DNA of 64,000 bases from Alloascoidea hylecoeti (Eukaryota). Under the pieces are notes generated by a model. That model was not told the origin of the DNA, did not search any database, and saw only the letters and a list, made by a program, of their open reading frames with translations. This document shows, one piece after another, positions 1 through 64,000 of the stretch; positions within the stretch are counted from its first letter, which is position 1, and every line of letters begins with the position of its first letter. The stretch covers positions 1,832,804 to 1,896,803 of the forward strand of contig BCKZ01000001.1 of the NCBI GenBank assembly GCA_001600815.1, given 5' to 3'. The translations under genes were made by a program, and so were the position numbers.

Positions 1-1
1 G

Positions 2-115
2 CTATTCTCAACTGACGAACCATTGGATATATCACAGCTACCGGATTTTAACTTTGACGATCTATTATACGAGAGTATTCATTATGATTTAGTAACGAAA
101 GATATGTTAAATTAA
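2..115 (+). CDS. Possible 3' end of a gene running in from the left edge (acidic/hydrophobic C-terminus)
   Basis: Frame is open from the window edge: LFSTDEPLDISQLPDFNFDDLLYESIHYDLVTKDMLN, TAA at 113-115. No family recognised. Confidence 0.35.
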   Translation, partial: LFSTDEPLDISQLPDFNFDDLLYESIHYDLVTKDMLN

Positions 116-947
116 TTTATATCGTAGAATGTTAAAAAGCTATGTAATCATCACTACTTTTAAATTTATAAAGGTAAATATCCTGTGTTGACTGATCTAT
201 AGAGATTTATTATTATTAATCGCTATTTTCCCAATTGTATCTTAAGAAGGTATATATTGAGGACTCCAAGTGTCATAATTATAGTGTACCGTATATTTGA
301 GTCGAAGTTGAAGACTGAATTCTTTGATATGATTTGTTATCGTCTGAAGCCAGCACTAGCGCTTTAGTCAAATGTGCATATATTATAGGGCTATTTAATT
401 CAAAGAAACTACAGTACTACTATGACATTGTTGTTATTTGATCCGCTCGTAGTCCCAACTTCTTGGAACATATTGCGAAAGCTGTTCTTCGATACAAACA
501 AATATTAATTAAGACATGGTTGTACCGTCAGGGTATAACAATTTCTTTAAGTAATTCTCTAAACATAGATTTGATCCTCTTATAATAATTTATAATAATA
601 CGATAAAGTAAAAAAAATAATAAAAAACTAAATGAATGATTAAATAAATTTAAATAGAACTAAAATATACATAATTTAAAACAAGTAGAAGTAAATAAAT
701 TATACAAAGGGTAACATAAAAAAAAGAAATTCAATATTAATAAAATCACTAAAATAATACATTAAGGCTCTATATCAAACTGCCTTTTCTATAAATACTA
801 TATTTATAACAACTAAACATTTGTGAAAATAAAAAGACCTATTACTAGGCAAAAATACCTCTTACTAATGTTAGAGGTTCGCTCTTTTTGGAGTGATGTT
901 GTTACTTTTTATAGTATTATTTTTTTTTTACAAGTTCAAATTTTGTC

Positions 948-952
948 AAAAA
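948..952 (-). terminator. Pol III terminator (T5) of tRNA-Thr
   Basis: Run of 5 T on the minus strand just downstream of the tRNA 3' end. Confidence 0.7.
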
Positions 953-954
953 TA

Positions 955-1027
955 TGCCTCAAGTCGGATTCGAACCAACGATCTTAACATTACTAGTGTT
1001 ACGCCTTACCAACTTGGCCATCAAGGC
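955..1027 (-). tRNA. tRNA-Thr, anticodon AGT, intronless
   Basis: Reverse complement GCCTTGATGGCCAAGTTGGTAAGGCGTAACACTAGTAATGTTAAGATCGTTGGTTCGAATCCGACTTGAGGCA. Acceptor stem, D-loop GG, anticodon stem TAACA/TGTTA around CTAGTAA, and T-loop TTCGAAT are all present. Confidence 0.96.
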
Positions 1028-1341
1028 AGTCGATGCAGTACTCTAGATATGTTAAAGTGCTGACCAATCAATCAGTCAGCAAAAGCTGTTTACAATTAGC
1101 TTTGGCCATCTTTAAAATGAACTATTAGTCCACTACAACATAATATAGTTTCAAAAGTTTCGTCCGATAAAAGTAAGATCAGCGAATAGTTATTATAGGG
1201 AATTATTCGATATTAAGTAAGTATAATATATAGAATAAAAAGGTGAATAAATTGGCTAAGAAAATCTACAACACAATCTTTATTTTTATACAATAGACAA
1301 CAAATCAAATTTATTGAAAGGATAGAATATATTATTAACAC

Positions 1342-4300
1342 TTAACGTTTACGCTTTCTCTCATCATAACGGCTTGCTTCTTCATCCAATGCATCCCAAT
1401 CTTCACCACTCTCACTACCACTTCCACTAGCGCTTCCACTTCCAGAACCAGAACCAGAACCAGTATCCGATTCACTTTCATCATATGCTGATTCTTCATC
1501 ATCTTCATCACTAGGATCGTCATCTGATACCTCAAATTCACTTTCTTGTTCGCTTTCAGAACTTGCTCCACTTTCCCCACCATCTGCCAAAAATGACCAG
1601 CCACCATCAACATAAAACGAGTGTGGATCTTGGGTAACGGTTTTCATGATCACGGGCCAATTCAAGTTAGGAGCACCTTCAGTGTATGGAATATCAACTT
1701 CATCAAGCCAGTCTTTTACACTTTCCAAATTTTCCATTGGAATTGTATTAATGTGTGTAACAGATTTTGTGAAATCTTTATAAACGAATACCAAATCAAA
1801 ATTCTTCAATCCAAATTGAACACGCTCCAAATGAGCAATTTCAATTTCATTTAGTGTAATAACAAGGAAAGGAGGGTCAATTAATTGGACTAAACAATCA
1901 GTACTCGGCAAACACATAACACTTGACCTAAATGGAACACCATTGAACCCCAGATCTCTAAATGGGATATCAACATCAAACGCATCATTAGCAGCTTCTG
2001 AAATCTTTTCAGCAAAGTTTTTGAATTCTTTATCTAATGCCAAACGTCTTCGTCGTTCTTCTTGTTCTTGTTCTAATTCATCTTCATCTCCATATCTATA
2101 CCGTCTTTTACGATTTCCACCAGTTTCATCGTACTGCATATCAGACGCTTCACGATAAAACTGAACATCTCGAGTCTTTCTTTTGCCAATAATAATAGGT
2201 GTTTTTAAATGAGCATGAATTACAGCAATCAATTCATTCTGACAAGGCTGAAAGAAAAAATGTTTAATATTAGAAAATAGAACATCAATTCTGTGATCTA
2301 ATCTTACAGGTGATTGATATCTCAAACCATTTTGATGAATTTCCAAAACACCAGCAACTCTTTTACCATCAGGCCCAGGCCTTACAAAGACTGAATCTAA
2401 ACGTAATGGACGTCGATTTTTAGCCTCAATTAGATTAGCTTGTTCAACTACATCTTCCAATTCTTTTTTCTCAGTTTCACGCTTTACACTTTCTTTCTTT
2501 AGATCTGTAATTTGACGGAAGATATTATGCATATGGTCATGATCTGTTGATCTAAAAGTGATACTTTTAACAAATTGAGCATTTGCATCTTCGAATGGCA
2601 TTTCTTCCTTTTTAGCACCACTTCCTGCACCAGGGGAATGGAAATTTAAACGGATTTGAATATAACCATTGCTTTCTTCGTTTTTTGAACCATTTTTATA
2701 ACTATTTATATGAAATGGAACAGGTCTACCACAAATTGGTAAAATAATAGTTTGATTTTTATGATCAACAACTATTTTTAACTCTTTGACCGAATTGGGT
2801 AATTGTGCTTCTCTTTTATAAGATTCAAATTTTTTGAAAACAGGCTTAGAATCTGAATTATCTGCCTTTTGTCCTTTATTAAAACGCTCTAAACCTTCTT
2901 CTTGACGTTGTTCATGAAGTTGTTTTTGATGTTCCTTTCGTCTTTGTTCAGCTTCTTCATCATAGTTTTTAGTTTCTGTTCTTAACTTTGATTTCAAAAT
3001 GGCAGAATTTCTAGTTGCAATCTCAGTTTTAACCCTTTGTTCTTTACGTTTACGTTCAGTTGGTACAGTAGTAGATTTTCGAGGCTTTGAATTTTCTGAT
3101 TTAACTGTTTTCGCTTTTGCACTTCCAGCAACTTCCAAATCTTTAGTATCATCTTCTTCATCTTTAAAATAATATGAAATGTCACCTTTTCCTCTTGGTG
3201 AATCTGTTAATACAATCGGTTCATCTGTTGAAATTCTAACAGTATCAATCAAAGATATACTATATGTTTTATTTTTTTCAGATATATCCCTAAAACCAAG
3301 AGAAATGTTAAAAGTCATTCCATTTTTTAAAACTCGATCATTTTTACCGCTCAAAAGAAAAGTGGCATCTCGAAAATCAATACCAATTGCCCATCCAACA
3401 TTTTTTAGGAAATGACTCTCTAATTCAGGTCTCTTTTGCTTGATGTATTCAATTGTTTTATTATAAATATCTTTTGCGATTGCACCATCCTCTAGGAAAG
3501 AAAAAACTTTTTTCTGTAGTTCAACTAGAAATAAGTAATTTTTTTCTTGCTCCTTGGTAGGATCTATCAAGTATGTTCTACCAATATTGGAACAGTATGA
3601 TTTATATCTCAGACCCATAGAAGCTAGTATAACACCGGGTTTTAAAATTTTATCATCTGATAAAGCAGATGGTTTTAAATCAAAAGAATTACCCGATTGA
3701 ATAATAGGAGTATAACACCAATCTAATTGCAACGGATCAAAATCAGTACCTAATTTCAAGTCTTTAGAAGTGAAAAATTTATCGTTATCGATTGTTTCTT
3801 CAATTTTTTCAGAAAATTTTGAGTGGGTGATCTTTTTCTCTTCATCAATCAAAGTAGACATTTCTTCAGCAAAATATTTAGTCATTACACCAGTACATGC
3901 ACGACAAGCTAAACGTATTGTTCTTAATTCTTCTTCATCTTTAATTTCCATACATGATGATAAGAATCTTGTGGCATCTTGTTCTTTTGGTTTGAAGTTT
4001 TCGGATTTGGTCATCTCTCTCCACTCATCACTAAATTTACCTTCGAATTGGTCTTTGGGGAAAACACCAATAGTTGACTAATAAATAATTAGGATCTAGG
4101 AAAATAGAATATACATATTTTTGAGAAGTAAACTTACACCTGCTTCGTTGATTTCTTTTATTAAATCCTTAAATAATTTTTTATTATGTTCTGGATCTTT
4201 GTTACGCGTCCATATAGAAACGTTGTTGCCTTTGATAGGATCCAAATGTTTAGCTGCAAATGTATATATCATGCCGTTAGATTTTATGAATTTTTATGTT

Positions 4301-4686
4301 GATCAACTATAGATTGTCTGAGCAATCTTTATAAAATATGGCTTAATTCATGATTATGACATACCTTTACCAGCACTTGTTAGAAGAAAGAATTGTTTTT
4401 GGGTGATTAAAATTGCAGTTGAGCGAAATTCATAACCCAGCAACCATGTCTAAATCCACCAAAACTCGACGTGTTAGAAGCAATTCAATGGGTCGAAGAG
4501 ATTGATTTTTCTTGGACTTACGTGTAGATTTGTGCTCTTCTGGTAGGGATTCTCATCACTTGAATTGCCAACCATCACCAAGAGAGAAGTAGCATCCCCT
4601 AACAATGGGTCACCAGCTGAGATACGCCGCTGGATTTGGTAGACCCTTTTCCTGAACAAGACTCCATCGATATTCACTTCGGACAT
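1342..4686 (-). CDS. SPT16: FACT complex large subunit, 4 exons (4686-4522, 4449-4365, 4253-4138, 4077-1342)
   Basis: Spt16 motifs (TWLLGYEF, PIIQSG, RYKSYCSNIGRT, HLERVQFGLKNFD, LNWPVIMK, acidic tail). Three GT-AG introns with GTAAGT/GTATGT donors splice in frame onto the 890-aa ORF. Confidence 0.96.
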
Positions 4687-4721
4687 TTTTTAGGAGGAAA
4701 AGAGAGGAAACAGTGAAAATT

Positions 4722-4727
4722 ACGCGT
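4722..4727. promoter_or_regulatory. MCB (ACGCGT) element just upstream of the SPT16 ATG
   Basis: ACGCGT in the 81-bp CHZ1-SPT16 spacer; a second copy lies at 4936-4941 inside CHZ1 exon 2. Function is inferred only. Confidence 0.4.
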
Positions 4728-4767
4728 TTGAGTTGCTGGGAGTATGGATGTTATATATTACACTATG

Positions 4768-5390
4768 TCAACCAACATATTCCTCATCCTCGTCTTCATT
4801 TTCATCGTCTGTTTCTGCCAAACTCTTCCCTTTTCCTTTGCCATTAAACTCTTCTTCTGTCGAACCATTCTCTCGTTGTCTGGCCTCTTCTTCCGCGATT
4901 TCAGCAGCTGCCTTCCGAAAATCAATGACTTTTCCACGCGTTCGTCTTCCTGACCAGATAATGTTGCTGGTGTCAATTTCCGCAAGCTCCTCTTCAATAG
5001 GTTCTTCTTCCTCTTCATCAATCTATTGGCATTATCAATTATAGTCAGTAAGTATTCAACAAATCAATATACGTAGATATTCAAACATACCTTAGCAGAA
5101 TATTCATAAGCATCGTCATCTTCATCATCGTCATCTTCTTCATCTTCAGGTTCACTATCATATTTCCTTGAAGAATGTGCTCTTCTTGGCCCATATCTAT
5201 TCCGGGCTCTTCTTTTAGAACCTGAACTTGACCCAGCAACAACAGATGTTGAACTGGCTGTACCTGCAGTTTCTTCACTTTCTTCAGCCTTTCGTTTCAA
5301 ATTCTTAATGTCTGTAGTCTCATCTGGTTTAGTTTTTACTATTCCTGCTTCAGAGGAACTTTTGCCATTCTCATCTTTAATTTCACTCAT
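4768..5390 (-). CDS. CHZ1: Histone H2A.Z chaperone, 2 exons (5390-5091, 5022-4768)
   Basis: Intron 5090-5023 (GTATGT..TACTGAC..TAG). Exon 2 encodes EEELAEIDTSNIIWSGRRTRGKVIDFRKAA (CHZ motif). Divergent from SMB1, as in S. cerevisiae. Confidence 0.9.
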
Positions 5391-5596
5391 TGAGAAAGCC
5401 GAAGCGAATGCTAAGTGTATTATTTGAAAAATGTAGTATTTGAGTAGAATAATGAGAAGTAATGAGATATTGCGAATAATAATTAATAAATCTAGAGCAA
5501 ATGACAGAACTGCGTAAATATAGTCACATGCAGTCCTAACACACTTCAAAAAAATACATCCAATATTACTATAACGTTAAGGACGAAACAAGAAAA

Positions 5597-6378
5597 ATGG
5601 TATGTTATTACATCTCCAAAGATTTCCTTAATCAAGATTCTTTGAACACTGTTTATCAGGTGCTGTTTGTTGGCTTTTGAGCACTAACTTTTTATTTTTT
5701 TCTTTAGGCCGTCCTAGGTGTTTCGAAAAAGACTAAGATGGTACGTTAAAATTGCATTATTTGCAATTATATATAAAATTTGTGCTTGCTGTTTAAAATA
5801 ACTAACATCTTTTTATAGTCTGATTTAATCAAATATCGATTAAAAGTCACAACTGTTGACTCGAGGGAAATGTCTGGTCAATTGTTAGCTTTTGATAAGG
5901 TATGTAAAATGAATGAACACACCATTAATTTTATTTACAATTCTAACAATTTTTAATATAGCATATGAACCTCGTTTTAGCAGATACAGAAGAATTCCGT
6001 ATAACCAAAAAATCCAAACGTGCAAAAGTACAACAATCTCAAACAGCATCATCATCAACCACCGAATCTCAACTAATTGAAGAAAAACGTTCCCTTGGTC
6101 TTGTTATATTGCGTGGTGAAACGGTTGTATCAATTGTTATTGAAGCACCACCTCCTACAGATCCAAGTACGCGTTTAAATGCTCTAGCGACGGGATCTGG
6201 TATTGCAACCCCAATTACAAGAAATTATCCAAATGCTGTTGGGGTTGGGAATATTGCAGCTAATGTTAGTTTAGCTGGACCAGTAAGGAGTAATGTTCCT
6301 CAAGGTTTTAGAGCCCCTCAGGGATTTCCACGGCCTCCTGGTTTTAAACCACCACCAGGATTTGGTCCAAGGAATTAA
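5597..6378 (+). CDS. SMB1: Spliceosomal Sm protein B, 4 exons (5597-5599, 5708-5740, 5819-5899, 5962-6378)
   Basis: Spliced product M|AVLGVSKKTKM|SDLIKYRLKVTTVDSREMSGQLLAFDK|HMNLVLADTEEFR...RSLGLVILRGETVVSI. Sm1/Sm2 motifs, Pro/Gly-rich tail, three canonical introns with CTAAC branch points. Confidence 0.93.
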
Positions 6379-7790
6379 TAGCTTTTAACAAAAAATTAAA
6401 TTTACCAAAAGAAAAGGAAAAAATGAGAGATTTTTAACTTCTTCTTTTATTACGATAGTTCATTAATAATATCCCCTTCTATAGAATGGAATACAATTTT
6501 GTATAACAGATCCAGTAAATCTTTATGTAAAAGGTCTCCTAATTCTCAATTAGCGATATTAACTTTGTGTTGTTGATTCATTTATTTAATCATTTTTAAC
6601 CTGTTTGAAGCTTAAACTTTTTTTTTTAGATTTATTTCCGTACTCAGTACTACTTACGACTCATTGCACTTATTTTAACGGTAATCTCGGACTTGTCATG
6701 CTCACTGTTCAGTGAATTCGCCAGATGAGCTCATTGACTTTTTGACTTTGTGTAAGGCTGGGGTAAACTTACGCTATTTTTTCGGGTCTCTAAATGGCAA
6801 GATTATAACCAACTACTGAGTACTCTACAAGGACCTAAATTGTTCTTAAAATGGTAAATAATGCTACGTATATTCTAGAGATTCTATTAGTCTATATAAA
6901 ATGACATCTAGTATTTGGTGTTACTGGTAGCACCCTTAAAGTCATAAACAGAAATTACTCTATGAGGCATGGAGTATTTGGATCCTACCTACTCTGTACA
7001 ATGAAATACGACCACCTTTCCAAATTCCAGTCCATTCCATGAGACTTGAAGACCCAGACTTCCCTTGAAGATATTTTGAGGTTCAAAGGCTTGGCCTGAG
7101 TAATGGGGTATAATCCTCCGGGCCTGGATCGATCCTGTGGTGACTGGGCATTTGTCACTGAGTGCAGAACCATTCTAAACCACTCTGATCCATATTTAAA
7201 TCATGTCATTATGTTCCTTTGGCTGTTCTCATTCAGATAATATTCCATCCATGATTTTTTAGAAGGGTCTTTGGAGCGGTACCCGAAAGCGTGCCCGACT
7301 GTAGTATACGTCAAAGCTTTATCGTAGAGTTTTATATGGTATACCTGGTAAATCCACAAACTCATTTATAACTAAACAACTTAATAAACCATTTAAAATT
7401 TATTAACTATAAACTATATTAATACAAAATCTGTAACACTAGTATAAACAGGCAATTAATAGATAAATAACAAAATAATGAATAATGCAATAATATGATC
7501 AAACTAAAAACACAGTTAACAGACCAACTAATAATATGAACAATAAATAAAGTATAACAAAAAATTGAAATAGGACAGGGTAAATAAACAAGATTATTAA
7601 AAGGTATATGCGTAATAACAAGTCCAGGGTACAAAGAAATGATACCAATGGTAAGGGGAGGGGATCAGGTAACAGATTAAGCATTAGTTGATCACTTATA
7701 TGATCAATTGCAAATTCATTTTAAAAGCAAGAAAAAATTACTTCAATGGGTAAAAACTAACTAGATTAGGATGATGGTAAGATTAATTTA

Positions 7791-10649
7791 TTAATTCCTT
7801 CTTTGTGATGGTTTAACATCATTAGCCCAAGTTAAAGATGATTGTCGAACATTAGGAGGTCTTTGAGGAACCGCTAAACTATTATTATTATTATTTTTAT
7901 TATTATTATTATTATTATTCGATTGGCTTGAAGATTGCTGTTGTATTTGTAATTGTCTCCTCTCTTCATTTTCATCTTCATCACTATCCTCGGCAATTGC
8001 TGATGGTTTTCTTCGATATCCGGGTCGTTGATCTTGGAAATCGTCATCATCTTCCTCATCATCATCATCATGCCCGATACCTAAAGCAGCCATTCTTCGT
8101 CTTTTTTCAACCTCCGTTTCTTCATCATAATCTTCTTCTTCTTCCTCTCCTTCACTTGACGACACGACTTGATCCTGTTCTTGACGAAGATCAATATGTT
8201 CACCCTCATCATCACTATGAGAAACTAATACAGCACCGTGTAAATTTGAATCAACCATTGTTTTTAATTTATTTTCAATCATTTCATCATTAAGACGTGG
8301 AGATGGAGAATCTGTATCATCATATTCTTGTACAATTTCAGTTTTCTGTCGTCGACCGGATTCTAAATCATGATTTACATCAGTAGTAGGTTTCGAAGTC
8401 CCACTAGATTTCATCATGCTAGCAACAGGTTGCTTAACCCAAGATAAAGCTCGATCTAATTTAGAGCCTGATCTAGCACGGTTTCCAGTCGTTGGTGTGC
8501 TAGAAGTATTCGCAGTATTTTGATTCTGAGTACTTGGACCTGAATGATGTCTATTAATCTTATAACGACGAACAACTTCACCTTCCTCATTTTCTAAAAT
8601 AATCGTATCATCCAATTGATAAGCAGTAACTTTTTGTCTTCCACCTTTACCACTTTTCTGTGGTGTAGATGAACCAATAACGTTATTAAAGTCTGGATCA
8701 CTTGAACGAACAGATTTCAAAGAGGTTGAGGATCTTCTTGAAGGTTTTCTTACAATTGAGGAGGATCTTCGTGGAGATTTTATTGAGGATCTTGTTGATT
8801 GAATTCTTGAAATAGTAGTATCACCAATGTCTACACCACTTTCATCTTGATGGAATTGTTTCAAAACTTCACCATCTTTATTTTCAACGATAAAATCATC
8901 ACCTTCCTTAAATAAATTAATTGGGCTGTCATGTATATCAATATTTGACGGTTGTTGTTTTTTCTGTTCTAGAGTAGTAGAAGATCCCATTCCTTGATCA
9001 TTAGAATCAGTGCTTCCATCGGTGAAGATCTTTGTTTCCGTTATATCCTCCGATTCTTCTTGTTGATCGGATTTTATAGCACTAGGTAAGTTAAAAGATT
9101 GGTTGACAGGAACATGTCTATCCTCTGATTTAGTTCTTCGTAAATTTTTTTTCTTTTTATTTTTATTTTTTCGTAACTTCTTTTCTGATTTGAATTTTTC
9201 AGGATCCATTGTATCGATTCGATGTAAAGATATAGATCTTCCAATAGTATCAATACGGGGAAGTCTATTCATCCAAGAAGAACTATTTTGATTACCTGTT
9301 GTAACAGACATTGTGATTGCCATTGTGTTGAGTCGTTTACCTAATGCGAAAACAGCGATTGATGAACCATGAACCACAATTGATGAAATGACTAAGAATG
9401 TAGCAATGGGCCAAACAGCCATAATAACAGTATAATTTTTACTTCCTTCTTCTGGCAGGTCTTTTAATGGTGTGGAGTGGCCATGTTCTAATTCAGCTCT
9501 GGCAAGTATTGACATAAAGATGGCTCCTACGCCAATAGGGCCAAAATGACCACAGAATAAAGCTTCTCTCCATGTTTTTATATCGGGTATAATTGGTTTA
9601 ATTGCAAATATAGCTGGTATTCTTCTAAATAGCAATACAAGAATAGCAAGGACAATATATCTCCAAATGTGAAGACCTAAATCTCCTCTGTTGTAATATT
9701 CCCATGGTATAATTGCACCAAGATAAACAAAATAGGTCATATTCAATAATAAATCAATTACATTCGACACGTGTGATTCTTCGGTTTTACGGGTAAACCA
9801 ACCATCCCAAGCAAATGCAGTACCTGCTGAAAAGGCCACTAGCAAATCGTCGGTACCAATCATAGCACCAACACCACCACAAATCAAAGATAATAAGAAG
9901 TAAAAGACCAAAAATGATTCTCTATCAATAAAATCATGACTTTCTGCATATTTAATTGAGTGTCTTCCTACATAACCAATGACGGCACCCAATACACAAC
10001 CAAAAACGCACTCATAAAAAACGGTTATACCTAAAAAGTTTTTAACAATTTCGCCAGCGTGTCCACGATTTTCAATCAAATATAAGCCTAGATAGGTGAA
10101 AGGAAAAGCCATGCCATCATTACAGCCAGACTCTGCAGATAATAAATTTCGTAAATGTCCTGGAACACGTTGAGCAAACTTACCTTTACCGACAACAGCT
10201 GATGCAAGAACAGGATCGGTTGCGGTAACGCAACCAGCAACAACAAGACTTTCTAACCATGAAAGAATTGGGAATAATTTCCAAATAAATACAGACGTAA
10301 GTAACCAACCAAAAGCCATAACTGGAACGAGTAGTAGAAAAACCGAAAACCAATGCCGTAACATATATTTTTTGGGTAATTCGACTGCGACCGCAAAAAT
10401 TTGAACAATAAGCACGATTCTAGAAAGTTCAAGAGTAAGATAGTCATGATTTCCAAGCCATTCATTGGGGACAAACCATTTTAAACAATGAGGGCCTACG
10501 ATTAATCCCACGATTGTAGCGACAGTAGCTTCACCTATATACGCTTTTTCTTTGACTAGTAGTGATACCAGGGAAAAAACCGTTGTGAAAATGCCAATAA
10601 TAGCATATGCTTTATGGGCATCATCTAGTGATAAGTGATCCCAAGCCAT
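7791..10649 (-). CDS. NHA1: Plasma-membrane Na+(K+)/H+ antiporter
   Basis: Probable start MAWDHL at 10649. Motifs ATDPVLASAVVGKGKFA, ESGCNDGMAFPF, GTDDLL, GHFGPIGVGA, then a long hydrophilic tail with poly-Asn. Confidence 0.95.
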   Translation of the reverse strand: MAWDHLSLDDAHKAYAIIGIFTTVFSLVSLLVKEKAYIGEATVATIVGLIVGPHCLKWFVPNEWLGNHDYLTLELSRIVLIVQIFAVAVELPKKYMLRHWFSVFLLLVPVMAFGWLLTSVFIWKLFPILSWLESLVVAGCVTATDPVLASAVVGKGKFAQRVPGHLRNLLSAESGCNDGMAFPFTYLGLYLIENRGHAGEIVKNFLGITVFYECVFGCVLGAVIGYVGRHSIKYAESHDFIDRESFLVFYFLLSLICGGVGAMIGTDDLLVAFSAGTAFAWDGWFTRKTEESHVSNVIDLLLNMTYFVYLGAIIPWEYYNRGDLGLHIWRYIVLAILVLLFRRIPAIFAIKPIIPDIKTWREALFCGHFGPIGVGAIFMSILARAELEHGHSTPLKDLPEEGSKNYTVIMAVWPIATFLVISSIVVHGSSIAVFALGKRLNTMAITMSVTTGNQNSSSWMNRLPRIDTIGRSISLHRIDTMDPEKFKSEKKLRKNKNKKKKNLRRTKSEDRHVPVNQSFNLPSAIKSDQQEESEDITETKIFTDGSTDSNDQGMGSSTTLEQKKQQPSNIDIHDSPINLFKEGDDFIVENKDGEVLKQFHQDESGVDIGDTTISRIQSTRSSIKSPRRSSSIVRKPSRRSSTSLKSVRSSDPDFNNVIGSSTPQKSGKGGRQKVTAYQLDDTIILENEEGEVVRRYKINRHHSGPSTQNQNTANTSSTPTTGNRARSGSKLDRALSWVKQPVASMMKSSGTSKPTTDVNHDLESGRRQKTEIVQEYDDTDSPSPRLNDEMIENKLKTMVDSNLHGAVLVSHSDDEGEHIDLRQEQDQVVSSSEGEEEEEDYDEETEVEKRRRMAALGIGHDDDDEEDDDDFQDQRPGYRRKPSAIAEDSDEDENEERRQLQIQQQSSSQSNNNNNNNKNNNNNSLAVPQRPPNVRQSSLTWANDVKPSQRRN
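7881..7919. repeat. (ATT)n microsatellite encoding poly-Asn in the NHA1 tail
   Basis: attattatta... run, read as NNNNNNNKNNNNN on the minus strand. Confidence 0.85.
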
Positions 10650-13212
10650 TTTTAAAATATCTGTATTGTGTGTTTGTTTTTTGTTTCTTTGAATTTTTTT
10701 CAGGGTATATAATTCTAAACAATAAAAGAAATGAAGAATGAATGAATATAAGAACAAATAAAATAAATCTGTGGAGGGTTATATTTTATTTGAATTCTTG
10801 AAATTTTAGTTGGATTTCAAAGAAAGCGAAAAAAAAGAAAAAAGGCAAGGCTGCTTACTTTTATACTCGTGGATTTTTCCTGCACAAATAATATTAATAT
10901 CTTACTGATCAAGATAAACATTGTGTTGCATGAAATAGTAAACGTTAAATTGACGTTTTTCTGAAACTAAAAAGTCAATGCACCATACTTACGAACGACT
11001 GAATTGTAGTTTGTAGTTTGTATATTGCGACCAGTAGAAGCCCCCGGACTCGAGAAAATGGAAGTCTGTGATTACTCCGTTTGAAGGATGCGCCAAGCAT
11101 TGAAGCAAGAAGGTTGACTGAACTCGGGACTGCGGATGAATTAGGAAAGAGATAACTTGACAAGGTTAAACTCGGTTGTAAAGGACCCGAATCGATTTGG
11201 CCAAGACTGCGAATTCTTATAATTAGTAGGATTCGAACAGATCATGTTTACACCAATAATTATCTACATGTTAGCTACATGTATAACTCTGGCGTAATAT
11301 TGGTGTTATACATACAAATGATATACTAAGTGGGCGGCCAAGCCCTGGCTAACAAAAGAAGAAGTATAAACTTAGCTTGGTGAGCTGGGACACGTGGAGA
11401 GCAAATCAGGTCGGTTCAAGGGTACTGCTTATATAATTATATAGTGTTATCGCCTGTGAAGTTGCATGCCTATAAAAATAATATCAGTGAAATTTCAGAA
11501 ATCGCCATGATGAGATGAGCAATCGGTCACGTGCCAGTAGCCAACTTCTAAATCACCCCCAAACAATCAATGCAGCTTGTGCATAAAAGATAATATACTC
11601 ACACTTGCACCTTCTTATAAATGATTTTTGGTACTTGTTGGGTGTTTTATTTGATACTAATACTAGAGCCAAACCTTCTTCCAACCGCTTGGTTCATCTG
11701 CGGCTGAATTCGGAGGGTTTGGTTTAATAGTTCATTAGTGCATACAATTATAATAATTAAAAAAATGAGACACAATATTTTATCATGATCAAAATCATCC
11801 ATTTAAGGAACTTACATCTCTATTATATGATTGCTACGGTCTGCTGCTTGTAATTAACTTATGAAAGATACCTAAAAAAAGACAAATTTATTTGTTTCTT
11901 CTTTCGCAGAAAATGGAAACTAGTCTCTGGAACAACAGTTTTATAATTAGATACCATTGATCTATACTGCAGTTAACGTAACGTTATGTTTTTTGAATCC
12001 TTTTAATTTTATTTTCTTCTAGACTAGTAACAACAACACAATTTATGATCCGCTATTTATATTATAATAGTATATTATTACAGCCAGTTAACACATAACT
12101 TGAGAAAACTTTCAGAGAACATATAATATAATTTAAACCCGATTTAATTTTTTATCTCTCAGGGGACATTGACGTCCATTGCAAGTATGTATTTCAATTT
12201 TAGGTCTTGGCTGTATACGTTTCATTCGCGAATCCGATCGAAGTAAAATAGAAATTTATAGTCACGTATTCCACCCATAACAGTTTGAATCGACAAACAA
12301 TTCGTTAATAGTTATTGTAGATATCGATACGTTAGAGCAGTCGACAATTGAAATTTGCAAGAGGTCGTGCGACTTTTTGGTGTAACCGTTTCAAACATGG
12401 TCTTTATTACAGCAGTGAATATTAATATTTCGAATTATTTTTAAAGAAATGTTTCGGCTAGTTAAACGAGTCAAATCGTTATCTTAATTATAAGTGATCA
12501 CTCGCTTAGATTGCAAAAATAGAAATTATAATGAAACAAGCGTTAGTACCACCCCATCGTAAATATTAATAATCAGATTGTTATAGCAATAGCAAGATTT
12601 GAAGGTGATCAAAAAGTGTGTGCCAATGATTGCAGCGACTCCTTGGGTATATTATTGTTAATGTTACATGTAGTTCTAACGTACAGATATTCGCCCATGC
12701 TGATTACTAATTATGTACCACTTCAAAGTTCAAACCTCAATTTTCAGCCGCTTTAGGACCCGATGTTGTTCCATATGTATTAACGGGTCATATCGGTAAT
12801 AATGCGGCCGAAAATTGGATATAAGAGTAGCTAATAATTAGTAATCATCACAGCCAAATATTTAGTCTAAATGGTGGTTGAAATTAGGTGAAATCACTGT
12901 ATAAAGTATTCATTTTACATATCCAATTGCGACAATGTCTTGCAATTAATTATTTACACAATCCAACTATAAGATCTTACGTGTATTTCGTTGGTCCAAA
13001 TTTTCATTCTCCAATTGCAATTGTAATCATCCATACACACAGCTGCAAGTTAATCACTTCAAAATTCAAATCTTTATCGATCTTCAAAACAGCTAAAATA
13101 CCCTTTTGTCTTATCTTTCTTGATATTGTTTTAATCTCTTATAATTAAATATTGTGCGTTTATTTTCCTTCTTTAAGTTTATAGCATAGCATATTATCTT
13201 CACATACATCAA

Positions 13213-13926
13213 ATGACAATTTCAAATTTAAATAATGATTATTGGATTTTCGGATATGGATCCTTGATTTACAAACCACCACCACATTATGATATAAGGC
13301 TTCCGGGTTATATTGAAGGTTATATTCGAAGATTTTGGCAATCTTCATCTGATCATAGGGGTACTCCGGAAAGTCCGGGTCGGGTTGTTACTTTAGTGGA
13401 TCAAGAAACATTGGGTAAACTGGGGGTGAAAAATCATGAGCTGGTTGATGGAGACTGTAAAACATGGGGTGTGGCTTATCACATATTGCCAGAGAAGGTA
13501 GAAGAAGTGAAAGAATATCTGGATATTAGAGAGCAAGACGGATATTCTGCTTTGTGGTTACCGTTCCATGCTTATAACACCAAATGTTTAGAAGAAGGTC
13601 AAAATGCAACAAAATTCGATAATAATATCAAAGGTAAAAATACACTTACAACAATCAAGGCTCTAACTTATATTGGAACATCTGATAATCCTTCTTTTCT
13701 TGGTGTTGTCCCAATTGAAGATTTAGCGAAAGTTATCGTTAATTCTCGAGGACCTAGTGGTGAAAATAAAGAGTACCTTTATAAACTCTCAAATTCTTTA
13801 CAAAACTTGATTCCTGGCAAAAATATAAATGCACTAGATCATCATGTTCAGGAATTAACTGAAGCAGTCAAATTATTAGAAGGAAAAGCTGGCATAGATG
13901 GAAATGGTATTGATGATAAAGTTTAG
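13213..13926 (+). CDS. GCG1: ChaC-family glutathione-specific gamma-glutamylcyclotransferase
   Basis: WIFGYGSLI, RRFWQSSSDHRGTPESPGRVVTL, YLDIREQDGY, GPSGENKEYL. Confidence 0.93.
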   Translation: MTISNLNNDYWIFGYGSLIYKPPPHYDIRLPGYIEGYIRRFWQSSSDHRGTPESPGRVVTLVDQETLGKLGVKNHELVDGDCKTWGVAYHILPEKVEEVKEYLDIREQDGYSALWLPFHAYNTKCLEEGQNATKFDNNIKGKNTLTTIKALTYIGTSDNPSFLGVVPIEDLAKVIVNSRGPSGENKEYLYKLSNSLQNLIPGKNINALDHHVQELTEAVKLLEGKAGIDGNGIDDKV

Positions 13927-14202
13927 ACCCTTAACTTAAAATATGGAAAAAATAAAATTATATATGGTTATTATAGGGTTAGTATTTATAAGATATTTTT
14001 ACTCCAGCATTTTACTCGGTTATATATAGATGTATAGATTATAGAAAGTTATAATAATACTATTTATACTTATAATTAATTGTAAAATGCTCAATTGCAA
14101 ATTTTAAACATAAGCAAAAGAACTAGAAATATTAATATATTGAATTCTTTGTCAACATTTTCTAGCTAGTAGTGTATTTACAAATGTAGTCTCTAGATTT
14201 AT

Positions 14203-16695
14203 TTATTTATCTCTCATACCCATCATTCTATAACTATTCAAGTCCGCTTTGGATGGCCAATTGTCAAGATATTTTTCACCATGGTTTTGTAATTCTTTAC
14301 CCATTCCCTCAGGATAAAAATGTAAGAGGGCAGAAAGACATTTCAAATCCGGTTTAAATCCAATTCTATCCCACCAAGGTAATATTTCAAAGAGTTCAGA
14401 GTCATAACCGCTTAACCCTAAAAGACGAATATAAAAATGCCAGAGTTTCCCACTGGGTGATATTTTGAATAAATTCTGCTCATTATTTGGATCTATTGAA
14501 TAATTGGAATCATCGTTTTGGGGGGCTCCTATAACCCAAGTTTTAAACTGAACTACAGCTCTCTGAGTACCATATAAGCCTTCCCAAATACAAGGGTCAT
14601 CTATTTGAAGACTTTTCGTAGCTCCTAGAAGTAATCCAATCAGACATCTCTCATCAGGGATTTTCTGTTTCCCGATGATGTCATTTTTATACAATTTCCA
14701 AACTTCTTGTAAGTTTCCACCTTTATGAACATTTACTTCAGAAATCAATAATGCCGAAGTCATTCCTAGCGATGGATTCTCAATATATGTGTATAATTCC
14801 CTAGCGTTTTCAATTTGATTGATTTTTGGTAACGTTGACAACTGTGATATGATGATTTGCTCCTCAACCACTGAAGTATTTCTCTTTTTTAACCTTAATA
14901 AATCTTTAAGAAATGCACCATCGGTATCATATCTATATTTTATTAATTTAGAGATTGCGAATGCGGGCAATTTCAATTGATTTCCATCCGTTGTTTTATT
15001 AAGAAGGTCTTTAATCATTCCTATAATTTTATCCGCTCGTGTTTTGGTTAATAATCCCAAAGTACTTAATCTATTAATTAATGCAGACCATAATTGTGAT
15101 TGTGTTCTTGGGTGATTGTAAAGCAAATTATTATTCATTAAGGTTTGAAAATAGGACATTAATGCGTTATCTGATTCGCATAATTTCATTTCTAATTCTG
15201 CCAATCGCATGCTAATTGCTAGGTATTTTCGACGTCTTGGAGTAGTTGACGTTAGTGATTTCCCAAGAGGTTTTCTTTCCTCATTTTTTTTCTTAATGAG
15301 ATCTATCATAAACCTAGCTCTGTCCGGGTGTGACTCTAAGAATAAATTAGCTATGGATAATAGTCCTTCTTCATTTAAAGGGATTTGTTCGTCATTTTTA
15401 TATATCTTTTCCCATTGTTCGTTAATTGGTGATATATGAGGACTGTTTTTATCTCCATTTCTGTAATTTTGCTTCATTTTAGATAACAATTGCAATTGAA
15501 TTTCAAGTATCATCTTTTGAGTAAGTTCTGATCGCTCTCCATCAACTCTGTTATATCCTCCTAATTTCCATGATATTTTGTTATAAACCATTTGTGTACG
15601 TAATGATTTTGGACAATTAGCCATGAAAACGCGAACTATCCCTGGTAAACATTCCTCCGCCCATTTATGAGAACTTTCAATTAATTGAAGTGTTGCAGTT
15701 AACATTTGTTTACCATCAAAGCATTGTGCATATGATTTATATGAAAAATATTGTATCACAACGTCCTTCCTTGATTCTGGTTTACGTGTTAACAAATTAT
15801 AAATGATGATAGATGGTGGATTTGGATGTGATTCAACAAAACTTGAAGCTTCGGCGACCGACAATGAAAAAAGTGATTTGATCCAATTTTCAATATCCGT
15901 TGGCTTATAAGATTCATTTTCCTTTTGTAAAATGGTTATACATGTGAGAAAACTCTGTAATACCAATTGATATTCTTCATGGTACTTGTTGAAATCGGTT
16001 AATGATAGATTAAAATATAGTAACAAGCGGTTTATCACTTCATTTAACTCCGCTGTCAATACTGACTTGTTCACTTCACCTAGTCGACTTAAGTGGATAT
16101 TATTTTTATCTGAAAAGCGGTTTAAATTATATTTTAAATCTCTTAATAGTATCTTTCGAGAACTTGGATCAATCCCTCCATTATTGGCCAAAAACAAAAG
16201 ATCCAAAGATTTGAGCACAGAAACTATTGCAATTTCAGCACGCCTGCTTTTAAAATTCGTCATAAATGGTGGATACCTTTTGGTGTCAATTGATTCTGTA
16301 TCTCTTTTACTTACCCAAATCATAAAATCTTGGAAATAATAACTCTCATTACATCTACATTTATATGGTCGTATAGCATCTAATTGTCGTTCATTCTTCA
16401 TTCGTTGTTTTAAATTGTGATGAAATTTGCATTGACCTTCACTTTCAATTATATGAGGGTGCTCGGGAATGAATGGAAACATATTAATCGGAGATTGTTT
16501 CTGTTTCCTAGTGAATTCATTTTTGGTTGTAGGTTTATATGATGTATGAACAGTAGCAGAATTTGAACATTTTCCAGAAAAAAACCTATAGTTGCTATGA
16601 GCATCATTCATATTTTTCAGTAAGTGTTTTAATATAATGATGTTCCGGTTTGGTATCCGGGAAGATAATGATATTCTATAGAGCGAATTTATCAT
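14203..16695 (-). CDS. Uncharacterised 830-aa protein, probably mitochondrial and helical-repeat (PPR-like)
   Basis: Long intact ORF. Basic, Ser-rich N-terminus. The C-terminal segments (GIKPD-like 'GKQKIPDERCL', 'IGFKPDLKCLSALL') resemble degenerate PPR repeats. The product call is inference. Confidence 0.55.
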   Translation of the reverse strand: MINSLYRISLSSRIPNRNIIILKHLLKNMNDAHSNYRFFSGKCSNSATVHTSYKPTTKNEFTRKQKQSPINMFPFIPEHPHIIESEGQCKFHHNLKQRMKNERQLDAIRPYKCRCNESYYFQDFMIWVSKRDTESIDTKRYPPFMTNFKSRRAEIAIVSVLKSLDLLFLANNGGIDPSSRKILLRDLKYNLNRFSDKNNIHLSRLGEVNKSVLTAELNEVINRLLLYFNLSLTDFNKYHEEYQLVLQSFLTCITILQKENESYKPTDIENWIKSLFSLSVAEASSFVESHPNPPSIIIYNLLTRKPESRKDVVIQYFSYKSYAQCFDGKQMLTATLQLIESSHKWAEECLPGIVRVFMANCPKSLRTQMVYNKISWKLGGYNRVDGERSELTQKMILEIQLQLLSKMKQNYRNGDKNSPHISPINEQWEKIYKNDEQIPLNEEGLLSIANLFLESHPDRARFMIDLIKKKNEERKPLGKSLTSTTPRRRKYLAISMRLAELEMKLCESDNALMSYFQTLMNNNLLYNHPRTQSQLWSALINRLSTLGLLTKTRADKIIGMIKDLLNKTTDGNQLKLPAFAISKLIKYRYDTDGAFLKDLLRLKKRNTSVVEEQIIISQLSTLPKINQIENARELYTYIENPSLGMTSALLISEVNVHKGGNLQEVWKLYKNDIIGKQKIPDERCLIGLLLGATKSLQIDDPCIWEGLYGTQRAVVQFKTWVIGAPQNDDSNYSIDPNNEQNLFKISPSGKLWHFYIRLLGLSGYDSELFEILPWWDRIGFKPDLKCLSALLHFYPEGMGKELQNHGEKYLDNWPSKADLNSYRMMGMRDK

Positions 16696-17185
16696 TCATG
16701 AAATTGTAAGTTATTGAGTTTGTGTCTCAACTTCACCATTTAGTAAAAAGCTACCCCAAAACTGAAGTACTAGATTTAATTTATATATACAGCTAATTTT
16801 ATATTTTTTTGATTATTTGTAGCAATATTAATATGTTCAATTATGTTTCAAGGTTACCATAGCGGGGAGAATTGAAATATTCGGTCTTCTTAACTGAAAA
16901 ATGAATCTTTTCTCTACACTATCGGAGTATACCTCAGTACGGGTATGTAGATATCAGCACATTAACTTAATTCGACTAACTCTAGAAACGAGATAGCGAT
17001 TATACGCAAATGTTTCTTTGATTTTTTTATCGGTTTCTTTAATTTTTTAATGAACCAGGAATAAAAAATCAAAGATCATCTAAGCCATTTAAATGTAATA
17101 TTTATTTTTAAAACCTTTTAAAATAGGTACTGATATTGTCTAAACGTATATTTTTATAATTAATAAGCATATACCATTTTGAAAT

Positions 17186-20100
17186 ATGGGAAGAAAATTG
17201 CCGACCCGATATAGAGGGACACAAAAAAATGAATCCAGATCATTATCTAATTTAAATAATCAGACAAGTACTGGTAAACACAATGAACATACGCCAAAGT
17301 TGAAATCTAATATAGATCAGATCAGAGCAAAGAATCTCGCTCCACAATTGAAGTCACTGCTACAAGAACTAGACAAAGAAGAAGCATCAAGACCTCTTAA
17401 AAGAAGAAAAAAAAGAGGGGAGATTATTGAATCTATCCAGTCTCCACAAAGTGATATAAGCTCCATCAAGCTTGACCAGGAAGCGAAAAATGAAGATGAG
17501 GTGAAGAGCGAAAATAAAAGTGAATATGAAGTGAAGAGTGAAAGTGAAAATGATGAATGGGAGGATGTACCAATTATAAAGACCGAGCCAAATTCTAGTA
17601 ATAGAGTAGGATCGAATGAACAGGAATTTAACTTTATGACCAAAGAACAAATGGAGGAAGAAATTGTACTATCAATAGACAAGAAGGATGAGGAACCAAC
17701 AAAATCTTTGAAGTCTAATTTGATATCATCTGAGGAAAAAGAATTACGAAAACAAATACATAAACTTGCACTGCTATGTTTACTTGCACATGTATTCATT
17801 AGAAATAAATGGTGCAATGACTTGGTGATCTGTATGGAGCTAAGAAAGCTTGTTGGCCCAAGTATAAAAGCAGAGTTATTCCCACCTTTATCGACACCTA
17901 AACATTTACGAAAAAGATCATTTTTAGATGGACTGCGGCATGCCATGAACGTTTGGCGAAAGAAATATTTTGACTCTGGTAGATGCTCTTTATATATGAA
18001 ACCATGGTCACAGGTTTATACTGGGGAGGTTTATGGTAAAATAGGGAGGAGAGTGACATTAGAGAGATTTCGTACACTTGTTATTAATCAGAGGGGCTCG
18101 CGCGATATTGGAGCTCAGGGATTTTGTGCCATGCTACGCTCTGTTGGGGTGAATGCTCGGATAGTCTGTTCACTACAACCGCCAGATTTTACCAACAGTA
18201 AAATTGAGGAACCAGAATATTTTCCTTCTAAACAGCCTCATAAATCGGCCACAAAATCAGGAAAGTTACAGAATAATTTGATCTCTAAAATTCGTTCAAA
18301 TTTAAAACAGAAAAAGGATTCTACTTCAAATGTATACATTTCATCTGATGATATCAAATCACTCTATCCAGTATTCTGGGTAGAGGCATGGGATTCAGCA
18401 AGTGAAAGATGGATAACTGTTGATCCTATTGTTCAAAAGATTGTTGAAGATGTAAGGTCAAGGAGTAGGTTAGAACCTCCTTTATCGGATAAATTAAATA
18501 TGCTTCGATATGTTGTAGCTTTTAACACGCAGGGATTTATAAAGGATGTCACTCGTCGATATGCGCAATATTACAATGCAAAAACAAGAAATAAAAGAGT
18601 GACGAAGGATAAAAACGGGCAAGACTGGTGGAATAAAGCATTATCCACTTTCAAGAGTCCTTTTACTACTGATATTGATAAGATTGAAGATGCAGACTTT
18701 TATAATAGAGCGATACAGGAAGGTATGCCAAATAGTATACAGGATTTCAAAGATCATCCAATTTACGTTTTGGAAAGACATTTAAGGAAGAATGAAGTAA
18801 TATATCCCAAAGCTCCATGTGGTACGTTGAATTTAAGAACAAAGGAAAATGTTGTAGAAGTATTCAAACGAGAAAATGTGAAGGCTTTAAAATCAGCCAG
18901 AGCATGGTATATGTTGGGAAGAGTTGTCAAATCAGGAGAGAAGCCATTGAAGATAGTAAATAAGGAGGACATCAAAGATGAATCAGTTACCGAAGCCAAC
19001 CTTCCAAATGAAAATTATATTGGAAATTTATATGCTGCCTTTCAAACTGATTTATATATCCCACCACAAATTATAAATGGTAAGCTGCCAAAGAATAAAT
19101 ATGGATATATTGACATTTATACACCAAATATGGTTCCTAAAGGAGCGACATTTTTACAAAATGCTGACATGTCAGAAGCAGCAAGAATTGTGGGGGTTGA
19201 TTATGTCAGAGTAGTAGTTGGGTTTGAGTATGGAAGAGGCCAATCTACTCCTAAAATAGGTGGAATAATTGTTCTTACTAAATATGAAGAAGCAGTAAGA
19301 ACTATTTATCAGGCTTTAAAAGAAGATGAAATGGAAGAATTAAAGGAAATATCTCGCTTGAAGCTGCTTCTCAAATGGAAGCAATATCTCACTAAACTAA
19401 GAATTGAAGCGAGATTAAATAATGATCACGGTGAGGTTTCCACAATTAGACCAAATGAGATGGACACTCAATCCAGAAAGTCGACAAAGTCTAGAAAAGG
19501 GAAAGAAAAAGCAACTAATGATGATTACAGCAGCAGTGAAAATGAATCAATAGAAATGCCAGATCTATACTCAGACTCGGATATTGAATTTGGGATTGAA
19601 GATGAGCTCGAGGTTGGTGACGATATTCAAGAAGGTGGATTTATTGTTTCAGAATCACGCGCCATAAATGAATATAAATGGGATGCTACGAAAGAATTCG
19701 GAGATGAAAAGGATTTTAAAGTGGATGAGATCGAAGATGGAGATGAAATTGGTGGCGGATTTCTCCCCAACAGTGATAGTGATACTGACACACCAGGTGA
19801 AGGAGGTTTTATTTCTGAATACAACAATGAATCTAGATCTAATGATGGTCATTTAAATATAGGTCGCGATTCTTTGACACCAGATACAGTCAAATTTAAA
19901 GGAAATTCTACGGTAACAAAAGAAAATCTAGTTAAAGATGAAACCTTACAGGAGGATGAAAATGACTTCGATACTATTGTCAGGGGGGATTTTATTGACA
20001 CTGATAGTGATGTGCCAAGTGTGGCAGGAGGTTTTATTCAAGAAGCTGAACTTGATAATAATATAAAAGAGACTGAAGAGGTCGAAGAAGATGATGATCC

Positions 20101-20743
20101 TAAAGATGTTTTGATGGCCAGATCACCAGAAACTTCAAATTTTCAATTCAATGACAATGATGATGACAGCTATGATTCAGAGTTGGAATCACTACCACAT
20201 TTTAGGGTGACAGAAGAAAGCACCGATAATCGGCATAATTTGAACATGCACTATAAAATATACTCACCAATTATAAATCAAACGAAGGCCATTTTAGGGA
20301 CATCAAAAGGTCAGGTAATAAGTATTGAATCAGATGGGAGTAGTGACAGTGAAAATCAAATGGGTGGATTTATCAGAGAGGAAAAAATCATTATACAAGA
20401 AGCCGGTAGTGTTGATCATACTAAATTTGATGAACCTATAATAAACCGTCTCGTGAGTAGTAACAATAAAGAAGCGAGAAACATTGATGATATCATTCAC
20501 GTAGAATCGAATTTTTCTTCAGTTCCTGATGTCGATATGATTTCTAAGGAAAAGAAACTGCTGGATATTTCTCCACATAATGAAATAATCTTTGATAATG
20601 AGAATCGAATCAGCGACCAAAAATCTTCTCAAAGTTTAACCGATTCAGAAATGTTAGATTGGACTGCAGATGGCTTAAACCAAGACCAAAAGGAAGCCAC
20701 TACAGTTGATAACTACGAGTTTGAATACAGTGATTCAGATTAA
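17186..20743 (+). CDS. RAD4: Nucleotide excision repair damage sensor Rad4/XPC
   Basis: Transglutaminase-like domain (GSRDIGAQGFCAMLRSVG, PVFWVEAW, KDVTRRY) and BHD domains (FKDHPIYVLERHL, PKNKYGYID, VVGFEY). Confidence 0.94.
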   Translation: MGRKLPTRYRGTQKNESRSLSNLNNQTSTGKHNEHTPKLKSNIDQIRAKNLAPQLKSLLQELDKEEASRPLKRRKKRGEIIESIQSPQSDISSIKLDQEAKNEDEVKSENKSEYEVKSESENDEWEDVPIIKTEPNSSNRVGSNEQEFNFMTKEQMEEEIVLSIDKKDEEPTKSLKSNLISSEEKELRKQIHKLALLCLLAHVFIRNKWCNDLVICMELRKLVGPSIKAELFPPLSTPKHLRKRSFLDGLRHAMNVWRKKYFDSGRCSLYMKPWSQVYTGEVYGKIGRRVTLERFRTLVINQRGSRDIGAQGFCAMLRSVGVNARIVCSLQPPDFTNSKIEEPEYFPSKQPHKSATKSGKLQNNLISKIRSNLKQKKDSTSNVYISSDDIKSLYPVFWVEAWDSASERWITVDPIVQKIVEDVRSRSRLEPPLSDKLNMLRYVVAFNTQGFIKDVTRRYAQYYNAKTRNKRVTKDKNGQDWWNKALSTFKSPFTTDIDKIEDADFYNRAIQEGMPNSIQDFKDHPIYVLERHLRKNEVIYPKAPCGTLNLRTKENVVEVFKRENVKALKSARAWYMLGRVVKSGEKPLKIVNKEDIKDESVTEANLPNENYIGNLYAAFQTDLYIPPQIINGKLPKNKYGYIDIYTPNMVPKGATFLQNADMSEAARIVGVDYVRVVVGFEYGRGQSTPKIGGIIVLTKYEEAVRTIYQALKEDEMEELKEISRLKLLLKWKQYLTKLRIEARLNNDHGEVSTIRPNEMDTQSRKSTKSRKGKEKATNDDYSSSENESIEMPDLYSDSDIEFGIEDELEVGDDIQEGGFIVSESRAINEYKWDATKEFGDEKDFKVDEIEDGDEIGGGFLPNSDSDTDTPGEGGFISEYNNESRSNDGHLNIGRDSLTPDTVKFKGNSTVTKENLVKDETLQEDENDFDTIVRGDFIDTDSDVPSVAGGFIQEAELDNNIKETEEVEEDDDPKDVLMARSPETSNFQFNDNDDDSYDSELESLPHFRVTEESTDNRHNLNMHYKIYSPIINQTKAILGTSKGQVISIESDGSSDSENQMGGFIREEKIIIQEAGSVDHTKFDEPIINRLVSSNNKEARNIDDIIHVESNFSSVPDVDMISKEKKLLDISPHNEIIFDNENRISDQKSSQSLTDSEMLDWTADGLNQDQKEATTVDNYEFEYSDSD

Positions 20744-21001
20744 CATTTTATAATGAGTATAATATTTAATAGGTATAAAGTTAGAATAATAAACAAAGTA
20801 CGACAGAAACAGAAAAGATGTCTATTATGCAAAAAAGATGAATGAAAAATTTATAAACATGATTGATACATTCGTGATAAAAATCAAAGTAAAATGAAAG
20901 CGTAAATGATAATTATAACAATAATAATATAAATTGAAGATAATGATTAAAAAGAATGCCAGATAAGATAAGAAACGTTTTTCTTAAAAGAAGTTTCAAT
21001 T

Positions 21002-22189
21002 TTATGTTCCAAGAGAATTCTTCATTTTTTGTGACTTCAGCTTAGCTCTTTTCTTTTCTTCTTTCTCTTCTTTCAAGTCTTCCAGTCGACCTAAAACTGT
21101 ACTGCGAGACTCCTCCATCAGTACATCAGTACCATTAGCTTCCATGTCATCACTGTCATAATCATCATATTGATAATCGTCTCTCTTTTTCCCTCTATTA
21201 AAGATGGCCCAAATTTCATCGCGATCATAACCTGGGCCATCATTGTTAAGCTTACGGAGATGTTTCCTAGGACGTTCAACATCCTCCTCTTCATCATCAA
21301 CAATAAAATCATCTGATAAGTCATAATCATCTTCATCATGACGCCTCCTTTTATTTGATTTCTCAAGCTTTGCTGCTAACTTTGGCATTGGTCGACTGAA
21401 GGGAGCTGGTGTAGAGGATACATAAGCATTTTTAGGCTTTGGATATGAATTAGCTATTTTCCTGATGTTATCATTTTTGGACTTTGAAGCTCGAGTTGAA
21501 AGCTTTTTAGTACCTGCTTCTAAATCATTTAATTGAGAAGCATAAAAGTTTGAGGTCAGACCTTTTAATGTATTATTTCTGTTATCACTCGTCACAGATA
21601 CTGATCTATTAGCTGTACTACTTTTTATTCTACTGGATCCGATCTCTCTTCTTTTCTTTTCGATATCTTTTTTGGATCGGACTCTAAATCCCAATTTGAG
21701 TTTATCTTCACGAACAGTTTCTGCTACTTTCATAATATCACTAAATTTGAGTCTTCTGGAATTAAAATTCGAAGATTCAACGAACTTTGTATTATGAGAA
21801 GAGTTTATTACCCTAGTACTAGATCCAGAGCCTTTGGTTGGACGTAAACTAGATTTATTAGCTGTTGATACCGATTTCGACCTTGAAGCTGTGCCATTAT
21901 GGCTATCCATCCTTTTTTTTGTTGGCACTTCTATCTGCTTCGCCTTTTTTAGAGCTTCTTTAGCTGCTTTCTCTTTCATTCTGTGTTCTTTAAGTCTCTG
22001 AACTCTTAGCTTCTGTTCTCTCTGTTCATCAGCGGTTATACATGACAGCTTAATTATCGCTTCCTTAGAACTATTTGCGGAGCCAACATTGCGTAAAAGG
22101 GTCCCCTCAACATTTTCTAAAGTAGTTGCACCGGAACCCGCACCATTATATCTTTGTGTAATTTGGGAAAGCAAACTGGAGACATTCAT
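21002..22189 (-). CDS. SPT2: Chromatin protein / histone chaperone Spt2
   Basis: Probable ATG at 22189 (MNVSSLLSQI). C-terminal SDDFIVDDEE..YDRDEIWAIFNRGKKR..DSDDMEA..EE.RS..ED..EE SPT2 signature. Adjacent to RAD4, as in S. cerevisiae. Confidence 0.88.
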   Translation of the reverse strand: MNVSSLLSQITQRYNGAGSGATTLENVEGTLLRNVGSANSSKEAIIKLSCITADEQREQKLRVQRLKEHRMKEKAAKEALKKAKQIEVPTKKRMDSHNGTASRSKSVSTANKSSLRPTKGSGSSTRVINSSHNTKFVESSNFNSRRLKFSDIMKVAETVREDKLKLGFRVRSKKDIEKKRREIGSSRIKSSTANRSVSVTSDNRNNTLKGLTSNFYASQLNDLEAGTKKLSTRASKSKNDNIRKIANSYPKPKNAYVSSTPAPFSRPMPKLAAKLEKSNKRRRHDEDDYDLSDDFIVDDEEEDVERPRKHLRKLNNDGPGYDRDEIWAIFNRGKKRDDYQYDDYDSDDMEANGTDVLMEESRSTVLGRLEDLKEEKEEKKRAKLKSQKMKNSLGT

Positions 22190-22544
22190 CTGTTTTTTGG
22201 GGTTATTTTTTAAACCACGCCCTACCAGATGGTGAATAGCCAACTGCCAAATGAGGACAGCTAGAGATAGTTTGAAGAAGAAACAACTGCGAAAGTAGCT
22301 TTGTTGTCTCTTTTATACCCATTAAATTTTTGTTCCTCCGTAGGAAAAACATCCTTACATTCTATCACCAATTGGCAATTGCATTATAAGTGTTGTACAT
22401 GTGATTAAAATAATTCTAGATCGGTTTTTGGGCGCACGTGTGTGACGGTTTACCCGGCCTGCCGTACAAATCTCTATGCGCCCAACCGCACACTGTTTAT
22501 TCCACAACTTCAGCAACAACAAATTTTTTATACAGAAAAGTGTT

Positions 22545-23750
22545 ATGAATTCTCAGCAGCATCATCACCAATCTTTGGAGGTTTCTGTCGCAAATGTTGT
22601 ATCTGCCGCTTTGGCTGCGGATTTCTACAACTCTGGACCTTACAATGTTGGGCCTGTAACCATCCAAGGAGCAATTGACCCCTCAATAGGTGGTGTCGAC
22701 CATAGCAATACCAATTCAAACTCAACTGAATTAAATATCCAGAATTTAAACGAGCATGATGCAAATGGACCTAATCAAGGAATAAGTCATGACGGTAATA
22801 ACCACCTTCATGATAACGATGGTAGTGGGATGAATCAGCAGCACGATTCTGGACATGATCAGATCATGGCCGAAATTCCAGTACTTCCTCCTGGTTGTGA
22901 TCCCAAGAAAGTTTGTCCTTTCTGCGGAAAAACTTTCTCACACCCTGGTTCACTAGGTAGGCATTTGGATTTAAAGAAAGGAACACGTCTACATCCTGTT
23001 GATGCTGTTGATCAGATTAGAGGCAACGTCAAGCGTCGTGGTGACATCTTTGAAATTAGGGCCCGAAGAGCCCGTAGATCAAAGGAATATAATGCACGAG
23101 ATGATGTCAAGGAAAGAAACAGGGCGCGACGTAGATTAAAGGACAGAAGAAATAAAGCAAGAGAAGCTTCAAAAACAAAATTTCTTGAACGGTTGGGGAC
23201 CCCTCAATTACCTCCTCATCCTTCGTTTGCGTACTTGGTACTCTATTACTTAACTCCACAACAATGGCCACATGATCCACCAACTTTACAGACATACACA
23301 CAGTTAGAGTCACTCCTTGATGCTTCAAGACATCAAGATCCCAGCTTTCATGATGATTATATGTCGAAATTAAATGTTGCGTATGATAACTGGTCTAGGT
23401 TATCACAGAGTAAGAAAGTTGATGTGTGGGCTAGAGAACAACGCCGTGCAGCTGAAGAAGCATTAGGTCAGATGTCATTGTTTGATTTAGGCCAAAGAAA
23501 TACTTGGCTCGCAGAAGAGGAAAAAAGAATCACAGCTCTTATTATATCTGAAGGTAATGAAGATAGTTTTAGTAATTATGGTCATGATGGAGATGATGTT
23601 AATATGAGCGAATCAAGTGCTGATAAGTCTCACAAATATGATCAACATGATGTTGAAGATTCTGCTTCTGCCGCCTTAGCTGCTGTGGTGGCAGCTGTAG
23701 GTCAAACAAATGGGATGGGTGTTGAAGATGGAAATATGAAATATGAGTGA
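22545..23750 (+). CDS. Uncharacterised protein with a C2H2-like zinc finger followed by a basic helix
   Basis: CPFCGKTFSHPGSLGRHLDLKKGTRLH then an Arg-rich segment. Start could be 22476 or 22545. Confidence 0.75.
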   Translation: MNSQQHHHQSLEVSVANVVSAALAADFYNSGPYNVGPVTIQGAIDPSIGGVDHSNTNSNSTELNIQNLNEHDANGPNQGISHDGNNHLHDNDGSGMNQQHDSGHDQIMAEIPVLPPGCDPKKVCPFCGKTFSHPGSLGRHLDLKKGTRLHPVDAVDQIRGNVKRRGDIFEIRARRARRSKEYNARDDVKERNRARRRLKDRRNKAREASKTKFLERLGTPQLPPHPSFAYLVLYYLTPQQWPHDPPTLQTYTQLESLLDASRHQDPSFHDDYMSKLNVAYDNWSRLSQSKKVDVWAREQRRAAEEALGQMSLFDLGQRNTWLAEEEKRITALIISEGNEDSFSNYGHDGDDVNMSESSADKSHKYDQHDVEDSASAALAAVVAAVGQTNGMGVEDGNMKYE

Positions 23751-24269
23751 TAGCTTTTTCTTTGTTTCTGTGATGATGATTTATCTTATAAATTATATAC
23801 GGATGAATGAAGAAGTGTCGTTGAAACATAAATTAAATGAAAATATGGTTTTACTTCAAGTCAGTAGAGGAATTCTGTATAATCTGCATTATGAAATAGA
23901 CATAAGTTTTTGATAAAACTGCGATTTTTGCGACAATTGCTTGAACTTTTGGTATATTAATTAAGAAGATGCATTATTATCATTCGTATATTATTAATGA
24001 CTAGAGTTTAGTATAAGATCTAGAAAATATAGCTTTGATCTCAACATTATGTTTAAATTTCACATCATAAAATATTTAAATCATCACAAAATCAGTGAAG
24101 TCAGTATACGTAACAAAAAATTAAGATACAACAATTAAACAAGTGTAATAAGACGTCGTCCACCCCATCATAAGCTAGATGTATATGAGATAAATACTTT
24201 CCGGGGTTCGGTATCTGTATCAAAATCTATCTTTAGTACATACGTAGTGACAACTTATTGATCAAATAG

Positions 24270-24458
24270 AATTGTTCAGCAGATTTTCGTTATCAGAAGG
24301 AGTTATCCTTGAAGTGAAAGAGAATGGGGACAGAATAGCCGGAGAAGAACTAACTGATGCAAAGTCTAGAAATTGTAAGATCATACTACGGGGTTGCTGG
24401 GAGCACTTGTTCCTACCGATGACAAGTCTCTCTGATAACGAAAATCTTCCGAACAATT
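24270..24458. mobile_element. MITE-like element with 28-bp terminal inverted repeats
   Basis: Left AATTGTTCAGCAGATTTTCGTTATCAGA (24270-24297) versus reverse complement of right AATTGTTCGGAAGATTTTCGTTATCAGA (24431-24458), 26/28 identical. Non-coding interior. Confidence 0.65.
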
Positions 24459-27400
24459 ATATATCGAATATTGCTCAATGTTTTAATGAAAGTTTTATGT
24501 AACATGTGACGATATATATTTCGATTCTAATGCGAATTCGAATGCGACTCTGAATTCATTTAATTTCAGCCACTTTGAAAACTAAATATTCGCCCATATT
24601 TTAAACTATACATACATGTATAATCGGCCACTTGATACACTATTGTTCGGCCTTAAGCATATCATATCGACAAGTTTCTACCTTCACATTAATAATATAT
24701 GATTGAAAATCTAAAACACAAACTACCGGTAATCAATTATAATTTATATGGCCTATGTATACTTTTCTGAGAGGATTCTGGAGTACCCATAGTTGAAACA
24801 CTGGAATAGAGGAATAGGCGGTATGCAAAATTTAAATCTTGATAAGGCTATCAATGTTGGTTCTCACGAAATAATCCCAGCTAGGAATTTCGTAAAACAT
24901 AGTTAACGCGTACGCGCCATTATATTATTTCTATTTAAATCTTCTTCTTCTCTCCTGTTTATAATATATTAGCAAAAAATAGAAAAGCTTAACTTTATTA
25001 GGACCCAAATACCGGAAATACAATCTCAATACAAAATAGTACAAACATTTTTTACGGAGGAAAAAATGGAGATGCTGGCAACATTAAAATCCGAAATTTA
25101 ACCAAAAACTAAAAGGGCCGCTAGAAATTTGTATTCAGCATGACCGACAAATGTGTATTAACGAGGAGATAATTTGTAGTCAGTATGGCCTAATATTAGT
25201 GCATATAGCGGACCAATATTTTGGTGAGGACGAGTATTTATTTAATCAGGCAGCCGATATGTGTTCATCAGAATGGCAGAAAATTAGTGTCGTATGGCTA
25301 TAGGCATTTAGTACCTCGAGTGGCCTATATTATTAATGCTTTACTTGGCCAGTTATTTAGTTAAAAAATATGGCGAATATTATGCTCATCACATACCTGA
25401 ATACTTCGTAAATAACATGGCTTATAATTAATCAACATAATGATCAAATTCAAGCGCCATACATGGCCGATATTAAGTGAAATGGCTGTATTTTTTACAG
25501 ATATGCATAGGTTGTCTCGAGGTAGATATACTTAACGCAACTGTTACAGATGGAGAAAACAACTGGAAACGGTGACAATATATTTATCAGTTTCTCTGTA
25601 CAACCATAAACTTTTAATTTATATAGCTCGTCAACTGCAATATTGTTATGAATTAATATGAATTTCCATCCTCTTCAGTGAACTTTTCAATTGCAATATT
25701 AATGTTGTGGACTGTATGTAGACGCAAAGGCGTAGCGTATTCTAATTATAATCAACTTATTTTTAAATGATCAATATAATATGCATATGAATATCGGTTT
25801 ATAATTTATATAATGTTTACTCTGCAATTGGGACTCTCTTTTTTGAGAGTTCGAGGTATTCTGATATCGATTGAGTAACATAGAGACGTACAGTTACTGA
25901 ATCTTTTACTATATAATTTATAATTAAAAAGGATGCAATACATATGACTTTTGCAAGCAATATATGTTTGTTCATCGGCAGTTATAATAATTAATTAATA
26001 TAATGCTAGAATAAATTTATATATTTTTCACTGCTATTAATAGCAGATATGTAATATGAATCATAATTATATCTTACTATATATATGTTTTATATAGCTA
26101 TAGCTAGCGCTATAACTTATTCAGCATTAAAAGATCATGATTTTATAAATAGTTGATACAAGAATTATAATTAAAAACATAAGCTTATCTTTAAATTAAG
26201 CTTAATTAAAAGCTTAAAGCTATACTGCAGCATCATCTCAACATTCATGTTTAGAGTTTGAGATGGGTCACAATTACAGTATAATTATTATAATTATATA
26301 GATGTTAACATAATCTTGATATTTGTTTTGAACTAATTTCATAGAATTATTACATATATAATATATATAGAGCATAATGAACTTAAATACAACTCATACT
26401 GACAGTATATACTATATAATATATAAAAATTCAATTAGAAGATGAAATGACAAAATAAAATATAAGCCAAAAAAGATGACTTCCTTCGATATGTAAATAA
26501 TTATTGTGAAATGCATTACGAAATTTCTCATCTACATATAGATTCCCCCAATATTATAATTAAATAATAATAAAGTTTCATTAATATTAAACCCAGAAAT
26601 AATGGTCTTAAGATCAAATTTTAAATATTAATATATTTTATATTTATTAATCATGATTCATGATCAAGTGTGTTCCGCCCTATATAACACGGAACTGCTG
26701 CCGATTAAGAAAATGACAGTTAAAACGAGCAGATCTAGAAGTATAATTATAAATTGTTGAGATTTTATCTTCTAAGAACTTAATGTTTATTAGGACATAA
26801 TATTTATGAAAAGCGTATATATTATGTTAAAGATTACTTAAGCGCTTTCGATTTATAAGTTATAGGGCATATATCGCGCTACCAATAGAATCAATCGATA
26901 TCAAACGTTTAACGCCAACTCAAAACAGATCGATAGCTTAATTTGAAACAACGATTAATATAATCATGATTCATGACCATTAAAATATTACAGGCATTTT
27001 GTGAACTATACATTATCTAGAAATTAAACACCATGGCCATAGAACTCGAATGGCATAGATTATATTTGTCATTTGCCTACCAACGACCAAATCATCGACA
27101 CAGGTAACCATTTAGTGTGGTCTATAATCACACGTAGGAACGTCACTGACTCACCGTTAATAAACATTTTTTATATGGTTTAATTGGTACCGGTGTTAGT
27201 GGGAAACCAACCTTCTTACCTACTGTTGTCGCAAAATTTTCATTAATATAACTTATAATGCAATTATTTTTGTTATTTGCATACTATCACTTTTATACAT
27301 TATATATTTCAGTTACCAACTTGCCAATTATATATTATAACTATAGATGAATTTATATCTTAAGACTTTCAATATAGATGTTTAAGCTGATCATGATCAA

Positions 27401-27966
27401 GAATCAAGATTATACATGTATTAAATATGTTTTCATAGCTATAGCTGTATACTGAGTGTATAGCCATAAAATATATGCAGATATGGATGTATAAATGCTA
27501 GCATATATTTATACTGAACCCTTCATGATCATAATGTGTTGGTACACCTTAATTAGTTTGTAACATTAACTGTTAATAGTCTGTTATGCACATCAATACA
27601 ATTTTATAGTGCAATTAGAACTTGGCAATATAGTTGTAGGTTGTAGGTTTTTTTTGCCTTGTAATATATTATATTGTAACTGATCAGTATACATTTTGAA
27701 CTGATTGACATATGAATATTAATGTTAATTTAGCGCCATAGTGTTTATAATTATCAAATAATCTTCACTCATAAATGCTTATGATTCTGATATGTCTAGT
27801 CAATACAAGAGAAAAGAAGGCGTTGGTTATATTTTATATATAGAGAAATAGGTATAATTAGTTAAGTAATAGGTATAGATAGAAGAATACTCCGAATCCA
27901 CATTAGAAAAACGCCACTAAAGATTCTATGTTTTCCGAAAAATTTAAAATATATCTTTTAAAGCCT

Positions 27967-28002
27967 TATAATCGATAGATAATCGATTATCTATCGATTA
28001 TA
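27967..28002. repeat. 36-bp perfect palindrome
   Basis: TATAATCGATAGATAATCGATTATCTATCGATTATA equals its own reverse complement. Confidence 0.95.
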
Positions 28003-28879
28003 CAAGTAAATATTAACACTCAGCTGGGAGTATATAAGGAATATCTAAACTAGATTTACGATGGGCTTAGAAAGGAAAAAGAGCCATCACTGCTGAATAT
28101 ATGTTAAAGGTAAACGTTAACCTTGCTACATATCAGCATTTTGAAATCTCATTTATAGCGTTTCATATAATTAGCTAACTATAAATTCTATAATGGTGTA
28201 CGTAATTAAAGTTTTAGATTGACAATTGTAATGGGAATTTTATAACTATAGATCTATGTATACGAATTGACTATGTACTTGGTTGGCTGTAGATTTCCTA
28301 CTCATAAGTTCATAACTATTAAACGTTCCGTATAATACATATATCTGTAACTATTTAATAGCTAGTTCCTAGTTGTACGTTGTAAGTTGTAAGTTGTAAC
28401 CGATCAATCTGAGATAAATCTTCCTCAAAGCAGTCAATTGTTCAGTTTTTGTCTTTTACCCACTAGCCTCGGCATTTTCTTTTTCTCTCAATAAACATTG
28501 TTTGCAGAAATGAATATTACAGAATAAACGACAATCCTAGAGGTATACGTTGTGCATCTTTTATTTACATGATAATATTGGAATTTAGAACCAATGGTGG
28601 TGTGTCAACGTTGACGTTCATTCCAAAGCAATCTGGAAACTGACTCAAATAGACTTTCCGTTTATAATATCATGATATTATCATTATAATACATATTGAT
28701 ATAATAAAGAGTGATAGTTAGAGAAATAATTGTTTTAATGCAACCTTGATAATTTTCCCATTAATTTTAACCTAGACAATAAAAGTATATTCACAACCAA
28801 AACTTCTCTATATTAATATTAGAATCCTCATCAGTTTCTTTTTTTTATACAAGTTTGTCTAACTAAGTGTAATTTAAAA

Positions 28880-31800
28880 ATGGACTTTCAAAACCCAGGT
28901 TCAAAAAGTTTGATCACAACTATTGTCTCAAGACTTTTTAAAGTTGTAAGTATCTTTCTTAAAGCTCTTTTCTGATAACGCATAACATTAATTGTTTTGA
29001 AATTTATAGCTACCATTAGAAACAGGAAACACAGTTGAAAATGTGGAGCATGATAAGCTTTATGTGTCTACTAAAACAGCGTTGCTAAAGTTGGCCCAAA
29101 CCCCATTAATATCTGAGATATTCTTCAGCTGCAGTAATTTGATAACTAAAATCTCATTGGTAAGTTTTACAAACAAAATGAATGATTGTTAGAAATATCT
29201 TAAACCTAATTCCTCTTTTTTTGTCTTCAATTAGAGAGACCGAAACGAACCTTTAGCGAACAGAAATATTTATTCCTTACGTTCTTTAATTGTTGTCACA
29301 AAGCTCCTGGCAGAATGTGCTGAAGCTCATTGGGATTTTTGCGAGCCAGGGCCAATTCGAAAGGGTAGAGTCCCTATTACCTTTGGTGAATCTGGATTCA
29401 TCAAGCCACATTTAAAGTATCATACTGTACTTCCACCAAAAGCGCCTGCTAGCATTGCGAATAGCTTAATGGATCAGCTGCTTAATCTTCGCTCCGAAAC
29501 ATCGATTTTTGAAGCAATGTCTCTCTTATCCAATGGAGGAGTACAAGTCAAGAATAACCTTAGTCTTCACCCATATAAGAATGAGATGGATGAAATAGAT
29601 GAATACTGTACTATGATTTGTCGTTATTTATCAGCCTCCAACTGGTCTGCTATTTATCCACTTGTTCAGTCAAAACTTGATTATATGAAAACATGTTCTT
29701 TCGAAGAAAATGAAATAGTTCCTAATATTGACATTTTGGGACTTTTGTACCTCGACCAAGGCGCTATATCAGTAATATTTCAAGACTTGTGGCAATGTTT
29801 TTCTGGGTTAAGAAAACCTTTGCATCAATCCCTGTTAACATATTTTTTCTCCTTGAGCTTAAGTTACTGGATCTATGCTCGACCGGAGGAGCTTCACAAC
29901 ACCACTGTAGAGGGTTCACCTCTTCAATTAGAAGCATCTGGCTTATTTGATTATGTATACGCTGCTGCCGAATCCTCAAGGTATAGCGATGGTATTTTCA
30001 GGTTTCTGACGGTTTTGCTCTGTTTTTTTCCAAGCACCTTCAACTCAAACACTGGGGTGAAAAGGTTTACTGCAAACTCTAAAAGATTCAAATTTCTTTC
30101 TTATCTTAATTCAAACATTCACACCAAACACATTGGCGATGGACCATTAGAATGGCTTGGAATAGTAGCTTCTGTTGGATCAGTTCTTATGGAATTTGAT
30201 CCAAAAAGTCCAATCACTCAATATGTAATACACTTTCATGATGAATTATATGAAAATTTTGCATCTACTTTTATTAAAGAAATAACTGTTTCGCTTATTC
30301 ACACATACTGTGAGTTTTTTATCGCATACTCTATTATAGATATTCAGAATCCTATCAGAGATTTAAAAATTCAATTTAATAGACATAACTTAGAACCTAC
30401 AATGATTTGTTATATAACGACAGCTTTGAGGGCTCTGGGTGCCGTAAAAACAAAATTTCACATTTATACCTCATTAATTAATTCATTCAGTGAGTCTATG
30501 AGAGGTGTTATGAGCAGGCAAGCTAGGTTATTATTAAAATCTAGAGCAACAGGGAATTCTTCTAAAAAGTCATTATCTACTACTAATTCGGAAGTTGTTA
30601 GTGTTCCTATTCTATCGAATATATTTCAATGTTTTATCCCCAGTCCTTTCGCATATTTTGTTGGTTTCGTAGAAGGTGATTATGCTAATTTGGCTGCTGT
30701 AGCAATGGAACCAATTATCCCTTGTTTACTTGATTATGATACAGATTTATCTGATTCTGCGACAAATTTTCTACTGTCATATCTTGACAATGCAAATTTA
30801 GCCACATTGGATAAAAAAGTTGATCCAAGCGGAAATCATCCAGTAGTTGCAATTTACTTATCAGCATGCCATGCATTGAATGCTCTTGCAGAGAAAATTA
30901 TTGAAATTGACATGTCTGATTCTCGTCTAGAAAGGTTATTAAGACTGATAAAGGATCTGCTCGAAGGTAGAGCAAAACTTGCGAAAGCATTTCATCTTAA
31001 AGAAGCGTGTGGAGGTGTGATTAATAGGTTTGAGTCCAAAGAATTACGAAATGAAATGTATACAAATGTTGAAACTGCGCTGCTTATTTCGCTTTGTTCC
31101 CCAGATGTTGAAATATACAAACTATCTGCAGCCTCCATAACTGCAGCATTGAATGATAGTATGGAACTGGAAAATTTAACTGACAACATTCTTTCCAGTC
31201 CATTTTTGTATAACCGGGATCAGTATAAAAATTTTGATTTGAATAGATATGTCATTACGGGTCAGGTTGCTCTGCAAAAAAGAGTTCGAAAGATAGTCCG
31301 GCAATTTACTGTTGCTACTGATGGTATAATAAATGCTTGGGAAATCATTTATAGGAGAGCAACTTCAGGATTTAATGAACAACAATTTAAATCAACTTTT
31401 GTTGTCGAAAGAAGAAATTATACAGGAATGGTCGCTAGTTTATGTGAATCTATTTTAGCAACAGATTCAGAGACGAATTTTAGAATTTCAGATCTTACTT
31501 TAACCATCCACGAATTTGTTGATGAACTTGTCAGTATGTTAGAATCACCAAATTTATTAGTCTGTGACGCTGCTAGAGAGATTTTATCAAGAGAATTGAG
31601 TAAATTTGCTATTAAACAACTCTTTACCTCTTTAAGCTCGCTTATCTCAAGAGTAATTTCAACGGGTAAAAAGGAGCAAATCTTTAAAATCTCCGATCTT
31701 TTTATATCTCTTATCAGAGGCGTTATCACAAGATGTATTGAAGAAAAGATGACCTTGGACTTAATCATACCGGACTCTCTTTTGAATATAATGGGATATC

Positions 31801-34800
31801 TTGATGAGATGGGGGATGATATCGAAGTCTTAAAAATGAAGATAAGATGTGCAAGTCTTACTGCTAGTTTAAGAACCAATGAACATTTGTTTGATGTCAA
31901 GCTTCCAAGTAAGGTTTATTATAGTAGTGCTGTTAAAATGTTAAAGTGGTTTGAACAGGGTGCTTTTAAAGGGGAACCCGAAAATTTTACTGGTAGTTTG
32001 TCAACATCTGATAGAAAACAATCAGAATTAGATCACGTATATGCTGATTTGGCTTTGGAATCTGCTAAGGCCGCTTCATATATGACTAAAGGTATTACTA
32101 TATCTGTTCCTCAAACCTCTTCTGAAGAAGACTATCTGCAAGCCAAATCTACATCCTGTGCCAGCTTCTTCTCTACTGGTATTAGGGCTCTTGATAAGTA
32201 CACTGGTTCAGGGGCATTTAATATGAATAGTTCAAGCAGTGTAATTGCTAAAACAATTGGTTCTCTTGATAGTTCTCAAAGTGGTGGTAAACAGATATCC
32301 AAGAGATATGATACCATCTGTTTGTATGTAATTAGTATGCTATCAAACCTTTTAAAAATGAACTCGGATGTTGGTTTAAAATTTGCAATTCCAATTGGTT
32401 ATCATTCTTCGCCGAAGGTGAGGGGTGCTTTTATTCAACTTTTATCCAATATTCTTCAACAAGGTGTTAATAGTGGGATTGGCGAAAATGAAGATGAAAA
32501 GTTTCACACACTTTTGTGCTATATAAGGTCTAATTTGTCAGTCGCTGTCTTATTATGTGATATTTGTCCTGCAGGCGAAGCAGATGAACTTGCCTCTGCT
32601 TTACTGAATTTATATGCAACTAATGGATCCTCTCTCACACTTATAAAGGCAGCTCTTACTAAAGAGATTCAGATAACTACTAAAGTAGTAGAACTTCTAA
32701 GAAGAAATAGCGTTGCGACGAGAATGTTGGTAATTTATGCTAAGAAATATGGTGCAAGCTATCTATCTTCAACATTATCTCCAATTCTTCAATCTTTTTC
32801 GGATGACCCTTCAGGGCATATTTTTGAACTGAGTGCAGACAAACTTAGCGAAAGTAAGAAAAATGATAATATTGAAAAATTTATGAAATGCATATCAACC
32901 TTTTCAAAGGCTTTTACTCGATCTCTACATAACATGCCCGAAGCTTTCAAAGAAATTTGCTACACAATTCGTACAGTTGCAATCCAAAGCTTTCCTGAAG
33001 CTGGAGCAACATCAGTTGGAGCATTTATATTCTTAAGATTTTTTTGTCCTGCTATTGTTGCACCAGAAGCAAACAACCTGGTAAAATCCCCTTTAAGAAG
33101 GGAAATCCGTCGTTCTTTATTATTAGTCGCCAAAGTTATTCAAAACATGGCAAATGGTTCTCTCTATTCTCTAAAAATGCCCCTCTTATATGAAAGGATG
33201 GGCGAATTGAATCAAATTAACGATCAAATTACCAAATTCCTGGTTGAATCGACAATATTATCTGGTAAGCCCCACGATAAGGATGATTCTTTGTTCGATT
33301 TTACTTCTTTAATAGAGATGGAAGCAAAAGATGATTCAGCTATTGACATGAATAAGAAAGAAGTAATGTTTATTCATGAATTTTTATATTCCCACCTAGA
33401 TACAATCAATTCAAAGGCGGCGTCGAGCCTTTTAGATACAGGGACAATTAATAGCAGGTCTGGTTCTTATAGAAATAGTGATGTGGAGTCATTGCCTTCG
33501 GTGTCCGGATCTATGATCAGCAATCCAGATTCTCTCGTTGTTGCAAGATTAGATGAGCTGGTTGAAGCTATTGGTCAACCACGCCAAAGCAAAGGGTATC
33601 AAGTTCCCGAGCAAATCTTGGTAAATACTAAGGAGAATGGTACTTTACTGTATGAGTTTATGTCTAGAAATGCAGCCAAAGATTTTGGTCCCATTCTTGA
33701 GAAACAAATGGTGAAAGAAGGTGTATCTGATGATGGATTACCTTTTATTGTTATGTCATTAGGAATGTTTGACAATAACACGGTTACAGATCCTGATATG
33801 GTAACATACAGAATATTTCAAATATTGAGTAAAGTTTGGAATGATAAATATTCATTTTTTATTGATGCGACAGGTTTTGATGAAAGAAATGTTGTCGATA
33901 ATAGCATTTTTACTAGCTTGTTAGCAATGACACCTATCTTTGCTTCTGAAAATTGTTGTGCTCTTTATTATGTTAATTGCTCAACACACTTTTTGCCTCA
34001 CATGAACCAAATTTCCAAAGTTTTTGGCGATGCAAGAGTTTTTAATCCTTCTTTTGTACCTTATCGCTTTGTTTGTACATTTTACGAGGATCTGCCTATT
34101 CAGCCATATGGTATGTCGAAGAAAACAAGGACTATCATTCATGATTCTAAGACTGAATATACCGAGGTTTTTCAGTATGATGATCTTAAAAAGGATTTTG
34201 TTGGTGTTGAAATGAAAGTCGGAGAGGAATATGTCCAGATTTGCAGGAACGATCCCGTTGCAGTAGAATGTGGAGGTAGAACTGTGTACATTAGACTTTA
34301 CGATACTTATCATGCCACTGATCTCAAAGATGTGAAAAGCTCAAATAGAAATGGAGAGGCATCCTTTATTTTCAACTTTGAAGATAGAGCTTCTAAAGTA
34401 TTTTCTAGTCCCAAAAGAAATGAAATAGTCAGAGATGTCAATGCTATGATAACCAGATATAGTGAACATTCATCTTCTGCTTCTTTGACAGATAATGCAA
34501 TCAACTCACTTCGTGATGTTACTAGTATGCTCACTAATGTTGGATTATTTGGATTGAATAGTGAGGATAATGAAACGAGAAATGCATCGTTTAATTTAAT
34601 GTCAACCTTATATTCAATGTATGAGTTAGAAGGAGAGATTGGTCATTCTAGAACTGGATTATATTTTCCTAAGCATGATACTCAGTACTTTGTTTCATTA
34701 TCAGAAACATTGAGCCAACGATTCCCAATTTGGACATATGACTTCTGTAAAAGTTTTATTTCCGCATTTAAACAAGTTGATCGAAAAGATCGAAATATGG

Positions 34801-36830
34801 ATTCTGGATCTCATACTCTTTCTCCTTGGATTAAAAATATTTTCAAGTCTGTTTATTCGGATAACGAGAAAAGAGGCGCTCGAAGAACCAAATATTTGAT
34901 TAGAGAATTGGTAAAGATTACCGAAAGATCATTCAAACATCTCTCAACCCTTCAAATGGAAATATGGAAACCATTGTTCCAGCAAAAGGGATTAACACCG
35001 CTCTTAGTTGATATAATAATTTCTTCTGCAATAGACAGGCAGGCGGCTGGTGAGGATTGTGAAGTTGTTCTTTCATTATTGGGAATACTTCCATCAGAAG
35101 AGGCTTGTGGAATAGTATTGCAAAAAATCAGAAATCTCACTAGTGTTCCAATTGATGCTTCTAACGAGGCCGAGGAGTTTGTATACTCTACAGTCAGTTG
35201 GAATGAAGTAACTGTTTTAGTGAAAGCATGTATACCTTTGCTATTTGACTCTTGCGAATTAAATGTAAAATTCTTGGTTGACATTTGTTTCATTGGGACC
35301 TGTTTCACCAATATGGGTCCCTATGAATTGAAAAGTGCAGTTCATAAACTAACGGTTAATACTATCCATAGTTTTTCTAGCATTAAAACCTTATCACCAC
35401 AAGAAAAAAATCTTATCAATCAAGTTTTGGATAAATATACTGGTAAACGTGCGAGTCTATTATTTGGTCTAAATTCGACATCAGATGATGAAATAACCAT
35501 TCACGACCCAACAATGATCGCTGGGCTCACAGAGATCACCGAAGGGTCATTAGCAGCTTTAGATATCATTGGTGATGGTGAGGGAGTAAAGCAAAATCAA
35601 TGGAGAAAGGAATGGACAGAGTATGCATTTGATGCTGCCTTTAAAAAGGGGTCAATTGTAAGGGCAAGGGCTCTTATTGTTCTTGGTATTTTGGCAGAGG
35701 AAAATAATGCAGAATATTTTACTAAAAAAACAGTGACATTACTAAGGCTTTCAACTAAACTTGCTGTGAACAACGATGCTTCTGCACTTGATTTGAATAA
35801 TTGTATCATTAATTGTTTAGGGCGATTGACTCAAAAGCTTCCCCCTACCTCTCCGTTTTTGACATCTTTATTTTGGGAAGCCCTTTCATGTACCCAATTC
35901 CCATTTATTAATTTTTTTATTTCCTGTTCTACTTTGGTATTGAAATGCATGGAAAGGATTGCCGAAGCTAATGATTTCGATGGTGACATAATTGGGAAGT
36001 TGACAAGAGTAAGAAGCTCGTTTGGTTCTACGTATAAGGAGATTGATAATTTGGTTGGTCTTAAATACAATACTGAGATGTTTGATAATTACATACTTGC
36101 AATGCTTTGCAGAGGATTATATGTTTCTGCTACAAAATATCACACATTGAATATCCTATCAGGTATTTTAAAGGTCCGAATTAACAGTGATAAAATTCTT
36201 ATTATTAAACGTGGACCTGGTGCTATCAATGATGATAGCAAGATGTATCCTTATGTATATGCTTGCTTTTTATTTATTTATGCAAGATCGCATAAGGAGG
36301 TGGCAAAATATCTATCGTGTTTGGATAAACAATCTATAAAGCTCCTAAATTTTGGTGATGGTATACAGCTACCAAGAATTCTACTTGATTTCTTTGCAAG
36401 TGGCACAGATCAAAGCGTGGTCGCAACTTATTTGGCAGCTAATATTTTCAAAGATCCTAAAGTTGAAGAAGCATTATTTATGAAAGCAATAAGATGGCAT
36501 CTCTTACCGGCAGACACAGATGAGGGACATAGAATGAGATTCATGAATTTTGCTTATTACGAGAAAAGAATTCAAGAAGTGTGTGAGCATTCTGCTAATC
36601 AGGCAACTGTCGAAATATGCCAAAAATTGATAACAGCTATAATGGCTATACCAGATTTTGATTATGATCACCGTAATTTATACATAGAAGAGTTTTTTAG
36701 AATACCTAAGATGTATAAGTTTGAAAACCCGTTGTATAAAGAACTTTCTGGTGTTCCTGTTATCGATGGTTCCAAATTGATATCCCTTTTAGGGGATTCA
36801 ATAACAAAGTCATTATCAATGGTTAATTAG
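28880..36830 (+). CDS. IRA2: Ras GTPase-activating protein, Ira1/Ira2/neurofibromin family, 3 exons (28880-28945, 29010-29159, 29235-36830)
   Basis: Arginine finger LLRRNSVATRML, AFIFLRFFCPAI, AKVIQNMANG, then a Sec14/PH-like region. Two GTAAGT..TAG introns extend the 2453-aa ORF in frame (MDFQ...RLFKV|LPLETG...). IRA1 versus IRA2 orthology cannot be resolved. Confidence 0.92.
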
Positions 36831-39435
36831 AGAATTAGAGGTTGCAGATGCAGTTGCTATTCTGGATAAGATTCTATTTCATCTGCAGGATGTTATCTTA
36901 ATTTATATAGTTTATTGTTTATCGATTATTGATATCGGTTATTGATTTTGTTTGTTTGTTTGCAATTGCTTATATATTTTTGTTGTTTTTTATAGTTGTT
37001 TTGATGTGCTTTTTGATTCAGTATTAAATAATTCAACCATTAATTTAAATTTTAAATTTTAAACTTTTTTAACTTTAATAAATATAATCCTTAATAAAGT
37101 AATAATAGCTCCCACACATGTTTTAGATCACTATCCTTACTGAGCGTTATTCACCAAATTTCATTCTCTTTTTGATAGTAGGTTTCTTCAATAACAAAAA
37201 TTCATAACCGAATTTAACCGAAAACACATGAAAGTCCATGTCTGAGCATTAATTATGAATACAATTACAATATTACCGGTAACTTCATAACAGTAATACC
37301 TACTTGAAATGGCATATACAAACATTAATATATATTGATTGTTTTCTATTAGCTTTTTCTTGTTAAAACGTAAAACTTCGGCCTTAGTTTTTTTCTAACT
37401 ATAAGTAAAGAAAATATTGTCTATAATATCAGTTTTCGCACTTCCAAAAACAATATTGAGATGGTAACGTATTTCCAACAGTTATAACGGTATATATACA
37501 TGTAGGTAGATACAACTACAACTTGTAGGCTACACTATAGCTACGTTTTTAACGATCTTATCTAATTCATAAGATTAACGCTCAGGCCCTTTCGAACTCA
37601 GAACTTGAGCAACTTGTAATCTCTCAGACTGGTACGATCATAGTAACTGAAGATGCTAACTATAATCTATAAATATGTCAGTTAAAATCCAGCTATGAGA
37701 TATTTTTCTTCAATTGGAGATTGAGATCGCGACCGGCTGCGATTAGAGGCACATATCAGAAACATAAAATTAACCCTATAGCAATATATATATATACGCA
37801 ATTTTTTTCGAACAAGGAAACATATATGGGCCATGCATATGGATATATCACAGAAAGAATGGCACCTGCGGATCAAGAAACGTATTCAAGGCTACAACAC
37901 CCTAGTTCCATAAATTTATAATTGCAAAAAGAAGTTTAATAATAACTTACATTTATTATGGTACTGTGACGCTAGTAATCCATTGTAATTACCAATAATC
38001 TGAATTATTTGAAAATATAAGTTATATCCTCAATTATTGGTTTCAAGTTTATAATTAGGGGATTATTGGAAACATGAATATATATATTTCTACTCAACGC
38101 TTTTGGAATTGTTTACCTATTTATGTTCATAGTTATAGCTGACTTATTCTAAGTTGCTTATTACTCATTTTATCACATTCAAACATATAAGAATACAACT
38201 ATGACTCTAAGCAGTATTTATTGGAATCGAAATGTTAAACATATAGCTATATCTGACTGGTGATAGTTGTACAATAAATGCTCATAAACAAAATTTAAAG
38301 CATATAAGTTATATAACAACCAAATTAATTGCAAAGGGTAATGATATAAGGCGAAAAGAAAAACAAAGCAGCGTACATTGTGACCTACTTATAATGGTAA
38401 TTGGGGATATTAATATTTGAACAATAGATATGGCATGATATTTATAATATTGATATTAGATTACTAACTAATATTAATCAAATCGCATTAATATTGTCTG
38501 ACTGTAGCTGACTTTTGTGATTATACAGATGTGAGAATTACAAGCACTAGCAAAAATATATAAAAGCAATATCTCGGCATAGCTACGCGTTTTAAAGATT
38601 GCGGCGTATATCTAATTAAACCTTTGATTTACCGAAGTTTAATATATATAGGTCCCCCAAAGATGAAACAAAATTATATTATACTATATTGGTAATCATA
38701 ACGTTGTATAGATACATAAGAGACAAATAATTCAAATTTAACAGATAACGGTAATATAATAGATAATTATACATAAAATATATTAATATACCTTTATCCT
38801 TACATAAGTTGTCAATATACATGTATATAGTTAGCTATAGTTATAACCGGTAATCTCACCATAGATCTAGTTAAAACAGCTTAGTGTAATTAAGAATATA
38901 CAATATCAACGGCCTTTACGTGAAAAGCACAGACCTAAGGTAAGGGAATATCAGAAATATAGACAATATATAAGCAACTTATATTATAAAAATATGCATT
39001 ATAATCCCTAAAATAATTAAAACCTATCTATACCTATGTTTCAAATTGATTACCAGTAAATTTATAATTATGACATACTTCAAATATATCTTATAGCTGC
39101 GATAGTAATCGATATTAATATAGTGTAATTGTATGATCAAGTTTGTTTCTTAAGCTTCTTCCCCTTCAATTCAGCTAATAGTTAATCATAATGTTAATAA
39201 TTATATCAGTTTGTATACATCAAAGTAGGTTAATAACACGTTTAAATCTTCGTAATAATAGATTGAATAATAAATTTATACTTTTAATTATATTTAAAAG
39301 CTAGCTATATGGAGCATATTACATTTAGGCGCCCCTAAGATTCTTTTCATTTATTCATTTATATAAAACATTTTCTTTTTTTCAAACAAAAATTCAGATA
39401 TTTTTCAAACAAATAAGAAGAGAATAGCAATTCCA

Positions 39436-40188
39436 ATGATTTATTTCATATCTGGTGGGAACAGAGGAATCGGATTTTCATTTGTTAAACAGCTCTCCTC
39501 CGATCCACTGAACACAATCATAGTCTCAGAAAGACATCCTGAGAGAGCTTCACAATTGCATGAATTGATACAAGATCACCCAAACATTAAAATAGTCAAA
39601 CTTGATATTTCAAATGAAGACAGCTTTTCAGGATTGGCGGAACAAGTTTTACAATTTGTTGATGGTGTAGATGTTCTTATTTCAAATGCTGGAATAGTGG
39701 ATGAGAAAGTTCGCTCATTATTGGATACACCTCCTTCAGCTTTGACTAATCTTTTTAATGTCAATTCAGTTGGCCCAGTACAGCTGGTTCAATCACTATA
39801 TCCATTGCTATTGAAGAGAACTACTAGGAAGATTGTTTTTATCTCTAGTATAGGCAGCTCAGTTAAAGGGTTTTTTAGTAGTCGGTTTGCAGCCTTTGGA
39901 TCTTCAAAAGTTGTTTTAAATTACTACATGAAAGTTTTCGCCTACGATCTACAATGCAAGGGTTTTATTGTCATGGCTATTCACCCTGGAACTGTGAACA
40001 CGGACACGTTGAAAATTATCATTGATCAGGTAAAGGAAGCAGAATTAGACTCGGAAGATGAATTTGGAGACTTTTTACCAATAACGCCCGACGAATCTGT
40101 TTCCTCGATTTTAAATGTCATATCTCATGCCACACATGATGAAAATGGTAAATTCTTCAACTACACTGGTGAACTTTTACCTTTCTGA
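39436..40188 (+). CDS. Short-chain dehydrogenase/reductase, C-factor (CsgA)/Sniffer-like
   Basis: ISGGNRGIGF, VDVLISNAGI, KIVFISS, IHPGTVNTD, GKFFNYTGELLPF. The catalytic YxxxK reads FGSSK. Confidence 0.9.
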   Translation: MIYFISGGNRGIGFSFVKQLSSDPLNTIIVSERHPERASQLHELIQDHPNIKIVKLDISNEDSFSGLAEQVLQFVDGVDVLISNAGIVDEKVRSLLDTPPSALTNLFNVNSVGPVQLVQSLYPLLLKRTTRKIVFISSIGSSVKGFFSSRFAAFGSSKVVLNYYMKVFAYDLQCKGFIVMAIHPGTVNTDTLKIIIDQVKEAELDSEDEFGDFLPITPDESVSSILNVISHATHDENGKFFNYTGELLPF

Positions 40189-40722
40189 TTATTGTAATTT
40201 ATCATCAGTATACCAGCTAATTGATAGATAGATATAATATGTAGTATCATATAGGGAAGTAGTTGCAATTGTTAGTTCAGTAAGTCAGCCTTAAATACTC
40301 CAGATCCAATTAAGCTTAAAAAGCCGATGTGCCGAAGAAATTAAACAGCGTTGTCATGGTAACAATGGTAGTCAAAAAAGTCAGAAAATCCATCAAAGAT
40401 CAGAAGGTGCATATGGCCAAACATTTGTGAATACATCTTCCCTTCAATTAAAAACACATTGCTTGGCTTCCTTCTGCATCTATCTAGATCTGATATAACT
40501 TGGGTAGAGGGGTTTTATAAATAAAGCCCTAGATCTTCAAAGAATCACAACATGACTAGCTATTAATTAAGCTTATATTCCAATTGCAATGTGTATGTGA
40601 CTATTTCTATGAAATTACTTTAATTATTCAATAATTTATATAATATAACTAATCATTAAATTTCTCATCCCCACTAGTACTAGAAATGTATCGTGAATGT
40701 TAAAAAAGATTGTTGAACACAA

Positions 40723-42873
40723 TTATCGTTTCGATCCATCATTTATTGTATCACTTTTAACATGGTCTGAAGAGATAGAAGGGTTTGTCTGCCCATAGGA
40801 TTGTTCCAAATCTATTAAATTTTGTGATTTATTCACTGGTATCCTATTTAATAGTCCCAGCAATTCTTGTGACGCTGCTTTATTTGAAGGACTAGTACTA
40901 TTATCACTCTCACTGGACTTCTGGACCTTAGGCTCTAATTTGGGGGATGATGACATTTTCAAGAGATTAAGTAGATCTGACGAACCACTAGATGGCTTTG
41001 ATTGGTTTGGTATAACTTGCGAAGTTTCTAGTGTTGATTCTTTAATTTTTGGGAATAAATCATTCATATTTAATTTTTTATTCAACGAACTAGTAGGTTC
41101 ACTTGAAGAAGATCTAATAGGTATAGATTGTTGTTTTTCTAGTTTGACTTGTTTATCAACCTCCGATACTGTAACTTCCGAAGACACTCCTTTTGGAAGA
41201 GAAGGCTTATTCAATAAGCTAAGAAGTGTGTTGGAAGATGAAGAAGATGCTGTGGGCTTTTTGCTGGGCTTATCAATTACAGCAGGAATTATAGACGGGG
41301 ATTCTGAAGGTCTGGTTAATAATCCAAGAAGTTCACCAGATTTCGAATGGTTATGATTCTTCGTAGCTTTTTGAAGCATTTCATTCAGACTTTTGTGATC
41401 TTGTGTTTGAGAATATGTATCAGGTAAAATGTTTGATCCTGTTACATGATCATCGGTGGGCAGAGTTGGCTCGGAGACTAATACTCCAACAGGATTAGAA
41501 ATCTTGGCAGTTTCGGGTTGATTTGAATTAGAAGATATGGGAAGTTGTTGAAACGATGCCCTTGGGCTTATCATACCAAGCGATTGGGATCCTGCTATAG
41601 GAGGGACAAAAGGCGGTTGCGGGTTATAATTTTGGAATGGATAACTATTATTAGGTATATCATTGGGAGGACCGTTGGGAAAACCGTTTGGAAGACCATT
41701 TGGAAGACCATTTGGAAACCCACCAGGAAACATAGGGAATTGAAACATGTTGGGCAAAGGCATTGGAAAGAAGGGCATTGGTAAAATGTTGATGGGTTGA
41801 TTAGGTTGGGGAAATGGGGCTTGTACACTTGATGTAGCTGACATACTTCTTGAAACTGGATCATTATTAACTATATGGGAGGGTTCACTATTATTGTTGA
41901 TGGTGGAATCGTTAACGTTGTTATTTGCAATTGTTGACTGATCATGCGAGGCAGTCGTTTTTACTAAGTCTAGTAATTGGGATGAATCATTTCCACTGGC
42001 TTTATTTCGACTTGTCATATGCAACAAATTGAGTAATTCTCTTCCTGGGTCAACTTTCTGTTTCTCTATTGGTTTCTTTACGTTATCTTTGTCCATACCT
42101 AACGCCTTCTTCAACTCATTTTGAACACGTAATAGTTCATCTGCAACTTGGTTATGAGCACGTTTCTTTTTTATCTCCTTGGACAGAGGACGTAAGAAAG
42201 GTGATACGAGTACATAATTGTTGTTCCTTGCTTTCGCCTTTGCATTAAGTTGTTTGATATCATGCCATTCAATTTGACCAATTTCATTTCTAGTTTGAGG
42301 TACAAAGACCGTGTCCAAAGGTATATTTTTCAATATAAACATTTTATGATTTTTTCCATTTATTGTTCTATCGATATAGTCATCAGATCTTATATGATCT
42401 TTAATATCGAACCCAATTTCTTCATAAACTTCACGAATTGCACAACTTTCATCAGACTCATCTTTACTAATCTTACCTCTAGGAAACCCCCATGCTGAGT
42501 TTGAACCCATCCCTTTAACCAGTAATACTTTTGACATGTTTTTATTTAGCAAAATAGCACCTCGTACAGGAATTCCGGATTTATAAAGACCAAATTGCCT
42601 AACAGCATCCGATGGATCTCCCCATTTCCACACATAAGGAAATATCTCTAAAATTTTATTCGAAAATGCTTTCATTTTTAAAGAAGGTAAAGATGACTCT
42701 TGATACCGGACATAATCGAGGTAATACCATTGTGCTTCTTCGATTTGAAAAAATAGTCGTTCAACAGTTGATAAATCTTCTTGGGGACAGTTTATAACAA
42801 ATCTCACTAGAAGGTCTTCGAGAACACGTTCCAGAGATTCTCCTGAATATGAGTAGTTAATAGGAATTGACAT
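40723..42873 (-). CDS. DCP2: mRNA decapping enzyme catalytic subunit
   Basis: Box A (DLLVRFVINCP, FQIEEAQWYYLD), Nudix box GKISKDESDESCAIREVYEEIG, and several LLxLL helical Leu-rich motifs in the disordered tail. Confidence 0.95.
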   Translation of the reverse strand: MSIPINYSYSGESLERVLEDLLVRFVINCPQEDLSTVERLFFQIEEAQWYYLDYVRYQESSLPSLKMKAFSNKILEIFPYVWKWGDPSDAVRQFGLYKSGIPVRGAILLNKNMSKVLLVKGMGSNSAWGFPRGKISKDESDESCAIREVYEEIGFDIKDHIRSDDYIDRTINGKNHKMFILKNIPLDTVFVPQTRNEIGQIEWHDIKQLNAKAKARNNNYVLVSPFLRPLSKEIKKKRAHNQVADELLRVQNELKKALGMDKDNVKKPIEKQKVDPGRELLNLLHMTSRNKASGNDSSQLLDLVKTTASHDQSTIANNNVNDSTINNNSEPSHIVNNDPVSRSMSATSSVQAPFPQPNQPINILPMPFFPMPLPNMFQFPMFPGGFPNGLPNGLPNGFPNGPPNDIPNNSYPFQNYNPQPPFVPPIAGSQSLGMISPRASFQQLPISSNSNQPETAKISNPVGVLVSEPTLPTDDHVTGSNILPDTYSQTQDHKSLNEMLQKATKNHNHSKSGELLGLLTRPSESPSIIPAVIDKPSKKPTASSSSSNTLLSLLNKPSLPKGVSSEVTVSEVDKQVKLEKQQSIPIRSSSSEPTSSLNKKLNMNDLFPKIKESTLETSQVIPNQSKPSSGSSDLLNLLKMSSSPKLEPKVQKSSESDNSTSPSNKAASQELLGLLNRIPVNKSQNLIDLEQSYGQTNPSISSDHVKSDTINDGSKR

Positions 42874-43033
42874 TTGATGTTGATGCTAATATGTTGTGAT
42901 AATCTTAATTAGAAGGAGGAGAGATGGTTTTGTGTAAGCCGGGTAATACTTTGGCTTATGTCATAAATAAGACTTGCTGTATATTAATATCAAACTATTT
43001 GTAATTGATCTTATTCTATCTATTATGTTGAAG

Positions 43034-43897
43034 ATGTCTTTAAAGGTTGGGTATGTTCCGGAACATTTTTCCACTCCTTTGTTTTTTGCCAAAGAGCAAG
43101 GTTATTACGCCGCTGAAAATCTTACGATTGAGTTTGTGCCTTTTCCATCTGGATCTGGTCATCTAATTCAGTGTCTTGGTGATAAATCTATTGATGTCGC
43201 TATTGGACTTACGGAGGCTTTTGTTGCTGGAATAGGCAAGGGAAATAAAACATACAAACTTGTTGGAACGTACGTTCAATCTCCCTTATGCTGGGCCATC
43301 AGTACAGGTGCTGACCGGAGTGACATTAACAATGAAGATGATCTTAAGGGGAAAAAGATCGGAGTAAGCAGAATCGGAAGTGGTTCATATGTAATGTCAT
43401 TCGTGCTTGCTCACAACAAAAAATGGCTTGGTTCAGGCTCTTCATCTGGATTTGAAGATTTCGTTGTTTTGCACAATTTCCAAAATTTAAGAAATTCTGT
43501 CAATTTAAAAGAGGATTCAGAAAAGAGTGATGCGTTTATGTGGGAACATTTCACAAGCAAGAAGTATTATGATAATGGAGAAATCAAAAGAATAGGCGAA
43601 ATTTATACCCCATGGCCTTCTTGGGCTATAACTGCTAGAACTGAAATTGCAGATGAAAAGAAGCAATTACTGGAGGGGTTCTTTAGAGCAGTAAATAAAG
43701 GTATCGGATATTTCAATGCCCACAAAGATGAAGCTATTAAGTATATTTCGACCAATCTCGATTACAATGCGGAGGATGCAGCCGCTTGGATGAAAACAGT
43801 TGAGTTTGTTAAGGACACTTCTATAGTTGAGCAAAGCGTTGTTGAAAAAACGACTGATATTCTTATTGCTGCAGGTGTTGTACCCAAACAAACATAA
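43034..43897 (+). CDS. THI5/SsuA-like periplasmic-binding-fold protein
   Basis: LKVGYVPEHFSTPL, GVSRIGSGS, DAFMWEHFTSK, IYTPWPSW. Start at ATG 43025 or 43034. Confidence 0.85.
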   Translation: MSLKVGYVPEHFSTPLFFAKEQGYYAAENLTIEFVPFPSGSGHLIQCLGDKSIDVAIGLTEAFVAGIGKGNKTYKLVGTYVQSPLCWAISTGADRSDINNEDDLKGKKIGVSRIGSGSYVMSFVLAHNKKWLGSGSSSGFEDFVVLHNFQNLRNSVNLKEDSEKSDAFMWEHFTSKKYYDNGEIKRIGEIYTPWPSWAITARTEIADEKKQLLEGFFRAVNKGIGYFNAHKDEAIKYISTNLDYNAEDAAAWMKTVEFVKDTSIVEQSVVEKTTDILIAAGVVPKQT

Positions 43898-44262
43898 TAA
43901 CACTATAAACTGCCATATAAATATATATAAATGCATATTTCTAAAGTTTTATTTGATATTCAGCCTTCATGTTCATTATTATCATATTTATACATGATTG
44001 ACGCTGTCTGATAACAGAACCAATTACAATGAATTCTCGAATTTGACTCTTTTTGGGAAGAAGATTAATACCAAAGTTATCGTTGCTTCTTGAAACCAAT
44101 CACTACCACTGATTGGTCAACCCAGCTAGGTATGTGTGTGATAATACTGGTATTGGCTGTAAAATAAACCTGTTCTAGATCCAAATTTAAACTAATATTT
44201 CCTCAAGTCATATTTGGAAACCTCCTTTTCCCCCTAATTCTTAATTCGGCACGATAATCAAA

Positions 44263-46092
44263 ATGCTTCATGTCTTTGAAGATGCTCCGGAAGGCTGGTT
44301 AGACATTGTCAATCCTGGCGTTGCCTCTACTGCTAACCCACATACTGGGACTATCAATCTAGGTCGAAAACTGCCCGACTTAAGATCTATTGTTGATGCT
44401 GATGTCGATATGGATTCTGGTAATTTATTTAAAAATTCAGAAGTTAGTCCAAATGTAAATTTAGAAACCCTCCCTTATGATATTTTGAGGATAATTATCA
44501 GTATTGAGAATACTTTTCAAGTAATTAATGCTTTATCCCTAACATCAAAGGAGCTTAATTCAAGTATTCATGAGATGGGGAGAGATACGAGCAGCGATCC
44601 CTTCAAGAAAGCGAAGTCTTTTGCTTATAATTATCAAAATATTGATGATAAAATAAAGATATTTCATGATATGGCTAGAAAGTATCATATTTTTGAAATG
44701 TTAAGGAAGAAAAAATATCCAATCAAAATGAATTACATTCATACGATTGACGATAATGAAGTGGTATCTCAAAATGATACAATAAAGGAGCTAGTTAATC
44801 CTTCTGATACTAAAATTTGCTTTGGCTCTCGTTTTCATAACTTGATTGCACGTGAATCAAGAGTATTTATAAAGAAAACTGATATATCACCTTACGATGA
44901 CCAAGTTGATCAGATTTGCAGATACGCTAAAAACGAAGAACATGATGGGTTTAATGTAGACGGATATCTTATCACAAAGGAGAAACAAAAAAGCATTTTA
45001 TATAAACCTCATAATGATATTATAAGAATGGAGGAGAAGGGAATATCAACGTTCCTTCATATTGGTTCCGGTAGAACTGCTTCATCAAGTACTACGAGTA
45101 ATTCAAGCACTATTGCAATTACAAATTGGAAAGAAAAAGAGAATAGCTACTGTAACTCTTATAAGATATTAGATGATCTTGCTTACGTGAAAAAAAAAGA
45201 GTTTACAGTTAATTGTTATAAGATACAGACTGGAACCAAATTCACCGGTCGTACATCATTAAAAGCGTCCTGTTTATTTTCTAAACAAGTAAATGGAAAA
45301 CTTTGTCAATATGACGCTAACTTCAAGTATCTCTTTATTCTTTATTCTCCTAGTGTTAGACAAAGTTGGGCTCTACAAGATGACTTGGTTTGTGATATAT
45401 ACTGCAGATTCACTGGGAATTACATTGATCATTTTGATCTTCCAATTAATCAATGGAAGGAAAAAAAGGAAGATATAAGAATTTTGTTATTATCTACCCA
45501 TATTACTATATTGGGTAAATATGGTGTCTGGGTACAAAGCATAAATAATTGTTTGAGAAGACATCTAAATTTAAGTACAATGGGTCATGAAGACCTTGGA
45601 AATTTAAATACTCCTTGGCCCGTAAACGATGTATCAAAACTTAAATGGTCGAGGGTACTTAATTTTCATTCTTTACGTGTACCAATTACAGAATACCGTT
45701 TTTCAAAAGTATCATCGGATGAGCGATTCATCATTATAGTATATTCCATGTTCAACCAGAGATTGAGTTATGCCATTCTTATTGATAATTTGAAACAAAC
45801 TATCACTTGCAATTATAGTAATTATGCAACTTGTGATTATCAGAAAGTTGATACATGGTGTGTTAATAATGACTCGAACATGAGTTGCTATTCAAGGGCG
45901 TATTTCAAGAAATTATGGGATCATTGTAGTAATAAGACATGGAGGGTCCAAAATACCAGACCGTATTTTGAAAATCCGAAAATTGAAGAGAGTAATAGAA
46001 TAGTTGGTGAATGTGATATGGCATATTTGAAAGAATATGATAGTTGTTTTTCAGTTCAGGAGGTTTTTGAGGATCTGCTGCAGTTTAATTAA
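44263..46092 (+). CDS. Uncharacterised protein with a putative N-terminal F-box
   Basis: Intact 609-aa ORF. LETLPYDILRIII...INALSLTSKEL fits the F-box pattern; the rest is unrecognised. Confidence 0.6.
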   Translation: MLHVFEDAPEGWLDIVNPGVASTANPHTGTINLGRKLPDLRSIVDADVDMDSGNLFKNSEVSPNVNLETLPYDILRIIISIENTFQVINALSLTSKELNSSIHEMGRDTSSDPFKKAKSFAYNYQNIDDKIKIFHDMARKYHIFEMLRKKKYPIKMNYIHTIDDNEVVSQNDTIKELVNPSDTKICFGSRFHNLIARESRVFIKKTDISPYDDQVDQICRYAKNEEHDGFNVDGYLITKEKQKSILYKPHNDIIRMEEKGISTFLHIGSGRTASSSTTSNSSTIAITNWKEKENSYCNSYKILDDLAYVKKKEFTVNCYKIQTGTKFTGRTSLKASCLFSKQVNGKLCQYDANFKYLFILYSPSVRQSWALQDDLVCDIYCRFTGNYIDHFDLPINQWKEKKEDIRILLLSTHITILGKYGVWVQSINNCLRRHLNLSTMGHEDLGNLNTPWPVNDVSKLKWSRVLNFHSLRVPITEYRFSKVSSDERFIIIVYSMFNQRLSYAILIDNLKQTITCNYSNYATCDYQKVDTWCVNNDSNMSCYSRAYFKKLWDHCSNKTWRVQNTRPYFENPKIEESNRIVGECDMAYLKEYDSCFSVQEVFEDLLQFN

Positions 46093-46659
46093 AAGATTCC
46101 TAATATATATCTATCATCAACGTGAACACATATCATTGATAGGTATATCTCTTATTCAATTTATCTCTAATTTTTACATTACATGTTTGAGTATATATTT
46201 CTTTCCACTGCTAACTGTGTGTGTTTTTGTTTAACGATAAACTAATGGCGAATTATATTGTAATTGTAAATATGTTTGAATTGGATTTGCCCAACATGGG
46301 TATTTTGTGTTGTTAACAGTTAATTTAGTTCAGTATACGAATAAATTAATTGCTATTAGTCGTACATAGCTATTTGTATTCTTCCACTATTTAATGGCTT
46401 CACTGTGTTAGAATTGATACTATTTTTCAAAATCCTTTCTAATTTGATAAGGACTTTGGTTACTACTAGTTATATGATCAATCTGTAGCTGATGATAATC
46501 TAGCCTGAAGCACTTAATTAGTTAAAATAACTGAGCTAAGGCTATATAAGTTTATAGCTAGCTAAAAACAAAACTAGATATTACAGCTCTAGGTTTCAAT
46601 AATAACTATGTTCCAACTGCATCTAATCTGATTTACTTTTACTATTTGTATCAATATAG

Positions 46660-48156
46660 TTACTTTCTAGCTATTGCAGCGATATATTGCTGAGACTGAT
46701 AGACTTTAATTCCCAATTCCTCTGCCCATTCCCAAACTAAACCAGGATTCTTTAAAAATTGTCTACCTACAAAAATCAAATCAATACCTGTTTTTTCCAA
46801 AATATCATTTGCAAAGTTAGCACCAATTACTTTCCCGACAGTAGAAACTAAAGTTTTATCACCTACTTCTTTTTTAATCTCTTTTGAGAATTCAGAATGA
46901 AATCCAAGAACTCCAGCTGCATGCTTTTGTTCAATATGATTTGCACCTGATGAAACATCAATTAAATCAACTAGATTCATATCAGATAGTAATTTAGATA
47001 ATCTTTTTGCCTCTGGTAATGACCATGATTCGGGGTATGTTACACGATCATATTCCAAATAGTCTGTGGCGTTTATCCTGATGAAAATAGGCATCGTAAG
47101 AGGGATCACTTTTTTTATTTCTCTCAAGATATCCACAACAATTCTAGATCTGTTTTCAAAAGATCCCCCATATTCATCTGTTCTAGTGTTAGAAACAGGG
47201 GATAAAAATTGGGATAATAAATACCCATGACCAGCATGAACTTCAATAACATCAATACCAATATCAATAGCTCTTTTGCAACTATCAACATAAGCTTGCA
47301 CTAAACTTTTAATCTCCTCAGTAGTCAACTCTTTGGGAGTATAATATGAGTCCATATATGGAATGGAAGAAGGTGCTTTGACATTATCGGGCCAACCACC
47401 AGCTTCTTCTGTTGAGATTTCAAAAAGATTTAAAAATTGAGCGACAGCGCTTGATTTTCTACCAGCATGGGATAATTGTATCCCTACCAATTCACCCTGA
47501 CTATGTAGTAAATCTACTATCTTCTTCAACTCAGTAGCCTGTGTATCGTTCCAAAGACCAAGATCTTCCGGAGAGAATCTCCCATTGGGAACAACGGCAG
47601 TAGCTTCTATAAAAATAAGACCAGGACCACGGGTAGCAAATGCACCATAATGAGCAAGTAACCATGGAGTAGCAATGCCATTTTTAGTGGAAAACATACA
47701 CATTGGCGAAACCTTTAAATTTTGGTTTTCACATTCAAAATATTGTTAATATTAAGTGAAATTGTTAGTTTTTACCTTCTAAATCACCAGATCAATTTAA
47801 ACAAGAGAATATAGGGTATATTTACAGCAACTCGATTTTGTAGCTCTATCCCCTTGATTTTTAAGGGTGTAAACAGCTTGGGAATTGGTTTACCATTTGG
47901 TTGAGGAACAACAGCAGTTCCAGCTCTAATAGCTATAAGAATGTTAATGTGATTGTGAAGATATATCTACAATTGATATCGATATGATATTCTTACGTTG
48001 TAGTGGGGTAAAATAGGATACCTTTAAATTAGGGTCATATGAATTGTCATATGTATGTTAGACTTGGACATATATACAGTATACAACAGGAGTGATTTGT
48101 GATCTTACCGCTTTGGCCGGAAGGTTTTGAATAGGGTTGGTTGTGGGTTTGCGCAT
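46660..48156 (-). CDS. Old Yellow Enzyme (NADH:flavin oxidoreductase, YqjM-like), 4 exons (48156-48109, 48021-47997, 47932-47826, 47712-46660)
   Basis: Spliced N-terminus MRKPTTNPIQNLPAKA|VSYFTPLQP..KLFTPLKIKGIELQNRVA|VSPMCMFS. Motifs QLSHAGRK, EVHAGHGYLLSQFLSP, RTDEYGGSFENR, GRQFLKNP. Confidence 0.92.
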
Positions 48157-49386
48157 CGGATTTAATCCTGTAACACAATTAATATGCAGGCTATCCATTT
48201 AAATACAAAATAAGTTTCATCCAAAGTACCTCCGGACATCTACTTACATAATCACAAGTTATTTAGGAAAATACTTTCTAATTACCCCGGTACTGTGGGG
48301 ACGAATCGGTACAGTTACAAGAAAAATTCACATCCAAAACAAATAGTTCCGTGAAGTTTTACATTAGTAGTAAAGTCAGTCAAAAGCTATAATTCTATTA
48401 TAAAAAATGGTATTAACCCTTTGACACATGTAAGATCTTCTGCTGTCTATAGCTATGTAATTACAATTATTATGGATTCAAGAAAGTGAAAATTATTCGT
48501 AAGTTTACAGCCGCCATATGAATCAATTTTTGGAGTTTTAGCTAGAAGAACCCTAGGCTAACAGGAATACACGGAGGTATCGGGAATTTGAATTGAAACA
48601 ATCTTAACTATAACGATGAATGTATAAGAATATATCCGCTTAGTTTGTTTGATTTATATTCTGATCTGATCTGATAGATTTGGAAGAGATGGATAAACTT
48701 ATAAATATAATAATTATAGTCATAGAACTGTGCCATAATACATGACCACTAATTTCAAACTATATTGTAATAATTATTAATATTAATACCGTGATGCTAC
48801 GTGAATAGGGGCTCCCAAAAAACATTACATCTCGGATCACAGAACAATAGATACTTCACCAAACCATTCTAAATAAGAGCACTGAGAATACAATCTTACA
48901 CTTCTTGAGAAATTAGAATTATTATAGAGCATTAGAATCCAATCCCGTCATATGCCTAAAAAATAAGACTCGGAATATTTAAGGGTTTAAAAACATAGTA
49001 AGAAAAAGCAGATCTCGATGTCGTAAAAGACACAATCAATTATCAAATATATAAATTATAAATATAAGACCAAAAGACAATTACTAAGAAAAATAAGAAG
49101 AAAATTTGCGGTTTGTGGTTTAAAACTGAGTAGTGTAATCGTGTATGGTTTGAAATTTCTAAATTTTGAAACAATGGGCAATGCTGGTTTAATTAATTCC
49201 ATTTTAACCAAAAAGCCATTTTTTTTTTCGGTCATTCATCCATCATTAAATATATCGGGTTCTTTGTTTAGATATGTAAAAAAGAGGTACAAAAATGAAA
49301 GAAGTAACTCAATTGTTGGAGCTTCACGACATAAAATTTTGTATATTCAGCTTGTAGTTTTCTTTATTGATTCATGAGGGGCATGA

Positions 49387-49795
49387 TTATGAGAAATGAA
49401 CAGCAATAGGCACAATAATCACAATTAATAAAATAATGATCCCTAAAACAATGCACATTCTCATTTTCATATCTTTCCACCACATTTGTTTGCGGACACG
49501 ATTTGCTCCACGCTTGAAACCTTGGGCTGATTGGGCAAGATTGTCAGTTTGATCTTGAATAGCATCAAGTCGTTCACCACTAATTAGATAAAAATAAAAC
49601 AATAAGCACATTTAGATACAATTTTCTACCCGGGATCTTTTTTAAAATAGAACTAACTTACCGTTCAGCAACCTTATTGATATTCTCACGCATGATTCCA
49701 ACAGTATCATCAATCTGGGCCTGTATAGCGGCAGTCTTGGATGGAGGTTGGCCTCCTTGTGGGATGTATGGATCATATGGAGTGGCAGAAGACAT
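49387..49795 (-). CDS. SNC1: Synaptobrevin R-SNARE, canonical copy, 2 exons (49795-49662, 49579-49387)
   Basis: [68 protein letters not shown] plus TM anchor. Intron GTAAGT..CTAATTAG. Confidence 0.95.
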
Positions 49796-51181
49796 TTTTA
49801 TATATTTTGATTTTGTGTTTTCGGATAGGTGAAGAAAAGAAATACAAAGCAGAATTGGAAGAGGTAGGCTATTGTGTGTATGGAGGTTATAAAAAGCTTA
49901 AATATCTAAAATCAAGGCAATTGGTGAGAAATCTATAAGCTTATATTATCAGAGAACATGTGAGGAATTTCAAAAACATGTTAAACAATATTTCGAAATT
50001 TGGGCTTCAAAAACGGACTTGAATGGTTATGTTCATATATCACGATGGCATGGAGATCAAGAAGTAGATATTGGTATAGGACATAATCGTCGGACGAAAA
50101 TTCTACTATTGTTTTTCATTTGTATTATCAATTATATATAATTCACGAGGTTCATGGAATTCATCTACTCCGACTAAGCAATCTTTGCTCTATGAGCTCC
50201 AATTGGAAGTTTAATCTAGCTCACGACCAATAATGGAAGCAATGCCTGGATTTCGGGCTATGAAGTATGAGTTCCGCAAGGAGGTTAAATTTATTGAAAT
50301 TGTTGACGTCACTTGATCATTTTGCTCATATAAACATTGTGATCTTTAACATTAATAGCTGATCATGGTATCGGTTGAATAGTAGCGTCTTAAAATTCTA
50401 TTATATATTTGTGGCTTGAGATGAAACAGGAAAGATGGAGCAATTCGGTATATGTCCGAGTACTACCATCAGATAAAGGTACATGTATTCCTGGTCAGTT
50501 TAGGCAACTGGATCAAAATATTTCACTATTCTGAGAACCAATTATTTAATATTATCGGTATACATTCATAATCATATTGGAATCGGAGCTAAATATGCAG
50601 TAAAAATTTGAATAAGTGATCGGGATTTTAACTATTAGTATTTTTCGACATCGATGAGAATCGGAAATCTGCCCCACATTAAAGTACCTTTTTTTTCTCT
50701 TCACATATATACTTCTACTCACTATCTTTGGATGAGTAAAGATGGTGGTCCTTGATATTATTTAAATTTGTCTGTGATATTGATCGTTAGGTGTTTTGTG
50801 TTTGTAGAATTACCGAAAGTTAGAAGGTTATATCTAGGATCTAGGGCCTTCTAGTTGAAGCCCTGCTTTTCGACGAGGGTTAGATCTATCCTGATCAACC
50901 ACTCGACTATGAGCCCCAAGTTTTTTACTGCATATACCGGTAAATATCTTTGGAGATTCTCCACAGGTTGGTATCAGCCGATTGGTATAAGAATATATTA
51001 ATGTGTGGGTATTTATAAGCTTTTGGCGCCAGCTGAAATTCTATAGGTGTAGGCAAATGGAATTGTAAGTATACATTAATGAGTTGCAAGTTTACATTCT
51101 ACTATTTATCGTATATTATGAATCATTGATGATAATTAGACATGCGATTAGCTCGGACTCGGGCATTTTTGGAGTCAAGGG

Positions 51182-51385
51182 CCGATACCAGCCCGATACC
51201 AGAGCCAGAAAATATGACCCGATACCGATACTACCAAACACCTCTCAATTCGTAGCGTGACCATAACATGGTCTTCACTTTTAATAAGTAGGTTACCCTA
51301 TCTTATTACACAATCAAATGGAAATCCAGACAGACCGATACCAACCCGATACCAGGCATCATCAAAATATTTACATCCCGATCCC
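51182..51385. repeat. Cluster of CCGATACC repeats in two ~50-bp modules
   Basis: CCGATACC at 51182, 51193, 51219, 51335 and 51346; variants at 51225 and 51378. Confidence 0.85.
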
Positions 51386-53667
51386 ATGTGTAATGATTAT
51401 AATTATATACTAAAATGAAATGGATACCGGAGAATATGGATATAAAGCTTACGTGCATAATGCATCAATATAATGAGTAATTTCCTTACTTAAGTAGTTT
51501 CTAGTTGGAAGTCTTAATTGGAAATTTTATAAAAGGTTTAAAAGAAAAAGTTATATGTACAAGCTTATACTATGACTGTATGACATTACAAACAGCAACA
51601 AGCTTAAGCAACAACTGGCGCCAGGCATTTTACTCCATGATTGTTAAATAAAAAAAACTGTTATCCCCGGATATTATAAATAACTAATTAATCTTTTTCC
51701 ATATTTCTGATGTTAACACAATTTGCTTTAAAAAGTTTTCCGTTGTTTGATTTTATTTTATTGGATCTGATTAAAACGTTAACTACATACAACATAAATC
51801 TTTTCACAAGGAAATTATATTCTCAAATAAAGTTTATCAAGAAGTTTACGGTTATGTCCGAATGTTGCAACTTGATTCCATTCGTTTAAGACTTTTACTG
51901 ATCATACAATTCCAATCGCTATAACTATAATCTTCGTATCATCATAGTCTTCGTATAATCATAGGCTTCACTAACTGCGCCTAGAAATACAATTGCTGCC
52001 AATATACATCAGGATAATTGTAACTAGTATACTACAATCAAATATATCTTGGTCTAAGATCATACGCATACGCATAAATCAAGCAAAAAAGAAAGTAATA
52101 TTAGCTATAATAAAACAAACATAGCTATGTAAAGATAGACTTATATTCCACAGTAAATTTTAATTTAGTTATTTCCCATAATAATGATACCTTCCATGGA
52201 CACTAAGATTTCTCTTGATAATTTTAACCAGATCAAATTTCATAACCATAATTATAGTCTATTTGTGGGTACAGCAAGTACAAGTACAACCAGAAGCACA
52301 AGTACAGGCCTTTGGGCTAACGCAAGAACACTTTGACATTTTAAAGGTAAAGTTTAATTAGAGAGTAATGCAATAATTTGTTTTGTATTTGATATGTTGA
52401 GATCGATGTAGTCAGGTCCAATAATTGATTTATAAAGACTGAACACTGAAAAACAATTAGAAATGATGGAGAATATCGCGGAATCAAGCTTGAATTTATA
52501 GTCACCAAACCGGAGATACATATAAAATATATAAGCTCTAGATCTAATAGATCATCATGATCATGATATCCATTATTAATATGTGCGTACAAGTATATTT
52601 AATTCTATTTATTTATATTACATCATCTTTACAGTACATAAACGAATAAATATTAATATTAATTAGAACCAGTTAATAACTTCATACCTAATTAACATCG
52701 ATGGATATAGGTAATAGCCTAATAGCTGTATAGAGCTCGGGTATGTATTCAAAAATATAATTTTTTAATTGATGAAGTTAAACAACAATCTTGATTATCT
52801 ATCGCTTGAAGTGTTTTTATTCAATTTCCATCTAACAATCGTTATAGCTATAGTACAGGACACTCAAAATGAACAACTTTTTCTTCCGCAAAATTTCAGT
52901 CTCGTCTGCAGACAATATGCATTAAACTATACATGTTACGCCATGAGGAAATATCGTAACATACATATAAATACAATCATCTAGATATTACTGTTTTGGA
53001 CATGATGCGTGTAATTATATGCAAGTATGATCCTATTTCTTAACTATTTGTATGGCTGTAAATTCTGGAGGCCCACAGTTAAGAAAAAGGGAAAAATAGT
53101 TTGACAGAGAAGAACAGTTAATTTGAAACGACAAGATCTAGATTTGCCTTTCATTCACCTTTTCCGTTTTCAATACTAAGTTACATTTTCCGCGAAAAAA
53201 TCGAAAATATTTTGCTCATTTTAAGCATAAGCCATGCATTATTTATAATTACATAATGCATATCCCAATAAAATTATAACAGTGAATTTAAATTTATAAT
53301 ATTAATAAGTTATACAGTTTTTCCACTCGACCTCTGAATTCGCCATTTTTCTGAAAGGATTTCGACACTCCGTAATACGAGGGTTACAATTGGGTTACAT
53401 AGTAAGTTCCTCTATCTACAGCAGAGAAAAACTGGACATGTAGTCTACAAAGAGAATACGAACATATATCCGATGCATAGAACCGAACAAATTATTGCCA
53501 CAAATCACGGCTATCTGAGAAGCTGTGCAGGTGGCACAGGTGGGGCTGTTTCTATTAATTATAATATTGTTACAGTTATTTAGAATTGATCGGTGATTCA
53601 GTATGAAGTTTTTTATGAACATGATCGATGGGATGCTTCTGAGAAAGTTCAAATTTTAAGTTTATAA

Positions 53668-53668
53668 A

Positions 53669-53698
<30 letters not shown>
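53668..53698. repeat. (ATAC)n microsatellite
   Basis: Directly visible tandem ATAC units. Confidence 0.9.
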
Positions 53699-53699
<1 letters not shown>

Positions 53700-54456
53700 G
53701 TAGTTTTGAGGGTTTAAGAACTCGAGGAATATAATTATTTGACAATTGGGTCCTATTTATTTAATTATTAATAGTTGAGGCATACCGGTATGATATATAC
53801 TACATATAATATATTTATTCAATTCAGCGATTCTCCATAAAGAGGAACCTATTAATATTTAATTTGATGATATAGTATAATGTTATTTTGTTTGCCCAGC
53901 ACTGCAGATCTAGATAAAATGACAGATATACTTAAGCTCCAGTTAAATTAAATCCCATTTCGTTTGAAGCTGGAGTTGGTCACTAATACTCACTATAGTA
54001 ATAAATAATATCTATCACAGTTGAAACAAATTGTGAGCATTAGAGAAAGAATGTCATATGCGTATACGCGTACAGCGAAATCATCAAGATCTTTATTAAC
54101 CGGATAAACAGTCGATGGACGGCACTAGCTATGTATAAGTATATTATTAAAGTGGCGTTGTTAACATTAACTAAAAGGTGCTTGTCCTATAAATTAATTA
54201 AGTGTACCCAGTGCTACCCACAGTCCCATACTAGTACTGCAATTGATTGGCCAACATTACAATTCCAAGAATAGGTTATAGGTAGTGCCATGAGCCAGAT
54301 GCTGCATTTTGAAAAACATACAATTTATAAAAATAAAATCTCGATTAAAGGGCCAATTCTCAAGGAAATATTACTAAACAAAATAAACACCTTTCCTATC
54401 TAACCTGTCTAAATAGTAAATATGCAAGTCTTATAAGTATCACTGGAAAGTCGTCG

Positions 54457-55160
54457 ATAATTTGATATGCTTTCTGTTTGCTGCGACAACGAGTTTTCGT
54501 CACTTTGGAATGTATAATGCGATGAGTATGCGATGAGTCGGTCATCAGAAAGTGATTGATCTAGTGTATCTCATAACTCTGGCAATACTTCTAGAAGATG
54601 ACTCTTGAACACTACCTTTCATTGTAGCTAACTCTGGTTACTTGTTTCGTTTTGAGCTTATGCCACATGTTTTTTAAAGGAATTTAGGTCTAGATTGCTC
54701 GCTGTATGTGTGGCTTCATTACAAACCCGGTTTCAACATACAAGTATGGCCTGATCCAAATAAACGAGATATCGTAAATATTGATAATTGCATTAAAAGA
54801 TATTAAAGAAAAAAGGGCCTAAATCTAATTAATTATAAAACAGTTTTGTAAATGTTTTTTTCATTGTCTTGTTATTTTATGAACCTAAATAGAGAAATTC
54901 TATTTGAGACACTCTGTAGTCTGTTTGGTCATTTATATTTCGAATGGTTAAAAATGGTTTCAAGGGATATTTTCGAATGAAGTTATCAAGAAGTTTACGC
55001 ATTTCTGAATTAAAGGAAGTTGGGGTATAACATTGGGCTACTCAAGTGATAGTTGTTGATTGTAATTATAATCCGTCACCGACTTAATATTTCTCACCAC
55101 GTCCAGAGATTAGATACTGTACTCGTTATCAAATAATATGCAGACAAATCCAATATTTTC
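54457..55160 (-). mobile_element. Highly degenerate Tc1/IS630-type transposase relic
   Basis: Ordered fragments broken by stops and frameshifts: NWKILD..HII*..E (WSDE region), QDN, DLN../NMWHKLK (SPDLNPIENxW), LPEL*DTLDQ and KLVVAANRKHIK (Tc1 C-terminus). Confidence 0.6.
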
Positions 55161-56375
55161 CAATTGTAGCATTAAAAATATTAGTTTGGTAAGTCGTGAC
55201 ATACCATCATCTATTTGCTTTGCAAGAAAATATCTCGATATTATAAATCAGATCATTGGCGATCTTCTTATCTATTTGAAATTTTATTAATGCTGAAATT
55301 TGGATGAATAGTGCGACACTGTGGAAAACTTCTCTTGAGTTGGTGACGTAAGTTTTCTGATTTTATATTCTCCTTATTTGATATCATCCAATCAGTTTAA
55401 ATATGTGATAAAGAAAATCACGCTTCTTTTGCCAAAATAAAAGGTTTATCCTCTCCACTATACATGTCTATGTTTATCTTCAAATAAGGGCTAACTAGAA
55501 CTAAGCGCCGTGATGATTTTGTGTTTTGCAACAAAATTACAGCTATTTGTTGGAATTCATATATAGCGCTAACTTCTCCAGATTATTTCCGAAGGATTCA
55601 AAGTATCCTTTTCAATGATAGAAAGAAGCTCAAATTTGAGAGTAATTATCAAGAATGTTATTTTTACCTTCTCAAATTGAATCTCAATAGGCTTTACGTT
55701 TTTATCGAGTCGTACCGGTACAGGCTTATGTATCAATCCCTCATCTTTCATTTCACGTCCTTTATTAGTAGTCACCATAAACTTCATAGAAAATTAAATA
55801 TATGCATATCACCAATAGAACTGCCAAAATCTAATTTTACCGTATTCCAGACCCTTCTCGTCACTTATGTATGTGTATTTTCGGCATTTTGAATGGGAAA
55901 CGTGTAAGCTTATAATTACAAGTTTTGCTCTTTTCTATGGTACGAATACCTTTATTAATTTACATATATCATATATAATGAACACGATGAAAAGGCATTG
56001 GAGTAATGTTGTACATAATGTACTTGTTTCCACTAAGACAAATTGCAACATATAACATTAAGGAAATGATAAAGGAGGCGAAATTCATTGCAATTGATAG
56101 ATATCGATAGGGCTGAAAGATGCATGCAGCTGCATTTGAGAAACCTCCACCTAAACAATTATCCAGGTCCCGTTAACGCCACAAGGAGTATTTATCTTAG
56201 TGAAAGCCCGCCATGGCAATGTATTTCATTGAAATTGTTAGTTCAGAAGATAATGAAAATATATAGAAACTTATATATATAAGCAATATATTTCCTCATT
56301 TCCACCTGTTCGATATCCGTCTACAAAAATCAATATTAGTTCATACGCGTATACTATCGATATATCATTATTACT

Positions 56376-56822
56376 ATGTCAAATCACAATATTGATCTTA
56401 CTACTAGAGCAGATGATACTAAAAGGGAATTATATAAGTATACACCAAATTTAGGTGCAAACTTATTTATGTTTTTACTTTTGTTATTTCTTCAGATTAT
56501 AAGACAAATATTTAGCTACAGAAAATACTCAAAACATGTCGATATAATTTCTAGGAGTGAGAATCAATCTAATAAATCCTTAGTTAATCTAGGAAATGAT
56601 GAGATAAATTCAAAAGGAATTAATGCAATACAACTGAAAAAAGTTTTTGAAAAATACGTCTGCTGTTTTATTCCCTTCCTTATTGAAAATCTTTGTGGGG
56701 CTATTGGGTATATTGGGAGAGTTGGTTCACATTCGGATAAGGAGAAAATTTCTTATTATATTATACAATCCATTCTTACATTAATTAGTTTTGCATTTAA
56801 ATTTGTAATCGCAAAAACATAA
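56376..56822 (+). pseudogene. Truncated RTA1/Rsb1-family lipid exporter
   Basis: LYKYTPNLGA..FIPFLI....AIGYIGRVGSH....YIIQSILTLI matches the N-terminal TM segments of the RTA1 family. Stops after 148 aa with no recognisable continuation. Confidence 0.7.
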
Positions 56823-57132
56823 GATTATCACGGAGTTGGCATGGTGAAATAAAAGTATTATTCAACATATCTAATCTTTGATGAACGAGAAGTGACATCA
56901 ACTATATAGCTAATTTTATAAGCAAAGAAAGTATTTTCTAATGAAATCAGCAATCAGTACATCATATTGTATATTTCTAGTTATATAATAATATTTTTTA
57001 ATATAAATCATATTTAAAGTACAAAGTTCAATAAAAAAGATATTCAAACTTCATAACTTAATTCAATGTTTGTACCAACGGGTAGCTATAATTTAACATG
57101 TAGTATACTTTACAAATTCAACGAGACCATAA

Positions 57133-57543
57133 TCATGAGAAATGCACAGCAATAGGCACTATAATCACAATTAATAGGATAATGATCCCTAAAATAATGC
57201 ACAATCTCATTTTCATATCTTTCCACCACATTCTTCTTCGAACAATACGTGCTCTACCTCTGAAACCTCGGGCAGATTGGGCCAGATTAGCAGTTTGATC
57301 ATCAATAGCATCAAGTCGTTCACGACTAATTAGATAAAAATAAAAATAAAATAATTAGTACCTTCAGATTCAAGTTTCTATTTGGCATCCTATTTAAAAT
57401 AGAACTTACTTTTGGGCAACTTTATCAATATTCCCACGCATGATATCAACAGTATCATCGAGCTGGGCTTGTATAGCTGCGGTCTTATAAGAAGATAATC
57501 CTTCTTGTGGGTCATATGGGTCATATGGAGTAGCAGATGGCAT
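57133..57543 (-). CDS. Second, diverged synaptobrevin paralog, 2 exons (57543-57410, 57325-57133); absent from the ORF track
   Basis: Intact 108-aa spliced ORF with the same exon lengths (134/193 nt) and intron phase as the 49387-49795 copy: [69 protein letters not shown] plus TM. Confidence 0.88.
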
Positions 57544-57741
57544 TATCCAAAATATTTTGTTTCAAATGTAAATAAAAAGGAGGACAAGTCCAAAACTCCA
57601 ATTTGGATCATGAAGCGCTGTTCATCAAAATCCAGTTAAACCTTGTTATTTAGAGGACCTGCATAATCATAGGTGTTTGGAGGTTAGTAGGGGTAGAAAA
57701 AAAAATATAGATTTGCTAGACAGAGCATAAAGAGAATAGGA

Positions 57742-58092
57742 ATGAACCGATTATTTTTCAAAAGAGCAATAAGTATGGCATCTCAAACACCAATCGAAGA
57801 TACAATCCGTCAAAGACTTATTGATACTTTTAAACCCTCAGTACTCACAATAACAAATGATTCCCATCTTCATGCACATCATGCTGGAATAAGAGGATCA
57901 ACCAATAAAACTGAATCACATTTTACAATTTATATTGTTAGTGAAAATTTTAAAGGAAAATTACAACCTGCTAGACATCGAGCAATATATTCATTATTGG
58001 ATGACAAATTAAAGATGGAAAATGGTATACATGCTTTATCATTAAAGACAAAAACACCTGAAGAAGTAGCAAGGACAATTGCGAAAGATTAA
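57742..58092 (+). CDS. BOL1: BolA-family mitochondrial protein
   Basis: NDSHLHAHH, ESHF.I.IVS..F.GK...RHRAIY.LL, GIHALSLKTKTPEE. Convergent with GCV3, as in S. cerevisiae. Confidence 0.9.
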   Translation: MNRLFFKRAISMASQTPIEDTIRQRLIDTFKPSVLTITNDSHLHAHHAGIRGSTNKTESHFTIYIVSENFKGKLQPARHRAIYSLLDDKLKMENGIHALSLKTKTPEEVARTIAKD

Positions 58093-58128
58093 TGAATATG
58101 AATATGAATATGAATATGAATATGAATA
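58092..58128. repeat. (ATGAAT)n hexanucleotide repeat in the shared BOL1/GCV3 terminator region
   Basis: About six tandem ATGAAT units. Confidence 0.9.
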
Positions 58129-58176
58129 CGATAATACAATTGTATATTTGGTTATATATATAGACATGTTATATAT

Positions 58177-58713
58177 TTATTCATCTTCCTTTAATAATTC
58201 CTCGTATTGTTCTTCAGATAGTAATTTTGAACCAGCATCTTCAACGGAAGTAGACAATTTGATTTGAGCTAACCAGCCGGCGCCCATTGGATCTTGATTA
58301 ATAATACTTGGCTTTTCAGCCAATTCAGTGTTAACAGCAACAATTTCACCTTCAACTGGACTATAGATTTCACTGGCGCTTTTAACACTTTCAACTCCAC
58401 CAATTGCATCGTTAAATTCCACAGTATCATTGACTTCAGGTAACTCAATGAAGGTTGCATCGCCAAGAGCATCGGCAGCATAAGCGGTGATCCCAACAAA
58501 AGAAGTTCCGTCAGGATGTATAGTGACCCATTCGTGATCAGTCGTGTATTTGGTGATCACTGGACCCTTGGAAAAAGTAAAGGGGAGAGCCGATTCAGTT
58601 ATTTTGTTTGAGATGGAGGAATTGAATCTGGCGGCCTGGTAGAGGCCAGCTCTTGCGATGGGAGCGAACCTAGGGATCTGGCCGACAGAACGGCGAAACA
58701 GCAGGGACATCAT
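58177..58713 (-). CDS. GCV3: Glycine cleavage system H protein
   Basis: KYTTDHEWV, VGITAYAADALGD, VESVKSASEIYSPV (lipoyl-Lys) and a mitochondrial presequence. Confidence 0.96.
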   Translation of the reverse strand: MMSLLFRRSVGQIPRFAPIARAGLYQAARFNSSISNKITESALPFTFSKGPVITKYTTDHEWVTIHPDGTSFVGITAYAADALGDATFIELPEVNDTVEFNDAIGGVESVKSASEIYSPVEGEIVAVNTELAEKPSIINQDPMGAGWLAQIKLSTSVEDAGSKLLSEEQYEELLKEDE

Positions 58714-58774
58714 ATTTGGTTCTCAACGATGGAAGTCAGGACATATTTATATTCATTTTTGTAGATATGGACGG

Positions 58775-58821
58775 GTCACGTGCGACTGACTCGGTGATTT
58801 GCTCCGCGTGACCGGCACGTG
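58775..58821. promoter_or_regulatory. Motif cluster in the 152-bp divergent GCV3/PDE2 promoter
   Basis: GTCACGTG 58775-58782, TGACTC 58787-58792, CGCGTGAC 58805-58812, CACGTG 58816-58821 (Cbf1-type and Gcn4/Bas1-type sites). Confidence 0.55.
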
Positions 58822-58865
58822 GCCGTCTGTTCTATGCACAACCGTTAGGCCGCATTGTCTCATTT

Positions 58866-60971
58866 ATGTCCATCGATATCTCTGTGCTCCACATGTCGTC
58901 TCGTTCGTCTCGTTTGTTCCGTTCGCCAAAGAACCTGGTGTTGTCTGAGGACGACGTTGTGCTGGTCGAGCCGTGGCTGGAAGAGAGCGCAAATGCTTTT
59001 ATTCTTCGTTTGATGGACAGCTATTCCCACTCTTCGGTTGTGGATCTCGACTTACCCGATACCCACTTGGATTTGAATAGAGATGACCCTTCGCTGAAGA
59101 CAGAATCCGAAGGTCACCATCCCTTCCGTCCTCTGACTGTCGAGGTCCATTTAGACTCTTCAACAACACCCCCTCCTGAAAACCTGCCTGGTGAGTCGTC
59201 GAGTTCTATTGCTGAATTATCGGCTGACAAATCCTCCGCTGCTAGTTCGAACACATGCAATTACAGGCTAAACACAAGCAAGTCAAGCAATCGACAGGAT
59301 CATCAATATCAAGTGAGCATTGAACTCAAACAACGCAAAACTTTCGATTTTATCAAATTCATATCTTATTTTTACCCATTCGCTCCTATTATGTTTATAA
59401 TTAACTCTCCTATGGCAAATGCATCATCATCAGGTTTAAGCTCGTCTTCAAATTTATCTTCAAATTCATTATTATCTTCAAATTCAAATCTATTAGAACT
59501 CACAAATACAAATTTTTCGAATGGCCATATTTGTCTAATTAATCCAACTATTTATCAATCTGCATATTTTTTTCAAAAATTAATTCATTTAAATACATCT
59601 CGTATTAAAAGATTAAATTATTGGTGTTTTGAATACAATCACATTAATTTACCTCCAAATCCTACGAATTTAAATGATTTTTTAAAATCTTTAATGCCAA
59701 TAATTAATGTCAATATCTTGGGTATATCAAAAGAAAGAATGACATATCTTAAAAATGAAATATTCAATGAATCTTTTAATTCATGGGGTTTAAATCAAAA
59801 TGAATTGGCTTTTGTTGGTTTTATAATTATTCAATATTCTTTAAAAGCTTGTAAACAAAAACATGCATATAATCATATAACCGCGGATAATGATATCCAT
59901 AGTACAAACAACCTAAATTCAATAACAGATGAAGAACTATTATGGTTTGTTCTTGCTGTTAGAAATCAATATCATGAAAATTGGTTTCATGGTTTTAGAC
60001 ATGCTATTGATGTTTTACAAGCTGAATTTATTATATTGTTATCATTACATTTAATTCCAATTGATAATGATAATATAAAAGATTATAACTATTACAATAG
60101 AGATAATAATACTGTTAATTATGATATTATTTCATCAATTATAAAGCCAGATGATATAGTTTCTTTATTAATATCAGCTATTGGTCATGATCTTCAACAC
60201 CCTGGTGTAACAAATGATTTCCTTTCAATAAATCAAACTCCTTTATCAATAACTTATAATGATTCAAGTATTTTGGAAAATTTACATTCTTCAAGTTTTA
60301 ATAAATTATTAAAATCGTTGGGACTTTATAATAAAATGAATTGGAAATTAATATATGATTCAATACTAGCAACAGATATGAAACATCATTTTAGTTATTT
60401 GAGAAATATTGAAAAATTAATACCAATTTTAAATGTTACTCCAATTTCTCCAAAAAGTCGTCGTCTTCGTCATCGTCGTTGTAAAGAATCAAAAAGTTCT
60501 TCTAATAAGGAAAATACAATTGAACATGATTATGAATATAAAGTTCTTTTATGTTCATTAATTATAAAATGTGCTGATATTTCAAATGTTACTCGATCAA
60601 AATCAGTTTCATATGCTTGGGGTGTAGCATTATATCATGAATTACAAGAAATTGAAGATTTATCAATTTTTTTAAAAAATCCACAAAATTTTAATAAAAT
60701 TAATAACGAATCTCGTCGTAAAGTTCAAGATCGAGAAATTGATCCAAGACAAATTGCAAAAGGTCAAGTTTTTTTCATTGGAACATTTGCAAAAGAATTA
60801 TTTAAAGCAATGAAAGATGTTATTGGTGTTACTTTTATGTATGATGCTATTGAAAAAAATTTTAAATATTGGAATAATATCATTGAAATTAAAAAGAATC
60901 ATAATACACTTGATCATAAGAAGATTCACGATCATGACAGAGCATTAAAAAGAAGAAAATTAAGTGTTTGA
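58866..60971 (+). CDS. PDE2: Class I high-affinity cAMP phosphodiesterase
   Basis: FHGFRHAIDVLQA, HDLQHPGVTN, SILENLH, ILATDM, IKCADISN, GQVFFI. Confidence 0.9.
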   Translation: MSIDISVLHMSSRSSRLFRSPKNLVLSEDDVVLVEPWLEESANAFILRLMDSYSHSSVVDLDLPDTHLDLNRDDPSLKTESEGHHPFRPLTVEVHLDSSTTPPPENLPGESSSSIAELSADKSSAASSNTCNYRLNTSKSSNRQDHQYQVSIELKQRKTFDFIKFISYFYPFAPIMFIINSPMANASSSGLSSSSNLSSNSLLSSNSNLLELTNTNFSNGHICLINPTIYQSAYFFQKLIHLNTSRIKRLNYWCFEYNHINLPPNPTNLNDFLKSLMPIINVNILGISKERMTYLKNEIFNESFNSWGLNQNELAFVGFIIIQYSLKACKQKHAYNHITADNDIHSTNNLNSITDEELLWFVLAVRNQYHENWFHGFRHAIDVLQAEFIILLSLHLIPIDNDNIKDYNYYNRDNNTVNYDIISSIIKPDDIVSLLISAIGHDLQHPGVTNDFLSINQTPLSITYNDSSILENLHSSSFNKLLKSLGLYNKMNWKLIYDSILATDMKHHFSYLRNIEKLIPILNVTPISPKSRRLRHRRCKESKSSSNKENTIEHDYEYKVLLCSLIIKCADISNVTRSKSVSYAWGVALYHELQEIEDLSIFLKNPQNFNKINNESRRKVQDREIDPRQIAKGQVFFIGTFAKELFKAMKDVIGVTFMYDAIEKNFKYWNNIIEIKKNHNTLDHKKIHDHDRALKRRKLSV

Positions 60972-60979
60972 TTAATTAA

Positions 60980-61142
60980 TGCTACTATTATTACTACTAT
61001 ACTACCATATTACTACTATATCATATTATATACTACAACTATACTATTATTGTTATATCACTACTACATTATTACATATATTATATACTACATACTTATA
61101 CTATAACATCATCCTAACTTATACTTTACTAATTATTATTAC
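60980..61142. repeat. Degenerate (CTA/TAT)n low-complexity tract almost devoid of G on the + strand
   Basis: ctactattattactactatactaccatattactac... between the PDE2 stop and the MYO2 promoter. Confidence 0.75.
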
Positions 61143-61283
61143 CATCCACCTCATAAACACAAACACCCGTACAACATAGTAGTAATAATGCGGTTCCGCC
61201 TCAACCACTCTCTTATTTTTCTATATCTCTCCTTTTCGCTTCTATTTGTTGTTTGCTGGTTTTTTTGATCTCAACAATTCATC

Positions 61284-64000
61284 ATGGAAGACGATGAATT
61301 AGCCTCTTCCCCTTACGACGTTGGAATGTATGTTTTTTCATGTTAATCATCTGGGATCTTGCTCGCGCTAACTTTTGCAGACGTTGCTGGTATCCTGACC
61401 CTAAAGAGGGTTTCATAGGTGTTATTGTTACTTCTGTTAAACATGAGGGTGACAAATATATCCTTGCCGTGAAACATGAAGATAGTGAACTTGCAAAAGT
61501 ATGTTTTTTTTTTTCTATCTCCAATGAATTATTCATTCAAAATATATAATGAAATCTAATAATTATCCATTACTTGACGCAATAGGAAATAATAATTAAA
61601 GTGGTGTCTATAAAAGATGATACTGATCCAAAATTACCAAAACTACGAAATCCACCAGTTTTAGAAGCTGCTGAAGATTTAACAAGTTTATCTTATTTGA
61701 ATGAACCTGCTGGTATGTTTTTCCCCCTTCCAAAAACAAAATCTGAAACATGAAATGTACTAATTCGATACTGTCTTATTTGATTTATTACTCTAGTTCT
61801 ACAAGCTATCAAAGTCAGATATGAACGATTAAATATTTATACATACTCCGGTATTGTTTTAATTGCCGTTAATCCTTTTTCTCGAATGGATAATTTGTAT
61901 AATCCAGATATTATTCAAGCTTATGCTGGAAAGCAACGTGGTGAACTCGATCCTCATTTATTCGCAATTGCAGAAGATGCTTTTAGATATATGGTAAGAG
62001 ATCAAAGAAATCAAACTATTGTTGTATCTGGTGAATCAGGTGCTGGTAAAACCGTTAGTGCAAAATATATTATGAGATATTTTGCAACTGTTGAAGATTC
62101 ATCTGTTGATAATAGTCAAATTATTGGTAATGATAATGCTGAAGCAATGAGTGAAACTGAAGAACAAATCTTAGCAACAAATCCAATTTTAGAAGCTTTT
62201 GGTAATTCAAAAACAACAAGAAATGATAATTCTTCACGTTTTGGTAAATATTTGGAAATTTTATTTGATACTGAAAAAAATATTATTGGTGCGAAAATAA
62301 GAACTTATTTATTAGAGAGATCAAGATTAGTTTATCAACCATTATCTGAAAGAAATTATCATATTTTTTATCAATTATGTGTTGGAGCTGATGATGAATT
62401 AAAAGAAAAATTAGGTTTAAAAGATGCAAGTCAATATTTTTATTTAAATCAAGGTGGTGATATTAAAATTGAAAATGTTGATGATGTTAATGAATTTAAA
62501 ATAACAAGAGATGCTTTAGATCTTGTTGGTATGCTGCAAGAAATTCAATATAATTTATTTGAAATTTTAACTGCTTTACTTTTCATTGGTAATATTGAAA
62601 TTACTGCAACAAGAAATGATTCAATTTTATCTGCTGATGAACCAAATTTAGTTAAAGCTTGTTCATTATTAGGTATTGATTCTGAAGAATTTGCAAAATG
62701 GATCATTAAAAAACAAATTACAACAAGAAATGAAAAAATTATAACAAATTTAAATTTTCAACAAGCAACTGTTGCAAGAGATTCGGTTGCAAAATATATT
62801 TATTCATCAATTTTTGATTGGTTAGTTAATTATATTAATGCTGGTTTATGTCCAAAATCAATTGAACCACATATTAATTCTTTTATTGGTGTTTTAGATA
62901 TTTATGGTTTTGAACATTTTGAAAAAAATTCTTTTGAACAATTTTGTATTAATTATGCAAATGAAAAATTACAACAAGAATTTAATCAACATGTTTTTAA
63001 ATTAGAACAAGAAGAATATATTCGTGAAGAAATTGATTGGGAATTTATTCAATTTACTGATAATCAACCATGTATTAATTTAATTGAAAGTAAATTAGGT
63101 ATTTTATCTTTATTAGATGAAGAATCAAGATTACCAAGTGGTAATGATGATTCATGGCTTCAAAAATTATATAATAATTTGGATGTACCACCTACAAATG
63201 TTGTTTTCAAAAAACCTCGTTTTGGTAGTCAGAAATTTATTATCGCACATTATGCTGTTGATGTTGCTTATGATGCTGAAGGATTTATTGAAAAGAATAG
63301 AGATACAGTCGCCGATGGTCATTCAGAAGCTTTAAGAGCAACTACAAATCCATTATTAAAAGAAATTTTCGAAGCTGTTGAAGTAGCAAATGCTAGATTA
63401 ACAGCAGCAGCTGGCAAAAAATTAGTAAACAGGAAACCAACTTTAGGATCTATTTTCAAAACTTCTTTAATTGAATTAATGAATACAATTAATTCTACAA
63501 ATGTACATTATATTCGTTGTATTAAACCAAATATGGAGAAAGAAGCATGGAAATGGAGTTCATTAATGGTTTTATCTCAATTACGTGCTTGTGGTGTTTT
63601 AGAAACAATTAGAATTTCAACAGCTGGTTTCCCAACTCGTTGGACATATGATGAATTTGCTCAAAGATATTATATGTTAATTCCTTCAAATGAATGGTCA
63701 AATGATTCAAGAGATTTATGTCAAAAAATATTAAATCAAATTGTTGATTTAAAACAAAAATATCAAACTGGTAATACAAAAATTTTCTTTAAAGCTGGTA
63801 TGTTAGCTTATTTTGAAAGAAAACGAAGTAATAAACTATATAATTGCGCCGTCATTATTCAAAAGAACTTAAGGATGATCTATTATAGGAATTCATATCG
63901 AGAGATTTTGAAAAGTCTGGCTAAATTACAAAGTTTAGTACGTGGTCATATGACCAGAGTCTTCTGTAAGAATGAAAGGGAGAGACAGGCAGCTACCAAG
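61284..64000 (+). CDS. MYO2: Class V myosin, 5' part (exons 61284-61327, 61381-61498, 61586-61712, 61797-window end)
   Basis: RCWYPDPKEG, LRNPPVLEAAEDLTSLSYLNEPAVL, P-loop GESGAGKT, NDNSSRFGK, LDIYGFE, QLRACGVLETIRIS and IQ motifs at the edge. Three GTATGT..AG introns. Confidence 0.96.

Follow-up and report, generated by a model that had tools for sequence, protein, structure and literature searches.

The synaptobrevin gene at positions 57133-57543 of the 64,000-nucleotide stretch analyzed here (the window) encodes an intact Snc-type v-SNARE, SncB, that has lost its zero-layer arginine and part of a predicted exocyst contact, and a third Sso-type syntaxin elsewhere in the genome, SsoC, shows a parallel pair of losses. 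The explanation we favor, while rating it short of an even chance, is that SncB is a still-fusogenic v-SNARE uncoupled from the exocyst that acts with SsoC and a single Sec9. The losses in the exocyst-binding patch and in the syntaxin go beyond the earlier sequence-only reading of the locus, which had drawn attention to the zero layer. The genome (G000) is an AT-rich, intron-containing fungal assembly of 24.8 Mb in 136 contigs, and the best named matches of its SNAREs are budding-yeast proteins.

SncB and its canonical paralogue, SncA (49387-49795), both lie on the minus strand, with 7.3 kb between them. Exon 1 of SncB (57410..57543) encodes residues 1 to 44, supplies AA, the opening two bases of the zero-layer codon, and is followed by an 84-nt phase-2 intron (57326..57409) with a GTAAGT donor and a TAG acceptor and by exon 2 (57133..57325). 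SncA consists of exon 1 (49662..49795), a homologous 82-nt intron in the same phase (49580..49661), and exon 2 (49387..49579), which carries the canonical R68, R72, and K75, with Arg45 at the zero layer. The exons measure 134 and 193 nt in both genes, and each protein has 108 residues, 82 of them identical, with no stop and no frameshift. Re-reading the genes thus bore out the original description of an intact duplicate with the same exon lengths, a related intron, and 26 differences in 108 residues, including the change of KVAERGERL to KVAQNRERL and a second, 11-residue change that had been quoted.

SncB scores 67.3 bits against the synaptobrevin family PF00957 (cut-off, 26.4), retains its C-terminal anchor, and finds Snc proteins as its best matches, which, with the shared intron and intron phase, supports descent from a fungal SNC gene. 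A tree sets it beside SncA, with weak topology support and a long-branch warning (branch lengths, 0.62 for SncB versus 0.083 for SncA). Because DNA homology between the two copies does not extend beyond the gene and a small flank (476 nt, 78.6%), we concluded that they arose by local duplication of a single gene; a whole-genome duplication was rejected, since the Snc copies are local, the flanks of SsoC and of its parent, SsoA, are unrelated, and a DCP2-like pair (below) is far older. An alternative CUG code was also rejected, three CTG codons aligning with hydrophobic columns, as is consistent with leucine. Homologue searches found no sister-species orthologue of either SncB or SsoC, and three metatranscriptome runs yielded just three scraps of 18 to 43 nt that covered neither gene and are uninformative about expression.

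The phase-2 intron interrupts the zero-layer codon itself, which reads CG|T (Arg) in SncA and AA|T (Asn) in SncB. By its descent from SNC, SncB should work like an R-SNARE, yet Asn45 departs from the arginine by which the R-SNAREs Snc1 and Snc2 are defined. Arginine occupies this position in all 238 Snc homologues that cover it, among the 239 Snc matches listed after removal of the record from this genome (the 239th does not span the site); as the search used exon 2 alone, and that exon begins downstream of the zero-layer site, this set was not selected for arginine there. Synaptobrevins without the arginine have been reported in ciliates. A different splice junction that restores the arginine register had been named as a possible refutation. 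There are six in-frame donor/acceptor pairs near the SncB intron, of which only the canonical one yields a full-length SNARE motif; the other five remove 10 to 32 residues, and unspliced read-through meets a stop at codon 46. Asn45 is thus no junction artifact. Other sites changed in SncB that are 95 to 100% conserved among the homologues are I28, G46, D57, Q64, R68, G69, N71, R72, and K75. Arginine at +1, as in SncB, occurs in three homologues, every time with the zero-layer arginine retained. The yeast-type Snc P0002 has this combination, which marks the G-to-R change there as a natural variant that is tolerated. Both Snc copies also carry glutamine at +10 (residue 55; 57297-57295 in SncB), where 232 of the 239 homologues have lysine, and SncB has further lost K67 and K75, leaving it four cytosolic lysines versus six in SncA; fewer lysines could influence ubiquitin-dependent recycling.

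Apart from I28L and R45N, all 16 layers are identical in SncA and SncB (14/16; 14/15 for the hydrophobic layers from -7 to +8, with one Ile-to-Leu change), and the WWKDMKMR motif, V32 and M35, and the membrane anchor are kept, as had been claimed. Inhibitory R-SNAREs of the tomosyn/amisyn type have no membrane anchor, whereas that of SncB is present and conserved. This bears on the proposal in the sequence-only reading that SncB might be inhibitory, that is, a decoy that occupies Sso and Sec9 and drives no fusion. We consider such a role highly improbable: loss of the central arginine and the many changes around layers +6 to +8 would suit it, but all of the C-terminal core layers and the WW motif are in place, as is the +6 Phe, which anchors R-SNAREs on SM proteins (PMC6320071). 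Nor does loss of the arginine by itself imply an inhibitor. An R-to-Q change in the yeast exocytic R-SNARE is reported to leave function undisturbed (PMC5937789, citing Katz and Brennwald 2000), R-to-Q Snc alleles are described as functional (PMC11091695), and only R and P are reported to be excluded at position Q224 of Sso1 during vegetative growth, Leu being accepted and Lys weakly so (PMC2600744). This tolerance makes fusion by SncB plausible, and it equally feeds the rival view, taken up below, that SncB is simply a relaxed spare copy.

The second distinctive feature of SncB lies late in the SNARE motif. In Saccharomyces cerevisiae Snc2, whose zero-layer residue is R52, residues R75, R79, and K82 are reported to bind the exocyst subunit Sec6, with R75A lowering binding, R79A abolishing it, and K82A having a minor effect, and a triple Glu mutant retains liposome fusion (PMC3734085). 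These residues stand at offsets +23, +27, and +30 and correspond to R68, R72, and K75 in SncA and to G68, I72, and R75 in SncB, so that SncB has lost the equivalents of two of the three basic residues. The remodeled segment, residues 68 to 76 (GRARIVRRR), is encoded at 57232..57258 on the minus strand, counted from the exon-2 frame. In only 1 of the 239 homologues are +23 and +27 both without a basic residue, and six of the eight exposed positions mutated in the Snc2 study differ between SncA and SncB (PMC3734085). SncB has gained arginines at +24, +26, and +31, giving the segment a net charge of +9 versus +7; since these gains keep the patch basic, Sec6 binding may survive. The Snc2 endocytosis residues V39 and M42 are retained in SncB as V32 and M35.

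Snc proteins have a second role: they supply the R-SNARE to the Tlg2/Vti1/Tlg1 complex. Retention of the endocytosis residues together with loss of an exocytosis-specific patch could accordingly mean that SncB has been subfunctionalized to endosome-to-Golgi transport alone and has given up its exocyst contacts, and the genome does have two Tlg1-like genes. We regard this as unlikely: with a saturated dS, the Tlg1-like genes duplicated far earlier, both have the canonical residue at layer 0, and the changes in SsoC would be left unexplained.

Pairwise comparison of SncA and SncB gave a dN/dS of 0.30 (bootstrap range, 0.17 to 0.55) and a dS of 0.47 (0.29 to 0.71). Changes in residues 21 to 108, polarized by eye from the homologue table, fell on SncB in 17 of 19 cases (P = 0.0007), with position 44 scored as SncB derived since yeast-type homologues have Glu there. 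We compared these changes with a neutral simulation in which SncA served as the proxy ancestor and the SncB branch was set to half of dS (0.23). The hydrophobic core layers had changed at 1 of 15 positions, where neutrality predicts 5.7 (P = 0.009). In residues 77 to 108, 32 positions showed 2 changes, with 12.7 expected, a count that low occurring in 0 of 4,000 simulations; with a branch of 0.10 instead, the core test was not significant (P = 0.18) and the anchor test still was (P = 0.024). Gene conversion is not needed to account for the conserved anchor, as synonymous differences extend through it (dS = 0.32). On the surface of the C-terminal half, by contrast, 10 of 23 residues carry SncB-derived changes versus 9.0 expected neutrally. 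The zipper and the anchor of SncB are therefore constrained, and its exposed surface is either unconstrained or redirected. Thus, the view of SncB as a live-looking, asymmetrically diverged v-SNARE held up, and relaxed selection, named in the sequence-only reading as the alternative, fits the C-terminal exposed surface and fails for the core layers and the anchor. Positive selection on the surface was not detected, the counts fitting neutrality in the simulation. Six of the 10 surface changes are nevertheless to arginine, versus about 1 expected neutrally (P of about 2e-4, calculated post hoc), a bias that could stem from directional selection or from filtering for residues that can be tolerated; at four of the arginine-gain sites, arginine occurs in one to three homologues each.

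The chance that the SncB frame would still be open after neutral evolution over the whole branch is 0.05, counting substitutions alone. We therefore give the least credence of all to the notion that SncB is a recently silenced gene whose decay is yet to come: a very recent loss is compatible with the sequence, but the open frame, the splice sites, and the start are intact, and the gene is presumably expressed.

A DNA search of the genome uncovered a third copy that shows what happens to a Snc gene that is truly spare. SncB is flanked by a divergent BolA-like gene (57742..58092, plus strand; 198 bp between the two), and a copy of the SncB-BolA block, made later than SncB, lies on contig C3 (L133:4665-5136). 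In this copy, two large deletions have taken out most of both Snc exons, and the BolA part has three small indels in 237 nt. Its splice junction reads CAA AA|T, with the Asn junction already present, and the Glu-to-Gln and Arg-to-Asn changes are therefore older than the C3 copy. The C3 branch amounts to about 0.08 substitutions per site, so since the loss of its arginine SncB has remained intact over an equal span; the contrast in small indels between SncB and the C3 copy, taken alone, gives a P of 0.074. The +1 codon of the C3 copy is AGT, a single transition away from the Gly codon of the ancestor, and in this dead copy C>T changes predominate (7 of 14). Conceivably, G46R followed R45N and compensated for it.

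The sequence-only reading had raised the prospect of a compensating Q-to-R change in a Q-SNARE paralogue. We read the zero layer in 23 SNARE motifs of the genome, 18 of them Q-SNARE (Sec20, Use1, Bet1, Sft1, and Vam7 being among the types not recovered); names such as Sed5, Tlg1, and Pep12 for these genes are assignments that we take to be correct. The zero layer is canonical in 21 of the 23 motifs, the exceptions being SncB and SsoC alone. No Q-to-R change is present in the 18 Q-SNARE motifs, 17 of which have Q; the remaining one, in an Sso paralogue, has undergone a Q-to-L change instead.

That paralogue is SsoC (L016; G000:C21:435489-436509, minus strand), a dispersed duplicate of SsoA (L012); the two have no flanking sequence in common. 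Its zero-layer codon has changed from CAA to CTT, replacing a glutamine that is present in all 53 close Sso homologues. More distant syntaxins are not uniform at this site, which counts against the reading we favor: of 150 examined, 147 aligned cleanly, and 139 of these have Gln, the other 8 having A, D, H, or E and none L. SsoC is of similar age to SncB (dS of SsoA-SsoC, 0.41 [0.29 to 0.56], versus 0.47 [0.29 to 0.71] for the Snc pair), with a dN/dS of 0.26, and has likewise taken most of the change, having a branch length of 0.27 versus 0.0005 for SsoA and 25 of the 31 polarizable changes (17 more are ambiguous). Within its SNARE motif, 1 of 24 positions has changed in the N-terminal half versus 12 of 36 from layer 0 on (P = 0.009); for surface residues, all 17 in the N-terminal half are kept, and 7 of 23 in the C-terminal half have changed, versus 8.3 expected neutrally. 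In addition, SsoC has lost intron 2 together with 21 codons, in frame, and with them the sole NPY of SsoA. NPY motifs are reported to be required for binding of Sso2 to the exocyst subunit Sec3 (PMC9427108). The motif occurs in 35 of the 53 Sso homologues, and SsoB, the remaining Sso paralogue of the genome, has SPY and KPY variants alone at the matching place. The juxtamembrane sequence has changed from ARKARRKK to ANNLRRRR. Uncalled bases are scattered through the SsoC region, two of them in coding sequence, both where any change alters the residue; if they are polymorphisms, they would fit relaxation. A separate record of the same SsoC, P0121, keeps the Leu, and it may not be an independent strain.

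Judged from their sequences, then, two exocytic duplicates of like age have each lost the zero-layer residue and a known exocyst contact. Their partners would have to be shared with the canonical copies, as Sec9, Sec6, and Sec17 are found at one locus each and the SM family has four genes (lower bounds for Sec6, Sec17, and the SM family). Sec9 is canonical (Q/Q) in both of its zero layers. An initial search for a Spo20-like second Sec9 came up empty, although with a single candidate scored it could have overlooked a far-diverged gene, and a PF12352 search returned three Qb genes only.

In the mechanism we propose, a local duplication would have left SncA with the standard Snc1/2 job, while SncB retained the parts needed for bundle zipping and recycling (the core layers, the +6 Phe, the aromatic juxtamembrane motif, the anchor, and the V and M residues) and lost the zero-layer arginine and the exposed residues recognized by Sec6. 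SncB would then most likely partner SsoC and the single Sec9 in a bundle with an uncharged center, L/Q/Q/N, serving a minor plasma-membrane route weakly linked to tethering by the exocyst, such as secretion in subapical regions or under particular conditions. The parallel pattern suggests the SncB-SsoC pairing. It is possible, if doubtful, that the co-duplicated v-SNARE and syntaxin form with Sec9 a dedicated exocyst-bypass secretion machine, an uncharged-zero-layer complex without both known SNARE-exocyst contacts. A test of co-evolution of the facing helix surfaces, based on a helix-face assignment that we assume, gave P = 0.013 for +1 to +24, 0.066 for +1 to +28, and 0.36 for the whole motif; because the range was picked after seeing the data and the helix faces are assumed, we did not count it.

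A close rival holds that selection has relaxed independently on SncB and SsoC as spare copies, SncB being a partly redundant back-up and the losses in SsoC coincidental, with drift of everything that bundle folding and membrane insertion do not require, the zero layer and the regulator contacts included. We consider this possible without thinking it probable. The surface change counts of both proteins match neutrality, vegetative yeast secretion tolerates zero-layer substitutions, and, for a spare copy in which nothing constrains the zero layer, the chance of its loss is about 0.36 to 0.37 in each gene and about 0.13 in both, so that the paired loss is no great coincidence. Young duplicates are also not rare in this genome (a Pep12-like pair, dS 0.25, and the SncB-BolA copy), which makes the similar age of SncB and SsoC weak evidence. 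On the other hand, older and more diverged duplicate pairs (dN, 0.26 to 0.56) keep the zero-layer Gln, the truly spare C3 copy died quickly whereas SncB persisted, the changes in SncB are biased to arginine, and the loss in SsoC is not uniform, its 17 N-half surface residues all being kept. The young Pep12-like syntaxin pair (L010/L011; dN/dS 0.17) is canonical in both copies, and the older pairs are Sed5-like (L007/L009), Tlg1-like (L018/L019), and Sso (L012/L013).

SncB resembles S. cerevisiae Snc1/Snc2 (R.IV synaptobrevins, PF00957) in family, layout, core layers, V39/M42 equivalents, and anchor and differs from them in its zero-layer Asn and the loss of the R75/R79 equivalents; Snc1 and Snc2 are described as redundant (PMC3734085), whereas SncA and SncB evolve very asymmetrically. 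Sec9/Spo20 is likewise a duplicated secretory SNARE that diverged while its partners were shared (PMC2600744; PMC2639358), but there it was the Qbc-SNARE that diverged, whereas here the R- and Qa-SNAREs did so, both without their ionic-layer residue and with Sec9 single and canonical. Spo20 offers a precedent for a specialized secretory SNARE duplicate (PMC2600744; PMC2639358) and hence for reading SncB as a stage-specific v-SNARE, a role raised in the sequence-only reading (here spore, mating, or septum), on the ordinary exocyst route. We think this quite improbable: the sporulation complex of baker's yeast, which fuses the prospore membrane, is reported to be the least tolerant of zero-layer change, owing to Spo20, with Sso1 Q224L strongly impairing Spo20-dependent sporulation (PMC2600744), and the Sec6 patch of SncB is altered; the sensitivity itself depends on Spo20, though, of which the Sec9 search turned up no counterpart.

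Trichoderma reesei Sso1/Sso2 (PMC2639358) and FocSso1/FocSso2 (PMC10950013) are described as forming spatially distinct plasma-membrane SNARE complexes with Sec9 in common; filamentous ascomycetes are described as having two syntaxins and one Snc, that is, a syntaxin duplication without Snc duplication (PMC2639358), whereas here there is a second Snc. A nearer likeness, and a resemblance only, is the exocyst- and SynA-independent delivery of UapA in Aspergillus nidulans, for which subapical SsoA-Sec9 fusion via a non-canonical v-SNARE has been proposed (PMC11578586); A. nidulans is without dedicated paralogues, and SncB and SsoC would be a dedicated pair. The same sites that were engineered in the snc2-R52Q, sso1-Q224X, snc2-M1/M2, and sso2 NPY mutants are changed or removed in SncB and SsoC naturally, in combination, and apparently under maintenance by selection. 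Combined ionic-layer changes were named as an experiment still to be done in PMC2600744. In the literature searched, with most subscription papers outside it, we found no natural fungal Snc without the zero-layer arginine and no such paralogue pair.

That a v-SNARE and a syntaxin of this one genome have lost ionic-layer residues and exocyst contacts in parallel is of more interest than a lone substitution would be. The high conservation of the zero layer despite its tolerance of mutation in yeast has been presented as a paradox (PMC2600744), on which a natural double variant bears, and SncB and SsoC bear also on whether fungi have an exocyst-independent plasma-membrane route with its own v-SNARE (PMC11578586). 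If the pair is merely relaxed, it still maps the SNARE surfaces that are dispensable in a spare copy.

Several features of the surrounding DNA are recorded here. Immediately downstream of SncB lies a broken RTA1-like gene (window 55971-56822) of a multi-copy family, matching the first 166 of 357 residues alone of an intact paralogue on C3 (L134). Dispersed intergenic repeats occupy window positions 51134-51354, 52042-52630, 52850-53163, 54310-54910, and 6764-7237; they have several to dozens of copies of 65 to 89% identity elsewhere in the genome and are possibly transposon remnants. At another yeast locus (L111:6001-7261; 1 of 80 loci), about 600 bp separate SNC from a glycine-cleavage H gene, which suggests that the SNC-GCV3 neighborhood may be old. 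Finally, a DCP2-like decapping gene (window 40726-42873) has an old paralogue on C6 (L135:4712-6685) that adjoins a gene with an RGG-rich N terminus; at a dS of 1.37, this pair is far older than the Snc duplication.
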